A DNA stretch of 64,000 bases, taken from assembly GCA_977020255.1 (NCBI GenBank), contig CDROCS010005599.1, forward strand, positions 1 to 64,000, in the 5' to 3' direction. Shown in pieces: positions 1-64,000 of the stretch. A model generated the notes under the pieces. That model worked only from the letters and a program-made list of their open reading frames with translations. It made no database searches and was not told where the DNA came from. This DNA comes from Obrimoposthia wandeli (lineage: Eukaryota). Position 1 is the first letter of the stretch; each line of letters begins with the position of its first letter. The position numbers and the translations under genes are program-made.

Positions 1-126
1 TTCAGACACTTCACTGATTTCTCCTATACTGGCACGATGTATTTGATTATTAATATCCCTTGCCGCTTCTTCTGGATTACCTGCCAGAATTATAGGCCGA
101 CCGACGATGATATGTGACGCACCACA
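1..126 (-). pseudogene. pyrF: C-terminal fragment of an orotidine-5'-phosphate decarboxylase-like gene, joined out of frame to the truncated aspA; open to the window edge
   Basis: Hand translation of 126->1: CGASHIIVGRPIILAGNPEEAARDINNQIHRASIGEISEVSE. This resembles the OMP decarboxylase C-terminal GxxxxVVGRPI...dP..aa..i motif. No 5' part of the gene is present. Confidence 0.6.
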
Positions 127-1168
127 CGCTATACCAAGCATCGAACTCTTGGCCGAGCGTCATGGGCACCGCGTCTTGTAGTTGGGTGCGCCCCATCTTG
201 ACCACATCTGAGAACTCAACCGCTTTTTGCTTGAATTGATAACACAGAGCAGACAATGCACTGACATACTCTTGATGGCTCAATAAAATAGCTAAGCGAA
301 TGGCAGTGGGGTAAGCGTCATTGGTAGATTGCGACAAGTTAACATGATTATTCGGATGTAAATGCTGATAGTCACCGCGCACATATCCCAGTATTTCTAG
401 GGCGCGGTTAGCGATCACTTCATTGGCGTTCATGTTGGTAGAAGTACCAGCGCCGCCTTGAATAACATCGACCACAAAATGTGAATGCCACTTCCCGGCA
501 ATGATTTCATCACAGGCTTGGCAAATAGCTGTCGCTTTGCTCTCATCGAGCATCCCCAGCTTGCGATTGGCTTTAGCCGCGGCTTTTTTCACCATCGCCA
601 GTGCACTGACCAGTTTTGGAAAATGCTGCAGTTGAATACCGGTGATGGCAAAATTTTCTGTGGCGCGAAGCGTTTGTACACCGTAGAGCGCATGATTTGG
701 GACGTCGCGTTCACCGAGTAAATCTGTCTCTGTGCGAGTGCTATTTTGTTGTAGTGCAGTGAGCTGCCATTGCTGACGTTGCATTTCCCATGCTAATAAA
801 AGTGCTGCCAGAGATGCGGTACGCTGCGAGCTGCTGAGCCACTGCTGTAGGGCACTGCGCTCAATCAGTAACAGAGTCGATTCTGTTATGGTTTGATAGT
901 GTATTGCAGCTGTTGTGCTTGAGCTGGCTGGCTCATTCAGCAGTGAATTAATGAGAGTGGGTGCATTGATTGGCAATGAATTGATCGCACAAGATGTAAC
1001 CTGTCCCTGCAATAAAATAGTGAGCTGCTGCGCTGCTAGCAGAGGCAATGAGGCGTTTTTGGCCAGCGCTGACAAGCGGCAAATCTTTAGCAACTCGCTA
1101 AACTCGCTCTCTTCTAAGTGCTCGCATTTAAGGGCTGTTTTGATTAACTTTTTATTATTGGCGTTCAT
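77..1168 (-). pseudogene. aspA: N-terminal degenerate cNMP-binding-like domain fused to aspartate ammonia-lyase; truncated after GQEFDAWYSV
   Basis: Aspartase motifs RTETDLLGERDVP, YGVQTLRATENF, QGGAGTSTNMNANEVIAN, HPNNHVNLSQSTND and KMGRTQLQDAVPMTLGQEF are present. The SSxMPxKxN signature and C-terminal half are absent. About 140 aa of N-terminal extension contains LTILLQGQV...LLLIERSALQQWL. Confidence 0.85.
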
Positions 1169-1291
1169 TTATTTACTCGTACGCTTGAGCGTATTTAAAC
1201 GATAAAAGAGTGCGTGATTCTTGAACGCAAAGACTGACTGAAAGTAGAGCGCGAACGTGAATGCTGCACTATCAGACTATGAAAAGGTCTT

Positions 1292-1342
1292 GCATATGTA
1301 AAATATTATAAATCTGTTAAAAGGATTTGTTTTTCTGATGCA
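1292..1342 (-). promoter_or_regulatory. Copy 1 of a shared 51-nt element with a LysR-type T-N11-A box, upstream of the aspA fusion
   Basis: Minus strand reads tgcatcagaaaaacaaatccttttaacagatttataatattttacatatgc; it aligns without gaps to copies at 2631 and 5392. Confidence 0.7.
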
Positions 1343-1504
1343 CAGAGGCTGCGCTTGATCGTACCGGTACGACAACTCATTGCCACTTGGCCGTTTATTC
1401 GACAAGTTATAGCAGAGAAATTCCCGAGAGATAAAGGGTAAATGCAGTGGAAAATGACGGCGGGTGACTCTTCCTTGAGTCAGTAGAATGGTGTGTCTAG
1501 GAGA

Positions 1505-2479
1505 CTATTGGGGATTAGTGTCGGGGTCAGTTTGTTGCGCCAGGTTTTTATAAAAACGCTGATCGGTAAAGACTGATTGTGCCAGTTCGGCGGCGCGCGC
1601 TTTCAAGGTATTGATGAACGCATCGGCCACGGGAGTCGAGCGCAAACGTGAAATCTTTGCGACCCCTAAACGTAGTGGTCGCAACTCTTCACGCAGTGGT
1701 ATCGCGACAATCTCACTGCCATCCAACGCTAAGTTATTCACCAGTGGGGTATTAAACAGAGAGTAGCCAAAACCATTGGCCACTAGGCCGCGCACCATGC
1801 CTAAAGATTGTGCGCGATAGGCAAAATTCGGTTCCAAATCTTGGCTGAGAAAGAGCGAAAAGAAGTACTCGCGACTCATGGGCCAATCTAACAACACCAT
1901 AGGGTACTCGACGAGTTCTGCCAGTGATAACTCGGTACTTTCAGCCAGTGGGTGGTCCTTTGCCAATGCGACGTAAGGGGGGAATTCAATGATCGGCTCA
2001 AAGTCGATATCGTTGGGCAGCTGTAAATCATAAGTCAGTGCCAGCTCATAGCGTCCCTCTAGCAAACTCTCGATGATGTCTTTTTGGTGGCTTTCATCAC
2101 ACTGAATATTGACCTCAGGATAGGTTTCAATAAATTTTTTCATCAGCGAGGGCAATAATATTGGGGTAAACGTTGGAAAGCTGACGATCCGCAGCGTGCC
2201 GGCGATGTCTTTGCCTAACGTGCTGGCGTAGTGGCCTAAATTATCGGCATCGAGTAACAGTTGCTTTGATTTGAGAATAAATTGACGCCCAGCGGCCGTC
2301 AGTGAAAGCCCCTGTGCGTGATGACGGACAAATAACTGTAATCCAGTGGCATCTTCTAAATGCAATATAGCCGATGAGATAGAAGGCTGTGAGACATGTA
2401 GCTCTTCAGCAGCGCGAGTGACACTGCTGTGCTCACCGGCTTTGACGAAATAACGTAAGTGTTTCAGTGTGAAATGCAT
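1505..2479 (-). CDS. LysR family transcriptional regulator
   Basis: N-terminal HTH LKHLRYFVKAGEHSSVTRAAEELHVSQPSISSAI plus substrate-binding domain; divergent from the flavoprotein operon. Confidence 0.95.
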   Translation of the reverse strand: MHFTLKHLRYFVKAGEHSSVTRAAEELHVSQPSISSAILHLEDATGLQLFVRHHAQGLSLTAAGRQFILKSKQLLLDADNLGHYASTLGKDIAGTLRIVSFPTFTPILLPSLMKKFIETYPEVNIQCDESHQKDIIESLLEGRYELALTYDLQLPNDIDFEPIIEFPPYVALAKDHPLAESTELSLAELVEYPMVLLDWPMSREYFFSLFLSQDLEPNFAYRAQSLGMVRGLVANGFGYSLFNTPLVNNLALDGSEIVAIPLREELRPLRLGVAKISRLRSTPVADAFINTLKARAAELAQSVFTDQRFYKNLAQQTDPDTNPQ

Positions 2480-2630
2480 CTTGGCAGCCTCTTGTTTGTC
2501 GCAGAATTTATCGCACTGTCCTGCATCAATAATTAATTACTAAAAACCATACTAGATTAAAAATAATTATTCAAAGGTTTCCACCGGCGTTAATTTGTCG
2601 CGGATGGGCAGCGAGTTATCGTTTTATATC

Positions 2631-2681
2631 TGCATAGGTTTTTTTGATCTACTTGTTAAGTTAATAATATTTTAACAATGC
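2631..2681 (+). promoter_or_regulatory. Copy 2 of the shared 51-nt element, upstream of the flavoprotein operon
   Basis: tgcataggtttttttgatctacttgttaagttaataatattttaacaatgc. Confidence 0.75.
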
Positions 2682-2736
2682 AAAGAGTTTTTCTACTCTG
2701 GATCAATCGCTAAAGGAAATAAAACAGGACACAGAG

Positions 2737-3996
2737 ATGACAGTTGAAAACATAGACACTTTGGTTATCGGTGCCGGGCAAGCCGGTGTGGCAATGAGTG
2801 AGCATTTAAGTAAGTTAGAAGTGCCACACATCGTATTAGAACGTGACCGTATTGCCGAGCGCTGGCGCACCGGTCGTTGGGATTCACTAGTGGCAAATGG
2901 CCCGGCGTGGCACGATCGCTTTCCCGGTTTAGAGTTTGAAGGGGTCGATGATGATGCATTCGCCTCTAAAGAGCGGGTCGCCGACTACTTTGTCGAATAC
3001 GCCGCTAAGTTTAAAGCACCAGTGCGTACCGGTGTTGCGGTGACCAAAGTGACACGCAATGCCAATCAGTCAGGTTTTATTGTTGAAACCTCTGCTGGGG
3101 TGATTCACGCCAGCCGTGTTGTGGCGGCAACGGGGCCTTTCCAGCGCCCGGTTATTCCACCGATAGCCCCTAAAGATGGGCAGCTACACCAAATACACTC
3201 GGCGGATTATCGCAACCCAGAGCAGTTGCCAGAAGGAGGAGTGCTGGTGGTAGGCGCAGGCTCTTCAGGCGTGCAAATAGCCGATGAGTTGCGCGGTGCC
3301 GGCAGACAGGTTTATCTCTCCGTTGGCGCACATGATCGTCCACCACGGGCTTATCGCAATCGAGATTTTGTCTGGTGGTTAGGCGTACTGGGTGAATGGG
3401 ATGCGGCGGCGATGAAGCCCGGAGCTGAGCATGTCACTATCGCGGTGAGCGGTGCTAAAGGTGGTCAGACCATCGATTTTAGAAAATTGGCCCATCAGGG
3501 TATTACGCTCACCGGACTGACTGAGTCATTTGCGGATGGCAAGGTGACTTTTCAAGGAGATCTAGTCGGTAATATCGCCCGTGGTGATGCCAACTACAAC
3601 GCGCTGCTAGATGCGGCTGATGCCTATATTACTCGCAATGGTTTAGACCTGCCTGAAGAGCCGCAAGCACGCATTGTTCTAGCAGAACCTGATTGTATGA
3701 CCCATCCAATACGCGAGCTAGATCTAGCGCAAGCCGGTATTAATTCCATTATTTGGGCGACCGGTTTTGCGGTGGATTACAACTGGATGGAAGTAGACGC
3801 CTTCGATGACAAAGGCAAGCCACAGCACCAGCGAGGCGTATCGAGTGAGCCTGGAATTTATTTCATCGGGTTGCCGTGGCAGTCGCGCCGCGGCTCATCT
3901 TTCATCTGGGGAGTGTGGCACGACGCAAAGTATGTCGCCGATCACATTGAGACCCAGCGCAAGTATTTAGAATACCGCGACCCTTCACAGCGCTAA
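2737..3996 (+). CDS. FAD/NAD(P)-dependent oxidoreductase, flavin-containing monooxygenase (class B-like)
   Basis: Two Rossmann motifs (VIGAGQAG, VVGAGSSG), FMO-like QIHSADYRNP and WATGF; RBS GGA upstream. Confidence 0.9.
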   Translation: MTVENIDTLVIGAGQAGVAMSEHLSKLEVPHIVLERDRIAERWRTGRWDSLVANGPAWHDRFPGLEFEGVDDDAFASKERVADYFVEYAAKFKAPVRTGVAVTKVTRNANQSGFIVETSAGVIHASRVVAATGPFQRPVIPPIAPKDGQLHQIHSADYRNPEQLPEGGVLVVGAGSSGVQIADELRGAGRQVYLSVGAHDRPPRAYRNRDFVWWLGVLGEWDAAAMKPGAEHVTIAVSGAKGGQTIDFRKLAHQGITLTGLTESFADGKVTFQGDLVGNIARGDANYNALLDAADAYITRNGLDLPEEPQARIVLAEPDCMTHPIRELDLAQAGINSIIWATGFAVDYNWMEVDAFDDKGKPQHQRGVSSEPGIYFIGLPWQSRRGSSFIWGVWHDAKYVADHIETQRKYLEYRDPSQR

Positions 3997-4009
3997 TCGC
4001 GTTTATCGG

Positions 4010-4029
4010 TGTGGCTCTGTTGAGCCACA
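4010..4029 (+). other. Intergenic stem-loop
   Basis: tgtggctc-tgtt-gagccaca, a perfect 8-bp stem between the monooxygenase and Rid genes. Confidence 0.4.
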
Positions 4030-4075
4030 TCTTTGCTTTTCATAGCGTTTAGCACAGAGTTTTTCGGAGTGAAAA

Positions 4076-4492
4076 ATGGCAACACATACTAGAATTCGCA
4101 TGTTTAACACCAAAGAGACCTACCCTAATCAGAGTCTAGATAATGATCTCTGTCAGGCGGTTCGCGCTGGTAATACGGTGTATGTTCGCGGTCAAGTAGG
4201 CACTGATTTTGATGGTAATTTAGTAGGTTTAGGTGATCCAGGTGCACAAGCTGAGCAGGCGATGAAAAATGTTAAGCAGCTGTTGGAAGAGGCGGGCTCA
4301 GACCTCAGTCACGTGGTCAAGACAACAACGTATATAACTGATCCACGCTATCGCGAAGCGGTATACCGCGAGACCGGGAAATGGTTTAAGGGAGTATTTC
4401 CTATCTCTACCGGCCTAGTGGTGCAAGGTTTAGCACAGCCGCAGTGGTTAATGGAAATCGATATTATCGCGGTGATTCCCGACGGTAATTAG
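4076..4492 (+). CDS. Rid (YjgF/YER057c/UK114) family protein lacking the RidA active-site Arg
   Basis: AVRAGNTVYVRGQVG, QAEQAMKNVKQLLEEAG, PISTGLVVQGLAQPQWLMEIDIIA; PIST sits where RidA has PARS. Confidence 0.9.
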   Translation: MATHTRIRMFNTKETYPNQSLDNDLCQAVRAGNTVYVRGQVGTDFDGNLVGLGDPGAQAEQAMKNVKQLLEEAGSDLSHVVKTTTYITDPRYREAVYRETGKWFKGVFPISTGLVVQGLAQPQWLMEIDIIAVIPDGN

Positions 4493-4519
4493 CGTTAATA
4501 AAATGATCTAGGAGTTGCT

Positions 4520-5191
4520 ATGACTTTTTCAGTCGCTGGAGTTTGCCCAGAAACAGGCATGGTGGGTTGCATCATCACCTCATCAAGCATTTGTGTCACT
4601 AGCCGTTGCGCCTTTACGCGCAGCGGTACGGGTGTCGCCCTCACGCAAAATATAACGAATCCAGATTTGGGGCCTTTGGCGCTGGATTTGCTACAGCGCG
4701 GTGATGATGTGGCCGCGGTGATGCAGGCGCTGGGCAAGGCTGACGCTGACGTGCAGTGGCGCCAGCTCGGCGTACTGAGCTTAGACGGCCAAAGTCAGAC
4801 GTTTAGCGGGGAGCGAGCATTGGGAATACACGCCACCGCAAGCGGAAAAAACTGTATCGCCATGGGTAATTTATTGGCCAACACAGCAGTGCCACAGGTC
4901 ATGGTTGAAGCGTTTGAAGCCAGCACAGGACATTTGGCGCAGCGCTTACTGACCGCTCTAGAGGCTGGATTGGCAGCAGGTGGGGAGATGGGGCCCATTC
5001 ACTCGGCCGGATTGCGAGTGAACGCAGAACCGGCTTGGCCAGTGGTTGACTTACGGGTTGATTGGCACCAGAAGCCTATTGCCGAACTAGGGGCGCTGTG
5101 GCGTAACTATCAACCACAAATGCAGGCTTATATTACCCGCGCCACAGACCCTGCTAATGCCGAGTCTTACGGTGTGCCAGGCGACGAGTAG
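4520..5191 (+). CDS. DUF1028 family protein (Ntn-hydrolase superfamily)
   Basis: Starts MTFSVAG (Thr2), with SQNITNP-like TQNITNP, QWRQLGV, GNLLAN, AGGE...HSAGL and VDLRVDWH motifs. Confidence 0.9.
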   Translation: MTFSVAGVCPETGMVGCIITSSSICVTSRCAFTRSGTGVALTQNITNPDLGPLALDLLQRGDDVAAVMQALGKADADVQWRQLGVLSLDGQSQTFSGERALGIHATASGKNCIAMGNLLANTAVPQVMVEAFEASTGHLAQRLLTALEAGLAAGGEMGPIHSAGLRVNAEPAWPVVDLRVDWHQKPIAELGALWRNYQPQMQAYITRATDPANAESYGVPGDE

Positions 5192-5391
5192 CACTTATCT
5201 ATTAAGGCTCACGCAGTGTCTGGGATATGTTCGTGCCACCACAATCCTTGTGCGAGTGGTGGTTGACAGTCTTAGGGGGAACGACTGGATGCACTTGTAT
5301 TAGCTGTCGAGCGCTATTTTTTGCTGCATATCGATTCGCGCCAGCTTGAGGGTGCTGGCAATGCTGTTTGATGTAGCCAGCTGCTACTTCC

Positions 5392-5442
5392 TGTATTCGT
5401 TTTATTTATTCTAAACCTAAGAATTTAATATTTTACTAATGC
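5392..5442 (+). promoter_or_regulatory. Copy 3 of the shared 51-nt element, upstream of the ABC transporter operon
   Basis: tgtattcgttttatttattctaaacctaagaatttaatattttactaatgc. Confidence 0.7.
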
Positions 5443-5546
5443 TGAGTGAAACCCTAACGTCTTAATAGATTAAACAGTGATCAGCCGAGTTTGCAAAGTA
5501 AAGCTTACAGAGCTGCTATCACGTTAAACCATCGAGAATATACGCC

Positions 5547-6617
5547 ATGAAACACGCTATAAATATAAAAAATGTCAGCAAGTATTACGGCGACTATCGC
5601 GCGATTAAAGATATCTCTTTTGATATCAAAGACAACGAATTTTTTACCTTACTCGGCCCCAGTGGCTGCGGTAAAACAACCTTATTGCGAATGATTGCCG
5701 GTTTTGAAATGCCCAGCGGTGGTGTGATTAAACTACACGGTACGGATATCCAATCACTGCCCGCTCATCAGCGCCGTGTTAATACGGTGTTCCAAAATTA
5801 CGCACTCTTTCCTCATATGAACTTAGCGCAAAACATTGGTTTTGGTTTGCAAATGCTTAATTGGAATGAAGAGAAAATAGCAGCGCGAGTAGATGAAATG
5901 CTCGAGTTGGTCCACATGCGACCGTTTGCAGCGCGTATGCCTTCAGCATTGTCAGGAGGGCAACAGCAGCGCATAGCACTGGCCAGAGCACTGGCACCGC
6001 AACCAGAGGTTTTACTCTTAGATGAACCGCTATCGGCACTGGATTTAAAGCTGCGCCAATCAATGCGTGATGAGTTACAGCAATTACAGCGCGATACTGG
6101 GATTACCTTTATTTTTGTTACTCACGACCAGGAAGAGGCGCTGGCGATGTCGGACAGGATTTGTGTGCTAGCTGAGGGGGAAGTGCAACAACTGAGTAGC
6201 CCTAGTGAAATTTATGAAAATCCGAGTAATAAATTTGTCGCTGACTTTATTGGCGAAACCAACTTTATGCCAGTCACCATTCATTGTGACGATAGTGCAA
6301 CGGCTGCAATTACCAACCCTCTTGGGATTGACCTGAAGGTGCCCAATGAGGGTTATAGCCAAGGGCAAGAAGCGACCATGTCGCTGCGGCCAGAAAAAAT
6401 TTCTATCAACACTGCGGGGCTGGAGGTGAATTTACAAGGTGAGATTGTACAGCGTACCTACATGGGTGGTTATACCCACTATAAGGTTCGCATAGCGAAT
6501 GCCACTGAACTGCGTGTATCCAAGCGCAATACGATTAGTAACGATACCGAGTACAGCCTCAATCAACGGGTAGATATTGGCTTTAGCAAAGCGTCGGTGC
6601 GGGTGTTGTGCCAATGA
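5547..6617 (+). CDS. ABC transporter ATP-binding protein, PotA-like
   Basis: Walker A GPSGCGKT, signature LSGGQQQ, Walker B LLLDEP, C-terminal TOBE-like region. Confidence 0.95.
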   Translation: MKHAINIKNVSKYYGDYRAIKDISFDIKDNEFFTLLGPSGCGKTTLLRMIAGFEMPSGGVIKLHGTDIQSLPAHQRRVNTVFQNYALFPHMNLAQNIGFGLQMLNWNEEKIAARVDEMLELVHMRPFAARMPSALSGGQQQRIALARALAPQPEVLLLDEPLSALDLKLRQSMRDELQQLQRDTGITFIFVTHDQEEALAMSDRICVLAEGEVQQLSSPSEIYENPSNKFVADFIGETNFMPVTIHCDDSATAAITNPLGIDLKVPNEGYSQGQEATMSLRPEKISINTAGLEVNLQGEIVQRTYMGGYTHYKVRIANATELRVSKRNTISNDTEYSLNQRVDIGFSKASVRVLCQ

Positions 6618-7489
6618 AAAAGCTGAGTTGGAATTTTTGGGGTCTGTTACCGGCCTATGTAGTGATGTCACTGTTAATGGTGTTACCGCTGTTAATTATC
6701 TTTTACGTATCACTGATGAGCTCAGATCCCTACGGGGGTTTTAAGGCAGTTTTCTCACTGCAATCGTACAGTCAGATTCTCTATAGCGCAGACTGGGATG
6801 ACAACTTAGTCCTCAATTTACAGTACTTGAAAATCATTGCCAGAACCTTGCTGCTCTCCGGCGGCACCGCGGTGATTTGTCTACTGGTTAGCTTCCCGGT
6901 TGCCTACTATATTTCGCGTCAGAGCCACAACGTAAAAACCTTACTGCTCTACTTAGTCACGCTGCCATTTTGGGTCAGCATGGTGGTACGAGTGTACGCT
7001 TGGGTACTTATTTTAAGTAACGATGGGGTGTTGGAAAACGGGTTGCGCTTTTTTGGTTTGGTTGGCGACATCGACAGCTTACTCTACAACAATACCGCGA
7101 TGATGGTGGGTATGGTGTACACCTATATCCCACTGATGATCTTACCTATCTACGCCAGCATCGAAAAATTAGACACGCGTTTGATTGAGGCCGCTAGCGA
7201 TCTTTACAGTAGTCGGATGAATACGTTAAGAACCATCATTTTACCACTGTGTAAACCCGGGATCGTCGCGGGATTTGTCTTAGTGTTGGTGCCTTGTCTG
7301 GGTACGGTGCTTGAACCGATGTTGTTAGGTGGCGGCAAGACCATGATGTTAGGTAATTTGATTCAAAATCAATTTGGCGTGGCGCGCAACTGGTCTTTCG
7401 GTGCCAGTTTAACCGTATTACTACTGTGTATCGTGTTAGCGTTCTTGATGTTCCAAGCGCGCAGAACTAGCGCGTTGAAGGAGCTGTGA
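6614..7489 (+). CDS. ABC transporter permease, PotB-like
   Basis: LPFWVSMVVRVYAW and EAA motif LIEAASDLY. The ATG at 6614 overlaps the upstream stop (ATGA), so I prefer it to the GTG at 6608. Confidence 0.93.
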   Translation: MKKLSWNFWGLLPAYVVMSLLMVLPLLIIFYVSLMSSDPYGGFKAVFSLQSYSQILYSADWDDNLVLNLQYLKIIARTLLLSGGTAVICLLVSFPVAYYISRQSHNVKTLLLYLVTLPFWVSMVVRVYAWVLILSNDGVLENGLRFFGLVGDIDSLLYNNTAMMVGMVYTYIPLMILPIYASIEKLDTRLIEAASDLYSSRMNTLRTIILPLCKPGIVAGFVLVLVPCLGTVLEPMLLGGGKTMMLGNLIQNQFGVARNWSFGASLTVLLLCIVLAFLMFQARRTSALKEL

Positions 7490-8298
7490 TGAATATCTCA
7501 ACTATGTTTAAGCCCAATCGCGATGCAAAGCACTACCCAGGGTTTGGCGCGATAGGAATACTATTTTTTACTTTCCTCTATGTGCCGATACTAGTGATCA
7601 TCGCCTATTCATTTAACAGTAATCGTATTGTCTCGGTGTGGCAGGAGTTTTCTTGGCAGTGGTACGCCAGTGCGCTGCAAAACGAAGGCTTACTCAATGC
7701 ATTACGCGTCTCATTGACGGTGGCACTGTTTGCTACCTTGATAGCCACCGCGATAGCGATTGCTGCCGCACTAGTCTTGGCGAGAGGAAAAAACGTTAAA
7801 CACGCCAAACTGTCGACGGGAGTGATTAATTTACCGCTGATGTTGCCAGAGATTGTCTTTGCAGTGGCTATCTTGATTCTATTTTCGCAACTGGGAATTC
7901 AAAGTGGCTTGTTAAAACTAATTTTAGCGCACAGTGCTTTTTGTATTCCCTTCGCATTTTTACCTATTCGCGCTCGATTACAGGGAATGGATACCAACTT
8001 AGAACAGGCCGCGCAAGACTTGTACGCTACCCCTTTAGTGACTTTTCGCCGTATTACGCTGCCCTTAATCGCCCCCGGTATTTTTGCTGGCGCCATGCTC
8101 AGTTTTGTTATCTCGATGGATGATTTCATCACCAGCAATATTGTATCTGGTGGTGGTGCAACTACTTTACCGGTCTACATATTCTCTTTGGTAAAGCAGG
8201 GTGTCTCACCTGAGCTAAACGCAATATCGACCTTAATCATGGTGGCATCACTATTGATAGCCACACCTTGTTGGCTCATCGCCAAACGCAGCCGCTGA
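7489..8298 (+). CDS. ABC transporter permease, PotC-like
   Basis: YVPILVIIAYSFN, LEQAAQDLYA, SMDDF, TTLPVYIF; the ATG overlaps the upstream stop. Confidence 0.93.
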   Translation: MNISTMFKPNRDAKHYPGFGAIGILFFTFLYVPILVIIAYSFNSNRIVSVWQEFSWQWYASALQNEGLLNALRVSLTVALFATLIATAIAIAAALVLARGKNVKHAKLSTGVINLPLMLPEIVFAVAILILFSQLGIQSGLLKLILAHSAFCIPFAFLPIRARLQGMDTNLEQAAQDLYATPLVTFRRITLPLIAPGIFAGAMLSFVISMDDFITSNIVSGGGATTLPVYIFSLVKQGVSPELNAISTLIMVASLLIATPCWLIAKRSR

Positions 8299-8356
8299 GT
8301 AGACGCTTGGCTGCGAACCCGCATCACTAAATAGTCAAAATAAAAGGAATAAATCT

Positions 8357-9385
8357 ATGAAGTCTTTTACAAAAATCAGCTTATTGGCACTGAGTATATC
8401 TCTGACAACAGGGGCGAGCGCCGCGGGTAAACAGCTTAATGTTTACACTTGGGCGGAGTCAATTGACCCGGTGCTGATCGAGAATTTTCAAAAAGAAACC
8501 GGGATTGAGATTACTTTAGACAGCTATACCTCAAATGAGGATTTACTGGCAAAGCTGAAGTCGGGTAGTAGCGATTATGATGTGGTGTTCCCCAGCCAGC
8601 ACTTCGTTAAAATTATGATCCAAGAAAATTTGCTCAAAAATATTGATGCCAAGAATATGGCTGCATTTAAGCTGGTAGATGATAAGTGGAAAAACCAATG
8701 GTGGGATGCAACCTCAGAATATTCGATCCCCTTTGTTTATGGCACCGCAGGTTATGCTGTCAATCGCGATAAATATAAGGGGCCGGCAAATTCTTGGAAA
8801 GAATTCTTTGAGCCTACAGGAGCCGCTGTTGGGAACGTTGCAGTATTTAGTACCCCCGATGAGATTATCCCCGCGGCACAGCTTTACTTGGGCATAGACT
8901 TTTGCACTGAAAACAGTGCTGATATGAAAAAAGTTTTCCAGTTGTTAAAGAAACAAAAAGAAGATGTGGCCGTCTACAGCTCCGATAATATTAGCTCGCG
9001 TATTGCCAGCGGTGAAGTTGTGATGCACAACTGGTGGGATGGCGATACGATGCGTGCGCGCAAAAATAACAACGCACCTATCGAGTACGCGCAGCCTAAA
9101 GAAGGTTTAGTCGGTTGGTTAGATTCTATGGTGGTACCAAAGAACTCGCGCAACTCGGATAACGCTAAAACGTTTATTAACTGGATGAGTGAAAAAGACA
9201 ACGCGACAACAGAGTATAACTACTATGCTCACTCTTCTGCGGTGGCGATTGATGCAAGCAAAGCCGTCCACAAAGAAGAGAACTCACCTGAGATATTCCC
9301 CACAGCGCCGATTAAATTTACTCGCGCCTGCTCGCCAGCAGCACAAAAATTAGTTGATAAGGTATGGACGCAGTTACTACAGTAA
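8357..9385 (+). CDS. Periplasmic solute-binding protein, PotD/PotF family
   Basis: Signal peptide; LNVYTW, SNEDLLAKL..G...YDVVFPS, PKEG..GWLD motifs. Confidence 0.92.
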   Translation: MKSFTKISLLALSISLTTGASAAGKQLNVYTWAESIDPVLIENFQKETGIEITLDSYTSNEDLLAKLKSGSSDYDVVFPSQHFVKIMIQENLLKNIDAKNMAAFKLVDDKWKNQWWDATSEYSIPFVYGTAGYAVNRDKYKGPANSWKEFFEPTGAAVGNVAVFSTPDEIIPAAQLYLGIDFCTENSADMKKVFQLLKKQKEDVAVYSSDNISSRIASGEVVMHNWWDGDTMRARKNNNAPIEYAQPKEGLVGWLDSMVVPKNSRNSDNAKTFINWMSEKDNATTEYNYYAHSSAVAIDASKAVHKEENSPEIFPTAPIKFTRACSPAAQKLVDKVWTQLLQ

Positions 9386-9521
9386 ATTAGATAGACTTTA
9401 GGTGACCTCTGTACGATATAGCGAGCATCGTTATGGTGTAGAGGTCAGCTAGCTATAAACGCGGAAAAACACCAAGGCAAGTATTCGGTCTGACAAGAAA
9501 TAGCCATATCTGGCTATGAGT

Positions 9522-10598
9522 TCAAATTGTCTTAGGCAACGATTCAATTTTCCCACCGGCGCTACTGCTCAAAAGTACCATTGCATCACCTATTTTCATG
9601 TTGGCTGCAGAGCCGTGAATGGCCTTTTCAGCGTCCTCTAGCGCTTGATCGAACTGGTTGGCAATACGTTGAAAGCTATCAACCTCCGCCGTTGTTTTAT
9701 CACTTATTTCAGACATTGAACTCAGTAAAGCCTCAATGCGTTGGTAGGCCTCGTTAGTGGTGCTCGCCATACCGCTTTCGCTCTGCGAACCGATAGAGGC
9801 CATTGATGATTCAATCGCTTTAGCCATCGTCGATATTTTTTCCCTCAGTGTCACTTCATTGCTCTGTAATTGTTGCAGGTTATGATTGATGCTTTTGGCA
9901 TCTTTGGTTGAATTCTGTGCCAATGTTTTTATTTCGTCGGCAACCACCGCAAAACCTCTACCCGCTTCACCCGCTCTCGCCGCTTCAATCGCCGCATTTA
10001 GCGCCAGTAAATTAGTTTGGTCTGAGGTGAAAGTGATGGCAGTGGCGAGTTGAGAAATACCGCTTAGATCACTGAGAAAATGATTGAGTTCGCGGTTTAA
10101 ATCTTCAGAAGTGCTAGAGAACTGATGGATTTCTCCACTGAGTGATTGCGTTTTATCACAGATCGTTGAAAACCCCAGTCGTAACTCATTGAGAGCGTGT
10201 TGATCTTTATTGAGTGCTTGCGCAATTATTTTTAGTTCATTAATTGATTGAGTTACCGCACAAGCGAGCTCAGTAAAGAAGAGTAAACGCTCTTTAGACG
10301 CCGCGTTTACTTTTGTGGCGTTTGTCAGTACCTGTTGTGCAAATTGTTGCAATTCACTGATGTCAGCTGATACTGGAGATGTGTCTAACACTGTGGGCTC
10401 GGTGGGCAAAGGCTCTGTTTTAAATATGATAAAAGGAATCAATAAACACAAGAAATACGTCAGTGCGATCAGAGACCAATTAAATGAAGCCCCCTGTGAA
10501 AAAGAGCCCTGCTGATAGCAGGCATTAATGACACTGGCCGCTATTATGCAAGATAAAAGGCTGCTGGCGGTGTAGGCATTACGTAAGCGTAAAAACAT
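9522..10598 (-). CDS. Methyl-accepting chemotaxis protein with minimal sensory region
   Basis: Signalling hairpin [31 protein letters not shown]; two N-terminal hydrophobic segments with a short loop; RBS AAGGA upstream of the ATG. Confidence 0.92.
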
Positions 10599-10994
10599 TT
10601 CAAATCCTTCTCAGAAGTGAATAAAGCGTAGCAGTGAGCGGTAACGCTGATAATCAATGCAACGATGATATGGAAAAGCGAAAATACTAAAGCGTTATCG
10701 TAAGTAAATATTAGTCCAAATAAGACAAAATTCATCAATTTATGATCAGTTATCTATTATCAATGATTTAAATGTGCTGATTAAAAAATAAGCTATATTT
10801 AATGTGAGCTTGATAATACATAAGCAGATACTTTTCTTACGTTGAGTTATTGCTTCAAACGCCATCGGAAATGGACCTAGGGGTCAAAAAAATTAAGTTG
10901 ATATTCATGACTGTTGGCATTATGTTGGTATCTTATAATCTAGGAATAATACCTAGACATTGAGAAGTCGAACGTTCTATATTGAGGTTACATT

Positions 10995-12059
10995 ATGAGC
11001 ATTAGGACTTTTACAGCGTATTATAAGTGGCTGTTTGTAGTAGCTATTGTTTTATTGCAAGGTTGCATCCAGAGCGAGCCAGAAAAATTTAGTTGGCAGC
11101 TACAGTCTCAGGCAAATGAAAATAGCTTGGACTATAAAGAATTACTAGAGTTCTCAGCGCAAGTGAAGCTGATGAGTGCGAATCGTTTTAATATACAGAT
11201 TCACCCCAGCGGTGGTGTGACCGCAGGTGCCGACATTTACACGGCAGTAAAAGATGGTCGGGTTGAAATGGGTAACGGCTGGCCCAATTGGTGGTCGGGT
11301 AATAATCCGGCTTGGGCGCTACTCAACGCTGGCCCTTTCGACTTTATGAATATAGATGCCTCGATGATGTTCTTTATGGCGGGCGAGGGTAGCGCACTGG
11401 CTAATTCACTGTCGCGTCCGCACGGTATTCTATGGCGCCCAGCGTGGTGGCCGGGAATGGAATTTGGCTTGCTAGCGAAAGAACCTATTACTAGCTTGCA
11501 AGATCTAGCGATGAAGAGAGTGCGCATCGGACCTGGATTACCTAGCGAGGTTTTAGCAGCGGCATCAGGTGCTTATACTATCCCCTTGCTACCTGAAGAG
11601 ATTCGCGGTGCTCTAGAGAGTGGTGATCTTGATGCGGTTGAATGGACTACGACTACAGGGGCTTGGGATTTAGGGTTAAGCGATATCAGTAAACACGCGA
11701 TAGTCCCTGCCGTTTGGCAACCATCTGTACTGGCGGACTTTTTAATCAATGAGAAAGCCTACGCGGCGCTGCCGGTAGATCTACAGGCTATCCTTGAGTC
11801 GGCGATTAAAGCTTACACCTTGCAAACAACTTTAAAAGCAAAAGTAGCTGATTTCGCATCACTTAAAAAATTCACTGAAGCTGGCGTTAGCATCACCAAG
11901 TGGAGCGACAGTGATTTGAAAAAATGGCGCGAGGTGACGGAGCGGGTGATGCACAAGTACGCGGAAGAAAGCGCGATTAACAAAGAAATCATTGAGAAAA
12001 AGAAATTGTTTAAACAACAGTACAACGCTTATTACGAGTGGTTTGGCAGTTATGAGTAA
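10995..12059 (+). CDS. TRAP-type (DctP/TakP-like) solute-binding lipoprotein, with no DctQM nearby
   Basis: Lipobox LQGC; AVKDGRVEMG, MKRVRIGPG, ALESGDLDAVEW motifs. Confidence 0.85.
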   Translation: MSIRTFTAYYKWLFVVAIVLLQGCIQSEPEKFSWQLQSQANENSLDYKELLEFSAQVKLMSANRFNIQIHPSGGVTAGADIYTAVKDGRVEMGNGWPNWWSGNNPAWALLNAGPFDFMNIDASMMFFMAGEGSALANSLSRPHGILWRPAWWPGMEFGLLAKEPITSLQDLAMKRVRIGPGLPSEVLAAASGAYTIPLLPEEIRGALESGDLDAVEWTTTTGAWDLGLSDISKHAIVPAVWQPSVLADFLINEKAYAALPVDLQAILESAIKAYTLQTTLKAKVADFASLKKFTEAGVSITKWSDSDLKKWREVTERVMHKYAEESAINKEIIEKKKLFKQQYNAYYEWFGSYE

Positions 12060-12065
12060 CACGCT

Positions 12066-14315
12066 TTGAATGCACTAACTTCTCGGTTATTTGTTATTCT
12101 CAGTGTTATTACCATTGTTGTAATGTCTAGCTTTGTGGCGCTGCGTTATCAATCTAACGCGCAACTAATGGGCACGGCACTGGAAGAGCGCAGCGAGGCT
12201 GTTGCCAAACGCGTCGCCAGTTCGATTCAACTGACGATCTGGAATATCTATCGTAAAACTTACGATAGACGATTCTCTGTTGAGTTTGCCTCGGGCATTC
12301 TCAATGCTGAAATGCAATCTTCTTTTGTTAAAGGGATCAAAGTATTCGGTAATTTTGGTCACCTTTACACCGGTAAAATAAAGGTAGATAACCAGGTCGT
12401 TACTTATGTGCCATCGCTGCACGACACGATGTGGAGCCGTGATGAAAATGTGCACCGTTATCCTATCCGCGAAGGGGTCATGACGATAGGTAATGTCGAA
12501 GTGACTTACAGTGATGATGAATTCTCCGCAAACTTACGCCAAAGTTTAATTTTAGATATCACTCAAATAGCGGTTATCAGCTTGCTGTTTGTGCTCTCTC
12601 TCTATTTAGTTTTACATCGTGCTTTAGTATCGCCACTGAAGTCTTTACAAGTGGCGGAGCGCGCGTTGCGCTCACTTGATGAGGCCGTTTTTGTATTGGA
12701 TTACCAAGGTTTTTTAATTGATATAAACCCCAGCTTTAGCAAGATGACCAAGTACTCATTGGAAAGTATTAAAGGTGAAATTGCCCCTGTTTTTGCCAAA
12801 GAGCATCCACACAAGAGCATTATAGAATTACTTGAACTCAATGACGGTAAAAGTTGGGCGGGAGAAGTGATTGGGAAAAGGCGCTGCGGTAAAAAATTTC
12901 CAGGCTGGTTGAATGTACATAAGGTGACAGGGCGAGATCAATCGGTCACTTACGTAGCGGTCTTGAATGATATTGCCGAAAAGCAAAAGGCTGAGGAAAA
13001 ATTACATCAATTAGCCTACTTTGATACGTTAACTAACGTGGCGAATCGCTATTCGTTTTTGCAAAATTTAGAACATGATACTCATCAGGCTCGTCGTACT
13101 GAGAGGCAAGTAGCCCTACTTTACATCGATTTGGATAACTTTAAATGGGTCAACGATAGCTTTGGCCATGAAGTAGGTGACAAATTACTGATCGAACTCA
13201 GTCAGCGTTTTAATAACCGACTGCGAGCCAGTGATGTACTTTACCGAATAGGCGGTGATGAATTCACAGTGATCGTTAAAGATTATGACGATGACGTTAG
13301 TTTGGCCGGATTTGCCGCTAATCTGGCCAGTTTGGCGGCCATGCCAATGAGTATTGAAAACCATGTGATTCACCCAGGGGTTAGCATTGGTATAGCAACT
13401 TATCCTCAGGATGCTGAAGACGCACAGCTGTTGATAAAACGTGCCGATGCCGCAATGTTTCAGGCAAAGCAGGAAGGGCGAGGCCAAGTGTGCTTTTTCT
13501 CCTCTGAGCTAGAAAAATTACGTGTGCAAGATCAGTTGATTGTCGAGGGATTACAGCAGGCGTTGGCGCAAGATGAGTTTAGCTTGTACTTGCAGCCCAA
13601 AGTCAGTTTAGGGGGCAGTAACTTTGTCACCCACAGTGTTGAGGCATTGTTACGCTGGCACCGTGAAGGTGAAATTGTCTACCCGCCGGATGTCTTTATA
13701 CCGGTAGCCGAACGGCATAATTTAATCTGTGATATAGGTTATTGGGTCATAGAACAAGCTTGTTCTCAGCTGGCTAAGTGGCGTGAGCAAGATGTTACAG
13801 ATATTAGTATTGCGATTAATTTATCCCCTAAGCAGCTCAAAGATGACAAACTGTTTTTCTTTCTCAGCCAGCAGATAAGCGACTACCATATTCGCCCCGG
13901 TGAACTGGAAGTTGAAATTACTGAAAGTGCAGTGATCGAGGATATCAAAAGCTCCATTTATACTTTGAACCGATTGCGCTCGTTGGGTGTCAGTGTCTCC
14001 ATGGATGATTTTGGCACCGGCTATTCATCTTTGAGTTATTTGAAGCAGCTGCCTATCGATGTGCTAAAAATAGATCGCTCTTTTATCGATACCATCCCTC
14101 ACGACCCCGATGATGTGGCTATCGTCAAAGCGATATTTTCGATGGCCCAAGCACTCGGTATTGAAGTCGTTGCCGAGGGCATTGAAACGCGTGAGCAATT
14201 GCAGTTCCTGATCGATAATAACTGTCAGATGGGGCAGGGATATTTCTTCTCAAAACCTCTGTCCAGTGATGCATTTCTGCAGTGGCATCGCGCAGAACAC
14301 TTATACGCTCACTAA
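12066..14315 (+). CDS. Membrane-anchored PAS-GGDEF-EAL c-di-GMP enzyme
   Basis: Two TM segments flanking a periplasmic region; PAS; RASD I-site five residues before GGDEF; VEALLRW and DDFGTGYSS; TTG start 6 nt after the SBP stop. Confidence 0.93.
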   Translation: MNALTSRLFVILSVITIVVMSSFVALRYQSNAQLMGTALEERSEAVAKRVASSIQLTIWNIYRKTYDRRFSVEFASGILNAEMQSSFVKGIKVFGNFGHLYTGKIKVDNQVVTYVPSLHDTMWSRDENVHRYPIREGVMTIGNVEVTYSDDEFSANLRQSLILDITQIAVISLLFVLSLYLVLHRALVSPLKSLQVAERALRSLDEAVFVLDYQGFLIDINPSFSKMTKYSLESIKGEIAPVFAKEHPHKSIIELLELNDGKSWAGEVIGKRRCGKKFPGWLNVHKVTGRDQSVTYVAVLNDIAEKQKAEEKLHQLAYFDTLTNVANRYSFLQNLEHDTHQARRTERQVALLYIDLDNFKWVNDSFGHEVGDKLLIELSQRFNNRLRASDVLYRIGGDEFTVIVKDYDDDVSLAGFAANLASLAAMPMSIENHVIHPGVSIGIATYPQDAEDAQLLIKRADAAMFQAKQEGRGQVCFFSSELEKLRVQDQLIVEGLQQALAQDEFSLYLQPKVSLGGSNFVTHSVEALLRWHREGEIVYPPDVFIPVAERHNLICDIGYWVIEQACSQLAKWREQDVTDISIAINLSPKQLKDDKLFFFLSQQISDYHIRPGELEVEITESAVIEDIKSSIYTLNRLRSLGVSVSMDDFGTGYSSLSYLKQLPIDVLKIDRSFIDTIPHDPDDVAIVKAIFSMAQALGIEVVAEGIETREQLQFLIDNNCQMGQGYFFSKPLSSDAFLQWHRAEHLYAH

Positions 14316-14335
14316 AGTCTAGCGTCCTGTTTACC

Positions 14336-14362
14336 AAGCGCTCATTTACCCGTTGAGCGCTT
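14336..14362. terminator. Probable terminator hairpin between convergent genes
   Basis: aagcgctca-N9-tgagcgctt followed by a T-rich run. Confidence 0.5.
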
Positions 14363-15239
14363 TTGTCTTCTCACAATACTGATGCATATAATCGCGCAAG
14401 CACTTTGCCCTAGCGCTTAATAACTTACCACTTGGCCACACTGTATAAAGATCGCGGTTGGGCCCCTGCCAAGCTTGTAACACTTGCACTAGATCTCCTT
14501 GTTCGATGAAGTGCTGAACTTCACTGGTGGGTAATAGTGAAATGCCAAGATCATCGCAAACTAGTTGTGTCACAAGGTTTACGTCGTTGGCTAAAGAGGT
14601 GAATCGCGGATGCAGTTGCTGCGACTTAGTGCCATCTACTTTAGACATTGACCAGGTCGATAATGTATTGGTGCCTATTAAACGATGGCCGCTGAGTAAT
14701 TCTAAGTTCTGTGGAACGCCGTGCTGCGCTAAGTAGTGAGGAGTGGCGACCAAAATGGTCTTTAATGATCCCAAGCGTTTTTGATAGAGTAGAGAGGACT
14801 CTTGCGGGCCTATGCGCAACGCAATATCGGCCCCTGTCGACAATAGGTTCTCCACACTGTTACTTAAACTCAATTCAAGTTTGATAGCGGGATAGGTTTT
14901 AATAAAATCGGACCACATAGGCTGTAATAGGCCAGTAGATATATTGGTAGGTGCCAATACTTTCAATGGGCCGGCTAATGCATTGAGTTCAGTATTGAGT
15001 TTAAGTTGAGTTTGTTCCAGCTGCTCGACTAACCCCGCATAAGCTTGATAAAAACTCTCTCCGGCAGGTGTCAGGATAAATTGCCGAGCAGATCTATGAA
15101 TGAGTTTACGCGCAACCTGCTCTTCTAGCCGCTTTAGGCGTCGGGTCACAGTGGCCGCTGGAAGGTTGAGCTTGTGTGCCGCCGCCGCCAGCCCTTGTTG
15201 CTGCACAATGTGAATAAATAAAACGATATTATCGTACAT
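14346..15239 (-). CDS. LysR family regulator (CrgA/DmlR-like)
   Basis: HTH AAAAHKLNLPAATVTRRLKRLEE; ADIALRIG; likely start at the ATG at 15239. Confidence 0.92.
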   Translation of the reverse strand: MYDNIVLFIHIVQQQGLAAAAHKLNLPAATVTRRLKRLEEQVARKLIHRSARQFILTPAGESFYQAYAGLVEQLEQTQLKLNTELNALAGPLKVLAPTNISTGLLQPMWSDFIKTYPAIKLELSLSNSVENLLSTGADIALRIGPQESSLLYQKRLGSLKTILVATPHYLAQHGVPQNLELLSGHRLIGTNTLSTWSMSKVDGTKSQQLHPRFTSLANDVNLVTQLVCDDLGISLLPTSEVQHFIEQGDLVQVLQAWQGPNRDLYTVWPSGKLLSARAKCLRDYMHQYCEKTKALNG

Positions 15240-15337
15240 GATTTCGTATCTGGAATTTATGATTGAATTAATCAATATATATTTCATTTATGCAAGTGTC
15301 TATGCTGTTTTTTCCAAAACATACAGCAGAGAAGCAA

Positions 15338-15625
15338 ATGACGAAATTATGGATTAGTGCCGGTCTTAAGGTTAACCCCGGTAAATCAGCGAGCTATGTA
15401 AAAGACGCCCTTATCATATTACAGCAGCAAACGTGCCTAGAAGAGGGATGCATATATTTTGATGTGTTACACAACATAGAAGATCCCAGTAAATTCACGC
15501 TCTGGGAAGAGTGGATAAACGAAGCCGCACTGGCGGAACACTTTGCTAAAGATCACACTAAAGCGTATATCAAGCAGGGATTAACCGAGGTTTTATACGT
15601 TGAAAAGCTGGAGAAACTATCATGA
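15338..15625 (+). CDS. Antibiotic biosynthesis monooxygenase (ABM)/putative quinol monooxygenase
   Basis: EEGCIYFDV...FTLWEEW...AL.EHF...HT pattern; likely start at 15338. Confidence 0.85.
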   Translation: MTKLWISAGLKVNPGKSASYVKDALIILQQQTCLEEGCIYFDVLHNIEDPSKFTLWEEWINEAALAEHFAKDHTKAYIKQGLTEVLYVEKLEKLS

Positions 15626-15864
15626 TTCATCGCCTTATTTTTGCGTTTATAATGTCCTTACTCTTATCTTCTCTGATGACAGCGTGGGTCACTTGGCTGA
15701 ATCTCGGTTGGTCGGGGCAATACTTACAACAGTGGCTACATGCCTTTGTTTTAGCTTGGCCTGTCGCTGCGCTGATTTCATTATTCAGCGCACCTGAAAT
15801 TCATAAGCTGGCCACCTCGCTCAGCCTTAGAGTCAGTGCCGGTTTGCGGACAAATAATATATGA
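15622..15864 (+). CDS. DUF2798-like small membrane protein
   Basis: FAFIMSLLLSSLMT...WLHAFVLAWPVA pattern; overlaps both neighbours by 4 nt. Confidence 0.8.
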   Translation: MIHRLIFAFIMSLLLSSLMTAWVTWLNLGWSGQYLQQWLHAFVLAWPVAALISLFSAPEIHKLATSLSLRVSAGLRTNNI

Positions 15865-16238
15865 GTACTCTACAGCGCTTGAATTATAGCCAGCTGGGCG
15901 AAGCGGTGGGTCCGTATTCTCATGCAGTGATTCATCAAAAGGTGTTATATACCTCTGGGCTTACAGCGTATGGAAGTGACGCGCAGCATAAAGAGATAGT
16001 TGCACAAACTAAGGAGATATTTACGCAACTTTCTCATATTTGCCAGAGTCATCAAGTGACGTTGGATCATCTTATAAAAGTTACAATCTTTATCACTGAT
16101 ATGAGGGATGTCGCGCAGTTAAGGTCAGCATTATTTGAACTTTACGGGGAGAACTTTCCAGCGAGTACACTTATTAAGGTGGACTCATTATTTAGTCAGG
16201 AATTACTGATAGAAGTCGAAGCGACCATTGGTTTGTAA
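15861..16238 (+). CDS. Rid family protein
   Basis: GPYSHAV..LYTSG, LIKVTIFITD, FPASTLIKV...IEVEA; lacks the RidA Arg. Confidence 0.88.
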   Translation: MSTLQRLNYSQLGEAVGPYSHAVIHQKVLYTSGLTAYGSDAQHKEIVAQTKEIFTQLSHICQSHQVTLDHLIKVTIFITDMRDVAQLRSALFELYGENFPASTLIKVDSLFSQELLIEVEATIGL

Positions 16239-16425
16239 CTTGATCTAGTCATCAGTATTGAATGATACCAATGCAGCGCTGGCTATCTGGTGAGTAAGTG
16301 AGACATAGATCACACTATTAAACAGCGCTTTAATCTCCTACCAAAAGTAATTCAGCCCTAGGCTCATCCTTTGTTAGATGATCACTAGAGCTTCATTATC
16401 AAGATTCTATGATACATTTATTGTC

Positions 16426-17364
16426 TTATAATATGCCTTGTTTTGCTCTACGTTTGACTATCCACTCTGTCATCGCAATGCCACCAAGCACCAAGCTCAA
16501 GCCGTAAAAGTGGTAGCTGTGGAACTGCTCACGCAGAACGACAACCGCGAGCAGTGCACCAAAAATAGGAACCAGATTGATGAATACCCCGCCACGGTTG
16601 GCACCTATTTGGGCTATTCCTTTGGCGTAAAAAAGCTGTGCAAAAAATGAAGGAAAAACGGCAACGTACAAAATGATGGCAATACTTTCCCAACTCATTT
16701 CTGGCAGAGAGTACTGAACGATACTCCATAACATTAATGGAATCATACTGACTAGCGAGGCGAGGCCGAGTGCAAAGATAAAACTGGCATCGCTGATCGC
16801 GGGGCGATAGCGCAGTGATAAGCTGTAGCAAGCATAGCAGACCACAGCAAAGAGCATCATCGCATCCCCGCGATTTAAATCCCCTTGCAACAGACTGACA
16901 AGATCACCCCGAGCGACAGTCAGTATCACCCCAAAGATAGCGAGGGAGACACCGAATAGCTGTAGGGCGAATACCCGCTGGCCAAACACGATTTTGTTGA
17001 GGCCGATGATCACCATAGGGATTGCCGCTTGGGAGATGGCAACATTGATGGCACTGGTGTAATGGAGCGCGCCGTATAAGGTGAGATTAAAGCCGACAAA
17101 ACCGACCAGGGCCATGGCACCTAGCCGGCGCCAGTATTTACAAATGATGGGCCAGTCATTACGTAAATGTGGCCTAGCGATAAAAAAAATGAAAATCACG
17201 GCGATAAACCAGCGGAAAAAAGTTAATTCAATCGCACTGAGCTGATCAGTTGCCAGTTTACCGACAACGGCGTTAGCACCCCAAAATAATGGAGCTAAGG
17301 TCAAAAAAAGGTAGGCGTTGTTAAAAGGCGTTGATTTAGTGATCGCCGGTTTTTGGCTATTCAT
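16426..17364 (-). CDS. DMT/EamA family transporter
   Basis: About 10 hydrophobic segments with two EamA repeats (FWGANAVVGK ... GANRGGVFINLVP). Confidence 0.9.
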   Translation of the reverse strand: MNSQKPAITKSTPFNNAYLFLTLAPLFWGANAVVGKLATDQLSAIELTFFRWFIAVIFIFFIARPHLRNDWPIICKYWRRLGAMALVGFVGFNLTLYGALHYTSAINVAISQAAIPMVIIGLNKIVFGQRVFALQLFGVSLAIFGVILTVARGDLVSLLQGDLNRGDAMMLFAVVCYACYSLSLRYRPAISDASFIFALGLASLVSMIPLMLWSIVQYSLPEMSWESIAIILYVAVFPSFFAQLFYAKGIAQIGANRGGVFINLVPIFGALLAVVVLREQFHSYHFYGLSLVLGGIAMTEWIVKRRAKQGIL

Positions 17365-17630
17365 GACACAGTACCATTGAAAAGAGCGAGTGCGGCAGTA
17401 TAGCGATAGCTGATTGAGCGAGATAGCATACTTTTGTCTTTACCCAATATTATCATCACGTGATTCACGTTAAGAGGCCTTATTTCTAGCAGTGAGTAAG
17501 CGCCTGAGAAAATTGTATTGACACTTCCTCGACAGTGTGGAGAATTGTTATCTATGGGGCACTCGGATGCCTCGTGAGGCGCCAGCCAAATTCCGCATCC
17601 ATTAATCCTAAATACCAGGAGGATGCCCAG

Positions 17631-18458
17631 ATGGCGTCACCAACAGAAATTACTTGCGCGCAATTATCTCGTTTGATCGGTACCCCAGAATGCCCGACGA
17701 TTATTGATGTACGTACCGATGAAGATTTTTCCGCAGATCCTGAATTTATTCCCAGCGCGATAAAAGTCCCCTTTACTGACATGCAACAATTAGCCACGCG
17801 ACTTAGTGGTGGAAAAGTAATTGTCTACTGCCAAAAAGGTTTCAAGATAAGTCAGGGTGCTGCAGCGGTGCTGCGCAGCCTAGGGGTAAATGCTGAAACT
17901 TTGCAAGGAGGACACTTTGCTTGGCGCGATGCGAATTTACCGCTAATTATCGCCTCTGCACCCCCGGTACGCTCACCTGAAGGCCACACCGTTTGGGTCA
18001 CTAGAGCGAGACCAAAAATAGATCGTATTGCATGCCCTTGGTTGATCAAACGCTTTGTTGATCCCAATGCGCAATTTTTATTTGTCTCTTCGAGTCAAGT
18101 TGAGGCCGTTGCCGAAAGATTCAACGCCACTCCTTTTGATATAGAAGGTGTTTTTTGGAGTCACCGCGGCGATAACTGTACTTTTGATACTATGCTCGAA
18201 GAATTTGGCCTGCACACTAAAGCGCTTGATCACCTGGCAAAAATTATTCGAGGTGCAGATACCGACAACTGCGATCTTACGCCACAATCTGCAGGTTTAT
18301 TAGCCGCCTCCCTAGGTTACTCAAGAATGTATCGTGATGACTTGGCGCAGTTAGAGGCGAGCTTGCCGCTTTACGATGCCTTTTATCGCTGGTCTAGAGA
18401 TGCGGTCAATGAAACGCATACTTGGCCAATGAACAAGGGGGTTAATAATGCTAGCTAA
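17631..18458 (+). CDS. chrB: Chromate resistance protein ChrB (rhodanese-like plus chromate-resistance domain)
   Basis: IIDVR, VIVYCQKG, WVTRARPKIDRIACPWLIKRFVD, CTFD; strong RBS GGAGG before the ATG at 17631. Confidence 0.9.
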   Translation: MASPTEITCAQLSRLIGTPECPTIIDVRTDEDFSADPEFIPSAIKVPFTDMQQLATRLSGGKVIVYCQKGFKISQGAAAVLRSLGVNAETLQGGHFAWRDANLPLIIASAPPVRSPEGHTVWVTRARPKIDRIACPWLIKRFVDPNAQFLFVSSSQVEAVAERFNATPFDIEGVFWSHRGDNCTFDTMLEEFGLHTKALDHLAKIIRGADTDNCDLTPQSAGLLAASLGYSRMYRDDLAQLEASLPLYDAFYRWSRDAVNETHTWPMNKGVNNAS

Positions 18459-19755
18459 TACGATCAAACAGCCTGCGATTGCCACCGTTTCTCTGGTTGA
18501 ATTATTCCGTGTTTTCTTAAAGATAGGGTTGCTCTCTTTCGGTGGACCCGCCGCGCAAATCTCTTTAATGCATAGCACTTTAGTTGACAACAAAAAGTGG
18601 CTCACTGAGGCTCAGTTTCTCAATGCCTTAGGTTTTTGTATGCTCTTGCCAGGTCCAGAGGCAATGCAGCTGGCAACTTATGCGGGGTGGCGGCTGCGAG
18701 GTATTGTTGGCGGATTGATTGCGGGTCTACTCTTCGTGATTCCAGGTGCCTTGGTTATTCTGACACTGGCGATTCTCTACATGCGATACGCTGATTTATA
18801 TCTTGTTGATACTTTATTCCTCGGAGTTAAAGCGGCAGTCATTGCAATCGTCCTGCAGGCGCTGTTACGTATAGCGGGAAAGGCTTTGCATCATAAGGCT
18901 CACTGGGCGATAGCGCTGAGTGCCTTTGTGGCGCTGTTCTTTTTTGCACTGCCCTTTCCGTTGGTCATTTTATTTGCGGGGCTCTATGGCTTCTGCTTTT
19001 ATGATCGACAGCAAATTACGCCAGATGCTAAGACCTGCCAAGCGGTTAGTGTACGCTCAAGTATTGTAACAGCGGGATTGGGATCAATTATTTGGCTATT
19101 GCCGTTAGTGTTACTTGCGCAGTTTAGTGATAGTCCTTTATTGGTGGAGCTGGGAAGCTTCTTTGCCAAGTTAGCGGTGGTTACCTTTGGTGGTGCCTAT
19201 GCGGTATTGGTTTATATGGCACAAGATGTCGTCACAAACTTTGGCTGGCTGAGTGCCGGGGAGATGATAGACGGATTAGGATTGGCGGAGACGACCCCTG
19301 GGCCACTAATTTTAGTGACGGAATTTGTCGCTTTTATCACCGGCTTTAATGAAGGCGGAATAGGGCTGGGGATAGCGGCGGCAAGCTTGACACTTTGGGT
19401 GACATTTGTGCCCTGTTTTATCTGGATTTTCGTTGGGGCCCCCTATATCGAATGGCTATTTAGTCAGTCTCGGCTAAAATCCGCATTGGCGGCAATTACG
19501 GCAGCAGTGGTGGGCGTGATAATGAACTTATCACTCTGGTTTAGCTTGCACGTGCTTTTCTCGCATGTCAGTCAAAGCACCTTTGGCCCCATTGTGTTGT
19601 GGCAGCCACAGCTGAGCAGTATTAATTTACTGGCGCTGGGGCTGTCTCTTTTAAGTGTTTTTTTACTCTTCAAGCTACGCTTCTCTGTGTTGCAGTTACT
19701 CGCCTGTGGCGCAATATTAAGCTGGGGTTTTAGCAGTGTGAGTACTTTTGCCTGA
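18448..19755 (+). CDS. chrA: Chromate efflux transporter ChrA (long-chain)
   Basis: SFGGPAAQI, LPGPEAMQLA, TFGGAYAVL, ETTPGPLI duplicated CHR motifs; overlaps chrB. Confidence 0.95.
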   Translation: MLANTIKQPAIATVSLVELFRVFLKIGLLSFGGPAAQISLMHSTLVDNKKWLTEAQFLNALGFCMLLPGPEAMQLATYAGWRLRGIVGGLIAGLLFVIPGALVILTLAILYMRYADLYLVDTLFLGVKAAVIAIVLQALLRIAGKALHHKAHWAIALSAFVALFFFALPFPLVILFAGLYGFCFYDRQQITPDAKTCQAVSVRSSIVTAGLGSIIWLLPLVLLAQFSDSPLLVELGSFFAKLAVVTFGGAYAVLVYMAQDVVTNFGWLSAGEMIDGLGLAETTPGPLILVTEFVAFITGFNEGGIGLGIAAASLTLWVTFVPCFIWIFVGAPYIEWLFSQSRLKSALAAITAAVVGVIMNLSLWFSLHVLFSHVSQSTFGPIVLWQPQLSSINLLALGLSLLSVFLLFKLRFSVLQLLACGAILSWGFSSVSTFA

Positions 19756-19798
19756 GAGGGTCAACAGCAGATAGTTGTGGTCTTGATTGGTTTTACGG

Positions 19799-20707
19799 TT
19801 AAAGATCGAGCGCCTGCATTTTTTGTTTAATAGCGGCTATGCTGAATTTCACGGCCAACGGTGGGTTACGTTGGAAGGCATGCAGTGCGTAAACGGGATT
19901 CGGCGCTAGTTTAAATGCATGACTTAAATTGATCAGTTCCTGTTGGTGAGGATTGAGCATAAAGCAGGGAATTAAACCCATACCCGCGCCTTGTGTGATC
20001 ATCGCGAGCACCGCATTGATCGAATTGGCGAAACGATTAGCGTTTAAGGTGAGTTGTATTATCTCGCCGTTGTCATGCGTTAGGGTGTGTGAAATATGGC
20101 GCCCCTGCCAACTGTTGGCGATATAGTCGCACTGGCTCAATTGAGAGGGCTCTGCTATTAGCTGTTCAGCGCAGAGGCCGCGAGCGGTTAAGTATTGCTG
20201 GCTGACACAGAGTTGGTCAGAGAAACTGCCAATCTTTTGCTGTCGATACTCACTGTCTTTTAATGTGCCCACTCGAATAGCCAAGTCAATCTTTTGCTCG
20301 ATCAGATCCACTCGCTCTTCCTGCGCTTGGATAAAGGGAGTTATACGCGGATGCTCGGCCACAAGTGCGCCGATAGCGGGAGCAACGATATGATCAATTA
20401 AGGCGTGAGGTGCGCTGATTGTTAATTGCCCCATCGCCTGTTGCTGAGCTTCGCGAGCTTCACTCCATGCCTGTTTATTCAGTGCGTCGATCTGTTGGCA
20501 TTGTTGATAGAAAGTACGCCCGGCAGGCGTTAACACTTGTCGGCGAGTGGTACGGCTGAGTAATTGGACTTGTAATGCTTGTTCAAGGGCATGTAGTTGC
20601 TGGCTAACGACAGATTTTGACAGCGCCAATTGAGTGGCGGCTGCACTGATAGAACCTGCATCAACAACGGCGTTGAATACCATCATGTGGCGTAAATATT
20701 TCATCAT
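19799..20707 (-). CDS. LysR family regulator
   Basis: GSISAAATQLALSKSVVSQQL HTH; IDLAIRVG. Confidence 0.93.
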   Translation of the reverse strand: MMKYLRHMMVFNAVVDAGSISAAATQLALSKSVVSQQLHALEQALQVQLLSRTTRRQVLTPAGRTFYQQCQQIDALNKQAWSEAREAQQQAMGQLTISAPHALIDHIVAPAIGALVAEHPRITPFIQAQEERVDLIEQKIDLAIRVGTLKDSEYRQQKIGSFSDQLCVSQQYLTARGLCAEQLIAEPSQLSQCDYIANSWQGRHISHTLTHDNGEIIQLTLNANRFANSINAVLAMITQGAGMGLIPCFMLNPHQQELINLSHAFKLAPNPVYALHAFQRNPPLAVKFSIAAIKQKMQALDL

Positions 20708-20809
20708 AATGTTCGTAATTATAGAACAGTCTTTATGGTTTTGATCTGTTTTTCTTTAATAATAACTACTTTATTCTAGAGTCATTCTCACACCTAGAAG
20801 GAAAAAATC

Positions 20810-21187
20810 ATGAGCGATGTAAACAACGAAGTAGTAATGACAGCGGTTAAACAGGCGAGTGCAAGCTGGAAAGATGCGTTTAACTCAGGGAATGCAGCAG
20901 GTTGTGCTGCACAGTACGAGGCGAATGCTGTAATGCATGCTCGCCCTTTTGGCACCTTTACTGGCACCGCCGAGATCACTGCTTTCTGGCAGCAATTGAT
21001 AGAAGGTGGTTACACTGATGTCGAGTACATTGAGCCTAAATTTACCGTAGTCGATGATCAGAGTGTGCTGTTGACTTCAGGCTGGAAAATGAACAAGGCC
21101 GCCGGTGTGATTCACCGCGAGCTATGGGTATTACAAGATGATGGCAGTGCCCAATTGCGTGAAGATGATTTTGAAGCGATCAGTTAG
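20810..21187 (+). CDS. NTF2/SnoaL-like protein (YybH-like)
   Basis: WKDAFNSGNAAGCAAQY...G..EI..FW..L pattern; divergent from a LysR gene. Confidence 0.75.
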   Translation: MSDVNNEVVMTAVKQASASWKDAFNSGNAAGCAAQYEANAVMHARPFGTFTGTAEITAFWQQLIEGGYTDVEYIEPKFTVVDDQSVLLTSGWKMNKAAGVIHRELWVLQDDGSAQLREDDFEAIS

Positions 21188-21385
21188 CAAATCAAGCTTT
21201 ATGCCGCTAAAAGGAGACTAACAAAAATGCGTATTCAGCTGTCGATTAATTGACTTCATAAGTTAAAGAATAATGCTGCAACCTTTTGATATTAATATAC
21301 TAAAATATTTTATTTTCGATATACTCGACGCGCTTTTCTGTCGTTTAGATAGGGATTGGAATAATTTAATAATCAAGGATGTTAC

Positions 21386-21904
21386 ATGAAAAAATTAATC
21401 ATTAGCGGCGCTGTTTACGCTTTACTGAGTTCTCCTCTAGTACTAGCCGCTGAAGATCATGGAGTTTACGTGGGCGCCTCAGTCGGGCGTATGTCAATAG
21501 ATTTTGACGAAGCAAGTGTTAGCGATAAAACAACTAATGCTAGTAAACTATTTTTGGGTTATAACTTTAATCCATATTTTGCGCTAGAAGGTTCTTATTA
21601 CGATACATCTTCCTATAAACTCAATAATGATACCACCGCTGAAATCAGTGGATTTTCTGTGGCAGTATTAGCAGGTTACCCAATAAGCGAACACGCTAAA
21701 GTGTTTGCCAAGTTAGGTTATATAGATGGTAAAAGTGAGTGGGAAGACTCTTCAGTAAAAGGCACTTTGGATAGAAACTCAGTACTCTACGGTATAGGCG
21801 CTAGCTATAGCTTTGGAGACTTTGCAGTTCGTGCGGAGTACGAACGAGCGAAAGATGAAGATGCTTTGGATATATATACATTAGGTCTACAGTACAGTTT
21901 CTAA
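21386..21904 (+). CDS. Outer-membrane beta-barrel protein (OmpA-like transmembrane domain)
   Basis: Signal peptide, GYNFNPYFALEG, alternating strands, C-terminal LGLQYSF. Confidence 0.88.
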   Translation: MKKLIISGAVYALLSSPLVLAAEDHGVYVGASVGRMSIDFDEASVSDKTTNASKLFLGYNFNPYFALEGSYYDTSSYKLNNDTTAEISGFSVAVLAGYPISEHAKVFAKLGYIDGKSEWEDSSVKGTLDRNSVLYGIGASYSFGDFAVRAEYERAKDEDALDIYTLGLQYSF

Positions 21905-21972
21905 AGCGTAAAATAGCGAGCTATCTATTGATAGAAGGCTCGCCTATAGCGGTGCACTGCACCGCATTCATG

Positions 21973-23631
21973 TTAAGCGCTCTGTTGTGTATTGGTAGTG
22001 ACAACGGGATCTTTGGCCGCGCGGCGCAAATCATTGATCAGTGCCTTGAGCAGCGAGATGGTCATCAGTGCCATGATGATAGAGAAAGGAACCGCGGCGA
22101 TAATCATCGCTGACTTAATGGCCCCTAACCCCCCTGCGATTAACAACACGGCGATAACCGCAGTGAACATCACACCCCAAATCACGATATGTGTTTTACT
22201 GCGATTGGGCAGTACACCAACCGAATTGATAGTGTTGACACATAAAATGGCCGAATCCGCAGAAGTCACCAAGAAAGTGGTGAGTAGGACTAATACGATT
22301 AAGGTCAGAATTGGGTAAATAGCGTCGGATACTAATAACTTAAGCATCATGAACAGTTGCGCTTCTTGGCCTGCGCCACTGATAGTGCCCGCAGCCTGTC
22401 CGCTTAGTTCTAGGTCAATAGCAGTACCACCTAGTACAGCGAACCAAATACAAGAGACGATGGTAGGTGCTAGCATTGCACCAACAATGAATTCACGAAT
22501 AGTACGTCCCTTTGAGATACGCGCTAAGAACAAGCCGACAAAAGGAGCAAAGGCAATCCACCACGCCCAGATAAACACAGTCCACCAACCTGATTGCCAA
22601 GAATTTAAGGCGTTAGCAGTGGGCTCGTCGCTGGCAGACCAATAAGTAAATAACTGGGTGGGTAGTTCAGCCAGATAAAGCAGCATACCCTCCAAGAACG
22701 CATTGAAAGCCAGTGCTGTGGCACCGAAAATTAGCACGAAGGCGATCAGAGCAACAGAGAGCACCATATTGATATTGGATAGCCACTTAATCCCTTTACC
22801 CACACCCGACATCGCTGAAATAATGGATAGTCCCATTACAATGACCAGCGCGAAAATCATGCCGATAGTCGAAGGTGATTTATCTGCGTTGAGTAGCCAT
22901 TCAAAGCCAAATACTTCGTAAATTCCCGAAGCGTACTGGCTGACGCCAAAGCCAACGGTGACAGCGACACCCAGTACCGTCGCAATAACCGCCGAAATAT
23001 CGACGATATGACCCAGGGGTCCCTCAAGCGCGCGACCGAATAAAGGTGTTAGCGCTGAGCGAATAGTCAGTGGTAGGCCGCGGTTGTAACTGAAAAAAGC
23101 CAGGCAAACACCGATCAATGCGTAGCAACCCCAAGCACTTAGGCCCCAGTGAAAGAAGGCCCACTTCATTGATGGCAGTACGTTACTCGCCGTGCCAGCA
23201 GTTGCCAAACCACGAATGGTATCCGGGTTATTGGCAAAGTGATAAAGAGGCTCTGCGGTGGCGTAAGTCATCATGCCAATGCCGATACCAGCACCGAACA
23301 TCATCGAGACCCAAGAGAAATAAGAGAACTCTGGTTTATCATCCACTTGACCCAGTTTGACACGTCCCAAACTCGGTACCAGCGCCAGTATGAAACACAC
23401 CAGTACAAATAGGCCCATGACATAAATGTACCAGGCACCTAAGTTGGTGAATGACCAGTTTTTGATAGCACTAAGCACATTGCCAGCACCTTCAGGATTC
23501 ATCGCCGCCCAAATGACCAGCAAGATAACCAGTATCTTGGCGCCCAGAGTAACGAATTGGTTAAAACCTTGGTAGAAACCGCTGGAGGAGGTTTCTACAT
23601 TGAGGTCAGTAATAGCTTTTTTTATTGTCAT
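21973..23631 (-). CDS. BCCT family transporter, probable trigonelline/betaine importer
   Basis: PEFSYFSWVSMMFGAGIGIG, HWGLSAW, WWTVFIWAWWIAFAPFVGLFLARISKGRTIREF, TSADS; last gene in the tgn direction. Confidence 0.93.
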   Translation of the reverse strand: MTIKKAITDLNVETSSSGFYQGFNQFVTLGAKILVILLVIWAAMNPEGAGNVLSAIKNWSFTNLGAWYIYVMGLFVLVCFILALVPSLGRVKLGQVDDKPEFSYFSWVSMMFGAGIGIGMMTYATAEPLYHFANNPDTIRGLATAGTASNVLPSMKWAFFHWGLSAWGCYALIGVCLAFFSYNRGLPLTIRSALTPLFGRALEGPLGHIVDISAVIATVLGVAVTVGFGVSQYASGIYEVFGFEWLLNADKSPSTIGMIFALVIVMGLSIISAMSGVGKGIKWLSNINMVLSVALIAFVLIFGATALAFNAFLEGMLLYLAELPTQLFTYWSASDEPTANALNSWQSGWWTVFIWAWWIAFAPFVGLFLARISKGRTIREFIVGAMLAPTIVSCIWFAVLGGTAIDLELSGQAAGTISGAGQEAQLFMMLKLLVSDAIYPILTLIVLVLLTTFLVTSADSAILCVNTINSVGVLPNRSKTHIVIWGVMFTAVIAVLLIAGGLGAIKSAMIIAAVPFSIIMALMTISLLKALINDLRRAAKDPVVTTNTQQSA

Positions 23632-23850
23632 AACACTTCCATGATTGAAAAAATCCCAATATTTATGCCGCTACTGCATCTCGATACGAGAGGTAAGCCA
23701 GCGCTAGCTAAATTTTGGACGAGCGAATACCTACTCAGAAAATTGAGCAAAAAGTATTCAGGTTAATGTGAGAGGGAATCCTCTCGGGGAGTCACCCGTC
23801 TATTCGAGCAGTCGTGGTCATGACGGCGGCTCGAACGGGTGATTTACTAC

Positions 23851-25341
23851 TTATCTGATCACAAAAGGATTACTCATAGGTTCAGATGAGGTATTAATCC
23901 ACGTGGTTTTAGTGCGGATGTAATCTTGGATGCCCTGTAATCCCGCTTCACGGCCGTAACCAGACTGGTTTATGCCGCCAAATGGGGCGATAGGAGAGGT
24001 GACACGATAGGTATTAACCCAGCAGATACCGGCGTTTATTTTGCTAGAAACGCGATGGGCACGAGCAATGTTTTGGGTGAAGACACCCGAGCCCAAACCG
24101 TAGATGCTGTCGTTAGCCATCTCAATAGCTTCGTCTTCAGTATCAAAAGTGACAATCGACATCACGGGGCCAAACATTTCTTGCTTGAGGGTTTCAATCT
24201 GGTGATTTGGGCATTCAACCATGGTCGGTTCAAAGTAGTTTTGCGAACCGAACTGGGGTGCGCGCTTACCGCCAAAACGAATAGTCGCGCCCTGCTCAAT
24301 GGATGTAGCCAACGTGCGCTCGATACATTCAACTTGGGCTACGGTACATAGTGGGCCGATGTGGGTCGCGCTATCTTGCGGGTCCCCGATAACAATATGC
24401 TTGGCTTTTTCTTCGATCAATGCAGTGATTTTAGCGACGACAGAGCGCTGGATGAAAGCGCGAGAACCAGCGACACAAGACTGACCAGAGGCACCAAAGT
24501 TACCCGCGATCAACGCATTGGCTGCACTTTCTAAATCGGCATCTTCAAACACGATCATCGGTGATTTACCACCGAGCTCTAGTGAGGTCACCGCGAAGTT
24601 TTCCGCAGTGTTACGGATCACGTGTTTAGCGGTTTCTGGACCACCGGTAAAGGCTAGGCGGTCAATATCAGGATGGGAAGTCAGTGGGATAGCACAGTTT
24701 TGTGCATCGCCGCTGATGATCGAGACGACCCCATCGGGGATTCCCGCTTGCTGAATCAATTTACCGAGTTCGAACATCGGTGCCGGTGCTTGCTCAGACG
24801 CTTTAAGGACGACCGTACAACCTGCTGCTAGGGCAGGGCCTAGCTTAGAGGCCGTGAGGAACATCTGTGCGTTCCAGGGAACAACAGCGGCAACTACGCC
24901 AATAGGCACAGGGGTGGTGAAGACGTGCATATCAGGTTTATCAATAGGCAGTACAGCGCCTTCAACTTTATCGGCAAGACCTGCATAGTAGCGATAATAG
25001 CTGGCAACATAGCGCGACTGACTCACTGTTTCTGCCGCGAGTTTACCGCTGTCAGTTGTTTCTATTTCACCGAGCGTTGCTGCGTTTGCTTCAACTAAAT
25101 CAGCCAATTTGTAGAGTAGTGCACCACGCTGGGTTGCATTCATTGCCGCCCACGGGCCTTTATTTAAATTGCGACGTGCCGCTTTGACTGCACGATCTAC
25201 GTCGTCTTTACTGGCGCAGGCAAAGGTAGCCCACTGTTCGCCGTTAGCTGGGTTTTCACTGCCCATAATTTGCTTTTCACTGCCCTCGACCCACTGGCCA
25301 TCGATCAGCAATTGAAAGTGAGGTAAGTTTTTATTTGTCAT
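23851..25341 (-). CDS. tgnC: Aldehyde dehydrogenase, TgnC-like (trigonelline pathway)
   Basis: FTGG, LELGGKSP, GQSCVAGSR, EMFGPV; context in the tgn cluster. Confidence 0.8.
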   Translation of the reverse strand: MTNKNLPHFQLLIDGQWVEGSEKQIMGSENPANGEQWATFACASKDDVDRAVKAARRNLNKGPWAAMNATQRGALLYKLADLVEANAATLGEIETTDSGKLAAETVSQSRYVASYYRYYAGLADKVEGAVLPIDKPDMHVFTTPVPIGVVAAVVPWNAQMFLTASKLGPALAAGCTVVLKASEQAPAPMFELGKLIQQAGIPDGVVSIISGDAQNCAIPLTSHPDIDRLAFTGGPETAKHVIRNTAENFAVTSLELGGKSPMIVFEDADLESAANALIAGNFGASGQSCVAGSRAFIQRSVVAKITALIEEKAKHIVIGDPQDSATHIGPLCTVAQVECIERTLATSIEQGATIRFGGKRAPQFGSQNYFEPTMVECPNHQIETLKQEMFGPVMSIVTFDTEDEAIEMANDSIYGLGSGVFTQNIARAHRVSSKINAGICWVNTYRVTSPIAPFGGINQSGYGREAGLQGIQDYIRTKTTWINTSSEPMSNPFVIR

Positions 25342-25417
25342 TGTCGTTACTCTCTAATTGTTAGTCTTACAGGGCGATATGAATCTCTGGGTACCTTGTA
25401 AAACACGGTATTCTTAA

Positions 25418-26452
25418 TCAGCTAAAGGCCGGCATTACTTCGTCGATAAAGCGCTTGAGCGACGTCTCTTTTTGCTCGCGATTCATTCCCGAATCACTCC
25501 AGTAAGAGAATTCGTCATAACCTAAATCCTGATAGTGCTTCAAGCGGTCAATAATCTGCTTGGATGTACCAATCATCAAGTCTTTGCGTATTTTATCGGC
25601 ACTGTAGAACGGGTGCGCAGCAACTTCTTCAGGGCTCAAGCGTTTAATTAAACCTTGATCGACTTCGCGCTCATTTTTAAACCAAGCGCCGAAATAGCAA
25701 TAGAATTCGTTTAACTGCTTGGCGGCAAGGGCCAATTCAGCTTCGTCTTTACCGACATAAGCGTGTTGTAAGATCATGATCTTAGGACGCTTTTTATGTG
25801 TTTCACAAGCTTGGTCAAATTTTTCGATTAAGCTCTCTACTTCTTCTAACCCTTGCCATAACGGTGTCACTTGGACATTACAGTCGTTTTCAACAGCAAA
25901 TTCATGGCTGTTAATATCGCGTGCAGCAACCCAAATAGGAGGACCTGTAGGGGTAGTGGGTTTTGGTGAAGAGCTAGTTTTAGGGAACTGGTAGTACTTA
26001 CTATCTTGCGTGTGGTTACCTGCCCATAGGCCTTTGATAGCGGGGATTATTTCACGTAAACGCTCACCTGCCTCCCACGCATCCATACCGCCTTGCATCA
26101 TTCGCTCGTATTCAAAAGAATATGCGCCGCGTGCAATACCCAGCTCTAGTCGTCCTTGAGTGATGATGTCAGTCATCGCCGCTTCACCGGCCAGTTTGAT
26201 GGGATTCCAAAAGGGAGCGACAATAGTGCCAGTGCCCAAGCGCGCATTTTTGGTGCGGTGCGCTAGATCAATCAAATTGAGGAAGGGGTTGGGGGCAATG
26301 GTAAAGTTCATACCGTGATGCTCACCGGTCCAAATGGTACACATGCCACCCTTATCCGCCATGTCGCAGAGCGATAAAAATTCTTGATAGAGATCAGTTT
26401 GGGTTTGCTCGTCGCTAACGCGTTCCATATGAGCAAATAGAGAAAATTTCAT
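25418..26452 (-). CDS. tgnB: Luciferase-like FMNH2-dependent monooxygenase TgnB (trigonelline ring cleavage)
   Basis: MKFSLFAHMERVSD...WTGEHHGMNFTIAPNPF...IARGAYSFEYERM...FGAWFKNERE closely matches my recollection of Acinetobacter baylyi TgnB. Confidence 0.88.
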   Translation of the reverse strand: MKFSLFAHMERVSDEQTQTDLYQEFLSLCDMADKGGMCTIWTGEHHGMNFTIAPNPFLNLIDLAHRTKNARLGTGTIVAPFWNPIKLAGEAAMTDIITQGRLELGIARGAYSFEYERMMQGGMDAWEAGERLREIIPAIKGLWAGNHTQDSKYYQFPKTSSSPKPTTPTGPPIWVAARDINSHEFAVENDCNVQVTPLWQGLEEVESLIEKFDQACETHKKRPKIMILQHAYVGKDEAELALAAKQLNEFYCYFGAWFKNEREVDQGLIKRLSPEEVAAHPFYSADKIRKDLMIGTSKQIIDRLKHYQDLGYDEFSYWSDSGMNREQKETSLKRFIDEVMPAFS

Positions 26453-26604
26453 CGTAGAGTTCTCCAGTGTTTATCGTCAGAGAGGGAACACATCCCAGCG
26501 TTTACGTTAGCCATGTCGCAGAGCGATAAAAATTCTTGGTAGAGGTTAACTTGAGCTTGCTCGTCGCTAACTCGTGCTATATGAGCAAATAGAGAAAATT
26601 TCAT
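26449..26604 (-). repeat. Diverged 152-bp-period tandem duplicate of the tgnB 5' end, forming a 51-aa ORF
   Basis: Translates as MKFSLFAHIARVSDEQAQVNLYQEFLSLCDMANVNAGMCSLSDDKHWRTLR*; has a GAGGAG RBS; its TGA overlaps the tgnB ATG. Confidence 0.9.
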
Positions 26605-26615
26605 GTCATCGCTCC

Positions 26616-27521
26616 TCAGTGAATATCGCCAGTTTGGTTGTCGCCGACGTAAACGCGGAACACACCATTTTGTTTTTCCATCGCGTAGCGCTGCATCATG
26701 CTTTGAATATCGCTAGTGGCAAAATCTAATGCCGCTAATTGATCGATTGTGATGAATTCACCCAGCTCAGCATGTTTATCGCTGTTGGCGGTAGCGCGAT
26801 AAAAAGTGCTGAAGCGTTTATCCGCTAGATTTTCGTAGATTGAAAATACCGAGCCGATTTCTAAGGCGAGACCTTTATCGATGAAGTATTGGCGTACCGC
26901 TTCTAATGAACCTTGACCTACTTTGCTCTGTACTTGTGGCAAGGTGTAACCTTTATCACTCTTTTGCAGAAGTACACTGTCTTGGTACTCGATAATTGCG
27001 CCGACCATGCCCGCTTGTTTTTGGCTCAGCTCTTCAGCGCGATGCTCTAGCCCTAAACTAAAGTAGCCGCCTTTCGCGTAGCCCAACCCCAACTTATCAC
27101 TGGTATTGAAAGCCTTCACCTCACCGATCAGTACAATGTGATCACCGGCATCGACATTGTTGTGGGTCGAGCAGGAGAAATGCGCCACAGCACCGTCGAT
27201 CAAAGGCACACCATTTTCATCGCTGTGCCAATTGATATCGGCGAAGCGATCGCCTTTACCGCCGGCAAAGGTATTGGAAATATCCTGCTGATCTTCGGCT
27301 AGAACATTGACTGCAAAATGACTGCAGCTGTTGAAAATATCAAAGCTAGATAAATTCTTGGCAGGGCAGACCAACAGCAGAGCTGGATCGACAGAAACGG
27401 AGGTGAATGAATTGGCAGTAAAACCAATTTTTTCACCGCTCTTGCTGATGGCAGTCACCACAGTGACGCCCGTCATAAAAGAGCCGAAGGCGTTGCGTAA
27501 TTCTCGAGTATCAAAAGCCAT
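26616..27521 (-). CDS. tgnA: Flavin reductase TgnA-like with a C-terminal extension
   Basis: RNAFGSFMTGVTVVT, GFTANSFTSVS, AGDHIVLIG; adjacent to tgnB. Confidence 0.82.
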   Translation of the reverse strand: MAFDTRELRNAFGSFMTGVTVVTAISKSGEKIGFTANSFTSVSVDPALLLVCPAKNLSSFDIFNSCSHFAVNVLAEDQQDISNTFAGGKGDRFADINWHSDENGVPLIDGAVAHFSCSTHNNVDAGDHIVLIGEVKAFNTSDKLGLGYAKGGYFSLGLEHRAEELSQKQAGMVGAIIEYQDSVLLQKSDKGYTLPQVQSKVGQGSLEAVRQYFIDKGLALEIGSVFSIYENLADKRFSTFYRATANSDKHAELGEFITIDQLAALDFATSDIQSMMQRYAMEKQNGVFRVYVGDNQTGDIH

Positions 27522-27523
27522 GA

Positions 27524-28351
27524 CTAATTACCTATGTTTTCTTGTGTGCATTGTTTGGTGAAATCAAGCAGTAGTGCGTTGACCTCACTAGGATGTGTCA
27601 GTTGTACCATGTGACGTGAATTATCGATCACATGCGCGCTGCCTTTAGGCGTTAGCGCCGCCATCTGCTGCGACATCGAGGCAGATGAATTACTGTCCAT
27701 GTCGCCCGTAATAAAAGCGACGGGTACATTTATACGGGCTAATTCATTATCTAATGGCCCATCGTTGCGACTAAAGATTGCGTAAGCTTTAGCATAGCCT
27801 AATGCGGGAGCCGCACGCAGCCAGCTGGCACAAAGCTCGGCCATTTCCTTCTCAAACCCTTGTGGGGCTTCGCTAAACCAGCGGGCGATCGGTGTACTGA
27901 CTCGATCTAACTGCGGGTTGTCGAGCATGCTTTTAGCGCGCTGCTGCACGGAGTCGCGCGCTATATCTGTACGTCTGTAAACAGAATTGAGTGCCACAGC
28001 GCCACGACACCACTGTGGGTAGCGCACGGCAAATTGCAGCGCAATCATCGAACCCATAGAGTGGCCCATCATAATGACAGGAGCTTTAACGTCGCGCTCA
28101 ATCCACTGTGCGATGGTATCGACGTATTCGCTGAGACCTGCGTGCTCATCGGCAAGTAAATCGCTCTCGCCGTGACCTGGCATATCGATCGCGTACACGG
28201 TGTTGTCTTGGCTCAGCGCATCACTTTGATGTAACCAAGCTGCTGCGCATAAACCGACACCGTGCACGAGTACGATAGCGGGACCGCTACCGCACTTGCT
28301 ATAGGCCAGACCGCAGTTAGCTTTAAACTGCTGCTGGGTTTTCAACGTCAT
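27524..28351 (-). CDS. tgnD: Alpha/beta hydrolase, TgnD-like
   Basis: HGVG oxyanion motif, GHSMG nucleophile elbow, late Asp/His (GDMD, RHM). Confidence 0.78.
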   Translation of the reverse strand: MTLKTQQQFKANCGLAYSKCGSGPAIVLVHGVGLCAAAWLHQSDALSQDNTVYAIDMPGHGESDLLADEHAGLSEYVDTIAQWIERDVKAPVIMMGHSMGSMIALQFAVRYPQWCRGAVALNSVYRRTDIARDSVQQRAKSMLDNPQLDRVSTPIARWFSEAPQGFEKEMAELCASWLRAAPALGYAKAYAIFSRNDGPLDNELARINVPVAFITGDMDSNSSASMSQQMAALTPKGSAHVIDNSRHMVQLTHPSEVNALLLDFTKQCTQENIGN

Positions 28352-28922
28352 GACCCAACTCCTTTAGTTCTTGATAGCGATCGCCGATACGGTGATGCGG
28401 ACGTCCACCTGTTGCGCCACCCAATACAATAACGACTTCATCGGGACCCGGTGCATCGGCAATGTTGAACTGCAATGTCAGATAATGTGAGCGCTTGCCG
28501 CCATCATTCTTATCCATCATCGGCACCATGATAGTGGCGTTGGCTGGCCCACGGGTATTAGTGAATGAGAGGAATGATTTTGCTTCTACAGCTTCGCGGA
28601 AAATATTACCAAAGTGCAGTGTGTGAATCAGTGCAGAGGCGTGTTCAATCTCACCGTTCATACCGACAACTGCCGCTTTACCGAATGCTTCGATATTGAG
28701 AGCGCCACCGGCCATCTGGCTAATTTTATCCGTCAAGATTTGGCCGAGAATAGGACCAAAGGCCTTAATTTCAGGGCGCAAATCTTCGACATACTTACCC
28801 GCCCATGGATTAGTAACAACCGCTGCAACGGCAAACATGCGTACCGGTGTTGCTACTTCTTTGAAGCCTTCGATCAAAGTTTCTTCTTCATAACTAACGA
28901 TTTTTCTAATTTGTGGTTTCAT
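28323..28922 (-). CDS. tgnF: Amino-acid-synthesis family (DUF1185) protein, TgnF-like
   Basis: NPWAG, EAFGKAAVVGMNGEIEHASA, DAPGPDEVV..GGRPHHRIGDR motifs. Confidence 0.78.
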   Translation of the reverse strand: MKPQIRKIVSYEEETLIEGFKEVATPVRMFAVAAVVTNPWAGKYVEDLRPEIKAFGPILGQILTDKISQMAGGALNIEAFGKAAVVGMNGEIEHASALIHTLHFGNIFREAVEAKSFLSFTNTRGPANATIMVPMMDKNDGGKRSHYLTLQFNIADAPGPDEVVIVLGGATGGRPHHRIGDRYQELKELGHDVENPAAV

Positions 28923-28953
28923 TATATGCTCGCAATTTAATCAATAATCAATG

Positions 28954-28971
28954 TTGTATAATGGTATACAA
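28954..28971. promoter_or_regulatory. Candidate GntR (TgnR) operator
   Basis: Perfect inverted repeat TTGTATA-atgg-TATACAA in the divergent tgnF/tgnR promoter region. Confidence 0.6.
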
Positions 28972-29183
28972 TCATATAATCTTTCGATATGCAAACAAAA
29001 CGACAGTAAATAGAGTAAGATTTGGGGTCATTTATGTGGCTGAAAATAGCGTGGATCAATAACAATAAACCACGAACTGCACTGAGATATATGGCAGGTG
29101 ATTATTCACCCACTCGCGTTTATAGCGATATATTGATACTGCAGCGCCATTGCCTAGAACCTGAGCTGGAGTTAGCAATTATT

Positions 29184-29831
29184 ATGTTAAAGGTAGATAG
29201 ACCTAAGACACTGAAAGAGAATGCGTTGGAATCACTACGCGATGCGATCACTAAAGGATTATTAAAACCCGGAGAGCGTCTAGTAGAGCGCAGCTTGTGT
29301 GAATCGATGGCTGTGAGTCGCACAGTGGTACGTGAATGTATTCGTCACTTAGAGAGCGAGTGGTTGATTGTTGGTATTCCCAACTCGGGTTTTGCAGTGG
29401 CGACAATCAATAGTGAAGAAGTGACTGAAATTTACCAAATTCGCAGCATGTTAGAGTGCGCTGCGGTGCAAAGTTGTGCTTTAAAGTGTGATGAGAACAC
29501 CGTCAGTCAGTTGCGTGAATTGAGTGAAAAAATAGCGCAGTGTCTACAGCGAGAAGATGTGACACAAGCACTCAAATACACCACTGAGTTTTATCACCTT
29601 ATATTTACCACAGGAGGCAAAATAGTCTCCTGGGCGCTGGTTGAACGTTTGAATGGACGCATTTCACGCTTGCGCGCACTAACGTTGAGTTCAAGGGAGC
29701 GCAAGAGCAAGGGACCGGCAAATTTATCGAGCATCGTCGATGCTATTGAACAGCGTGACACTGAGCGCGCACAGGAAATTTGTGCCAGGCATTTAAACGA
29801 AGCGGCACAGATTGCACTACAACTAATTTAA
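29184..29831 (+). CDS. tgnR: GntR/FCD family regulator, TgnR-like
   Basis: LKPGERLVERSLCESMAVSRTVVRE wHTH plus FCD domain; GGAG RBS before the ATG at 29184 (the track start 29022 is probably too long). Confidence 0.85.
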   Translation: MLKVDRPKTLKENALESLRDAITKGLLKPGERLVERSLCESMAVSRTVVRECIRHLESEWLIVGIPNSGFAVATINSEEVTEIYQIRSMLECAAVQSCALKCDENTVSQLRELSEKIAQCLQREDVTQALKYTTEFYHLIFTTGGKIVSWALVERLNGRISRLRALTLSSRERKSKGPANLSSIVDAIEQRDTERAQEICARHLNEAAQIALQLI

Positions 29832-29843
29832 CGGAACACAGTG

Positions 29844-30224
29844 ATGGACAACGAATTATTTGAATTGGGCATGAGCAAGCGCAAAGCGACTTTGGGCGAA
29901 GAGTATGTCAACGCTAACTTGGCCAAAGCCGATGCTTTTAACCTGCCTTTCCAAGAGGCAATGACCCAGTGGTGCTGGGGTTTTGGTTGGGGTGATGAAA
30001 CCATTGATGCCAAAACTCGTTCACTGATGAACCTGACGATGATAGCGGCACTGGGCAAAATGCACGAGTGGGAATTACATTTGCGCGGCGCGATTACCAA
30101 TGGTGTTAGTGTCGATGAGATTCGCTCAGCCATCCACGCCATCGCTATCTACTGTGGTGTGCCACAGGGTGTCGAATGTTTCCGCATTGCCCGTGGTGTT
30201 CTGACTGAGTTAGAACTTATTTAA
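29844..30224 (+). CDS. Carboxymuconolactone decarboxylase (PcaC/AhpD-like) family protein
   Basis: G...RKATLG.EYV, WG..W, TRSLMNLTMIAALG, HLRGAITNG, YCGVP. Confidence 0.9.
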   Translation: MDNELFELGMSKRKATLGEEYVNANLAKADAFNLPFQEAMTQWCWGFGWGDETIDAKTRSLMNLTMIAALGKMHEWELHLRGAITNGVSVDEIRSAIHAIAIYCGVPQGVECFRIARGVLTELELI

Positions 30225-30371
30225 GAGAAAATATTAAGCTGGCACCATCGCGCCAGTGAATGAGGCTCTATCGTGATTTGTTGTCCACAGCAATGATGTA
30301 AAGAGAGCTAAATTTATCCCACTGCGGCGATACGCAGCGTATTTTTTATTGCGCGTACAACCTGCAGCATA

Positions 30372-31853
30372 ATGTTAGAGAGTAAAATAATGCCTATATC
30401 AGCGTTAAAAGATAGTTCACTACTAAAAACCCAAGCCTACATTAATGGCCTGTGGGTCGATGCCGACAGCGGCGCCACTTTCGATGTTACAGACCCAGGT
30501 ACCGGTAAAGTGATCGCGCAAGTGGCCGATTTAGGCGCTGCACAGACACGTCTGGCGATTGAAGCTGCCGATATCGCGATGCAATCTTGGAAGAAAAAAA
30601 CCGCCAAAGAACGCGCTAATACTTTACGCAAGTGGTTTGAATTAATGATGGCCAATCAAGAAGATTTGGCCATCATAATGACCGCAGAGCAGGGTAAGGT
30701 GATTGCTGAGTCACGTGGTGAAGTAGGTTACGGCGCTTCTTTCATTGAATGGTTTGCAGAAGAGGGTAAACGTATCTACGGCGATATTATTCCCAATACG
30801 ACCGCAGATCGCCGCTCTATAGTGATTAAGCAGCCAATCGGGGTGGTGGCAGCAGTAACGCCTTGGAACTTCCCAAATGCCATGATCACACGTAAAGCGG
30901 CCCCCGCTTTAGTGACTGGTTGCGCTATTGTCTTAAAGCCCGCCGCTGAAACACCGCTATCTGCCTTGGCCATGGCTGAATTGGCTGATCGTGCTGGTAT
31001 ACCCGCAGGTTTGTTTAACGTAGTCACTGGCATGAACGCACCTGAAATTGGTGAAGAGCTGACGTCTAACCCCATTGTAAAGAAGTTTACTTTTACCGGC
31101 TCTACACCCGTGGGCAAGTTATTGATGGCACAGTGTGCAAAAACAGTTAAGCGCACTTCGATGGAGCTTGGCGGCAACGCACCTGTCATTGTCTTTGACG
31201 ATGCTGATATCGACAAGGCAGTCGCCGGTGCTATCGGCACCAAGTTTCGCAATGCAGGACAAACCTGTATTTGCGCCAACCGTATCATCGTACAAGATAC
31301 TATCTACGATGAGTTTGTTGCTAAGCTAGCGGCTAAAGTGAGTGAATTCACTGTAGGTAATGGTTTTGATGCAGCGACCACTATCGGACCACTTATTACT
31401 GAACAAGCAGTCGCTAAAGTTGATTCACTAGTTAGCGATGCAATAGCCAAAGGAGCGACAGTTAATACCGGTGGCCAAAAAGATAGCGCAGGTGCTAACT
31501 TCTACCAGCCAACAGTACTGTCCAACTTAAGCGCTGATATGCGCATCGCTAAAGAAGAGATCTTTGGCCCAGTGGCACCGGTATTTAAGTTCAGCACTGA
31601 AGCCGAGGCAATTGCGATGGCCAATGATACTGAGTTTGGTTTGGCCTCGTATTTATTTACCGAGAATCTGTCGCGTATTTGGCGTGTATCAGAAGCGATT
31701 GATTATGGCATGGTCGGGGTTAACGAAGTGGCGATCAGCTCTGAAGTTATTCCATTCGGTGGCATGAAGCAGTCAGGTCAAGGCCGCGAAGGTTCTAAGT
31801 ACGGCCTAGATGATTACTTGGAAATTAAGTACATCTGCATGGGTGGCTTGTAA
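30372..31853 (+). CDS. gabD: NAD(P)-dependent succinate-semialdehyde dehydrogenase (TgnE role inferred)
   Basis: TPWNFPNAMITRKAAPAL, SMELGGNAP, FRNAGQTCICANR, EEIFGPVA, GREGSKYG. Confidence 0.95.
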   Translation: MLESKIMPISALKDSSLLKTQAYINGLWVDADSGATFDVTDPGTGKVIAQVADLGAAQTRLAIEAADIAMQSWKKKTAKERANTLRKWFELMMANQEDLAIIMTAEQGKVIAESRGEVGYGASFIEWFAEEGKRIYGDIIPNTTADRRSIVIKQPIGVVAAVTPWNFPNAMITRKAAPALVTGCAIVLKPAAETPLSALAMAELADRAGIPAGLFNVVTGMNAPEIGEELTSNPIVKKFTFTGSTPVGKLLMAQCAKTVKRTSMELGGNAPVIVFDDADIDKAVAGAIGTKFRNAGQTCICANRIIVQDTIYDEFVAKLAAKVSEFTVGNGFDAATTIGPLITEQAVAKVDSLVSDAIAKGATVNTGGQKDSAGANFYQPTVLSNLSADMRIAKEEIFGPVAPVFKFSTEAEAIAMANDTEFGLASYLFTENLSRIWRVSEAIDYGMVGVNEVAISSEVIPFGGMKQSGQGREGSKYGLDDYLEIKYICMGGL

Positions 31854-31893
31854 GCACTAGCTTAAGCATTACTTATAACGTTACTTGATTAAA

Positions 31894-31922
31894 GCGCTCC
31901 GCAACAACGGGGCGTTTTTTTT
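31894..31922 (+). terminator. Rho-independent terminator after gabD
   Basis: cgctccg-N6-cggggcg followed by T8. Confidence 0.75.
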
Positions 31923-32016
31923 GTTTTAAGGAAAGTTTCCAGTAGGTGGTGAATAAATCTAAAGGGAGTCGTTGTGAAGCTCTAGATATATCTAGATAGA
32001 AGCTTTGATTGCCAAT

Positions 32017-32044
32017 AAAAAAGCAGCCTCTAAGGCCGCTTTTT
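32017..32044 (-). terminator. Rho-independent terminator after catalase
   Basis: aaaaaagcagcct-ct-aaggccgcttttt, a hairpin flanked by A and T runs. Confidence 0.65.
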
Positions 32045-32057
32045 ATATGTCAGTATA

Positions 32058-33503
32058 TTACATATCGGCTAAATCGATGTTTAGCGCCTTTGCAATGCCG
32101 GCCCCGTAAGCGGGATCTGCCGCTAGGCAGTGTGCTATATGACGTTTTTGAATATCGACACTGGCACCGCCAACTGAGGCCGCAGTGTTGTTGAACAATG
32201 CGTTGCGCTGTGTTTCATTCATTAACCTGAATAAATCACCTGCCTGCGAAAAATAATCTTCATCTTCGCGGTGATCCCAATGTCCCGCTTCACCGTTGAG
32301 TGCGAGTTTCGGTTCAGCGTATTCTGGCTGCTCCTGCCACTCACCTTGACTGTTTGGCTGATAGCCAACCGTACTGCCAAAGTTGCCGTCGGTACGCATG
32401 GCGCCATCTCTGTGATAGCTGTGTACAGGGCAACGTGGTGCATTGACCGGGATATGCTGGTGGTTGACCCCTAGACGGTAGCGCTGGGCATCCCCGTAGG
32501 CAAAGAGCCTTCCCTGCAGCATTTTATCTGGGGAGAAACTAATACCAGGCACAACATTGGCAGGGTTAAAGGCCGCCTGTTCTACTTCAGCATAAAAGTT
32601 TTGTGGATTTCTATTGAGCTCAAGCACGCCAACTTCGATCAATGGATAGTCTTTTTGTGACCATACCTTGGTTAAATCAAAAGGGTTAAAAGGGGAGTTA
32701 TCTGCTTGTTCTTGGCTCATCACTTGAATCTTTAAAGCCCAAGAAGGATTATTACCCTCCTCGATAGCGTCATATAAGTCAGCCTGGTGACTCTCGCGAT
32801 CTTGGCCAATCACTGCTGCTGCTTCCGCATCTGTTAAATTGACGATCCCCTGATTAGATTTGAAGTGGAATTTTACCCACACTCGCTCGCCTTTATCATT
32901 GATTAAACTAAAGGTATGGCTGCCAAAACCGTGCATTTGACGATAGCTGGCGGGAATGCCACGATCACTCATCACAATAGTAATTTGATGTAGTGCCTCG
33001 GGGAGAGACGTCCAAAAATCCCAGTTGTTTTGCGCGCTGCGTCTGTTGGTGCGCGGGTCGCGTTTGACTGCATGATTTAAATCGGGAAACTTAATAGGGT
33101 CGCGCAGAAAAAATACCGGCGTGTTATTGCCGACTAAATCCCAGTTGCCCTGTTGAGTGTAGAACTTGAGCGAAAAACCGCGAATATCTCGCTCGGCATC
33201 AGCGGCACCACGCTCACCAGCCACGGTGGTAAAGCGGGCGAAAACCTCCGTTTGTTTACCCACCTGAGAAAATATATCGGCCATTGAATATTGGCTGATA
33301 TCTTGAGTCACCGTAAAGGTGCCGTAAGCCCCAGAGCCTTTAGCATGCATGCGTCGTTCGGGAATGACTTCGCGGTTGAAGTGCGCGAGCTTTTCCAAAA
33401 ACCAGGCGTCTTGCAGTAATTGTGGACCACGTGGACCTGCAGTCATTACATTCTGGTTGTCGGCTACAGGGCAGCCAGCGGCAGTGGTTAGTTTCTTTGT
33501 CAT
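32058..33503 (-). CDS. katA: Monofunctional small-subunit heme catalase
   Basis: [43 protein letters not shown]. Confidence 0.95.
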
Positions 33504-33564
33504 CTCTCTATCCTCTTGGTGGGGGGCTTAGAATTAGATTAGCAAGCTTAGAGTTTTAGTTTAA

Positions 33565-33601
33565 CTCAATTAAAGCTATAGCTTTTATAGTTTTAAGCAA
33601 T
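33565..33601 (-). promoter_or_regulatory. Candidate OxyR site upstream of catalase
   Basis: Minus strand ATTG-N7-CTAT-N7-ATAG-N7-TGAG versus consensus ATAG-N7-CTAT-N7-ATAG-N7-CTAT. Confidence 0.5.
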
Positions 33602-33702
33602 TGATAGGTTGTACACAAAGCATATAGCGCTGGTATCTAGATTTAACAGGGACTATATTTCGAGCCTAAGATTATGTTTTTAAAAAGTTATTAAAGGACT
33701 AT

Positions 33703-34749
33703 ATGGATCAACCTATTGTAGTAAAAGCAGGTTCGGAAACGCCAGATCCCATTAGTGGAACCAGCTTTCCTATACCTGAGTGTTTAGCGATATTACGCTC
33801 GCGGTGTCAGGTTATTGTCACTGAAGATGAAGATCCAGAGACATTAATCGGTGTGTTAGCAGGGGCAAGTATCTTGATGTACACCTATGCAGCTATTACT
33901 CGTGAGGTACTTGAAGCGGGACAGCCTACCCTTAAAACCGTGATAAAAATGGGCACAGGTATTGATTCGGTTGATTTTGTTGCCGCCAGAGAGCTTGGCG
34001 TTCGTATCGTCAATTGTCCGGATTATGCACGCTTTGCTGTGGCAGAGACTGCTTTTTTATTGTTGATTAATTGTTTCAAAAAATTCGTGCCGATTAACAC
34101 TGCAATGCGTCAATCTGGCTGGAGTGCCCCCAGTGCGCAAAATCAAGGGCGAGAACTACAAGGTAAAACAGTAGGTCTAATAGGTCTTGGTCATGTTAAT
34201 ACTCAACTGGCCCAAATGTGTCGGGGCTTTGGGATGAGTATACAGGCCTACAGTCCGCGAATGGATCGAGCAACCATGGCTGAACGCGGTGCGCAAAAAG
34301 TAGATTCGCTATTGGCGTTGGCCGCTTCAGTTGATGTGCTGTGTATCTGTGTGCCTTTAACACAAGAGACCACAGGGCTGATTAGTCGCCAAGTGTTAGC
34401 GGCAATGAAACCAAGTGCTTTTTTAATCAATGTAGGTCGTGGCGCCACGGTAGACGAAGGTGCTCTGGTGGAAAGTATTGAAAATGGCCGATTGGCAGGA
34501 TGTGGTTTGGATGTGTATTCCCAAGAGCCATTAAATAAGCAAACACATCCCATGGCAAAATTATTAACGATGGACAATGCCGTGCTTTCGCCCCATTTAG
34601 CTGCGTGGACCAGTGATACTTGGCAGCGGTTACAAAGCGATATTGTGGCGCATGTATCTGATGCAATTGATGACAAGCCGCTGACTATTCGCTCGACAGA
34701 TTCTCGCTTAGAGAATCAGCTAGGTTGTATTTATGAGAGCGCTGTTTAG
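33703..34749 (+). CDS. D-isomer-specific 2-hydroxyacid dehydrogenase family protein
   Basis: GTGIDSVD, GLIGLGHV, LINVGRG, GLDVYSQEP, SPHLA. Confidence 0.92.
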   Translation: MDQPIVVKAGSETPDPISGTSFPIPECLAILRSRCQVIVTEDEDPETLIGVLAGASILMYTYAAITREVLEAGQPTLKTVIKMGTGIDSVDFVAARELGVRIVNCPDYARFAVAETAFLLLINCFKKFVPINTAMRQSGWSAPSAQNQGRELQGKTVGLIGLGHVNTQLAQMCRGFGMSIQAYSPRMDRATMAERGAQKVDSLLALAASVDVLCICVPLTQETTGLISRQVLAAMKPSAFLINVGRGATVDEGALVESIENGRLAGCGLDVYSQEPLNKQTHPMAKLLTMDNAVLSPHLAAWTSDTWQRLQSDIVAHVSDAIDDKPLTIRSTDSRLENQLGCIYESAV

Positions 34750-34956
34750 CAGTGTTTAAAATAGGGCGCTGAGTGATGCTGTCGCAAGGTAGAAGTGTGT
34801 TATACGCTAATCATCACACGCGCAGAACAGATATTAGAGGCAGCAGGTGTTCGGGTTTGGCTGATGGTAGCGAAAAAGTAGATAATATGGCCAAATACTG
34901 ATTTCTCGTAATAGATTCAAGCTCAACAATATTTAGCAGCTGGAGTAATACATTAA

Positions 34957-35865
34957 GTGCAAAAAATCCAATATAAGAACACTGATTTACATTCGTCTCG
35001 TCTTATTTACGGCTGTATGCGTATAGCGGGTGATAACTCAACCCAGGACAGAACAAAGGGAAAACTAGCGCTAAGAGCTGCCCTTGAGGCGGGTTATACA
35101 CACTTTGACCATGCTGATATTTACGGTGATGGCCATTGTGAAAGTTTGTTTGGCGAGCTATTAACAGAGCTTCAACAAGAGACGCCCGCATTGCGTGATC
35201 AACTTATTATCACCTCAAAAGCTGGAATACGCCGTGATCCTCAGCGCTACGATTTTACACCTGAGTATTTGATCTCTAGTGTCGAGCGCTCACTCAAGCG
35301 CTTAAACATAGATACTTTAGATATGTTTTTGTTACACCGTCCTGATTATCTTTTAGATGCAGAGCAGGTAGCGCAAACTTTTGAGCAGTTAAAAAAGAGC
35401 GGTAAGGTTAAGCATTTTGGTGTTAGTAACTTTAGTGCCTCCCAAGTTAGCTTGTTACAAGCAGCTTTAGATGAGCCGTTACTGGTCAATCAAATAGAAA
35501 TTAACATCCATAATATTAACGGCTTTAGCGATGGTAGTTTAGATCAATGCCAGCAACTTGGCATAACGCCTATTGCGTGGTGCCCACTGGGTGGCGTTGC
35601 TTATCCAGCATGGGGCAATACTTTTTCAAAAGCTGACGAACAGCGTATTGAAACAGAACTATCACAGCAAGCTGAGAAATATAACTGCTTACCATGGCAG
35701 CTAATTTTAGCTTGGTTACTTAAACACCCCGCACATATCAGTCCTATTATTGGCTCTACGACACCGCAGCGGATTGTCGCAGCTAAACAAGCTTTAGCGA
35801 TTTCATATAGCCATGCTGATTGGTATCGTTTACTTGAAGCTAGAAACGGTTATGCACAGCCATAA
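34957..35865 (+). CDS. Aldo/keto reductase (YdhF-like)
   Basis: FDHADIYG, ITSKAGI, LLHRPD, GVSNFS, PIIGSTT. Confidence 0.92.
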   Translation: MQKIQYKNTDLHSSRLIYGCMRIAGDNSTQDRTKGKLALRAALEAGYTHFDHADIYGDGHCESLFGELLTELQQETPALRDQLIITSKAGIRRDPQRYDFTPEYLISSVERSLKRLNIDTLDMFLLHRPDYLLDAEQVAQTFEQLKKSGKVKHFGVSNFSASQVSLLQAALDEPLLVNQIEINIHNINGFSDGSLDQCQQLGITPIAWCPLGGVAYPAWGNTFSKADEQRIETELSQQAEKYNCLPWQLILAWLLKHPAHISPIIGSTTPQRIVAAKQALAISYSHADWYRLLEARNGYAQP

Positions 35866-36050
35866 ATGCAGTGGGACTAATAATAGGCTAGGCAAAGTAT
35901 TTAGCTGAGCCTAGGCCGTCCTAATAGATACCCACTCGTTAGTAGCATAATGCTAGTAGTTTGTTCGACAGTCTCCTAGACTTACAGACGTAATGTTTTG
36001 CCGTTGATAGGTGCTGTGGCACGGGTGATAACAGATAAAGGAAGTTGTTT

Positions 36051-36827
36051 ATGGTGGTGTTATGTGTCGCAAACACTCAGGTAAAAATAGATCGTGGTGA
36101 ATTGGTTTCTTTTGTACAAGATGGCGAAGAGGTTATTCATCAAAAGGGCGCACCTGGCTGGGGGGCTTCAGATATAGAAATGTTTCCCGTCATCGGCCCA
36201 ACGGTGGGCTCTCATTATAAAGTGCAGACGGCAAAGGGCGTAGCTACTTTGGAGCAGCACGGCTTGTTAAGAGAATTGAGCTATAGCAAGGTAACGCAAT
36301 CTGACAGGCAAGTGGTTTTCAAAAAAAGCTATCGGGCAAACAGTGGTGTTGCAAACTCTAAGTTTCCTGAGAGATCTAGCGAAGCACTGCTTTCTTGGCC
36401 CTATGATTTTGAATTTGTAAAACGTTTCACTCTCAGTGAAGATGGCCTGCAAATTGATTTTGAAGTAATTGCTGAAGAGGGGATGCCTTTTATGTTGGGT
36501 TATCATCCGGCTTTTGCCATCAATACAGCAGCGGCTTATGTTCTAGCAGGGGATAGGCGTATCACGCTTGCAGAGGTACTGGCTGTTGGAGACAATGCTT
36601 ATGAGCTAAGTAATGTCACAGCAATACAGTTACACGATCAAAAGAAGGTGGATATTCGCAGCAGCGGTTTTAATCATTTTATGCTCTGGACCCCTACCGC
36701 TAATATGTTGTGTATAGAGCCCATAACCTTTTATCCCTATGTAAAATCACAGCAAAGATTAGAGCAAGGTTTTCAGGCACTGCAAGCATCGGTAGATAAC
36801 TTCAGTGTGCACATCTCAGTTAGCTAG
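36051..36827 (+). CDS. Aldose 1-epimerase-like (galactose mutarotase fold) protein
   Basis: MFPVIGP, QHGLLR, WPYDF, FMLGYHPAF, LCIEP; AAGGA RBS before the ATG at 36051. Confidence 0.8.
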   Translation: MVVLCVANTQVKIDRGELVSFVQDGEEVIHQKGAPGWGASDIEMFPVIGPTVGSHYKVQTAKGVATLEQHGLLRELSYSKVTQSDRQVVFKKSYRANSGVANSKFPERSSEALLSWPYDFEFVKRFTLSEDGLQIDFEVIAEEGMPFMLGYHPAFAINTAAAYVLAGDRRITLAEVLAVGDNAYELSNVTAIQLHDQKKVDIRSSGFNHFMLWTPTANMLCIEPITFYPYVKSQQRLEQGFQALQASVDNFSVHISVS

Positions 36828-36842
36828 CTGTTGCGGGTGACA

Positions 36843-37724
36843 TTATTTAATATTACCCACCACTGATTCAGTAAATGCACGAATGCTCGGTTTGAATGAG
36901 TCCTTGCGCCAGATGAAGTGGGTGATTGACTTGGCCCAACCCTTATCTACTGGATGTATTTGAATACTATCGGCGAAAGGGTAGTTATCTAACAGTGCGA
37001 TAGGTACCAAACCTATGCCCATACCGCCGGCAACACAGCTTAGTAAAGTGTGGTAAGAGTTTATTTCTATAACCTTAGTATGGTTGCCGCCATCTTTGAC
37101 CCACGCGGTGAGCTTACCGCGATAGGCACAGCTAGCGCTGAATCCCATAAAAGTTGGATCGCTGGTTAAATCTTGTGCGCAGGTGATCGGTGGGTGACTC
37201 AAATCTGAAACGATAACTAGCTGCTCTTGAAAGATCGGCACTTGTTCAAGTCGGCTATCGGGTTGTGGGTCGGCGACTAGCGCCATGTCCAAATCGCCAC
37301 AGAGAACTTGAGAGATTAAATCTCCAGTTGGCGCTGTTTTTATTTCTAAATTGACTTGTGGATGATTCTTGTGAAAAAGCATCACCGGCTCAACTAAGCG
37401 GGTGGCCGCCACAGCTTCCATAGAACCTAAGCGTAATGCACCGCTTGGTGCTTGGTCGGTAACGGCATTTAATGTTTCTTGGGCCAGCGCGATCAAGCGC
37501 TTGGCAAAGGGCAGTAATAACTCTCCGGAAGGTGAAATACGCAGGCGATTTTTTTCGCGAAGAAAGAGAGACTGACCAAGTTTGTGCTCTAAGGTTTTGA
37601 TTCTGGCAGTGACATTTGAGGGCACACGATGCAGTTTATCGGCGGCGGCACTCACTCCACCGCTTTCGACCACTTGGACAAATATTCTTAAATCCGACAG
37701 CTGCAAAATAAACTCCTTATTCAT
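36843..37724 (-). CDS. LysR family regulator
   Basis: GGVSAAADKLHRVPSNVTARIKTLE. Confidence 0.93.
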   Translation of the reverse strand: MNKEFILQLSDLRIFVQVVESGGVSAAADKLHRVPSNVTARIKTLEHKLGQSLFLREKNRLRISPSGELLLPFAKRLIALAQETLNAVTDQAPSGALRLGSMEAVAATRLVEPVMLFHKNHPQVNLEIKTAPTGDLISQVLCGDLDMALVADPQPDSRLEQVPIFQEQLVIVSDLSHPPITCAQDLTSDPTFMGFSASCAYRGKLTAWVKDGGNHTKVIEINSYHTLLSCVAGGMGIGLVPIALLDNYPFADSIQIHPVDKGWAKSITHFIWRKDSFKPSIRAFTESVVGNIK

Positions 37725-37797
37725 AAAAAGTGAACGCTTTCTTCTTAATTATTCACTATTAATGCATGAAAGGCTAGCCTAAACTTGCTCTATTGAT

Positions 37798-38709
37798 ATG
37801 AGGAAGCAGACATTGAAAACAATAAATTCGGGATATTATTTTGCACTCGCTGCGGCGTTGATATGGTCAGGCTTTATCTTGGTTTCGCGCTTGGGTGGTA
37901 TCAGTGACCTCAACGGCTATGATGTGATCGCCATTCGCTATGCTACCTGCGCGCTACTGGTGCTTCCTATCTGGTGGTTCAAGCTGCGGTTTAAGTTATT
38001 CAGTTTAAAAATGTGGACCTGTGCGCTTGTGGGAGGTCTGGGTTATGCATTATTTACCTTTCAGGGCTTTCAGTTGGCCAGTGCTGCACACGCAGCTATT
38101 TTATTGCCGGGCTTGATGCCGCTGTTTATTTTACTCAGTGCCGTATTGATTAACGGTGAGCGGCCTAAAATGCAAAAATGGCTTGGCGTTGGGGTAATTA
38201 CCTTAGGAGTCGCTGCGTTGTTTTGGCCTATATTACAGAGCATGGGGAGCTTATCCCAAGGGCATCTTCTGCTCATTGGTGGCTCTCTTTGCTGGGCGCT
38301 ATTCTCGGTATTAGTTAAGCGTTGGGAGGTCACTCCCTGGCAGGCAACGGTTAGTTTAGCCGTGCTGACTTGTTTGATTTACCTTCCTTTTTATCTCGCT
38401 TATGCGCCCAAAAATATTGTTGCAACGCCGTGGCGCGATATCGCGTTGCAAGCATTCTATCAAGGGTTTATGGCCACGATAGTGCAGATGATTCTCTACG
38501 TTAGGGCAGTACAGTTAATAGGTCCTTCTTCGATGGGTGCGGTGATGGCAATTGTCCCTTTGATCTCTGGATTATCCGCTATCTATTTCTTCGATGAACC
38601 TGCTAGTAGCTCACTTTTTAGCGGTTTACTGTTAGTAAGTTTAGGATCCCTTTTAGTACATATGAAATTAAAATTATGGAGAAAAAATAATGCCTTACGT
38701 CAATATTAA
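37798..38709 (+). CDS. DMT/EamA family transporter
   Basis: IWSGFILVSRLG and about 10 TM segments. Confidence 0.9.
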   Translation: MRKQTLKTINSGYYFALAAALIWSGFILVSRLGGISDLNGYDVIAIRYATCALLVLPIWWFKLRFKLFSLKMWTCALVGGLGYALFTFQGFQLASAAHAAILLPGLMPLFILLSAVLINGERPKMQKWLGVGVITLGVAALFWPILQSMGSLSQGHLLLIGGSLCWALFSVLVKRWEVTPWQATVSLAVLTCLIYLPFYLAYAPKNIVATPWRDIALQAFYQGFMATIVQMILYVRAVQLIGPSSMGAVMAIVPLISGLSAIYFFDEPASSSLFSGLLLVSLGSLLVHMKLKLWRKNNALRQY

Positions 38710-38893
38710 AATAACTGATGAGAATGTCACCGCCGAGCAGAAAGCACAACTTATTAGCGGAGCCACCCAGTTACTGGTTGATGTGCTCAATAAAAACCCG
38801 GCGACTACTGTGGTCGTGATCGATGAGATCAACACCGATAACTGGGGAATCGGCGGAAAAGTAGTCACCGATTTACGCCGCCAGACAGAGTAA
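38690..38893 (+). CDS. 4-oxalocrotonate tautomerase family protein
   Basis: MPYVNIKI (catalytic Pro after Met removal), EQKAQLISG.T, WGIGG. Confidence 0.92.
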   Translation: MPYVNIKITDENVTAEQKAQLISGATQLLVDVLNKNPATTVVVIDEINTDNWGIGGKVVTDLRRQTE

Positions 38894-39095
38894 AACGCGG
38901 GCTTTAACGCAGCTCAGATATGAATAATGCTGTGGTATCGGGTTCTAGCGCTTTAAATATATGGCGTTCATCACTTGGATAGCTGGTGTCATACGCTTTT
39001 TGAGAGCAGCGTAGCTGTAAGAGTTTTCAGTGTAAGTAGTTGTTTATTAAGGTTGTATAGTACGTAATGCGCCATTGATAGATGATTATCAATCA

Positions 39096-39998
39096 CTACA
39101 GCTGCTGTGCCATCTGTTGCTGTAACCAAACGGAAAATAGGTCGAAATCAGGATTTTTTGAACGACCTCTTGGGGACACTAAATAGTAACTGTAATCGGT
39201 CTGAAGTTCTTGATCGCCGATGCGTACCAATTGTTTGGTGGCTAACGCGTGTGATGAAATTTTTTGCCAACACAGCGTAATACCTTGTTTGTGCTGTGCC
39301 GCATTCATCGTCATATCAACTTGGTTGTACCAAGATTGGCGCATCGCCTTTGGCTGGGCTAAATCAAAATGAGTGAGCCAGTCACTCCAGCCTATTCCGC
39401 CAGGTGCATCTTCGACGCCTGCGTTGTAATGTAATAAGCCATAATTTTCTATGTGCTTGATAATATTGTCATCTGTATTGAGCAAGCTTGGGTGGCACAC
39501 AGGGAAAACAGTTTCACCACATAAAAAAGTGGCTTCTAAATTACGGTACTCACCGCTGCCAAAGTGAATGTGCCCATCGATTTGGTCTAGGCGAAAGTCA
39601 GCAATTTGATTAAGGGCTATGACTTCTAGGTCAACGTGGGGGCATTCGCTGAAAAAATGGTTTAATCGGGGGATTAACCAATGCTGTCCCAGTGAGGGTA
39701 TAACAGCAATTCTCAGTTTGCGTCCGCTGGCGTGAAATTGACTTTGCTGGATACCGTGTTGAATATTTTTCATTGCTATTGTGGTGTGTTGTTGTAACGC
39801 CTCACCTGCTGCGGTCAGCTTAACGCCCTGTGGTAGACGTTCAAACAAGATAGTTCCCATTTGTTCCTCCAAGCGTTTAATCCTGTGACTAACGGCACTT
39901 GGAGTAATATGTAAAACCTCTGCGGCGCGACTTAAGTTTAAATTTTGCGCAACCACACTAAAAGTTTCAATGGCACTAAGAGATATATTGTTTTGCAT
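39096..39998 (-). CDS. LysR family regulator (GcvA-like)
   Basis: LNLSRAAEVLHITPSAVSHRIKRLEE. Confidence 0.92.
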   Translation of the reverse strand: MQNNISLSAIETFSVVAQNLNLSRAAEVLHITPSAVSHRIKRLEEQMGTILFERLPQGVKLTAAGEALQQHTTIAMKNIQHGIQQSQFHASGRKLRIAVIPSLGQHWLIPRLNHFFSECPHVDLEVIALNQIADFRLDQIDGHIHFGSGEYRNLEATFLCGETVFPVCHPSLLNTDDNIIKHIENYGLLHYNAGVEDAPGGIGWSDWLTHFDLAQPKAMRQSWYNQVDMTMNAAQHKQGITLCWQKISSHALATKQLVRIGDQELQTDYSYYLVSPRGRSKNPDFDLFSVWLQQQMAQQL

Positions 39999-40093
39999 AG
40001 CTATGAACTCAATTCATAAGGTGTTGATAGATTATCGCTATCTTAACGACTAAAGTAAAAGTGATAATGGGTAAAAATACAGAGGAAATAATA

Positions 40094-40567
40094 ATGGCCC
40101 AATACAGTGCAGTAGTCACATGGCAGCGCGATGATGATGAAGCGTTTATCGATAACCAATACAGTCGCGCTCATCAGTGGCAGTTTGATGGCGGTGCCAT
40201 AATCGCTGCATCCTCCTCACCACATATTGTGCCGCTACCTTACTCAGTAGCGGCGAATGTCGATCCAGAAGAGGCTTTTATTGCGGCGCTCTCAAGCTGT
40301 CATATGTTGTTTTTTCTAGGTATAGCGGCGAAAAAGCGCTACTTAGTCAAGAGCTACACAGATGAAGCATTAGGTGTTATGGAGACGGATGAGAAAGGAA
40401 CGATTAGCATGACCAAAGTGACTCTACGGCCCTATGTTGAATTTGACGGTGAGCGCCAGCCCAGCTTACAGCAGCTGGAAAAAATACATCACCAAGCACA
40501 TCAACAGTGCTTCATTGCCAATTCAGTAAAAAGTGAAGTGGTGACTGAAATAAGGACTGCATTATAA
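40094..40567 (+). CDS. OsmC/Ohr family protein
   Basis: YSRAHQWQFDGG, VDPEEAFIAALSSCHML, HQQCFIANSV (two conserved Cys); likely start 40094. Confidence 0.92.
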   Translation: MAQYSAVVTWQRDDDEAFIDNQYSRAHQWQFDGGAIIAASSSPHIVPLPYSVAANVDPEEAFIAALSSCHMLFFLGIAAKKRYLVKSYTDEALGVMETDEKGTISMTKVTLRPYVEFDGERQPSLQQLEKIHHQAHQQCFIANSVKSEVVTEIRTAL

Positions 40568-40860
40568 CGTCGTAAATTACAGTTAATGCTTGTGGTGATA
40601 AGTGGTTTATCAGGCCTGTGGATAATATTTTTGAGTTGTTTATCCCAGTCAGCGCTTGCAAGCAAGCTCTGACTGGAAATGATCAATAGTCTCTATTGTC
40701 TGTGATAGTCAGTTGATTAATAGCTAAATACCTAAAAATACCTCAAACATGTCTTAAAATAGCGGCCCGTTTTCTCAGTATTGTCACGATATAGGGCATT
40801 ACTTGAACGTTTATCAAGTGATTATTCATCTCATTAGAGCATGTTGGCGGAGGCGCTGTT

Positions 40861-41250
40861 TCAAATGGGCCGATCTATGCTGTGCTCCGTCGGCTGCGGC
40901 GTTATCGTCATGACTTTAACGCCATCGGGGGATTCAAAGCGGTGCCAAATATTTTTTGGCACTACTAATATTTGTCCAGCTGTCAGATCATTACGCTGCT
41001 CTTGATTATTTTCCAGCAAAATTAATGTGGTGTTCCCCGCAAGGACTTGGACGAATTCGTCCCCTTGATGGTGCCTTTCCCATTCGCTAAAGCCCGAATA
41101 ATGGCCGATATACACGCCGCCATCACGGTACTCAGTCAGTATGGCAAACGCATCTTTAGCCTCGTCCTCTGTGGTTGTTGGAGTTCTTCCATTGAGGAAG
41201 GTTGTTTTTGAAAACGCATTGCTAATACTGATAGGCACTGATTTTGGCAT
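40861..41250 (-). CDS. Cupin domain protein
   Basis: WERHHQGDEFVQVLAG and VVPKNIWHRF cupin motifs. Confidence 0.88.
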   Translation of the reverse strand: MPKSVPISISNAFSKTTFLNGRTPTTTEDEAKDAFAILTEYRDGGVYIGHYSGFSEWERHHQGDEFVQVLAGNTTLILLENNQEQRNDLTAGQILVVPKNIWHRFESPDGVKVMTITPQPTEHSIDRPI

Positions 41251-41320
41251 TAAATATTTCCTTTGAATATAAGGCGATAGCCGTTGATTACAGTCACAAC
41301 AACAAAAGAGATTGCTTCAG

Positions 41321-42214
41321 TTAGAAGTACAGGGTGTCTTGGTTTAGCTCACCTAGCAGCCACTGGCGAAACGCAGCTATTTTTTGGCTGTTATCATGGG
41401 GTCTTGTGGTCAACATATAGTAGGTAAATCCTTCTAAGTATTCACCATTGGGGTGCTTTTCAAGCCATCCTTGCTTCAATGCAGTTTGCACTAATAAGGC
41501 ACTAACAAGTGCAATTCCCTGTCCTGCTAAAGTTGCTTGGATTACATGATGTTCTTGATCATAGGATTGTATATTTAAGGTGTGTTTATTGAACTCTTTA
41601 TGTTGAAAATACTGTTGCCATGAGATTGGCTGCAAACTAGGGTTTTTCCACGTTGTTTCTATTAACCTAGCCTTCTCAATCAGAGGAGAGCCTTGGAGGT
41701 ACTGCTTTGTTGCATACATACCAAAATGCTCAGTCACAAGCTTGGTTGCATTTTTTGTGGCTGTATCAAACGGACCATATCTGATCGCTAAATCTATTCG
41801 CCGGTCTTGCTGTAAATCGTCAAGATGCTCGCCTGTTTTGACAACCACGCGAATCTTAGGGTGACGACGGCGAAAACTCTCCAGTTTAGGTACCAGCCAT
41901 TGGGCGGCAAAAGAAGCGGTGGTGCTCACTGTTAGTACCGTTTTATTATCTGATATTTCTTCCAGAACCGCAGCTATTTGCTGTAGAGAATGGTGGGCCA
42001 CCGGCGCAAGCTTTTCTCCCTCTGGTGTGAGTGTGATGGCGCGTGTTTGTCGCTCGAAAAGTAACGTGCCAAGCTTTTCTTCCAGCGTTCGTATTTGGTG
42101 AGAGACTGCTGTGGGAGTTACGTTTAGCTCTAAAGCCGCCGCCTTAAAACTTTTTAATCTCGCCGCTGCATCAAAGACTTTAAAACTATTTAGTTGAGGT
42201 AAATGGGAAAACAT
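41321..42214 (-). CDS. LysR family regulator (GcvA-like)
   Basis: LPQLNSFKVFDAAARLKSFKAAALELNVTPTAVSHQI; likely start 42214. Confidence 0.92.
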   Translation of the reverse strand: MFSHLPQLNSFKVFDAAARLKSFKAAALELNVTPTAVSHQIRTLEEKLGTLLFERQTRAITLTPEGEKLAPVAHHSLQQIAAVLEEISDNKTVLTVSTTASFAAQWLVPKLESFRRRHPKIRVVVKTGEHLDDLQQDRRIDLAIRYGPFDTATKNATKLVTEHFGMYATKQYLQGSPLIEKARLIETTWKNPSLQPISWQQYFQHKEFNKHTLNIQSYDQEHHVIQATLAGQGIALVSALLVQTALKQGWLEKHPNGEYLEGFTYYMLTTRPHDNSQKIAAFRQWLLGELNQDTLYF

Positions 42215-42334
42215 ATATATCCATACAGATGAAATTATCTCATCTATAATCAACTAATGATCGTTTGTCAATGTATTATATTCACGGCAACATCAGGCCT
42301 TCATAAATATATTTCGTATAACCTAGAAGGTCCC

Positions 42335-43015
42335 ATGACAACAATACTCCATTTAGATACCAGTGCACGGACATTAGATAAAACCAGAGCCAATCGCAAT
42401 TCGATATCAAGAACCCTTGCCGGCAGTTTTAGGGAGCAGTGGCATAGTAAGTCACCTACTACTAAATTCATCTATAGAGACCTTGCTGAAAGCCCCCCTG
42501 ACTTTATTAATGAGGCTTGGATTGCGGCAGTCTTTACCCCAGATACAAAAAGGACTGCCGAGCAAAATGGACTCATAGCGCTCTCTGATGAGCTAATCGA
42601 TGAAGTGACCGATGCTGACATCATCTTGCTCTCAACACCTATGTACAATTATGGAATGCCTGCGGTGTTAAAGGCTTGGTTTGACCAAGTGATAAGAGTG
42701 AATAAAACATTCACTTTTGACTTAGCGCGAGGTGATTTTCCACTGCAGCCAACCCTTGGAGGAAAAACGATGATCCTTATCGCCTCTTGCGGTGAATTTG
42801 GTTTTCACCCAGGTGGGATAAGAGAGGCAATGAATCATTTAGGTCCACATATTGAGGTGGCGAGCCAGTATCTTGGTGTAGAAACGTTTCATGAAATTCG
42901 CTGTGAATATCAGGAATTTAATGATCAGCGGCATGCAAAGTCACTTAAAGATGCACATGCTGAAGTGACAAATCTGATTGCGCAGCTGGCTTGCGAAGAT
43001 GTGCCAAGCGTATAG
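42335..43015 (+). CDS. azoR: FMN-dependent NADH-azoreductase/quinone reductase
   Basis: ILHLDTSAR, TPMYNYGMPAVLKAWFDQVIR; likely start 42335. Confidence 0.85.
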   Translation: MTTILHLDTSARTLDKTRANRNSISRTLAGSFREQWHSKSPTTKFIYRDLAESPPDFINEAWIAAVFTPDTKRTAEQNGLIALSDELIDEVTDADIILLSTPMYNYGMPAVLKAWFDQVIRVNKTFTFDLARGDFPLQPTLGGKTMILIASCGEFGFHPGGIREAMNHLGPHIEVASQYLGVETFHEIRCEYQEFNDQRHAKSLKDAHAEVTNLIAQLACEDVPSV

Positions 43016-43271
43016 CTATTTAGTTTGAAGTTGTGGCAGGGAAGTATTGTCTGCCTTTTAGGTGCTTCTTTGGGTGTAAATGCCTATAAAGAATCACTGG
43101 CTGTAGGTGCTTACAAAGAGATAAACGTTGAAGCCAGCGATTAGCTAATGACATTTGCGTCGTTAAATTGGTATGTATAAATAATCAATTATTGGATATT
43201 TATAGAGCGCCAATATTGATATAGATTTGTGGACATTGTTATTAACCACTTTAAAAAGTATGGAGAGAGAT

Positions 43272-43988
43272 ATGGAGAAGGTAAATGCTAATGAACACGG
43301 ACAACCTATAGGGTCAGAAGTAGCCAATTGGAGTCCCCGTTCTTATCCACCTAAAACGCCAATGATTGGCCGCTATTGTGACGTTGTTGCTTTAGATTTT
43401 GATCAACATGCACAAGCATTATTTAACGTTTACTGTGAAGATAACAAAGGGATAAATTGGACCTACCTTTTTTCAGAGCCGCATAATGATTTCGATGGGT
43501 TTAAGCAGTGGCTAACCGATACATGCTTGGGTGCAGACCCGCTTTTTCACGTTGTCATAGACAAGTCTGATGGTAAAGCGGTTGGAATGGCTTCCTTTAT
43601 GCGAATAGAGCCTGCTATAGGTGTCATTGAGGTGGGAAATATTCACTTTTCATCACGGCTGCAAAGAACACCGCTATCAACAGAAGCTATGTTTTTAATG
43701 ATGCAACGTGTCTTTGATGAGCTTGGGTATAGGCGTTATGAGTGGAAATGCGATAACTTAAATGCGCCCTCAAAAAAGACAGCCAATAGATTGGGCTTTA
43801 CTTTTGAAGGCGTATTCAGGCAAGCGCTTATATATAAAAACAGGAATAGAGATACAGCATGGTTTTCTATCATCGACACAGAATGGCCACAGCAAAAAGA
43901 TGCTTTTGAACGATGGCTTTCAGCTGATAATTTTGATCAGGATGGCCTCCAAATGCAGAGCCTACAAGGTTTTTATACTAGCAGTTAG
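43272..43988 (+). CDS. GNAT acetyltransferase (RimJ/RimL-like)
   Basis: GVIEVGNI, GYRRYEWKCDNLN, RLGFTFEGVFRQ, RNRDTAWFS. Confidence 0.9.
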   Translation: MEKVNANEHGQPIGSEVANWSPRSYPPKTPMIGRYCDVVALDFDQHAQALFNVYCEDNKGINWTYLFSEPHNDFDGFKQWLTDTCLGADPLFHVVIDKSDGKAVGMASFMRIEPAIGVIEVGNIHFSSRLQRTPLSTEAMFLMMQRVFDELGYRRYEWKCDNLNAPSKKTANRLGFTFEGVFRQALIYKNRNRDTAWFSIIDTEWPQQKDAFERWLSADNFDQDGLQMQSLQGFYTSS

Positions 43989-44064
43989 TGCGCATTAATT
44001 TGACAAGTGATAACCAACAACTGTCAGTATAAATATGGTTTTCGGGTAATTGAAGTGTAGGGAC

Positions 44065-44679
44065 ATGTATATGCTAGCAGCATTTTTGCAGTTAGGTTTA
44101 ATGGCAGTTTTATTGATAGGTGCGCCTGGACCCGCAGCGATGGCGCTTATTGCGACAGGCTCCTCTAGCCGTTTTCGCCAAGGGCTGCCCTTAATTATCG
44201 GTTTAGTTGTAGGCGTTCTCTTAACTGGCCTATTAACTAATATTGGAATGTCAGCTCTATTAAGTCGTTGGCCAGATGCACGATTAATCATGCAGATTAT
44301 CGGCGCTGTGTTTATTCTCATTATGGCGATAAAACTAATTCGTCCGCCTCCCATAGGAGCTCTTGATACAACTCAGATTGTATTTGGGTTTAAATCTGGG
44401 GTTTTGATGAATATTCTCAATCCTAAAGCTTACGCCGTGTTTATGTTACTTATCTCCAAATTCATGCCAGCGTTAAGCACAAAGCTTTTATCAATCATCA
44501 TGCTTGAAATGGTAACGTCGCTCGCAACGATTACTGTCGGTTTTGGATGGTTGCTCGTTGGTCGGTTTTTAGGACGTATCGCCAATAGCTCTAATGGGGA
44601 GAAATACATTCGATTTATCTCGGCTGGATTAATGATAGTTTTTGTTATGCCAATCATTATCTCTATGCCTAGTCATTAA
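44065..44679 (+). CDS. LysE/RhtB family translocator
   Basis: APGPA motif and G..MNILNPKAY; six hydrophobic segments. Confidence 0.88.
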   Translation: MYMLAAFLQLGLMAVLLIGAPGPAAMALIATGSSSRFRQGLPLIIGLVVGVLLTGLLTNIGMSALLSRWPDARLIMQIIGAVFILIMAIKLIRPPPIGALDTTQIVFGFKSGVLMNILNPKAYAVFMLLISKFMPALSTKLLSIIMLEMVTSLATITVGFGWLLVGRFLGRIANSSNGEKYIRFISAGLMIVFVMPIIISMPSH

Positions 44680-45095
44680 TTTAAGGCGTTATAAATAGAT
44701 AATGCTTATGGTTAATAGTGGATTAGCTTTTATATGTATTTCAGTGGCGAGTTAATCAAGATTAAATAACGATATCACAGTAATCGGCATTAAGTGTTGT
44801 TACCGGAATAAAAGAACTGGCATTATTGGCGTAAAATTGTGCAGGGCCTTTTCGCCTTCCATAAAAGGTAACAATGCTGATATATTTTTAAAAATATTAC
44901 CATTGTTAGCTGTGGCGACGGAGTGAAAATGGCAATAAGTTACGTCAGAATTTCTCAAAAATTATGCAGGTAAAAAGCTATCGAGTAAGAATCATAAAAG
45001 TAATCATGTATTATATATACGGCAGCTAGATGAGACCAAACTAGCCACCACGTCATAATTACTTAGCGGCAGGTGTGTATCGCAGGTACGGATGT

Positions 45096-46040
45096 TTAAG
45101 ATATCTTCTCATATTTAGATGAATTTCTTCCTTGTTGCTTTACCGCGTACAATAAACGATCAGCTTCATTCAAAATGGTTGACAAATCAAGTCTCAAATT
45201 TGGCGTTACATTAACGGCGCCAACACTGATAGATAAGTTCTCAGATACATCACTACTCTTGTTTTCTAAGTTTAAGCTCAGTACTCGCTCTGTCATTTCA
45301 TTTAAAACAGACTGTATGTCAATTTTCCCAGCATTAGGAAAATAAAAATAAAACTCCTCACCGCCACAACGATAGACTTCGCCATTATACTCATATAGAC
45401 ACCGTTTTAAGACGCTAGAAATCAGTCTTAAAGCAGTGTCGCCCTTCTGGTGACCATAAGTATCATTATATCCTTTAAAGTAGTCGATATCACAAATACC
45501 AAATACTAGTGAGGTTTTCGTTATTTTAGCTTCTTGCCATATCAAAGCAGAATCTAGATCCCATTTTCTTCTATTTGCTAACTCAGTCAGGCTATCAATA
45601 TTCGCAATGCGCTCTAATAGCTTTCTTTGACGCACCAGTTCTATGTGTGTATTGACACGAGCTTTGACAATACTGTGATGAAAAGGTTTTTGTATATAAT
45701 CGCAACCACCAAGTAAAAGTCCTTTCTCTTCATCTTCTACACTCTGTAGCCCTGATATAAAAATAACAGGAATATGATTAATAGTGGGATTGTTTTTCAA
45801 TTCTACAATCATTTCAAATCCAGTCATGCTCGGCATTATTACATCTAGTATAATAAGGTCAGGTTGTAATTCGACTGCTTTTGATAAGCCTGCATAAGCA
45901 GATTTAGCTAAAAAAATAGTATAGTCTTGGCTAAGTATAGAGCTTAATACTTTTAAATTATAACTTTCATCGTCAATACAGAGAATACTGAACTCTAATT
46001 CACTGCCTCTGCGTTTTTTAATTATATCGCCGCTATTCAT
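45096..46040 (-). CDS. Response regulator diguanylate cyclase (REC-GGEEF)
   Basis: REC with LDVIMP; DIDYFKGYNDTYGH and RCGGEEF; no RxxD I-site; starts 1 nt after the hybrid kinase stop. Confidence 0.93.
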   Translation of the reverse strand: MNSGDIIKKRRGSELEFSILCIDDESYNLKVLSSILSQDYTIFLAKSAYAGLSKAVELQPDLIILDVIMPSMTGFEMIVELKNNPTINHIPVIFISGLQSVEDEEKGLLLGGCDYIQKPFHHSIVKARVNTHIELVRQRKLLERIANIDSLTELANRRKWDLDSALIWQEAKITKTSLVFGICDIDYFKGYNDTYGHQKGDTALRLISSVLKRCLYEYNGEVYRCGGEEFYFYFPNAGKIDIQSVLNEMTERVLSLNLENKSSDVSENLSISVGAVNVTPNLRLDLSTILNEADRLLYAVKQQGRNSSKYEKIS

Positions 46041-46041
46041 T

Positions 46042-49000
46042 CTATCTTCCGATTATTGATTTTTCTAAGTTATCTAGTTCTACAGTAGCTGATTCAAATT
46101 CAAAATCACAAATCAAATAATGCACATTACTAATTTGCTTTTCATACACAGTGCCTCTAGATAAATCATGTAATGACCATGAAACGCTTTCAGAAGCCGC
46201 TTCAGCTCTCGCTAATAATAGTCTAAGTTGATTGATTAATAGTATAGCAGCTGGGTAATTTAATATTTTATCAATTTCACTTTTTTCTGTTTTTGCGAAC
46301 AAAGGTGATAATTGAGAAATTATTGAATATAGCTCTGATAATAAATCAGATACTTGGATGGGGGTTATTTTCTGATGTTTAGTAGACTCTTGCAAAACTG
46401 ACGCATATTGCGCTAATTTGTTTGCTCCAATATATTGCGCTGTAGATTTCAGAGAATGAGTGATTAAAAATAATTCATCATATTCATTCGCATCTAAATA
46501 TTTTTCTATTTTTTCATATAAACACTTATTCTTAGTCCAAAAATCTTTAACTAGTGACAAATAAAGACTCGCTTTATTCTGTAATCTATAGATTGATTTG
46601 TCTACTTCTAATTGCTCTATATTATAAAGATATTCAAGAGTTTTTTTCTCTATCTCTAATGTTTCAAAGTCGACTAAAACAGGAGGTCTCTCTAATTTTT
46701 TTTCTATGTTTAATAATTTAGCCAATGTGTGATATAAAATATCTGGATCAATCGGTTTTGTTATATGGGCATTCATACCGGAATCAAAACTTAATTCTAC
46801 ATCACTTCGTAAAGCATGTGCTGTCATTGCTATAATAGGTAATTGTTCTTTATTAAAGTTTTTTCTTATTTCTTGCGTAGCAGTGATACCATCCATAACA
46901 GGCATTTGAATATCCATGAGGATACAGTCAAAACTACTTTGTTCTACTTTATGTATAGCCTCTCTACCATTTTCTGCGATAGTGACATTAATCATGGTGT
47001 CCATTAAAAAGCCTTGAGCAACTTGTTGATTAATTTCATTATCTTCTACCAATAATAGGTGGTAATCACTTAAATCAGGAGGAGTAACCTCTTCCTTTAA
47101 TGTAGTCGTAGCTAAACGGGTATCTTTTTTACCAAACATTAGTACATTGATATTATCTATTAATGAAGAGGCATTTAATGGCTTTTCTATAAAACTTTTA
47201 ATCTCAGTGTTACTTGCCAAGGCCATTGCTTCATTTTTATCATATGCCGATATCATAAGCATGAAAGGTGTTGCTCGATTAGACTTCGCTGTTATTTTTT
47301 TACATGTCTCTATACCGTCTAACTGTGGCATTTTCCAATCCATGATAACCAAATCAAAAGGCTCATCAATTTCATCGGCTATTTCAAATCGTCTAATTGC
47401 TGCAAGACCGCTGGTTTCACTTTTAGCTGAAATTCCGAATGATGAGAGTACATCCAATATGACTTGTATTGCTGTTTCATTGTCATCTACGACTAATACA
47501 TTCAAGTTACTTAACAGTGCTAGATCAATATATTCGGTACTATCAGCGACTATATTTGCTGGTCTAAATATAGCATTAAACGTAAAACAAGAACCTTTAT
47601 CTTTAATACTAGTTGCCCGTAATTCGCCGCCCATTAATTGAGCTAGCTCTTTACTAATAGCAAGGCCTAAACCCGTACCACCGTATTTTCTTGTGGTGGA
47701 AGCATCCACCTGATAAAAAGAAGAGAATAGCCTTTTTTGTTCTTCTTCTCCTATACCGATACCTGTATCCATTATCTCGAACACAAGATCATGACCTTGA
47801 TCTACAGAGGGCCCAGAATGTATTGAAATTTTGATAAAGCCTTCATCGGTAAATTTAACTGCATTATTTATTAAATTAACCAATATTTGTTGAAGTCTTA
47901 AAGGGTCACCAATAAGTAGCATAGGGATGCTACGATCAACCTCTATAATGAATTCTAGGTCTTTCTCATATATAATTTGTCCGCAAATAGCGGTTACTTT
48001 CTGTAAAACATCATCTAAATTAAATTTTATTCTTTCGAGAGATAATTTATGCGCTTCTATTTTTGAAAAGTCCAGAATATTATTAATCAAACTTAATAGG
48101 GAATCAGATGAATCAGATACTTTACTAACAAGGCTTTGCTGCTCTATAGACAAAGGTGTTCTTTTAAGAAGTCTATTTAGGCCTATAACTGCATTCATCG
48201 GTGTACGTATTTCATGACTCATATTCGCTAAGAAGTTTGACTTAGCGATCGTTGATTCTTCAGCCTTTAACTTAGCAGAGGCTAACGCTTCTGTTCTTGC
48301 TATTACTCTCTTTTCTAAACTTTGATATAAAAAGGCATGTGAAAGCGATATAGCTGCCTGAGATGCTATAACATTCAATAATGAAATATGCTCTTGACTG
48401 AATGCATTTTCAATTAAGTCATTTTCTAAGTAGACAACGGCTATCATGTTACCCTGATGAATAACCGGTAATCCAGCGACTGTTAAAGGTGACTTACGCT
48501 GAAAATAAACATCATGATAAAATTCAGTGTGTTCAAAAGGTCTGTTAATAATACATAGTTCTTGTGAATCAATGACGCGTTTAACGATACTTTCGGGGAT
48601 TTTTTGTTTTGTAGCTGCATCGATCAACGGTTGATGTAATAACACGCCAATATGATCTTTGTCACCAGCAGCTTCAAGCCATAATTCTTTATTAATATCG
48701 TTTGTTTGTATCAATGCACCCCAGCCAGCGCCCGCATTTTTCAACAAAATAAACATCAGTTTCTCTAATAAGCTATCTAAGTGTATTTCACTAGAAATCA
48801 AAAGATTGATGTCTTGAACCGTTTGTAAGTTTATCGAGTCTTGTGGCTTATAAATTTTATTAAAAGAGTGATCGTCAATAAAATTAATATTTGACCAATA
48901 TTCTCTTAGTTGCTGTAGTTTAGTAATAGCACCCCACTGTCGGTATTCTTGATATGAAACAGTGATGAAGGTTTTAGCTAATACATATTTATTTTTAGCA

Positions 49001-52000
49001 TGCCAATAGTTAGCAAAACATTCATTGCAGATGGCCAATATATTATTAAAACCGCTATTGGACGCTTCTTCTATGGCTCTGCTATATAAATCAATTATTT
49101 GAGTGTCATTACCACACACTCTGTCCGACTCTGCTTTTAAAAGTAAGTATTTATGCAGATAATTGTGTGGGCAAGCTTCAGACCACTCTTCGAACATTGC
49201 CAGCTTAGCCTGTGATAGTAGAAATAATGGATCATTTTCGTTATCAGCAAACCTTAAAGCAATGAGTGCTGCGAAAAAAGTAGACTCTGGTATTTTATTT
49301 TGACCTGGTACTGATGCCGAGATTAGTTCTGCCTTTTCCAATAAAGATAATTGTATATTTTTCGACGAGTTGGTTAAATATGCATGTCGTAATTTAGCAT
49401 TATAAAAATAGCCTAAATGTAATGGAGCATGTTCATAGTTTTTAAGAAAAATATTTTCGTTGAAGTCATCATCATCAAAACTATCTAAAGAATGGGTCAA
49501 ACCCAATAAGGCCTTAACTGATTGTAGTGCGCCAACTGTAACGCAGTCTTTCATATCTAACTGCTTATGTTTACTTAATAATTGAATATCATCTGTCAAT
49601 GTTTCATGTACGGATTGTAGTTTTTCGCCTAATGCTAATGTATCACTACCTCTCACAGCACATATATAACCAAGTGTGGCTAAGTCACCAGACTGTAATG
49701 CAAGGTCATAGCTCATATTATAGTAAGGAACTGTTTTTTGTAGCGGATGATTCCAATGCTGAGTAAATGTCGCGTATAAAAAGTATGTGCTTGCTTTAAT
49801 CAGTTTGTTTTTTCTATTCTCAGCCAGTTTAACCGCAAGTAATCCAAATTTGTCCGCTTGTTTATAACGATTATATACGCTGATAATTGCTAATGAATAA
49901 TTAACATAGGCGAAAGGAGATATATCATCATGGCCATGCTCTAAAGAAAGCTGTGTCATTATAATAGTGGATAGTAAGTTCAGAGGAGTTTTACCGCTAA
50001 GATAGCTAGCGTACCACATTCCCATTAAGAGTTTCATTGCCGCTTTTTGGTTATCATTTTCCATTGAACTATGATCTATCAAATCATCAATATTATGGGT
50101 TGATATGAAACTATCTATTGATTTAAACCCTTCCATGAACTGTGCTTCAATCTCTGTTGTATCATCTGGTATTCGTATGCTCAAAACGCCAAGGCCTTTC
50201 TTTTGTAAGGCTATAGCCTCAGCGAATCGCCCTTGAATTTGATACTGAGCAGTTTGAATAGCAATCACTGATACGATTTCTAACGCAGTATTGGCCACTT
50301 TCATTGCTTGTATATACAGTTTCTCAGCTAGCTCAAAATCACCGATTAAATAACTTACCTCCGCCAGTGTATTAAACACATCCAAGCGACGATAGTCTAA
50401 ATCCTCACACGAAAACTGATAAACATTAAGCATAGTTTTTTGTGCATACGTAAAGGCGGTTGATCTTTTCGCTTTACGGGCAGCCAGCAGATTAAGATCA
50501 ACAAGTACCTTCTTTTCATTGATGCTGGCATAATATTTACCTGCATTCAGTTGATCTGTAATTTCGAATATATTACTTTCTAGATTTTCTTTGAGAGTAC
50601 CTTTTAATAATCTCATACCAAACTGCCATTTGAATTCCGCCAAATGCTCTTGTGGAATTAATTGGAAGGCAGCTTGTTGTACTCTATCGTGAAGGAACAT
50701 AAAACTTGCCTGTGATAGCAAGTCTTCACTGCTCGAAAATCTGTAGTTTTCATTCACTGGAAGAATATAACCGTTTGATATCATCGGCCATAATCGTTTA
50801 TAAACGTCTTGTAAACCAAGGTGGGCAACTTTTTGTAACTTTTCCAATGAAAATTGGTTACCTAAATTAGCCGCAAGCTTTAAAATTTCCAAGCTTTCAT
50901 TCGAAAATTTCTTCAACTTATCAATCATAAGATCCACAATGTTCGAAGTAACATTTACCACGTCTATTGCTTGTTGATCCCAGTGCCAAGCACCTTTTTC
51001 ATAGGAATAAAAAATATATCCCTCTTCATTTAGCATTGTAATGAACTGATTAACGTAAAATGGATTTCCCTGTGTCTTTTTAATACAAGTAGCGGCAAGC
51101 GGCTCGGCTTGATCTAATGTTAACCATAAACTATCAGCTAGTAATCTTTTAATGTCTTGTAAGTTAAGTGGATGTAAATGAATTTCACCGAACTTTATTT
51201 TTTTTGATTTTAAATCTCGAATGATTTTTGATAATAAATGTGTTTCATCTATTTCATTATCTCGATAGGTGCCAATTATCATTAAATAAGAATTTTGATC
51301 AAGCAGTTCGTTTATCAATCTAAGGGAGGCGGTATCTGCCCATTGCAAATCATCTAAGAAAATGACTAAAGGATTATTTTGCGAGGTGAATGCGTTGACA
51401 AATTTAACAAATGTCATCATGAACTGGCGGTCACTTACTAGGGTATTCTGCTCTGGGGATGTTGTAATTTTTGTATCAAAAAAAGGTGCTAACTCGGGGA
51501 CTAATTCTGTTAATAGAGTAAAGTTTTCACCTATTTTGGTTTGAAAAATATCTCTCCACTTGTTTTGTTGATCATTTTGTAAATTTGAAATTTGCCGCAG
51601 TAGTAAGCGTAAGGCTTGTGAAAAAACATAAAATGGTTGATCCGTACTAAATTGTTCGCATTTGCCGGAGGTGAATAGCCCTTTGTTTTCACTGATTTTC
51701 TTTTGTGCTTCTTTTATAAGTGCCGATTTTCCTACGCCAGAATAACCACTGACGAGAACAATTTTATTTTGTCCAGAGGCTACTATTTGAAATCCGTCCA
51801 TTAACTGCGATATTTGTTTTTCTCTACCGTATAGTTTTCTTGATAACTGTAATTTTTCAGGTGAATCTTCTTGCCCTATATCGAAATGCGATATTTCGCT
51901 CGTTTCCAGCCATTCTTTTTCTATTCGTTTGAGATCCTGTAGTAGACCAAAACTACTTTGATAGCGATTATTTGGAGATTTTTCTAGCAAACGAGCAACT

Positions 52001-52719
52001 ATTTCAGACGCTTTTTGCGCAATGCTGCTATCTAGTTCATAGAGTGGTTTAACTTTTTGTGTGAGTTGTTTATAAACAATCGATAGTTGATCTTGTTCAC
52101 CATCAGCATAAATTTGTTGTCCACTAAATACTTCATATAAAGTGGCACCTAAAGAGTATAAATCACTGCGGTTATCTGTCGGTAAATTTGAGCGGCCAGT
52201 TTGCTCAGGCGAAGTATAAGCGGCTTGGCCTATTAGTATATTATTTAAAGATGATACTTCATCTTGCTGTAATTTGGTGGCAAGCGAAAGATCTACTATT
52301 GAAATATTACTGTCATTTTTCGATATAAAAAATGCATGTGGGTTAATATTTCTATGTAATAAACCATTAGTGTGTAGATAATGAACAGCTTCGGTCATTA
52401 AAGTTGCAATACGTAGTTTTTCACTAAATGTCGTTGGATTCTGTAATCTGTCCGACAAAAGATCACCGCCATTATCCTCATATATTATGGCACTATGGTA
52501 GTCTTCAGTATTAAAAGATAGCGCCGATAGTACTTTTGCTGGGTCCAGCGACCTAGTCAGCTCATATTCCGATTTTAGCTCCGCATTCATGTAGCGGTTA
52601 GATGACATTTTTTTATTATATTTTACTAGAACTTTTTTACCACGGTTATCACAAGCTCTGGCTAAGCTTGCTTTGTTACATGATTTAAGAACCTCTAGTA
52701 TCTTAAAATTGGCAATCAT
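46042..52719 (-). CDS. Giant hybrid sensor: Ser/Thr-kinase-like domain, AAA/STAND ATPase, helical repeats, GAF, HisKA, HATPase, REC, REC, Hpt
   Basis: HRNINP/DLS/SPEQ kinase-like motifs; Walker A SGYSGVGKS and FLDDLQWAD; GAF (YLENDL); H-box FLANMSHEIRTPMN; GGTGLGLAI; two REC domains (MDWKMP, MDIQMP); Hpt HSLKS. Confidence 0.93.
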   Translation of the reverse strand: MIANFKILEVLKSCNKASLARACDNRGKKVLVKYNKKMSSNRYMNAELKSEYELTRSLDPAKVLSALSFNTEDYHSAIIYEDNGGDLLSDRLQNPTTFSEKLRIATLMTEAVHYLHTNGLLHRNINPHAFFISKNDSNISIVDLSLATKLQQDEVSSLNNILIGQAAYTSPEQTGRSNLPTDNRSDLYSLGATLYEVFSGQQIYADGEQDQLSIVYKQLTQKVKPLYELDSSIAQKASEIVARLLEKSPNNRYQSSFGLLQDLKRIEKEWLETSEISHFDIGQEDSPEKLQLSRKLYGREKQISQLMDGFQIVASGQNKIVLVSGYSGVGKSALIKEAQKKISENKGLFTSGKCEQFSTDQPFYVFSQALRLLLRQISNLQNDQQNKWRDIFQTKIGENFTLLTELVPELAPFFDTKITTSPEQNTLVSDRQFMMTFVKFVNAFTSQNNPLVIFLDDLQWADTASLRLINELLDQNSYLMIIGTYRDNEIDETHLLSKIIRDLKSKKIKFGEIHLHPLNLQDIKRLLADSLWLTLDQAEPLAATCIKKTQGNPFYVNQFITMLNEEGYIFYSYEKGAWHWDQQAIDVVNVTSNIVDLMIDKLKKFSNESLEILKLAANLGNQFSLEKLQKVAHLGLQDVYKRLWPMISNGYILPVNENYRFSSSEDLLSQASFMFLHDRVQQAAFQLIPQEHLAEFKWQFGMRLLKGTLKENLESNIFEITDQLNAGKYYASINEKKVLVDLNLLAARKAKRSTAFTYAQKTMLNVYQFSCEDLDYRRLDVFNTLAEVSYLIGDFELAEKLYIQAMKVANTALEIVSVIAIQTAQYQIQGRFAEAIALQKKGLGVLSIRIPDDTTEIEAQFMEGFKSIDSFISTHNIDDLIDHSSMENDNQKAAMKLLMGMWYASYLSGKTPLNLLSTIIMTQLSLEHGHDDISPFAYVNYSLAIISVYNRYKQADKFGLLAVKLAENRKNKLIKASTYFLYATFTQHWNHPLQKTVPYYNMSYDLALQSGDLATLGYICAVRGSDTLALGEKLQSVHETLTDDIQLLSKHKQLDMKDCVTVGALQSVKALLGLTHSLDSFDDDDFNENIFLKNYEHAPLHLGYFYNAKLRHAYLTNSSKNIQLSLLEKAELISASVPGQNKIPESTFFAALIALRFADNENDPLFLLSQAKLAMFEEWSEACPHNYLHKYLLLKAESDRVCGNDTQIIDLYSRAIEEASNSGFNNILAICNECFANYWHAKNKYVLAKTFITVSYQEYRQWGAITKLQQLREYWSNINFIDDHSFNKIYKPQDSINLQTVQDINLLISSEIHLDSLLEKLMFILLKNAGAGWGALIQTNDINKELWLEAAGDKDHIGVLLHQPLIDAATKQKIPESIVKRVIDSQELCIINRPFEHTEFYHDVYFQRKSPLTVAGLPVIHQGNMIAVVYLENDLIENAFSQEHISLLNVIASQAAISLSHAFLYQSLEKRVIARTEALASAKLKAEESTIAKSNFLANMSHEIRTPMNAVIGLNRLLKRTPLSIEQQSLVSKVSDSSDSLLSLINNILDFSKIEAHKLSLERIKFNLDDVLQKVTAICGQIIYEKDLEFIIEVDRSIPMLLIGDPLRLQQILVNLINNAVKFTDEGFIKISIHSGPSVDQGHDLVFEIMDTGIGIGEEEQKRLFSSFYQVDASTTRKYGGTGLGLAISKELAQLMGGELRATSIKDKGSCFTFNAIFRPANIVADSTEYIDLALLSNLNVLVVDDNETAIQVILDVLSSFGISAKSETSGLAAIRRFEIADEIDEPFDLVIMDWKMPQLDGIETCKKITAKSNRATPFMLMISAYDKNEAMALASNTEIKSFIEKPLNASSLIDNINVLMFGKKDTRLATTTLKEEVTPPDLSDYHLLLVEDNEINQQVAQGFLMDTMINVTIAENGREAIHKVEQSSFDCILMDIQMPVMDGITATQEIRKNFNKEQLPIIAMTAHALRSDVELSFDSGMNAHITKPIDPDILYHTLAKLLNIEKKLERPPVLVDFETLEIEKKTLEYLYNIEQLEVDKSIYRLQNKASLYLSLVKDFWTKNKCLYEKIEKYLDANEYDELFLITHSLKSTAQYIGANKLAQYASVLQESTKHQKITPIQVSDLLSELYSIISQLSPLFAKTEKSEIDKILNYPAAILLINQLRLLLARAEAASESVSWSLHDLSRGTVYEKQISNVHYLICDFEFESATVELDNLEKSIIGR

Positions 52720-53631
52720 CGTAATATTTCCAAATTATCCCAAGAGAGTATGCTTTTTATTATAGTTTCAGGGCATAAATCAATATTTTTCCCTCATCGC
52801 TTTTTGCGTATTTAAGAATAATCGCAGCATAACGGGAGATCATTAATAATACGGCGCTGAAGTTATGATTTTTATGGGAATCTCGAGTGTATTAGATTCG
52901 AGAGACCTTGGTGCTTTGTAGCGTTAATGGTGAAAGCCTCTCTAAACTTAGATGAGCCCTAGTTCCATAATAATATTTCTTAAAAGCCTATATGAACGTA
53001 TAATTAATTTCGATGTTTTCAAACGCTTTGATAATAATATAACTCTGACTAAGAAAAATAAATTCTTACAAATATATGTTTTTATTGTTTATTTACAAGT
53101 AGTTGAGATTTTTCATGGATATTTACATCTATCGTAAAATAGCAGTTACTAAACAGTATATCCAGCTTCTCTAGGATATTTTTCTTCTCTTAGCGTCGAA
53201 AACAGTTTCGTTCTTATTAATATGTAACTCCATATCAATTTAGCTGCTTGGTTTAGTCGTTATAAAAGGCTAGACCCTGGAAGAAGAGTTTTCTGGTTTT
53301 GATAGGGTACTATTGTTGGAGTGGCTAATAAGGTTTGTTCTCTCAATGTTTATAAGCACAACGGCTACTCGTCAAAATACGTATTTAGCAAAAAATGATG
53401 GAATCTAACCTTGGAAAATTCATAATTTTAATTGTTGTCCAACACAGATAGTGGTTATAGCTATTATTCATTAGCAGCTTTGGGCAAGGTAGATAGTATG
53501 AGCGCTCAAGGACCTCGTTTGCTTACACGACCGGGCAGTTCCTGCGCTTATCTTGAACCTTTCATTGAGGGGATACTTCATGGTACTTGAGTTACGCGCT
53601 GGATCTTCACGCAGTCCTTTGGACAATGGTG

Positions 53632-53667
53632 TATCTATCTATCTATCTATCTGCCTGCCTATCCATC
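53632..53667 (+). repeat. Tetranucleotide microsatellite (TATC)5 plus degenerate units
   Basis: tatctatctatctatctatc-tgcc-tgcc-tatc-catc. Confidence 0.8.
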
Positions 53668-53669
53668 TA

Positions 53670-54176
53670 GGCGTTAGTGCATTACTCTGTTCCCTGGCAG
53701 GATAAGCGTTAGCCAATGATTGTGTGAACTCAATCACTGCCTTTTTAGAGGCGGAATAAGTCGATACTATACTGGCATCAAAATTACTTAACATGAGGGG
53801 GGCTGTTGATGCCGCTTTTGTTTAAAGTAAACTTGGTGCGTGCACTGCTACAAGAGCTGATTGCCCCATTAAAATTAATATATCAAAAATATAACAGGCT
53901 TTGATCCTTCTCTGTATTTCAGCACACCTGGGGGATTTATAAACAGCTAAATGGAAGACGATCGTCTATTCGCTATCTCAATTTACTGCATATCAAATAC
54001 GTTAACTTGTTTGAAAGTGATGTTGTCGGTTTTATTAGATGGCTCAACTAGACCTATTGCCATGGCTTTATAATTTGCAGCGGAGAATCCTCTGGTTAAG
54101 AGAGATCTTTACCAATAGCTCCTCCACCGCTAAACGCTATTTTAGTTGCGTGCTAGGTAAGTTGATCAATGATCAT
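53670..54176 (-). pseudogene. Degraded short-chain dehydrogenase (SDR) remnant at the end of the cupin operon
   Basis: Hand translation finds ordered fragments with stops and frameshifts: MIIDQLT*HATKIAFSGGGAIGKDLS, KQVNVFDMQ*IEIA, I*LFINPPGV, YSASKKAVIEFTQSLA...SNALTP. An RBS precedes the ATG at 54176. Confidence 0.6.
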
Positions 54177-54191
54177 GTAATGCTCCCGCTC

Positions 54192-55394
54192 TCAGTTTTC
54201 TTTTGCTTCTATTGGGCTTGTGCCTGTAGGATTTCTAAAATATTGATCGAGCCTTGCCAATGCTTGATCTAGTATTTCGGGAGTTTGGGCGAAACATAAT
54301 CTAAACCAACCATTACTGGGTGCACAGAAGGCTTCACCAGGGGCGAGACCTACTTTGGCTTCATTGATTAGCATTTGTGAGAAGGCGATTGCATCTTCTA
54401 CTTCAGGGATACGAAAGAAGGCATAGAAAGTTGACTCTATTTTTGGGCACTCCACCTTTGGGTACTTAGCTAGCGTACTTTCAACCTTTTCTTTCGCTAA
54501 GCGATAGTTCTCACAGCTGTTAGCGATAAAATCTTCGCCTTGTTCAAGTGCTGCAACAGCGGCACGTTGTGAAAAGGGAGGGGCGCAGGCAATGGAAAAT
54601 TCAGCAATTTTCTCGATGGTTGGTACTAAACTTTCGGGCAAAGTTAACCATCCCAAACGCCAGCCGGTCATGGCCCAACTCTTGGAGAAACTATTGACGA
54701 CTAGTAATTTATCTTCCGGTTGTGCCACTTGCAAAAATGAAGGCGCAACAGAATTGTCAAAAGTAGTTCTGCTGTAAACTTCATCTGCGATTAGCCAAAT
54801 ATCGAGGCGGCGCAATTCATCAAGTACACGACGCTGTTGTGCAGTGTTCATTGTCCAGCCAGTAGGATTCGAGGGGGAGTTTATCAGCACTACCTTTGCC
54901 TGGGCTGCTTTGGCAATGAAAGCATCGATATCCAGAGACCATTTGCCATCGACTATATCCAGAGAATGCGTGATCAGCTCTGCGTTCTGCAGCTGTGGAA
55001 TACGCAATAAATTAGGGAAAGCAGGGATTATCGTTGCGACTTTATCACCAGGTTGGAGCAGTGATTGAAATGCTAGATGCAGGGCATTCCCCCCAGATAC
55101 AGTAACTGCGATACGCTCGCTACTGATAGGCATATCGTAAAGCTCGCTTGTGTACTTGGCGATCGCCTCACGCAAGAAAGGACGGCCCAATCCTTCAGAG
55201 TAAAAAGTTTCACCGTTTGCCATTGCCTGTGCGGCGGCCTCACAGATGAAGCTGGGTGTCGGCTGATTTGGCTCACCAAACCACAGCGGGATAAGCCCTT
55301 CAATCCCCATGGCTTTATTTGCCAGCACACGGGTGATTGATGGTGGGACATCAATCGCATTTGACTGAAGATGATCGCTGGCTCGTTTTGTCAT
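54192..55394 (-). CDS. PLP-dependent aminotransferase class I/II
   Basis: FGEP, INSPSNPTG, ADEVY, NSFSKSWAMTGWRLGW, GLAPGEAF, WFRLCFA. Confidence 0.93.
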   Translation of the reverse strand: MTKRASDHLQSNAIDVPPSITRVLANKAMGIEGLIPLWFGEPNQPTPSFICEAAAQAMANGETFYSEGLGRPFLREAIAKYTSELYDMPISSERIAVTVSGGNALHLAFQSLLQPGDKVATIIPAFPNLLRIPQLQNAELITHSLDIVDGKWSLDIDAFIAKAAQAKVVLINSPSNPTGWTMNTAQQRRVLDELRRLDIWLIADEVYSRTTFDNSVAPSFLQVAQPEDKLLVVNSFSKSWAMTGWRLGWLTLPESLVPTIEKIAEFSIACAPPFSQRAAVAALEQGEDFIANSCENYRLAKEKVESTLAKYPKVECPKIESTFYAFFRIPEVEDAIAFSQMLINEAKVGLAPGEAFCAPSNGWFRLCFAQTPEILDQALARLDQYFRNPTGTSPIEAKEN

Positions 55395-55444
55395 GGCAGG
55401 GTCTCTATTGTTATTTGAGTGGAGGCTCTTTGTCTTAATGTCGC

Positions 55445-56170
55445 TTAATAAGTAGCGCGGCCACCTGAGAGATCAAACACAGCACCACTATTAAAAGTAC
55501 AGGCGCCGGAGCATAACCACAGCACCATTTGTGCCACTTCAGCTACTTCACCGAGGCGTTTCATTGGCGATTTGTCGATCATTATTTGCACGTGCTCAGG
55601 GCTCATTTGCTGTAAAATACTGGTATCTACCGCAGCGGGGGCGAGGCAATTAACGCGGATGTCAGTCATTGCCAATTCTTTGCCAAGTGACTTAGTCATC
55701 GCGATGATACCGCCTTTTGCCGCACTATAAGCCGATGCATTGGGTGTGCCTTCTTTGCCTGCAAGGGAGGCTAAGTTGACGATTCTACCGTAATTTTGTT
55801 GCTGCATTATAGGCACCAATGCACGGCTGACTTTGAAAGCTCCGACTAAATTAACGTCGATAATACGCTGCCACATATCGATGTCGTATTCGGTCAATGG
55901 CATGGTAGGTCCAGTAAAGCCGGCACTGTTGATTAAAAAGTCAATCTTGCCAAAGCGGGCTTCTAACGCGTTAGCTGCCGCACTAATTTGCTCATTATTG
56001 GTTATATCGACAGCGAAATACTCATCATCGGCAACTTTACCCTGCTGCATATCCCAGACGGCAACTGTTGCACCAGCACTGCGTAATTGTTTGGCAATAT
56101 CGGCGCCTATACCATTGGCACCACCTGTGACGACCGCGACACGGCCAGAAAAATCATAACTAATATCCAT
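55445..56170 (-). CDS. Short-chain dehydrogenase/reductase
   Basis: TGGANGIG, INSAG, YSAAKGG, VNCLAP. Confidence 0.95.
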   Translation of the reverse strand: MDISYDFSGRVAVVTGGANGIGADIAKQLRSAGATVAVWDMQQGKVADDEYFAVDITNNEQISAAANALEARFGKIDFLINSAGFTGPTMPLTEYDIDMWQRIIDVNLVGAFKVSRALVPIMQQQNYGRIVNLASLAGKEGTPNASAYSAAKGGIIAMTKSLGKELAMTDIRVNCLAPAAVDTSILQQMSPEHVQIMIDKSPMKRLGEVAEVAQMVLWLCSGACTFNSGAVFDLSGGRATY

Positions 56171-56218
56171 AATTCTCTGCTCTACAAATCAACTTTATCT
56201 GGAGGAAGAACTGCTGCA

Positions 56219-56478
56219 CCTACTTCTTAGAAGTGCCAGCGGTACCTGTCTATCTTGGTAAATACGTCTTCGTAGCCCGTGGGTTTATTGTAGGGGCCGT
56301 ATCTTAGAGGTCACATGGCGCCTAGCGAATAAACTGCTTAACGAAGTCCGCTCCTAAGCCTACTTCTTCGAAGTGCTTGCGGCACATGTCTATTTTGGTA
56401 AACACGTCTTCGTTTCAAATGACGCTATCCGCACTACTGTCTTGCGGCACATGTCTATTTTGGTAAATACGTCTTCGT
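56219..56478 (-). repeat. Three copies of the cupin gene 3' segment
   Basis: 38-bp direct repeats at 56376-56413 and 56441-56478 (1 mismatch) flank a 27-nt unique insert; a degenerate copy of about 80 bp lies at 56219-56298. Confidence 0.9.
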
Positions 56479-56914
56479 AGCCCATCGGTTTACCGTAGGG
56501 GTCTACGTAGCTCATGACACCATTAACTTGGAACAATGTGATCATCTCATCGACATCATCCGGTACCACTAAAGTGTGAGTTTCACCTGGCGGCTCAAAC
56601 ACATAGCTGCCCTCAGTCGCTTCCCAATCGTGTTCTAAGTAGTGCCAGCGGCCTTTGAGGACAAAGCCGTGTACTGGGTTGGGATGACGGTGACGCGATA
56701 GCACACCGGATTTAGTCACTTTGAGTAAGTTGACCCAATATCCTTGAGATGCATTGAGACAAAGTGGGCGGAAGTAGACATTCTCTGTTTGCTTAACCCA
56801 CATCCGGTCATCTTCTGGAATGGCGTGGGGAATGACTATCTCTGGCAAGGCATCTTGTGGCATTGCATATTGATAGGGGATACGAGGGTTATCTTCCTTT
56901 TCCGTAACGGGCAT
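56322..56914 (-). pseudogene. 2,4'-dihydroxyacetophenone dioxygenase (DAD) family cupin, frameshifted near the C-terminus by a 65-nt insertion
   Basis: RHRHP...GRWHYLEHDW...EPPGETHTL. The native tail HFEEVGLGADFVKQFIR* (stop at 56322) is out of frame with the ORF that ends at 56390. Confidence 0.8.
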
Positions 56915-56945
56915 GGCGTACTCTCAAGGTTGCTATTTTATTTAA

Positions 56946-56966
56946 AATGTCCATAATGTGGATATT
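56946..56966. promoter_or_regulatory. Candidate IclR operator
   Basis: AATGTCCA-taatg-TGGATATT inverted repeat (7/8 pairs) between the divergent cupin and IclR genes. Confidence 0.5.
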
Positions 56967-57107
56967 ATTCCATTTAATGATAATTATGTTAATTTCTCCA
57001 GCAGCTAATAGCAATACTTCCTGCTAATTTTTTATGAGCTGTTATGATGCGGGCGCGCTTTAAAACGTATTAGTGCTAGTTAAAAGGAATGTATTGGAGA
57101 ACAGACA

Positions 57108-57875
57108 ATGTCAGAAGTAGTGCAGGGGGCGAAGAGCTTCTCGCGCAGTATCAGTGTATTGCAGCTCATCGCAGATAGTGCTCAACCTGTAGGTGTCGCC
57201 CAGCTGCTTGAAGTAAGCGAGCTTACTCGGCCAACACTCTATCGTATTCTAGCGGCGCTCGAACTCGAAGGGCTAGTGCTGCAGAACAGTGATAAACGTT
57301 ACCAGTTGGGTAGTCGGGTGATTTCACTGGCGCACCGTGCATTGGCGCAAACGGATATCCGTGATATCGCGCGTACTGCATTAGAGCAATTGCGTGATAC
57401 CTTAGGTGAAACGGTTCACTTGGCAATTCGCAATCGCGATGAGTTGGTTTATGTCGATAAGATAGAGAGTCGTGAAGTCGTACGTATGGCTTCTACCATC
57501 GGGACGCGAGTGCCTTTTCACAGCAGTTCGGTGGGTAAAGCCTTTCTCGCCGCACTAGATATATCACAGGCAGAAGTACTCATCGATGGCTTACCGATGT
57601 CATCGATTACCGAGCACAGCGCGACCGATCGAGAAAGTTTGAAACGTTACCTAGGGCAAGCGCGCCAACAGGGATATGCTTTTGAAAGTGAAGAGAACGA
57701 AAAGGGAATCGTTTGCTTTGGTGCTGCCATTTTAAATGCCCAGCAACAGCCGATAGCGAGCGTCAGTGTCAGTGTGCCGATGTTTAGGTTAGCGGCAGAT
57801 CACAGTCAATACTCAGCGGCATTGTTGGCGGCTTGCGAAGCTATTTCGCGTCAGTTGGGATATGTCGCAAAGTAG
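57108..57875 (+). CDS. IclR family regulator
   Basis: LTRPTLYRILAAL HTH; GETVHLA, SSVGKAFLA, CFGAAI, SVSVSVP. Confidence 0.95.
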   Translation: MSEVVQGAKSFSRSISVLQLIADSAQPVGVAQLLEVSELTRPTLYRILAALELEGLVLQNSDKRYQLGSRVISLAHRALAQTDIRDIARTALEQLRDTLGETVHLAIRNRDELVYVDKIESREVVRMASTIGTRVPFHSSSVGKAFLAALDISQAEVLIDGLPMSSITEHSATDRESLKRYLGQARQQGYAFESEENEKGIVCFGAAILNAQQQPIASVSVSVPMFRLAADHSQYSAALLAACEAISRQLGYVAK

Positions 57876-57917
57876 TTTATAACGATGCGCCAAAACGCAT
57901 AATAGGTCACGACAAAG

Positions 57918-57943
57918 TAACGAGGGCGCAATGGCCCTCGTTA
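57918..57943. terminator. Hairpin between convergent genes
   Basis: taacgagggc-gcaatg-gccctcgtta, a perfect 10-bp stem. Confidence 0.6.
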
Positions 57944-57951
57944 TCAGAACA

Positions 57952-58693
57952 TTAAGACAGTTCACTCAACTCGCGGTTGCCCGCACTTTGAATGTCAGTG
58001 TCATCTTGCGCTTGATCCAAACCCTCTTGATGCAGCGATTTCAGCAGGCCAATGATCACGAAAGTGAAGGGTAGTGCGCCGGCAATCGAGGCGGCTTGCA
58101 GTGCTTTGAGTGCTTCTTTACCCCCGAGCAGTAAAATGACTAAAGTGACAAAGCCGAGCAGCATACCCCAAATAATACGTTGCTGTATTGGGGGTCTGCG
58201 ACCAAATGACAGCAAGCATCCGAGTACTAAAGTACCAGAGTCAGCAGAGGTAACGAAGAACACCACGACCATGAACAGAGCTACTATTTTAGCTAGAGTG
58301 GCTGGAATGCCTGGGGATAATACATCGAAGGCAGTGTAAATTGTTCCGGCGTAATCCCAGTTATTAACTGCGGTATTGTAGATCGTCATATCGGCACCGT
58401 AAATTGACTCATAAATACCGGCCGAACCGATAATTCCGAACCAGACGATGGCGACGACTGAAGGTACTAACATGACTCCGAGCACGAACTCACCTCAGGT
58501 CTGTCGCTGTCTTGGCCGAGGCGAATACGCCCCGCTTTAGACATCGCTACATAAGTACAAACTACAAATGCAGACATCATAACTAGAATAAATACCGCGA
58601 CCATGACAATATCGGTGATGCGAGAGCCGCATTGAGGCCCTTTAATATACCTCGTTTTTCAATGAACTGATTAAGCTCCTTTTCGCTGTACAT
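57952..58693 (-). pseudogene. BCCT transporter pseudogene (DddT-like position) with internal deletions
   Basis: AAGGA RBS plus MYSEKELNQFIEKRGILKGLNA; then, in another frame, IVMVAVF...KAGRIRLGQDSDRPE; joined at 58494/58493 out of frame to EFVLGVMLVPS...TSADSG...IWG. Only 742 bp in total. Confidence 0.85.
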
Positions 58694-58751
58694 AATGTTT
58701 CCTTTATTGTTTTCGTTTTAGTTTATTTAAGGGTATTTACCACTGTGTTCT

Positions 58752-59663
58752 CTATGTCAGTGATGGTATTGGTGGTGTGAGAGGGTGTTTCACTTGGTTA
58801 ATCAGCCAAGTACGAAAGGTATCTGCATTGGGATGTTCGTATTGATGGTCTGGGTAAGCGAGGTAAAATGCCTCATCGGTATCAACGCATTGCTCGAATG
58901 GGGCAATCAAGCGCCCACTTCGTATTAAATGCTCGACCAGTGAGCTTCTTCCCAATGCCACACCTTGCCCTAGTGCCGCTAATTCAAGTGCTGAAACTAA
59001 TGTATCGAGTTGAATACTGTGTGCTGCCTTTAACTCACAATGACCGGTTTTGGTAAGCCAGTATCCCCAACCTTCTTTATAGCCAATAACATGAAGTAAT
59101 GTGCTTTGTGCTAGTGCTGCTGGCTGTCGTGGGGTTGCATCATCGAAATAGTCAGGACTGCATACGGGAATGAGTTGATCATAACTGAGACGATGCGATT
59201 TAAAACCGCGCCAATTACCTTGTCCATAGCGGATTTCCATGTCGGCATCTTTTTGTTTTTCATCGAGCCAAATATTACTACTAAAGCGTAAATCTATATC
59301 GGGGTATTGGCTGCGGAAATCACAGAGCCTTGGGGCTAACCAAGTCGTGAAAAAAACTAAATTCACCCGAATGTTCAAAGCGCGATTGCGATTTTGACCG
59401 AATATTTCATCGGTGGCGACAACCATCCGCTCGATAGATTCGTGTACTACTGGGATATAGGCTTTTCCCGCCTCCGTTAGTTCTAAACCACGGGGTAAAC
59501 GCTTAAACAGAGCGACACCCAGCTGGGATTCCAGCGCTTTAATCTGCTGGCTGATCGCTGCTTGGGTCAAGTTTAGCTCGCTCGCCGCCTGAGTGAAGTT
59601 TAGGTGCAGCGCCGATACTTCAAATGAACGTAACCAGTTCAATGGGGGGAGTCTTTTTTTCAT
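58752..59663 (-). CDS. dddR: LysR family regulator, DddR-like
   Basis: LPPLNWLRSFEVSALHLNFTQAASEL; follows dddB-dddC as in known ddd clusters. The symbol rests on context. Confidence 0.7.
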   Translation of the reverse strand: MKKRLPPLNWLRSFEVSALHLNFTQAASELNLTQAAISQQIKALESQLGVALFKRLPRGLELTEAGKAYIPVVHESIERMVVATDEIFGQNRNRALNIRVNLVFFTTWLAPRLCDFRSQYPDIDLRFSSNIWLDEKQKDADMEIRYGQGNWRGFKSHRLSYDQLIPVCSPDYFDDATPRQPAALAQSTLLHVIGYKEGWGYWLTKTGHCELKAAHSIQLDTLVSALELAALGQGVALGRSSLVEHLIRSGRLIAPFEQCVDTDEAFYLAYPDHQYEHPNADTFRTWLINQVKHPLTPPIPSLT

Positions 59664-59817
59664 GACACACTCTTTGCACTATGTTGAATAGAATTAATGA
59701 CAACCTAACAGTTCTTCTAAAGATAAATTGCCAATGAGCGGCTGTCGTTGTCTGTTCCATAACTCTAGCTGTCAGTTGCTCCAAGTCAAGAGTACAACTC
59801 AGAGCAACTGGATGTGT

Positions 59818-61308
59818 TTAGCTTGGGAAAGAGAATGACGCGCCCTCTCGAACGCCTGTAGATGGCCAGCGCTGAGTGATGGTCTTGCGCTTAGTGTAAA
59901 AGCGAACCGCATCGGGGCCATAAGCGTGTAAATCACCGAACAGTGAACGCTTCCAACCGCCGAAACTATGATAAGCCACAGGTACGGGTAGGGGTACGTT
60001 AATGCCGACCATGCCGACCAGTATATTGTCACTGAAATAGCGTGCAGCCTCTCCATCGCGAGTGAAGATACAGGTGCCATTACCATATTCATGATCGTTG
60101 ATGATCTGCATCGCCTGATCCATGCTGTCAACGCGTACAATCTGTAGCACAGGACCGAAAATTTCCTCGCGATAGCTGTTCATTTCTGTGGTCACTTGAT
60201 CGATCAAGGTTGCTCCAACAAAGAAGCCCTCTGCGTATCCCGCCACTTGTGGGTTGCGCCCATCGACGACAATCTGCGCACCATCTTGTTCAGCACTGTC
60301 GATGTAACCGACAACTTTTTGCTGGTGAGCACGCGTAATAACGGGGCCAAAGTCGTTACTGCTGTCGGTGTAGGCACCGACTTTAAGGTTTTGCATTGCC
60401 AGCTGCATCTTGGCAACCAGTTCATCCGCCGCAGTATCACCGACAGCTACCGCCACAGAAAGCGCCATGCAACGCTCTCCTGAGGATCCAAATGCCGCGC
60501 CAAGTAATTGATTGACTGCATTATCCATATCGGCATCTGGCATGATGATGGCATGGTTTTTGGCGCCCCCTAAGGCTTGGCAACGTTTACCGTTGGCGCT
60601 CGCGGTGTGGTAAATGTATTCGGCAATCGGTGTCGAGCCTACAAAGCTTACCGCTTGAACTCGAGGGTCATTGAGTAGGGTGTCTACCGCTTCTTTATCG
60701 CCATTGACCACATTCATGACGCCATCGGGAAGGCCTGCTTCCTTGAGCAATTCGGCAATGAATAAGGTTGAGCTAGGATCGCGTTCAGAAGGTTTAAGAA
60801 TAAAGGTGTTACCGCAGGCGATCGCCATAGGGTACATCCACAATGGGACCATCGCCGGGAAATTAAAAGGGGTGATACCGGTGACAACGCCCAGCGCTTG
60901 GAACTCACTCCACGAGTCTATCCCGGGACCGACATTACGGCTGTGTTCACCTTTTAAATGCTCGGCGACACCGCAGGCATACTCGACGCATTCTATGCCA
61001 CGCATCAACTCTCCAGCGGCATCGTGGCTGATCTTTCCGTGTTCTTCGCCGATCAATTGGCAGATTTTGTCGCTATTCTTCTCAAGTAGTGCCTTGAAGC
61101 GAAACATCACTGCGGCGCGCTTGCCCACGGGCAGATTGCGCCAGGCGGGAAAGGCTGCTTGCGCCGCCGCGATGGCTTCTTCAACTGTCTCTTTACCGGC
61201 CAGTGCGACACGCTTTGTCACCGCGCCAGTGGCTGGATTGTAAACGTCTTGATTACGTACTGCGTCGCTGCGCAATTCGCCGTTGATTAAGTGACCTACT
61301 GTATTCAT
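59818..61308 (-). CDS. dddC: CoA-acylating (methyl)malonate-semialdehyde dehydrogenase, DddC
   Basis: TPFNFPAMVPLW, KPSERDP, FVGSTPIA, GGAKNH, SSGERCMA, GINVPLPVP. Confidence 0.88.
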   Translation of the reverse strand: MNTVGHLINGELRSDAVRNQDVYNPATGAVTKRVALAGKETVEEAIAAAQAAFPAWRNLPVGKRAAVMFRFKALLEKNSDKICQLIGEEHGKISHDAAGELMRGIECVEYACGVAEHLKGEHSRNVGPGIDSWSEFQALGVVTGITPFNFPAMVPLWMYPMAIACGNTFILKPSERDPSSTLFIAELLKEAGLPDGVMNVVNGDKEAVDTLLNDPRVQAVSFVGSTPIAEYIYHTASANGKRCQALGGAKNHAIIMPDADMDNAVNQLLGAAFGSSGERCMALSVAVAVGDTAADELVAKMQLAMQNLKVGAYTDSSNDFGPVITRAHQQKVVGYIDSAEQDGAQIVVDGRNPQVAGYAEGFFVGATLIDQVTTEMNSYREEIFGPVLQIVRVDSMDQAMQIINDHEYGNGTCIFTRDGEAARYFSDNILVGMVGINVPLPVPVAYHSFGGWKRSLFGDLHAYGPDAVRFYTKRKTITQRWPSTGVREGASFSFPS

Positions 61309-61345
61309 TATTTTTATCCTAAAAGAGTTAAAAAGTGGGCGGCGC

Positions 61346-62503
61346 TTACCAGAGTTTACGATAGAGCGTTATCAGTTCTTCACTGTCGGGGACCCGCGGA
61401 TTATTTCCAGGGGAGCCCGAGGCTAATGCTTGCTCAGCCATTTGCGGTAGCAAATCCATAAAGGTTTGTCGGTCGATACCAAATTGCTCTGGGGTAGGTA
61501 CTTGCAGTTCATCATTGATGGCAATCAGCTCGGCGAGCAATTTTTGATTGGCGCTATCAATACTATCGGTTTGCTCAGCCACGCCCATGGCACGTGCGCA
61601 ATCGGCGTAGCGCTCTGGTGCAGCAGGGATAGAATACTGTGTGACACAAGGTAGTAGCATGGCATTTGATAAGCCGTGGGGCACATGAAAAGCGGCGCCA
61701 ATAGGGCGGCTCATGCCGTGAACTAAGGCAACGGAAGCGTTGGAAAAGGCAATCCCCGCTAAGGTTGAACCCAGCATCATCTCCTCGCGCGCTTTTATAT
61801 TGCTGCCATCGTGGTAAGCGGTGCGCAGGTTGGGGGCAATTAATTTCATCGCCGCTAGCGCCTGAGTATCACTATAGGCGTTAGCTTTCTTACTCACATA
61901 TGCTTCCATCGCGTGGGTGAGTGCATCAATACCGGTGTCCGCAGTGGTACGCGCAGGTACCGATATGGTTAGTTCGTAGTCAATCAGTGCGGCGCTGGGC
62001 ATAAACCCGGTACCGACACAGAGCATTTTTTCATCGCTAATTTCGTCGGTAATAATAGTGACACGTGTCGCCTCGGAGCCTGTGCCAGCGGTTGTTGGTA
62101 TCGCAATAATAGGCAGCCCCGCCTCGGTGACAATACGCGGAAATTTGTAGTCTTTCATCTCGCCGCCAAACTTACCCAAGATACCGATGGCCTTGGCGCT
62201 GTCGATTGGGCTGCCGCCACCGAGAGCGATAATGCAGTCGTAATTCCCCGCCTGTACTTTGGCAACGCCCGCTTGGATAGAGGCAACAGTAGGTTCTGGA
62301 ACGGTGTCATCAAAGACATCTGCGGGCATATTAGCCAATGCGAGATGATCGACAATGTGAGTGGCATAGCCTAGTTGCACCATCATTTTATCGGTAATGA
62401 TCAGTGGGCGTTCGCAATGTAAGCTCTTTAAGACAGTCGCGATTTCTGCGCTCGCACCTGCACCGACTTGAAGTATCCGTGGCAAAATTATTTGACTAGA
62501 CAT
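61346..62503 (-). CDS. dddB: Iron-containing alcohol dehydrogenase, DddB
   Basis: LGGGSPIDSAK, PTTAGTGSE, DALTHAMEAY, HGMSRPIG...PHG; likely start at the ATG at 62503 (MSSQIILP). Confidence 0.85.
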   Translation of the reverse strand: MSSQIILPRILQVGAGASAEIATVLKSLHCERPLIITDKMMVQLGYATHIVDHLALANMPADVFDDTVPEPTVASIQAGVAKVQAGNYDCIIALGGGSPIDSAKAIGILGKFGGEMKDYKFPRIVTEAGLPIIAIPTTAGTGSEATRVTIITDEISDEKMLCVGTGFMPSAALIDYELTISVPARTTADTGIDALTHAMEAYVSKKANAYSDTQALAAMKLIAPNLRTAYHDGSNIKAREEMMLGSTLAGIAFSNASVALVHGMSRPIGAAFHVPHGLSNAMLLPCVTQYSIPAAPERYADCARAMGVAEQTDSIDSANQKLLAELIAINDELQVPTPEQFGIDRQTFMDLLPQMAEQALASGSPGNNPRVPDSEELITLYRKLW

Positions 62504-62684
62504 GATATTCCCATTTTTGTTTTTCAATACGCACTTATTTATACACAGAGCATCGTGCTGAGTGCGGTCACTGATCGTATCCCGAGGTTTATTTGTGTTT
62601 CTCAGCGCGAAAGGATGAAAAACTCGAACGCTATTGTTATCAATGAACAGGGTGATGAGAAGCAATGAAAATAAACCCTAAGAC

Positions 62685-62699
62685 CATAGTATTTTTATG
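62685..62699. promoter_or_regulatory. Candidate LysR (DddR) box in the dddB/dddD divergent region
   Basis: CATA-N7-TATG, a perfect T-N11-A palindrome. Confidence 0.4.
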
Positions 62700-63145
62700 C
62701 ATTGAAAAAGATCTCTCTTGAAGTTAGTCAATTATGTATTTCTCAAGAGTTACTATTTACGGTGTTGTTTTATTATTGTGCGCTACCGAATAAAATTTCA
62801 AAGCGCATGAATAGAATATGTTTCTATTTCAACTTGTTGTTTTATTGGAATTTAATATATTTAATTAAACGAGACAAAGTGAGGTTGTGTTTTTTGTTTG
62901 GCTGAAAGCGACAAATTATTATCTAATATTATTTATTTTCCACTTAATTACGAAAAGGATTCTAAATTCTAGCCATAAGAAAAATGACATCTCAGGCCTA
63001 TTTTATATTGCTGGTTACTGGCGTTTTTGAAAATTACTATTGCGCTCAATTAAGGCGTGCTGTCGGAAAACATTGTTTGCGATAGCAGTGATCAAAAACA
63101 ATAAATAGTTTTGTGCCAGACACACGAAGCAGTGAGGATAGACCC

Positions 63146-64000
63146 ATGAATAATGTAACTCAATTACCTTTGGCAGGAGTGCGGGTTGTCGATTTTGGTC
63201 AGCAAATAGCAGGGCCAGCGATAGCAATGACATTGGCAGATTTAGGGGCGACAGTAGTTCATATAGACCCGCCAACAGGGCCGCAATGGGATCACCCAGC
63301 CAATGCAGTTTTACATCGAAATAAAAGCTGCTTACGGATTGACCTTAAATGTGAGACCGGACTAACCAAAGCATTACGATTAATTGAGCATGCGGATATC
63401 GTTCTAGAAAGTTTTCGTCCAGGAGTGATGAAACGCTTAGGTATTGATTTTACGGCATTGCGTACTGAGCGCCCTGAATTAATTACCTTGAGCGTGCCAG
63501 GTTTTGCCAGCAATGATACATTGCGTCGTGAATGGAAAGCGACGGAATCCATTGTCGCGGCTACGTCGGGAGCCTATACCGATATGGGCTTTAATCGAAT
63601 ATTAATGGGGCTAAATCCCAGTTACTCTCCCCTGCCACTAGGCTCATCATATGCTATTTCTCTGGCAACTAGTTCTGTTGTTTTAGCATTGTTGAACCGT
63701 GAAAAAACAGGGCGCGGTGATGAGATTGAAGTGCCGGTAGTCGCCGCATTAATGGAGGGATTATCTTACAACTCATATGTGATTGAAAATCTGCCTGATC
63801 GTTACAAAACGATGCGTGAACATGAAATAGAACACCGCAAGAGCAGCGGGATTGAGATGGACCTAAGTTACCCTGATTTGCAAGAATACTTAGATCCTTT
63901 CTATCGTACTTATAAGTGTGCAGATGGACGCATGTTTTATTGTGTTTGCCCATCTCATCGAAATCATGCCAAACGTGCACTTAAAGCGCTGGGTGTTTAT
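63146..64000 (+). CDS. dddD: DMSP CoA-transferase/lyase DddD (class III CoA-transferase), partial, runs off the window and is absent from the ORF track
   Basis: Hand translation MNNVTQLPLAGVRVVDFGQQIAGPAIAMTLADLGATVVHIDPP...TDMGFNRILMGLNPSYSPLPLGSSY...LDPFYRTY closely matches my recollection of Marinomonas DddD; GAGGA RBS. Confidence 0.92.
   Translation, partial: MNNVTQLPLAGVRVVDFGQQIAGPAIAMTLADLGATVVHIDPPTGPQWDHPANAVLHRNKSCLRIDLKCETGLTKALRLIEHADIVLESFRPGVMKRLGIDFTALRTERPELITLSVPGFASNDTLRREWKATESIVAATSGAYTDMGFNRILMGLNPSYSPLPLGSSYAISLATSSVVLALLNREKTGRGDEIEVPVVAALMEGLSYNSYVIENLPDRYKTMREHEIEHRKSSGIEMDLSYPDLQEYLDPFYRTYKCADGRMFYCVCPSHRNHAKRALKALGVY

Follow-up and report, generated by a model that had tools for sequence, protein, structure and literature searches.

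An AT-rich gene pair in an Oceanospirillaceae genome, predicted to form a pseudokinase-STAND phosphorelay ending in c-di-GMP synthesis and probably acquired horizontally

Two adjacent genes in the window (the whole 64,000-nt stretch of DNA analyzed here) stand out from their surroundings by their low GC content, which raises the questions of what signalling circuit they encode and whether they were acquired from another genome. We predict, with a probability of roughly 65%, that they make up an operon encoding a multistep phosphorelay in the cytoplasm, with c-di-GMP synthesis as its last step, and that the pair was acquired by horizontal transfer. The coordinates of the locus are collected in Table 1.

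Table 1. Features of the low-GC block and its margins (positions in the window; residues refer to the protein concerned).
Feature	Position	Strand	Evidence
Low-GC core of block, GC 0.30-0.37	~44650..53400	none	Composition profiles
AT-rich gene-free stretch 3' of cyclase gene	44680..45095	none	ORF and composition scan
REC-GGDEF response regulator, predicted diguanylate cyclase, 314 aa (Asp66, GGEEF at 226, no RxxD)	45096..46040	-	Pfam GGDEF 6.9e-34, Response_reg 3.5e-20; PleD-family match; alignment with 6 orthologues
Cyclase receiver domain, residues 19-129	45654..45986	-	Pfam
Cyclase GGDEF catalytic domain (predicted), residues 146-306	45123..45605	-	Pfam
Soluble hybrid histidine kinase, 2225 aa, pseudokinase-STAND-GAF-HK-REC-REC-Hpt	46042..52719	-	ORF, Pfam, motifs
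Hpt domain, residues 2057-2124 (His2088, motif HSLKS)	46348..46551	-	Pfam Hpt 2.3e-06, above cutoff
Two receiver domains, residues ~1740-1860 (Asp1794) and 1889-1998 (Asp1936)	46726..47502	-	Pfam Response_reg, two stretches, 2.4e-43
Histidine-kinase core, HisKA 1492-1556 (His1502) and HATPase_c 1604-1714; N, G1 and G2 boxes present	47578..48246	-	Pfam, motifs
GAF domain, residues 1314-1459	48343..48780	-	Pfam, 34.6 bits, above cutoff
Helical (TPR-like) arm between STAND core and GAF, residues ~801-1313	48781..50319	-	Weak TPR_12, below cutoff; PF25503 of relatives
Predicted STAND nucleotide-binding oligomerization module, residues 280-800	50320..51882	-	AAA_16 1.3e-34; AlphaFold2; Foldseek
Predicted pseudokinase domain, residues 23-254	51958..52653	-	Pfam Pkinase 2.5e-27; motif alignment; HMMER alignment to M. 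tuberculosis PknB 3f69
Gene-free leader upstream of kinase gene, very AT-rich (0.30-0.34)	52720..53400	none	Composition, ORF scan
Short-chain dehydrogenase gene relic, 51 codons, YxxxK region only, host-like GC	53639..53794	-	adh_short E 2.4e-4, below cutoff; six-frame reading

The original prediction described an AT-rich block at positions 44700-54190. GC is indeed 0.33-0.36 across the block versus 0.45-0.48 on either side, and the kinase and cyclase genes rank below all other ORFs of the window (49 in total) in both GC (0.344 and 0.351) and GC3 (0.266 and 0.283), with z-scores of -3.0 to -3.9; the other 47 ORFs have a mean GC of 0.467 (sd 0.032) and a mean GC3 of 0.458 (sd 0.059). All three codon positions of the pair are shifted towards AT, with GC3 approximately 0.19 below the window mean (0.27-0.28 versus 0.46). 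The extent of the block has to be shortened: the low-GC core ends near position 53400, while 53400-54190 has a host-like GC of 0.38-0.46 and holds the dehydrogenase relic. No ORF longer than 77 aa was found in 52720-54191, and the stretch from 44680 to 45095 contains neither a terminator-like site nor a repeat that would mark an insertion boundary. Sigma-70-like matches in the kinase leader (53098-53071 and 52996-52967, reverse strand) are at chance level only, and no RNA run was found to contain this DNA.

Because the window was drawn from a mixed contig collection and GC changes abruptly on both sides of the block, the block might be an assembly chimera of DNA from two organisms. We consider this extremely unlikely for two reasons. 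First, an independent contig build from the best-holding run spans 51500-55500, covering the right junction only, with a depth of 9.7-9.8 on both sides and a 77-nt SNP bubble (53333-53409) as its sole irregularity. Second, the block lies within the contig, flanked on both sides by host-like DNA.

The larger gene encodes, in order, a kinase-like domain, an AAA_16/STAND module (AAA_16 match at residues 295-481), a helical arm, GAF, HisKA and HATPase domains (HisKA 71.7 bits and HATPase_c 99.8 bits, both above the Pfam cutoffs), two receivers and an Hpt domain; both the ORFs and the Pfam domains match the architecture described in the original prediction. The protein is also soluble as predicted, since a hydropathy scan of its whole length found no 19-residue segment that reaches a Kyte-Doolittle mean of 1.6.

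The N-terminal domain had been labelled Ser/Thr-kinase-like, and of this label the Hanks-type fold stands (Pfam Pkinase, 96 bits against a cutoff of 31.7, with Lys33, Glu51 and Asp143 retained), but the catalytic residues do not. First, the Gly-rich loop is missing, as it is throughout the family members aligned. Second, in alignments that included the active kinase PknB, the catalytic loop reads HRNINPHA at residues 122-129, such that Asn124, Asn126 and Ala129 replace the Asp, Lys and Asn of the loop and HRD becomes HRN. Third, DFG is replaced by DLS (residues 143-145). As none of the hallmarks of an active Hanks-type kinase (Gly-rich loop, HRDxKxxN, DFG) was found in this domain and its catalytic residues are lost, we file it, judging from its sequence, as a pseudokinase. 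HRN or IRN together with DLS is confined to a clade of 14 aligned members that includes the window kinase and whose named members all belong to the Oceanospirillales, whereas more distant members keep HKD..P.N and DFG or DFS.

The ATPase was predicted to be of the STAND type, and structural modelling agrees. Its Walker A (GYSGVGKS, 325-332) and Walker B (VIFLDD, 452-457) residues are invariant across 60 relatives (G46, G49, G51, K52, D177 and D178 of alignment A1). An AlphaFold2 model of residues 280-800 (pLDDT 90.4) shows helical and winged-helix parts followed by the first helical repeats, and the best Foldseek matches are all STAND proteins: 6mfv (PH0952, STAND-TPR), 8dgc (Avs3), 1z6t (Apaf-1) and 8bob (MalT; TM by target 0.65), all with a probability of 1.00. 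No sequence match was found from the module to any solved STAND structure; in its modelled topology, the ATPase is of the STAND type. Like PH0952, MalT, Apaf-1 and Avs3, it has a P-loop core with Walker A and B motifs, helical and winged-helix parts and helical repeats, but unlike MalT, Apaf-1 and Avs3 its output is a histidine-kinase phosphorelay rather than DNA binding, caspase recruitment or a nuclease. Repeats in the arm are indicated by a TPR_12 match at 781-843 that falls below the cutoff (E-value: 5.8e-4) and by the model, which is helical up to residue 800. PF25503 (TPR_CHK1) did not reach an E-value of 0.01 in a Pfam search of the window kinase and is present in its bacterial relatives.

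Avs3 ranks second among the structural matches to the STAND core, the block appears to have been acquired, and the PADLOC kinase models PD-T4-6, mad6 and PglW match the kinase-like domain. The STAND module could, on these grounds, be an Avs-like intracellular sensor of phage proteins, and the pair would then raise c-di-GMP upon infection as a means of defence or alarm. We regard this as very unlikely. The PADLOC matches span the generic kinase fold only and none of the STAND defence models, Avs included, was matched, while MalT, Apaf-1 and PH0952 match equally well as or better than Avs3. Furthermore, the pair encodes no nuclease, protease, TIR or pore effector, and the neighbours of its relatives are metabolic or housekeeping genes rather than defence islands, so that none of the marks of an antiviral Avs-type protein (defence models, killing effector, island context) was found.

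All residues of the His-Asp-His relay that had been described within a single protein are present: the H-box His1502, Asp1794 and Asp1936 of the receivers and His2088 of the Hpt domain, with NAVKFT at 1619, DTGIG at 1651, GTGLGL at 1681 and HSLKS at 2088. The partner gene also lies where it was reported, as the kinase stop codon (TAG, 46044-46042) is followed by one base and then by the cyclase ATG at 46040, with GGAAGA immediately 5' of this start. In an alignment with six orthologues, Asp66, GGEEF and a DIDYFKGYND block are conserved in the cyclase, which has the acceptor Asp of a receiver and a GGEEF active site complete with metal and GTP residues. It has EYNG in place of the RxxD I-site five residues before GGEEF, in agreement with the original prediction; RxxD is likewise missing from the orthologues L001, L003, L085, L086 and L087, and only L004 carries one (REMD). 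Lack of RxxD is common among GGDEF proteins, and this missing motif is the sole support for "feedback-free" synthesis of c-di-GMP.

Based on these features, we propose that the sensor, which belongs with the HstK-type "dual protein kinases" of bacteria and has a COG3899 ATPase core, binds some cytoplasmic ligand or protein. If it behaves like MalT, Apaf-1 and the Avs proteins, this would permit ADP/ATP exchange and self-association, bringing the histidine-kinase cores together. Phosphate would pass from His1502 to Asp1794 or Asp1936 and from there to His2088, with Asp66 of the neighbouring REC-GGEEF protein as the last acceptor. That protein would dimerize when phosphorylated and make c-di-GMP, as do PleD and WspR, with no RxxD site for product inhibition.

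In relatives, a REC-GGDEF gene lies directly 3' of the kinase gene in seven of the seven loci examined (L001, L002/L003, L004, L085, L086 and L087), over kinase identities from 73% down to 32%. The two genes are thus probably a cognate operon pair. Even so, the adjacent cyclase might be a minor output or one of several: the Hpt domain could feed other response regulators encoded elsewhere in the genome, or the kinase could act mainly as a phosphatase or sink, leaving c-di-GMP as a side branch. Two receivers and an Hpt domain permit such branching, Hpt domains can serve several receivers, and the partners have diverged unevenly (the L087 cyclase is 52% and its kinase 33% identical to those of the window, while L004 shows the reverse, 38% and 45%), which hints at partner exchange or unequal rates. 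We nonetheless find a side branch quite unlikely, because all of these loci keep the two genes adjacent even where identity has fallen to 32%, a gap of 1 nt is consistent with co-translation, and direct sensor-GGDEF fusions occur in the same family. Specifically, proteins P0076 and P0098 have a Pkinase-AAA_16-GAF-GGDEF order with the domain spacing of the window kinase.

The kinase architecture occurs, by sequence comparison, in thousands of bacterial proteins, and the window pair is therefore a further member of a known family rather than a new kind of system. A word search for kinase relatives gave at least 7993 matches at E ≤ 0.001. Among the best 120 of these, all have the kinase-like-AAA_16 module and nearly all a GAF domain, with a histidine kinase as output in most and GGDEF in a minority. 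Their sources include Oceanospirillaceae, Marinomonas, Burkholderiales, Desulfobacterales, Beggiatoa, Chloroflexota and cyanobacteria. The statement that such proteins are known mainly from cyanobacteria and fungi thus reflects where the family was studied, and its occurrence is wider; a list published in 2005 already contained examples from outside the cyanobacteria (PMC1262709). Our literature search found no studied bacterial member outside the cyanobacteria. To our knowledge, no such member is known. Newly described here are the pseudokinase trait, the STAND fold model, the conserved REC-GGDEF linkage and the sensor-GGDEF fusions.

Cyanobacterial dual protein kinases have an N-terminal Ser/Thr-kinase-like domain, at least one GAF domain and a C-terminal HisKA-HATPase (PMC2176072), and the window kinase has the same elements as the cbSTKIII group of Anabaena PCC 7120 (HstK/Alr2258, Pkn40/Pkn41), namely a kinase-like domain, GAF and HisKA-HATPase_c. 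Unlike that group, it adds two receivers and an Hpt domain and is partnered by a REC-GGDEF gene. Cyanobacterial proteins from Trichocoleus, Lusitaniella and Nostoc (P0086, P0095, P0097 and P0120) are 30-31% identical to it over 82-85% coverage (E-values: 1e-252 to 1e-261; for the Nostoc and Trichocoleus members, 83-85% of the query and about 1e-256) and fall in the same tree but a different clade. Of these four, most keep HKDIKPxN (Nostoc P0097 is degenerate), whereas the window clade has lost the Asp, Lys and Asn. Cyanobacterial dual kinase genes are tied to nitrogen and iron status; no comparable link is known for the window pair.

Among fungi, Mak2 and Mak3 of S. pombe are group X hybrid histidine kinases. 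In this group, exemplified by Candida albicans Chk1, a Ser/Thr-kinase-related domain is followed by GAF, HK and REC domains (PMC4965123). The window kinase shares this order, and TPR_CHK1 (PF25503) is the Pfam name for the helical arm of this family. Unlike the window pair, the fungal proteins are eukaryotic, rely on Ypd1 as a separate Hpt protein, function in oxidative stress and morphogenesis and lack a c-di-GMP output. M. tuberculosis PknK also joins a kinase to a MalT-like region, but its kinase domain is active. Relays of the BarA/GacS, ArcB, TorS and LuxQ type carry His-Asp-His in one polypeptide and pass phosphate to a separate response regulator, as predicted here; these are membrane sensors whose inputs are periplasmic or PAS domains, whereas the window kinase is a cytoplasmic protein with two receivers and an input made up of pseudokinase, STAND and GAF domains. 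Like PleD and WspR, the partner has a GGEEF cyclase domain preceded by a receiver that contains the phospho-acceptor Asp, and its best NCBIfam match is the PleD family. In contrast to PleD, it has one receiver instead of two and no RxxD, and its score (176 versus 474 bits) is far under the PleD equivalog cutoff.

The host was assigned to the Oceanospirillaceae, near Neptunomonas/Amphritea. Horizontal acquisition, as originally proposed, is probable from composition, from a GC3 that departs from the host offset of shared orthologues and from synteny that ends at the block. Compared with MAG 9NakV-11, GC3 is 0.075-0.20 higher in the window for four shared orthologues, while that of the pair is 0.01-0.02 below its counterpart. 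Synteny with relatives ends at an aminotransferase, where relatives carry an MCP gene, and DNA similarity to L001 is limited to the kinase and cyclase genes.

The main alternative is vertical inheritance within the Oceanospirillaceae lineage, with intrinsic AT-richness (owing, for instance, to low expression, relaxed selection on codons or a protein rich in Lys, Asn and Ile) and local rearrangements that broke synteny. Identity to the MAG 9NakV-11 copies is 73% for the kinase and 78% for the cyclase, inside the 69-86% range of four neighbouring orthologues in that MAG, so identity alone also fits vertical descent. The pair is somewhat AT-richer than its surroundings in MAG 9NakV-11 too (GC3 0.29 versus 0.36 ± 0.03), so some of this bias may be intrinsic to the genes. 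Close relatives all belong to the host's own order; the window contains no integrase or transposase ORF and no tRNA, and the block edges no flanking repeats. Among the marks of a classical genomic island, only atypical composition and broken synteny were found, and a syntenic empty site was not, the whole 32-54 kb of the window being non-syntenic with the nearest relatives. Nevertheless, we consider vertical inheritance rather unlikely. GC3 is shifted by a z-score of approximately -3 with all codon positions lowered, the shared orthologues rose with host GC while the pair did not, and the pair occupies a different site in every genome examined. Moreover, distant orthologues match the GC of their own hosts (L002/3, 0.45 versus 0.46; L004, 0.38 versus 0.39), which indicates that the genes are not inherently AT-rich.

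Among the matches listed, the closest relatives all belong to the order of the host, so any transfer took place between related lineages, and the donor looks like a lower-GC relative of the same bacterial family or order, not a cyanobacterium. We infer the direction and timing of this transfer: the pair would have entered an Oceanospirillaceae genome from such a relative without the ADC-like gene and the gene for a ~715-aa flavoprotein that usually accompany it. Both are absent from the window, and the description of the circuit as self-contained is for that reason uncertain. From the viewpoint of genome biology, this is an ordinary case of a signalling cassette moving among related marine bacteria.

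As a compact soluble two-protein system with a clear and measurable output (c-di-GMP), the pair could serve to study how a histidine kinase is controlled by a pseudokinase together with a STAND switch, and the conserved neighbour enzymes of its relatives are a first lead to the ligand. A speculative extension, which we think unlikely, is that the ADC-like protein and the flavoprotein produce or use up the ligand, and that the window copy of this mobile c-di-GMP switch is an orphan receptor that moved without them and reports a metabolite from other pathways or cells. If true, marine Gammaproteobacteria would have a so far uncharacterized route from a small molecule through a STAND switch to c-di-GMP. 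Neighbouring genes in relatives have metabolic functions (ADC-like, flavoprotein, ABC transporter) or housekeeping ones (gmk, rpoZ, spoT), and the ADC-like and flavoprotein genes adjoin the kinase gene in relatives at 54% down to 32% identity.

The kinase and cyclase reading frames were both recovered at the positions given in the original prediction, whose observations were confirmed as a whole. The kinase stop codon is followed by one spacer base and then by the cyclase ATG, as had been described, with GGAAGA immediately 5' of this ATG; the kinase and the receiver-cyclase are translationally linked. A full His-Asp-His phosphorelay in a single soluble protein had also been claimed, and every residue required was found: His1502 of the H-box, the N, G1 and G2 boxes, Asp1794 and Asp1936 of the receivers and His2088 of the Hpt domain. 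Neither the kinase nor the cyclase contains a hydrophobic stretch of membrane-helix length. In the cyclase, Asp66 and GGEEF are present, while E-Y-N-G occupies the position at which PleD-type enzymes have RxxD, in agreement with the predicted lack of an I-site. Judging by these motifs, the active site is intact and the inhibitory site is absent.

Coordinates of features in the window, in the kinase and cyclase proteins and in related loci (L numbers)
Feature	Location	Strand	Basis
Hybrid histidine kinase gene (2225 aa)	46042-52719	-	ORF call
Cyclase gene (314 aa)	45096-46040	-	ORF call
Pkinase	kinase residues 23-254		Pfam
AAA_16	kinase residues 295-481		Pfam
TPR (weak match)	kinase residues 781-843		Pfam
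GAF	kinase residues 1314-1459		Pfam
HisKA	kinase residues 1492-1556		Pfam
HATPase_c	kinase residues 1604-1714		Pfam
Receiver domains (two)	better one at kinase residues 1889-1998		Pfam
Hpt	kinase residues 2057-2124		Pfam
Receiver	cyclase residues 19-129		Pfam
GGDEF	cyclase residues 146-306		Pfam
LysE-family gene (block neighbour)	44050-44679
Aminotransferase gene (block neighbour)	54192-55394
IclR-cupin-SDR-aminotransferase cluster	window 54192-57875; L005:7401-11179; L011:7597-11185
ADC-like/flavoprotein genes	L003:6686-9873; L004:6766-9886; L085:736-3923; L086:5608-7752
Gene for 621-aa protein	L001:7266-9131
Kinase-cyclase pair upstream of gmk	L087:14706-19080
SDR relic (51 codons)	53639-53794	-	adh_short, E 2.4e-4
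179-aa ORF	21365-21901	+

A REC-GGDEF gene encoding 314-322 aa lies directly after the kinase gene in every related locus fetched (L001, L002/L003, L004, L085, L086 and L087), across which kinase identity to the window protein ranges from 73% down to 32%. GGEEF is found in all seven cyclases aligned and RxxD is missing from six of them, being present only in L004 (as REMD). Furthermore, in relatives of approximately 1680 aa (P0076, P0098 and others), GGDEF is fused directly to the kinase-like-AAA_16-helical-GAF module, whose domain spacing is unchanged. Conserved adjacency combined with fusion is the usual genomic evidence of a functional link. Because both are found here, the comparison supports c-di-GMP as the predicted output of the pseudokinase-STAND-GAF sensor module, and this genomic evidence indicates a conserved coupling between the sensor kinase and a diguanylate cyclase. 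In the distant relative L087, gmk, rpoZ and spoT come immediately after the pair, such that the c-di-GMP module adjoins a (p)ppGpp enzyme gene (spoT).

The best lead to the signal of the kinase is a conserved pair of genes, encoding an ADC-like protein and a flavoprotein, that precedes the kinase gene in relatives; both genes are absent from the window. The ADC-like protein (327-344 aa) has a weak PF06314 match, and the flavoprotein (approximately 710-718 aa; 33-87% identical between loci) contains NAD_binding_8 and weakly resembles desaturases and oleate hydratase, with no sequence match in the PDB. L086 has the flavoprotein gene only, in divergent orientation. L001, from the Oceanospirillaceae MAG 9NakV-11, differs: the product of the gene preceding the kinase is 621 aa long, matches nothing in Pfam or NCBIfam and does not resemble the flavoprotein found at the other loci.

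Kinase motifs were compared in an alignment of the N-termini of 38 relatives. The Gly-rich loop is absent from every family member aligned. H-K-D-I-x-P-x-N and DFG/DFS are mostly preserved in distant members (from cyanobacteria, Beggiatoa, Desulfobacterales and others), whereas the window kinase and its 13 nearest relatives have H/I-R-N and D-L-S, without the loop Lys and Asn. The same substitutions appear position by position in a HMMER alignment with the solved, active PknB of M. tuberculosis. As the VAIK Lys (Lys33), the helix-C Glu (Glu51) and the DFG Asp (Asp143) are retained, nucleotide binding is possible but phosphotransfer is not expected, and on these motifs the N-terminal kinase-like domain is classified as a pseudokinase. 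Independent degeneration has occurred in other clades (P0017-19, P0021/22 and P0056).

The ATPase has intact Walker A (residues 325-332) and Walker B (452-457) motifs, which do not vary among 60 relatives. From the alignment of these relatives, residues 280-800 were modelled with AlphaFold2 (mean pLDDT 90.4). No solved relative of this region was found by sequence in the PDB. The best Foldseek matches in the PDB, all with a probability of 1.00, were the STAND-TPR protein PH0952 (6mfv), Avs3 (8dgc), Apaf-1 (1z6t, 3sfz) and MalT (8bob; TM by target 0.65), followed by CED-4, plant NRC proteins and ORC/Cdc6. On the modelled fold, the ATPase is a STAND module, as had been proposed. In relatives, the helical arm region (800-1313) contains TPR_CHK1 (Pfam).

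STAND proteins such as MalT, Apaf-1 and Avs are switched on when a ligand or partner protein lifts autoinhibition, upon which ADP is exchanged for ATP and the molecules self-associate. Histidine kinases autophosphorylate in trans within dimers, and in PleD and WspR phosphorylation drives cyclase dimerisation. By analogy, we propose that a ligand or partner protein would release STAND autoinhibition, with exchange of ADP for ATP and self-association of the kinase, and that this self-association would switch on autophosphorylation. Phosphate would then pass to one of the two receivers, to Hpt and to Asp66 of the cyclase, and c-di-GMP would be predicted to rise, with no product inhibition to limit it. 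Possible roles of the pseudokinase are binding of the ligand or a partner, or holding the switch off. A branched relay with other targets fits less well than this reading. So does an Avs-like antiviral sensor, for which PADLOC gives only generic kinase matches.

A word-based search returned at least 7993 protein matches to the window kinase at E ≤ 0.001. In the best 120 of these, the kinase-like-AAA_16 module is always present and GAF nearly always; the output is mostly a histidine kinase, commonly with Hpt, and in a minority GGDEF. Identity to the window kinase is 73% for the 9NakV-11 protein (P0001), 54% for other Oceanospirillaceae MAGs and Osedax symbiont Rs2, 44-45% for Marinomonas sp. 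MED121 and allies, and 26-35% for Marinomonas balearica, M. spartinae, Rheinheimera, Burkholderiales, Desulfobacterales, Beggiatoa, Chloroflexota and many cyanobacteria. The original statement that such proteins are known mainly from cyanobacteria and fungi reflects where the family has been investigated and not its actual distribution; members from Leptospira, Ralstonia, Rhodopseudomonas and Pseudomonas were already included in a 2005 survey (PMC1262709). In a maximum-likelihood tree of 41 full-length proteins, the window kinase pairs with P0001 (support 100) inside a fully supported 14-row clade that corresponds exactly to the HRN/DLS pseudokinase group. It is a further member of a family already known and very widespread, within which it belongs to a subclade of pseudokinases. 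In the literature the family is named dual protein kinases (cbSTKIII); expression of HstK varies with the nitrogen source, and iron deprivation induces Pkn40/Pkn41 (PMC2176072). Fungal group X hybrid kinases, which have roles in oxidative stress and morphogenesis, share a kinase-related domain and GAF with the window kinase (PMC4965123).

The higher AT content described for the block was borne out: in 2-kb windows, GC falls from 0.45-0.48 outside to 0.33-0.36 across it. The block had been placed at 44700-54190; in a finer profile the low-GC core spans approximately 44650-53400, while the last 800 bases have host-like GC. Against a background of the 47 other long ORFs of the window (mean GC 0.467, sd 0.032; mean GC3 0.458, sd 0.059), the pair (GC 0.344 and 0.351; GC3 0.266 and 0.283) is the lowest of 49 ORFs (z -3.0 to -3.9), with all three codon positions lowered.

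The left-flank SSADH is 83% identical to that of Neptunomonas, 82% to that of Amphritea and 91-92% to metagenomic proteins (P0121, P0123); by sequence similarity, the host is an Oceanospirillaceae. No record identical to the kinase, cyclase or aminotransferase of the window was found. The IclR, cupin, SDR and aminotransferase genes of the right flank have syntenic counterparts of 69-88% identity in two Oceanospirillaceae MAGs, both of which have an MCP gene after the aminotransferase gene, where the window has the block. In one of these, 9NakV-11, the closest copy of the pair is on another contig among unrelated genes. Relative to 9NakV-11, GC3 in the window is raised by 0.075-0.20 in the four shared orthologues but lowered by 0.01-0.02 in the pair, and the window resembles L001 at the DNA level (74-76%) from the kinase start codon to near the cyclase stop. 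These composition comparisons, the MCP difference and the gene-confined similarity favour acquisition from a lower-GC relative. Vertical inheritance with a gene-specific AT bias would also fit the protein identities alone, and a mild AT-richness of the pair is also seen in 9NakV-11; however, in L002/3 and L004 the more distant orthologues match their respective hosts in GC, so AT-richness is not inherent to these genes, and this explanation fits less well than acquisition. The interpretation originally offered is partly supported, as regards both a sensor relay coupled to a cyclase and a transfer, which was probably between related marine bacteria. The transfer is favoured by composition and broken synteny and not by signs of mobility: no integrase, tRNA genes or boundary repeats were found at the block in the window, and no empty site was found among L005, L011 and L088, because these nearest relatives (81-82% aminotransferase identity for L005 and L011, 91% SSADH identity for L088) are not syntenic across the block or elsewhere throughout the 32-54 kb part of the window. 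Since the next-best aminotransferase relatives are from Alphaproteobacteria (Pseudovibrio and Roseibium, 61-64%), the right-flank cluster may itself be mobile. Its 174-aa protein matches ChrR-type Cupin_7.

An assembly chimera, like the other three rivals, fits less well than a sensor-cyclase relay acquired from a relative. In contigs assembled independently from the best-matching sequencing run, probably the source sample, 51500-55500 is covered at equal depth (9.7-9.8), with the right junction continuous. The only irregularity is a bubble of 77 nt at 53333-53409, with two alleles that differ at 53363 and 53379; it points to strain heterogeneity within the sample. Short pieces of 51550-53574 also occur in three runs from other studies, where no piece differs by more than two bases (~99% identity or more); they cover the 5' end of the kinase gene as well as its AT-rich leader. 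No RNA run was found to contain this stretch.

The 1.47 kb between the kinase and aminotransferase genes contains no ORF longer than 77 aa, no Rfam match, no ADC-like or flavoprotein gene remnants (tblastn, nothing better than E 8) and neither MCP gene remnants nor DNA similarity to relatives carrying the MCP gene. Copies of other window genes are absent from the gene-free stretches, and promoter and terminator scans were uninformative, as sites were no more numerous than in shuffles. An SDR relic (YxxxK region, weak adh_short match) lies in the host-like-GC DNA that separates the low-GC core from the aminotransferase gene, and may be what remains of a gene truncated on arrival of the block. 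The sole other window gene with low GC3 (0.296; GC 0.393) is the 179-aa ORF.
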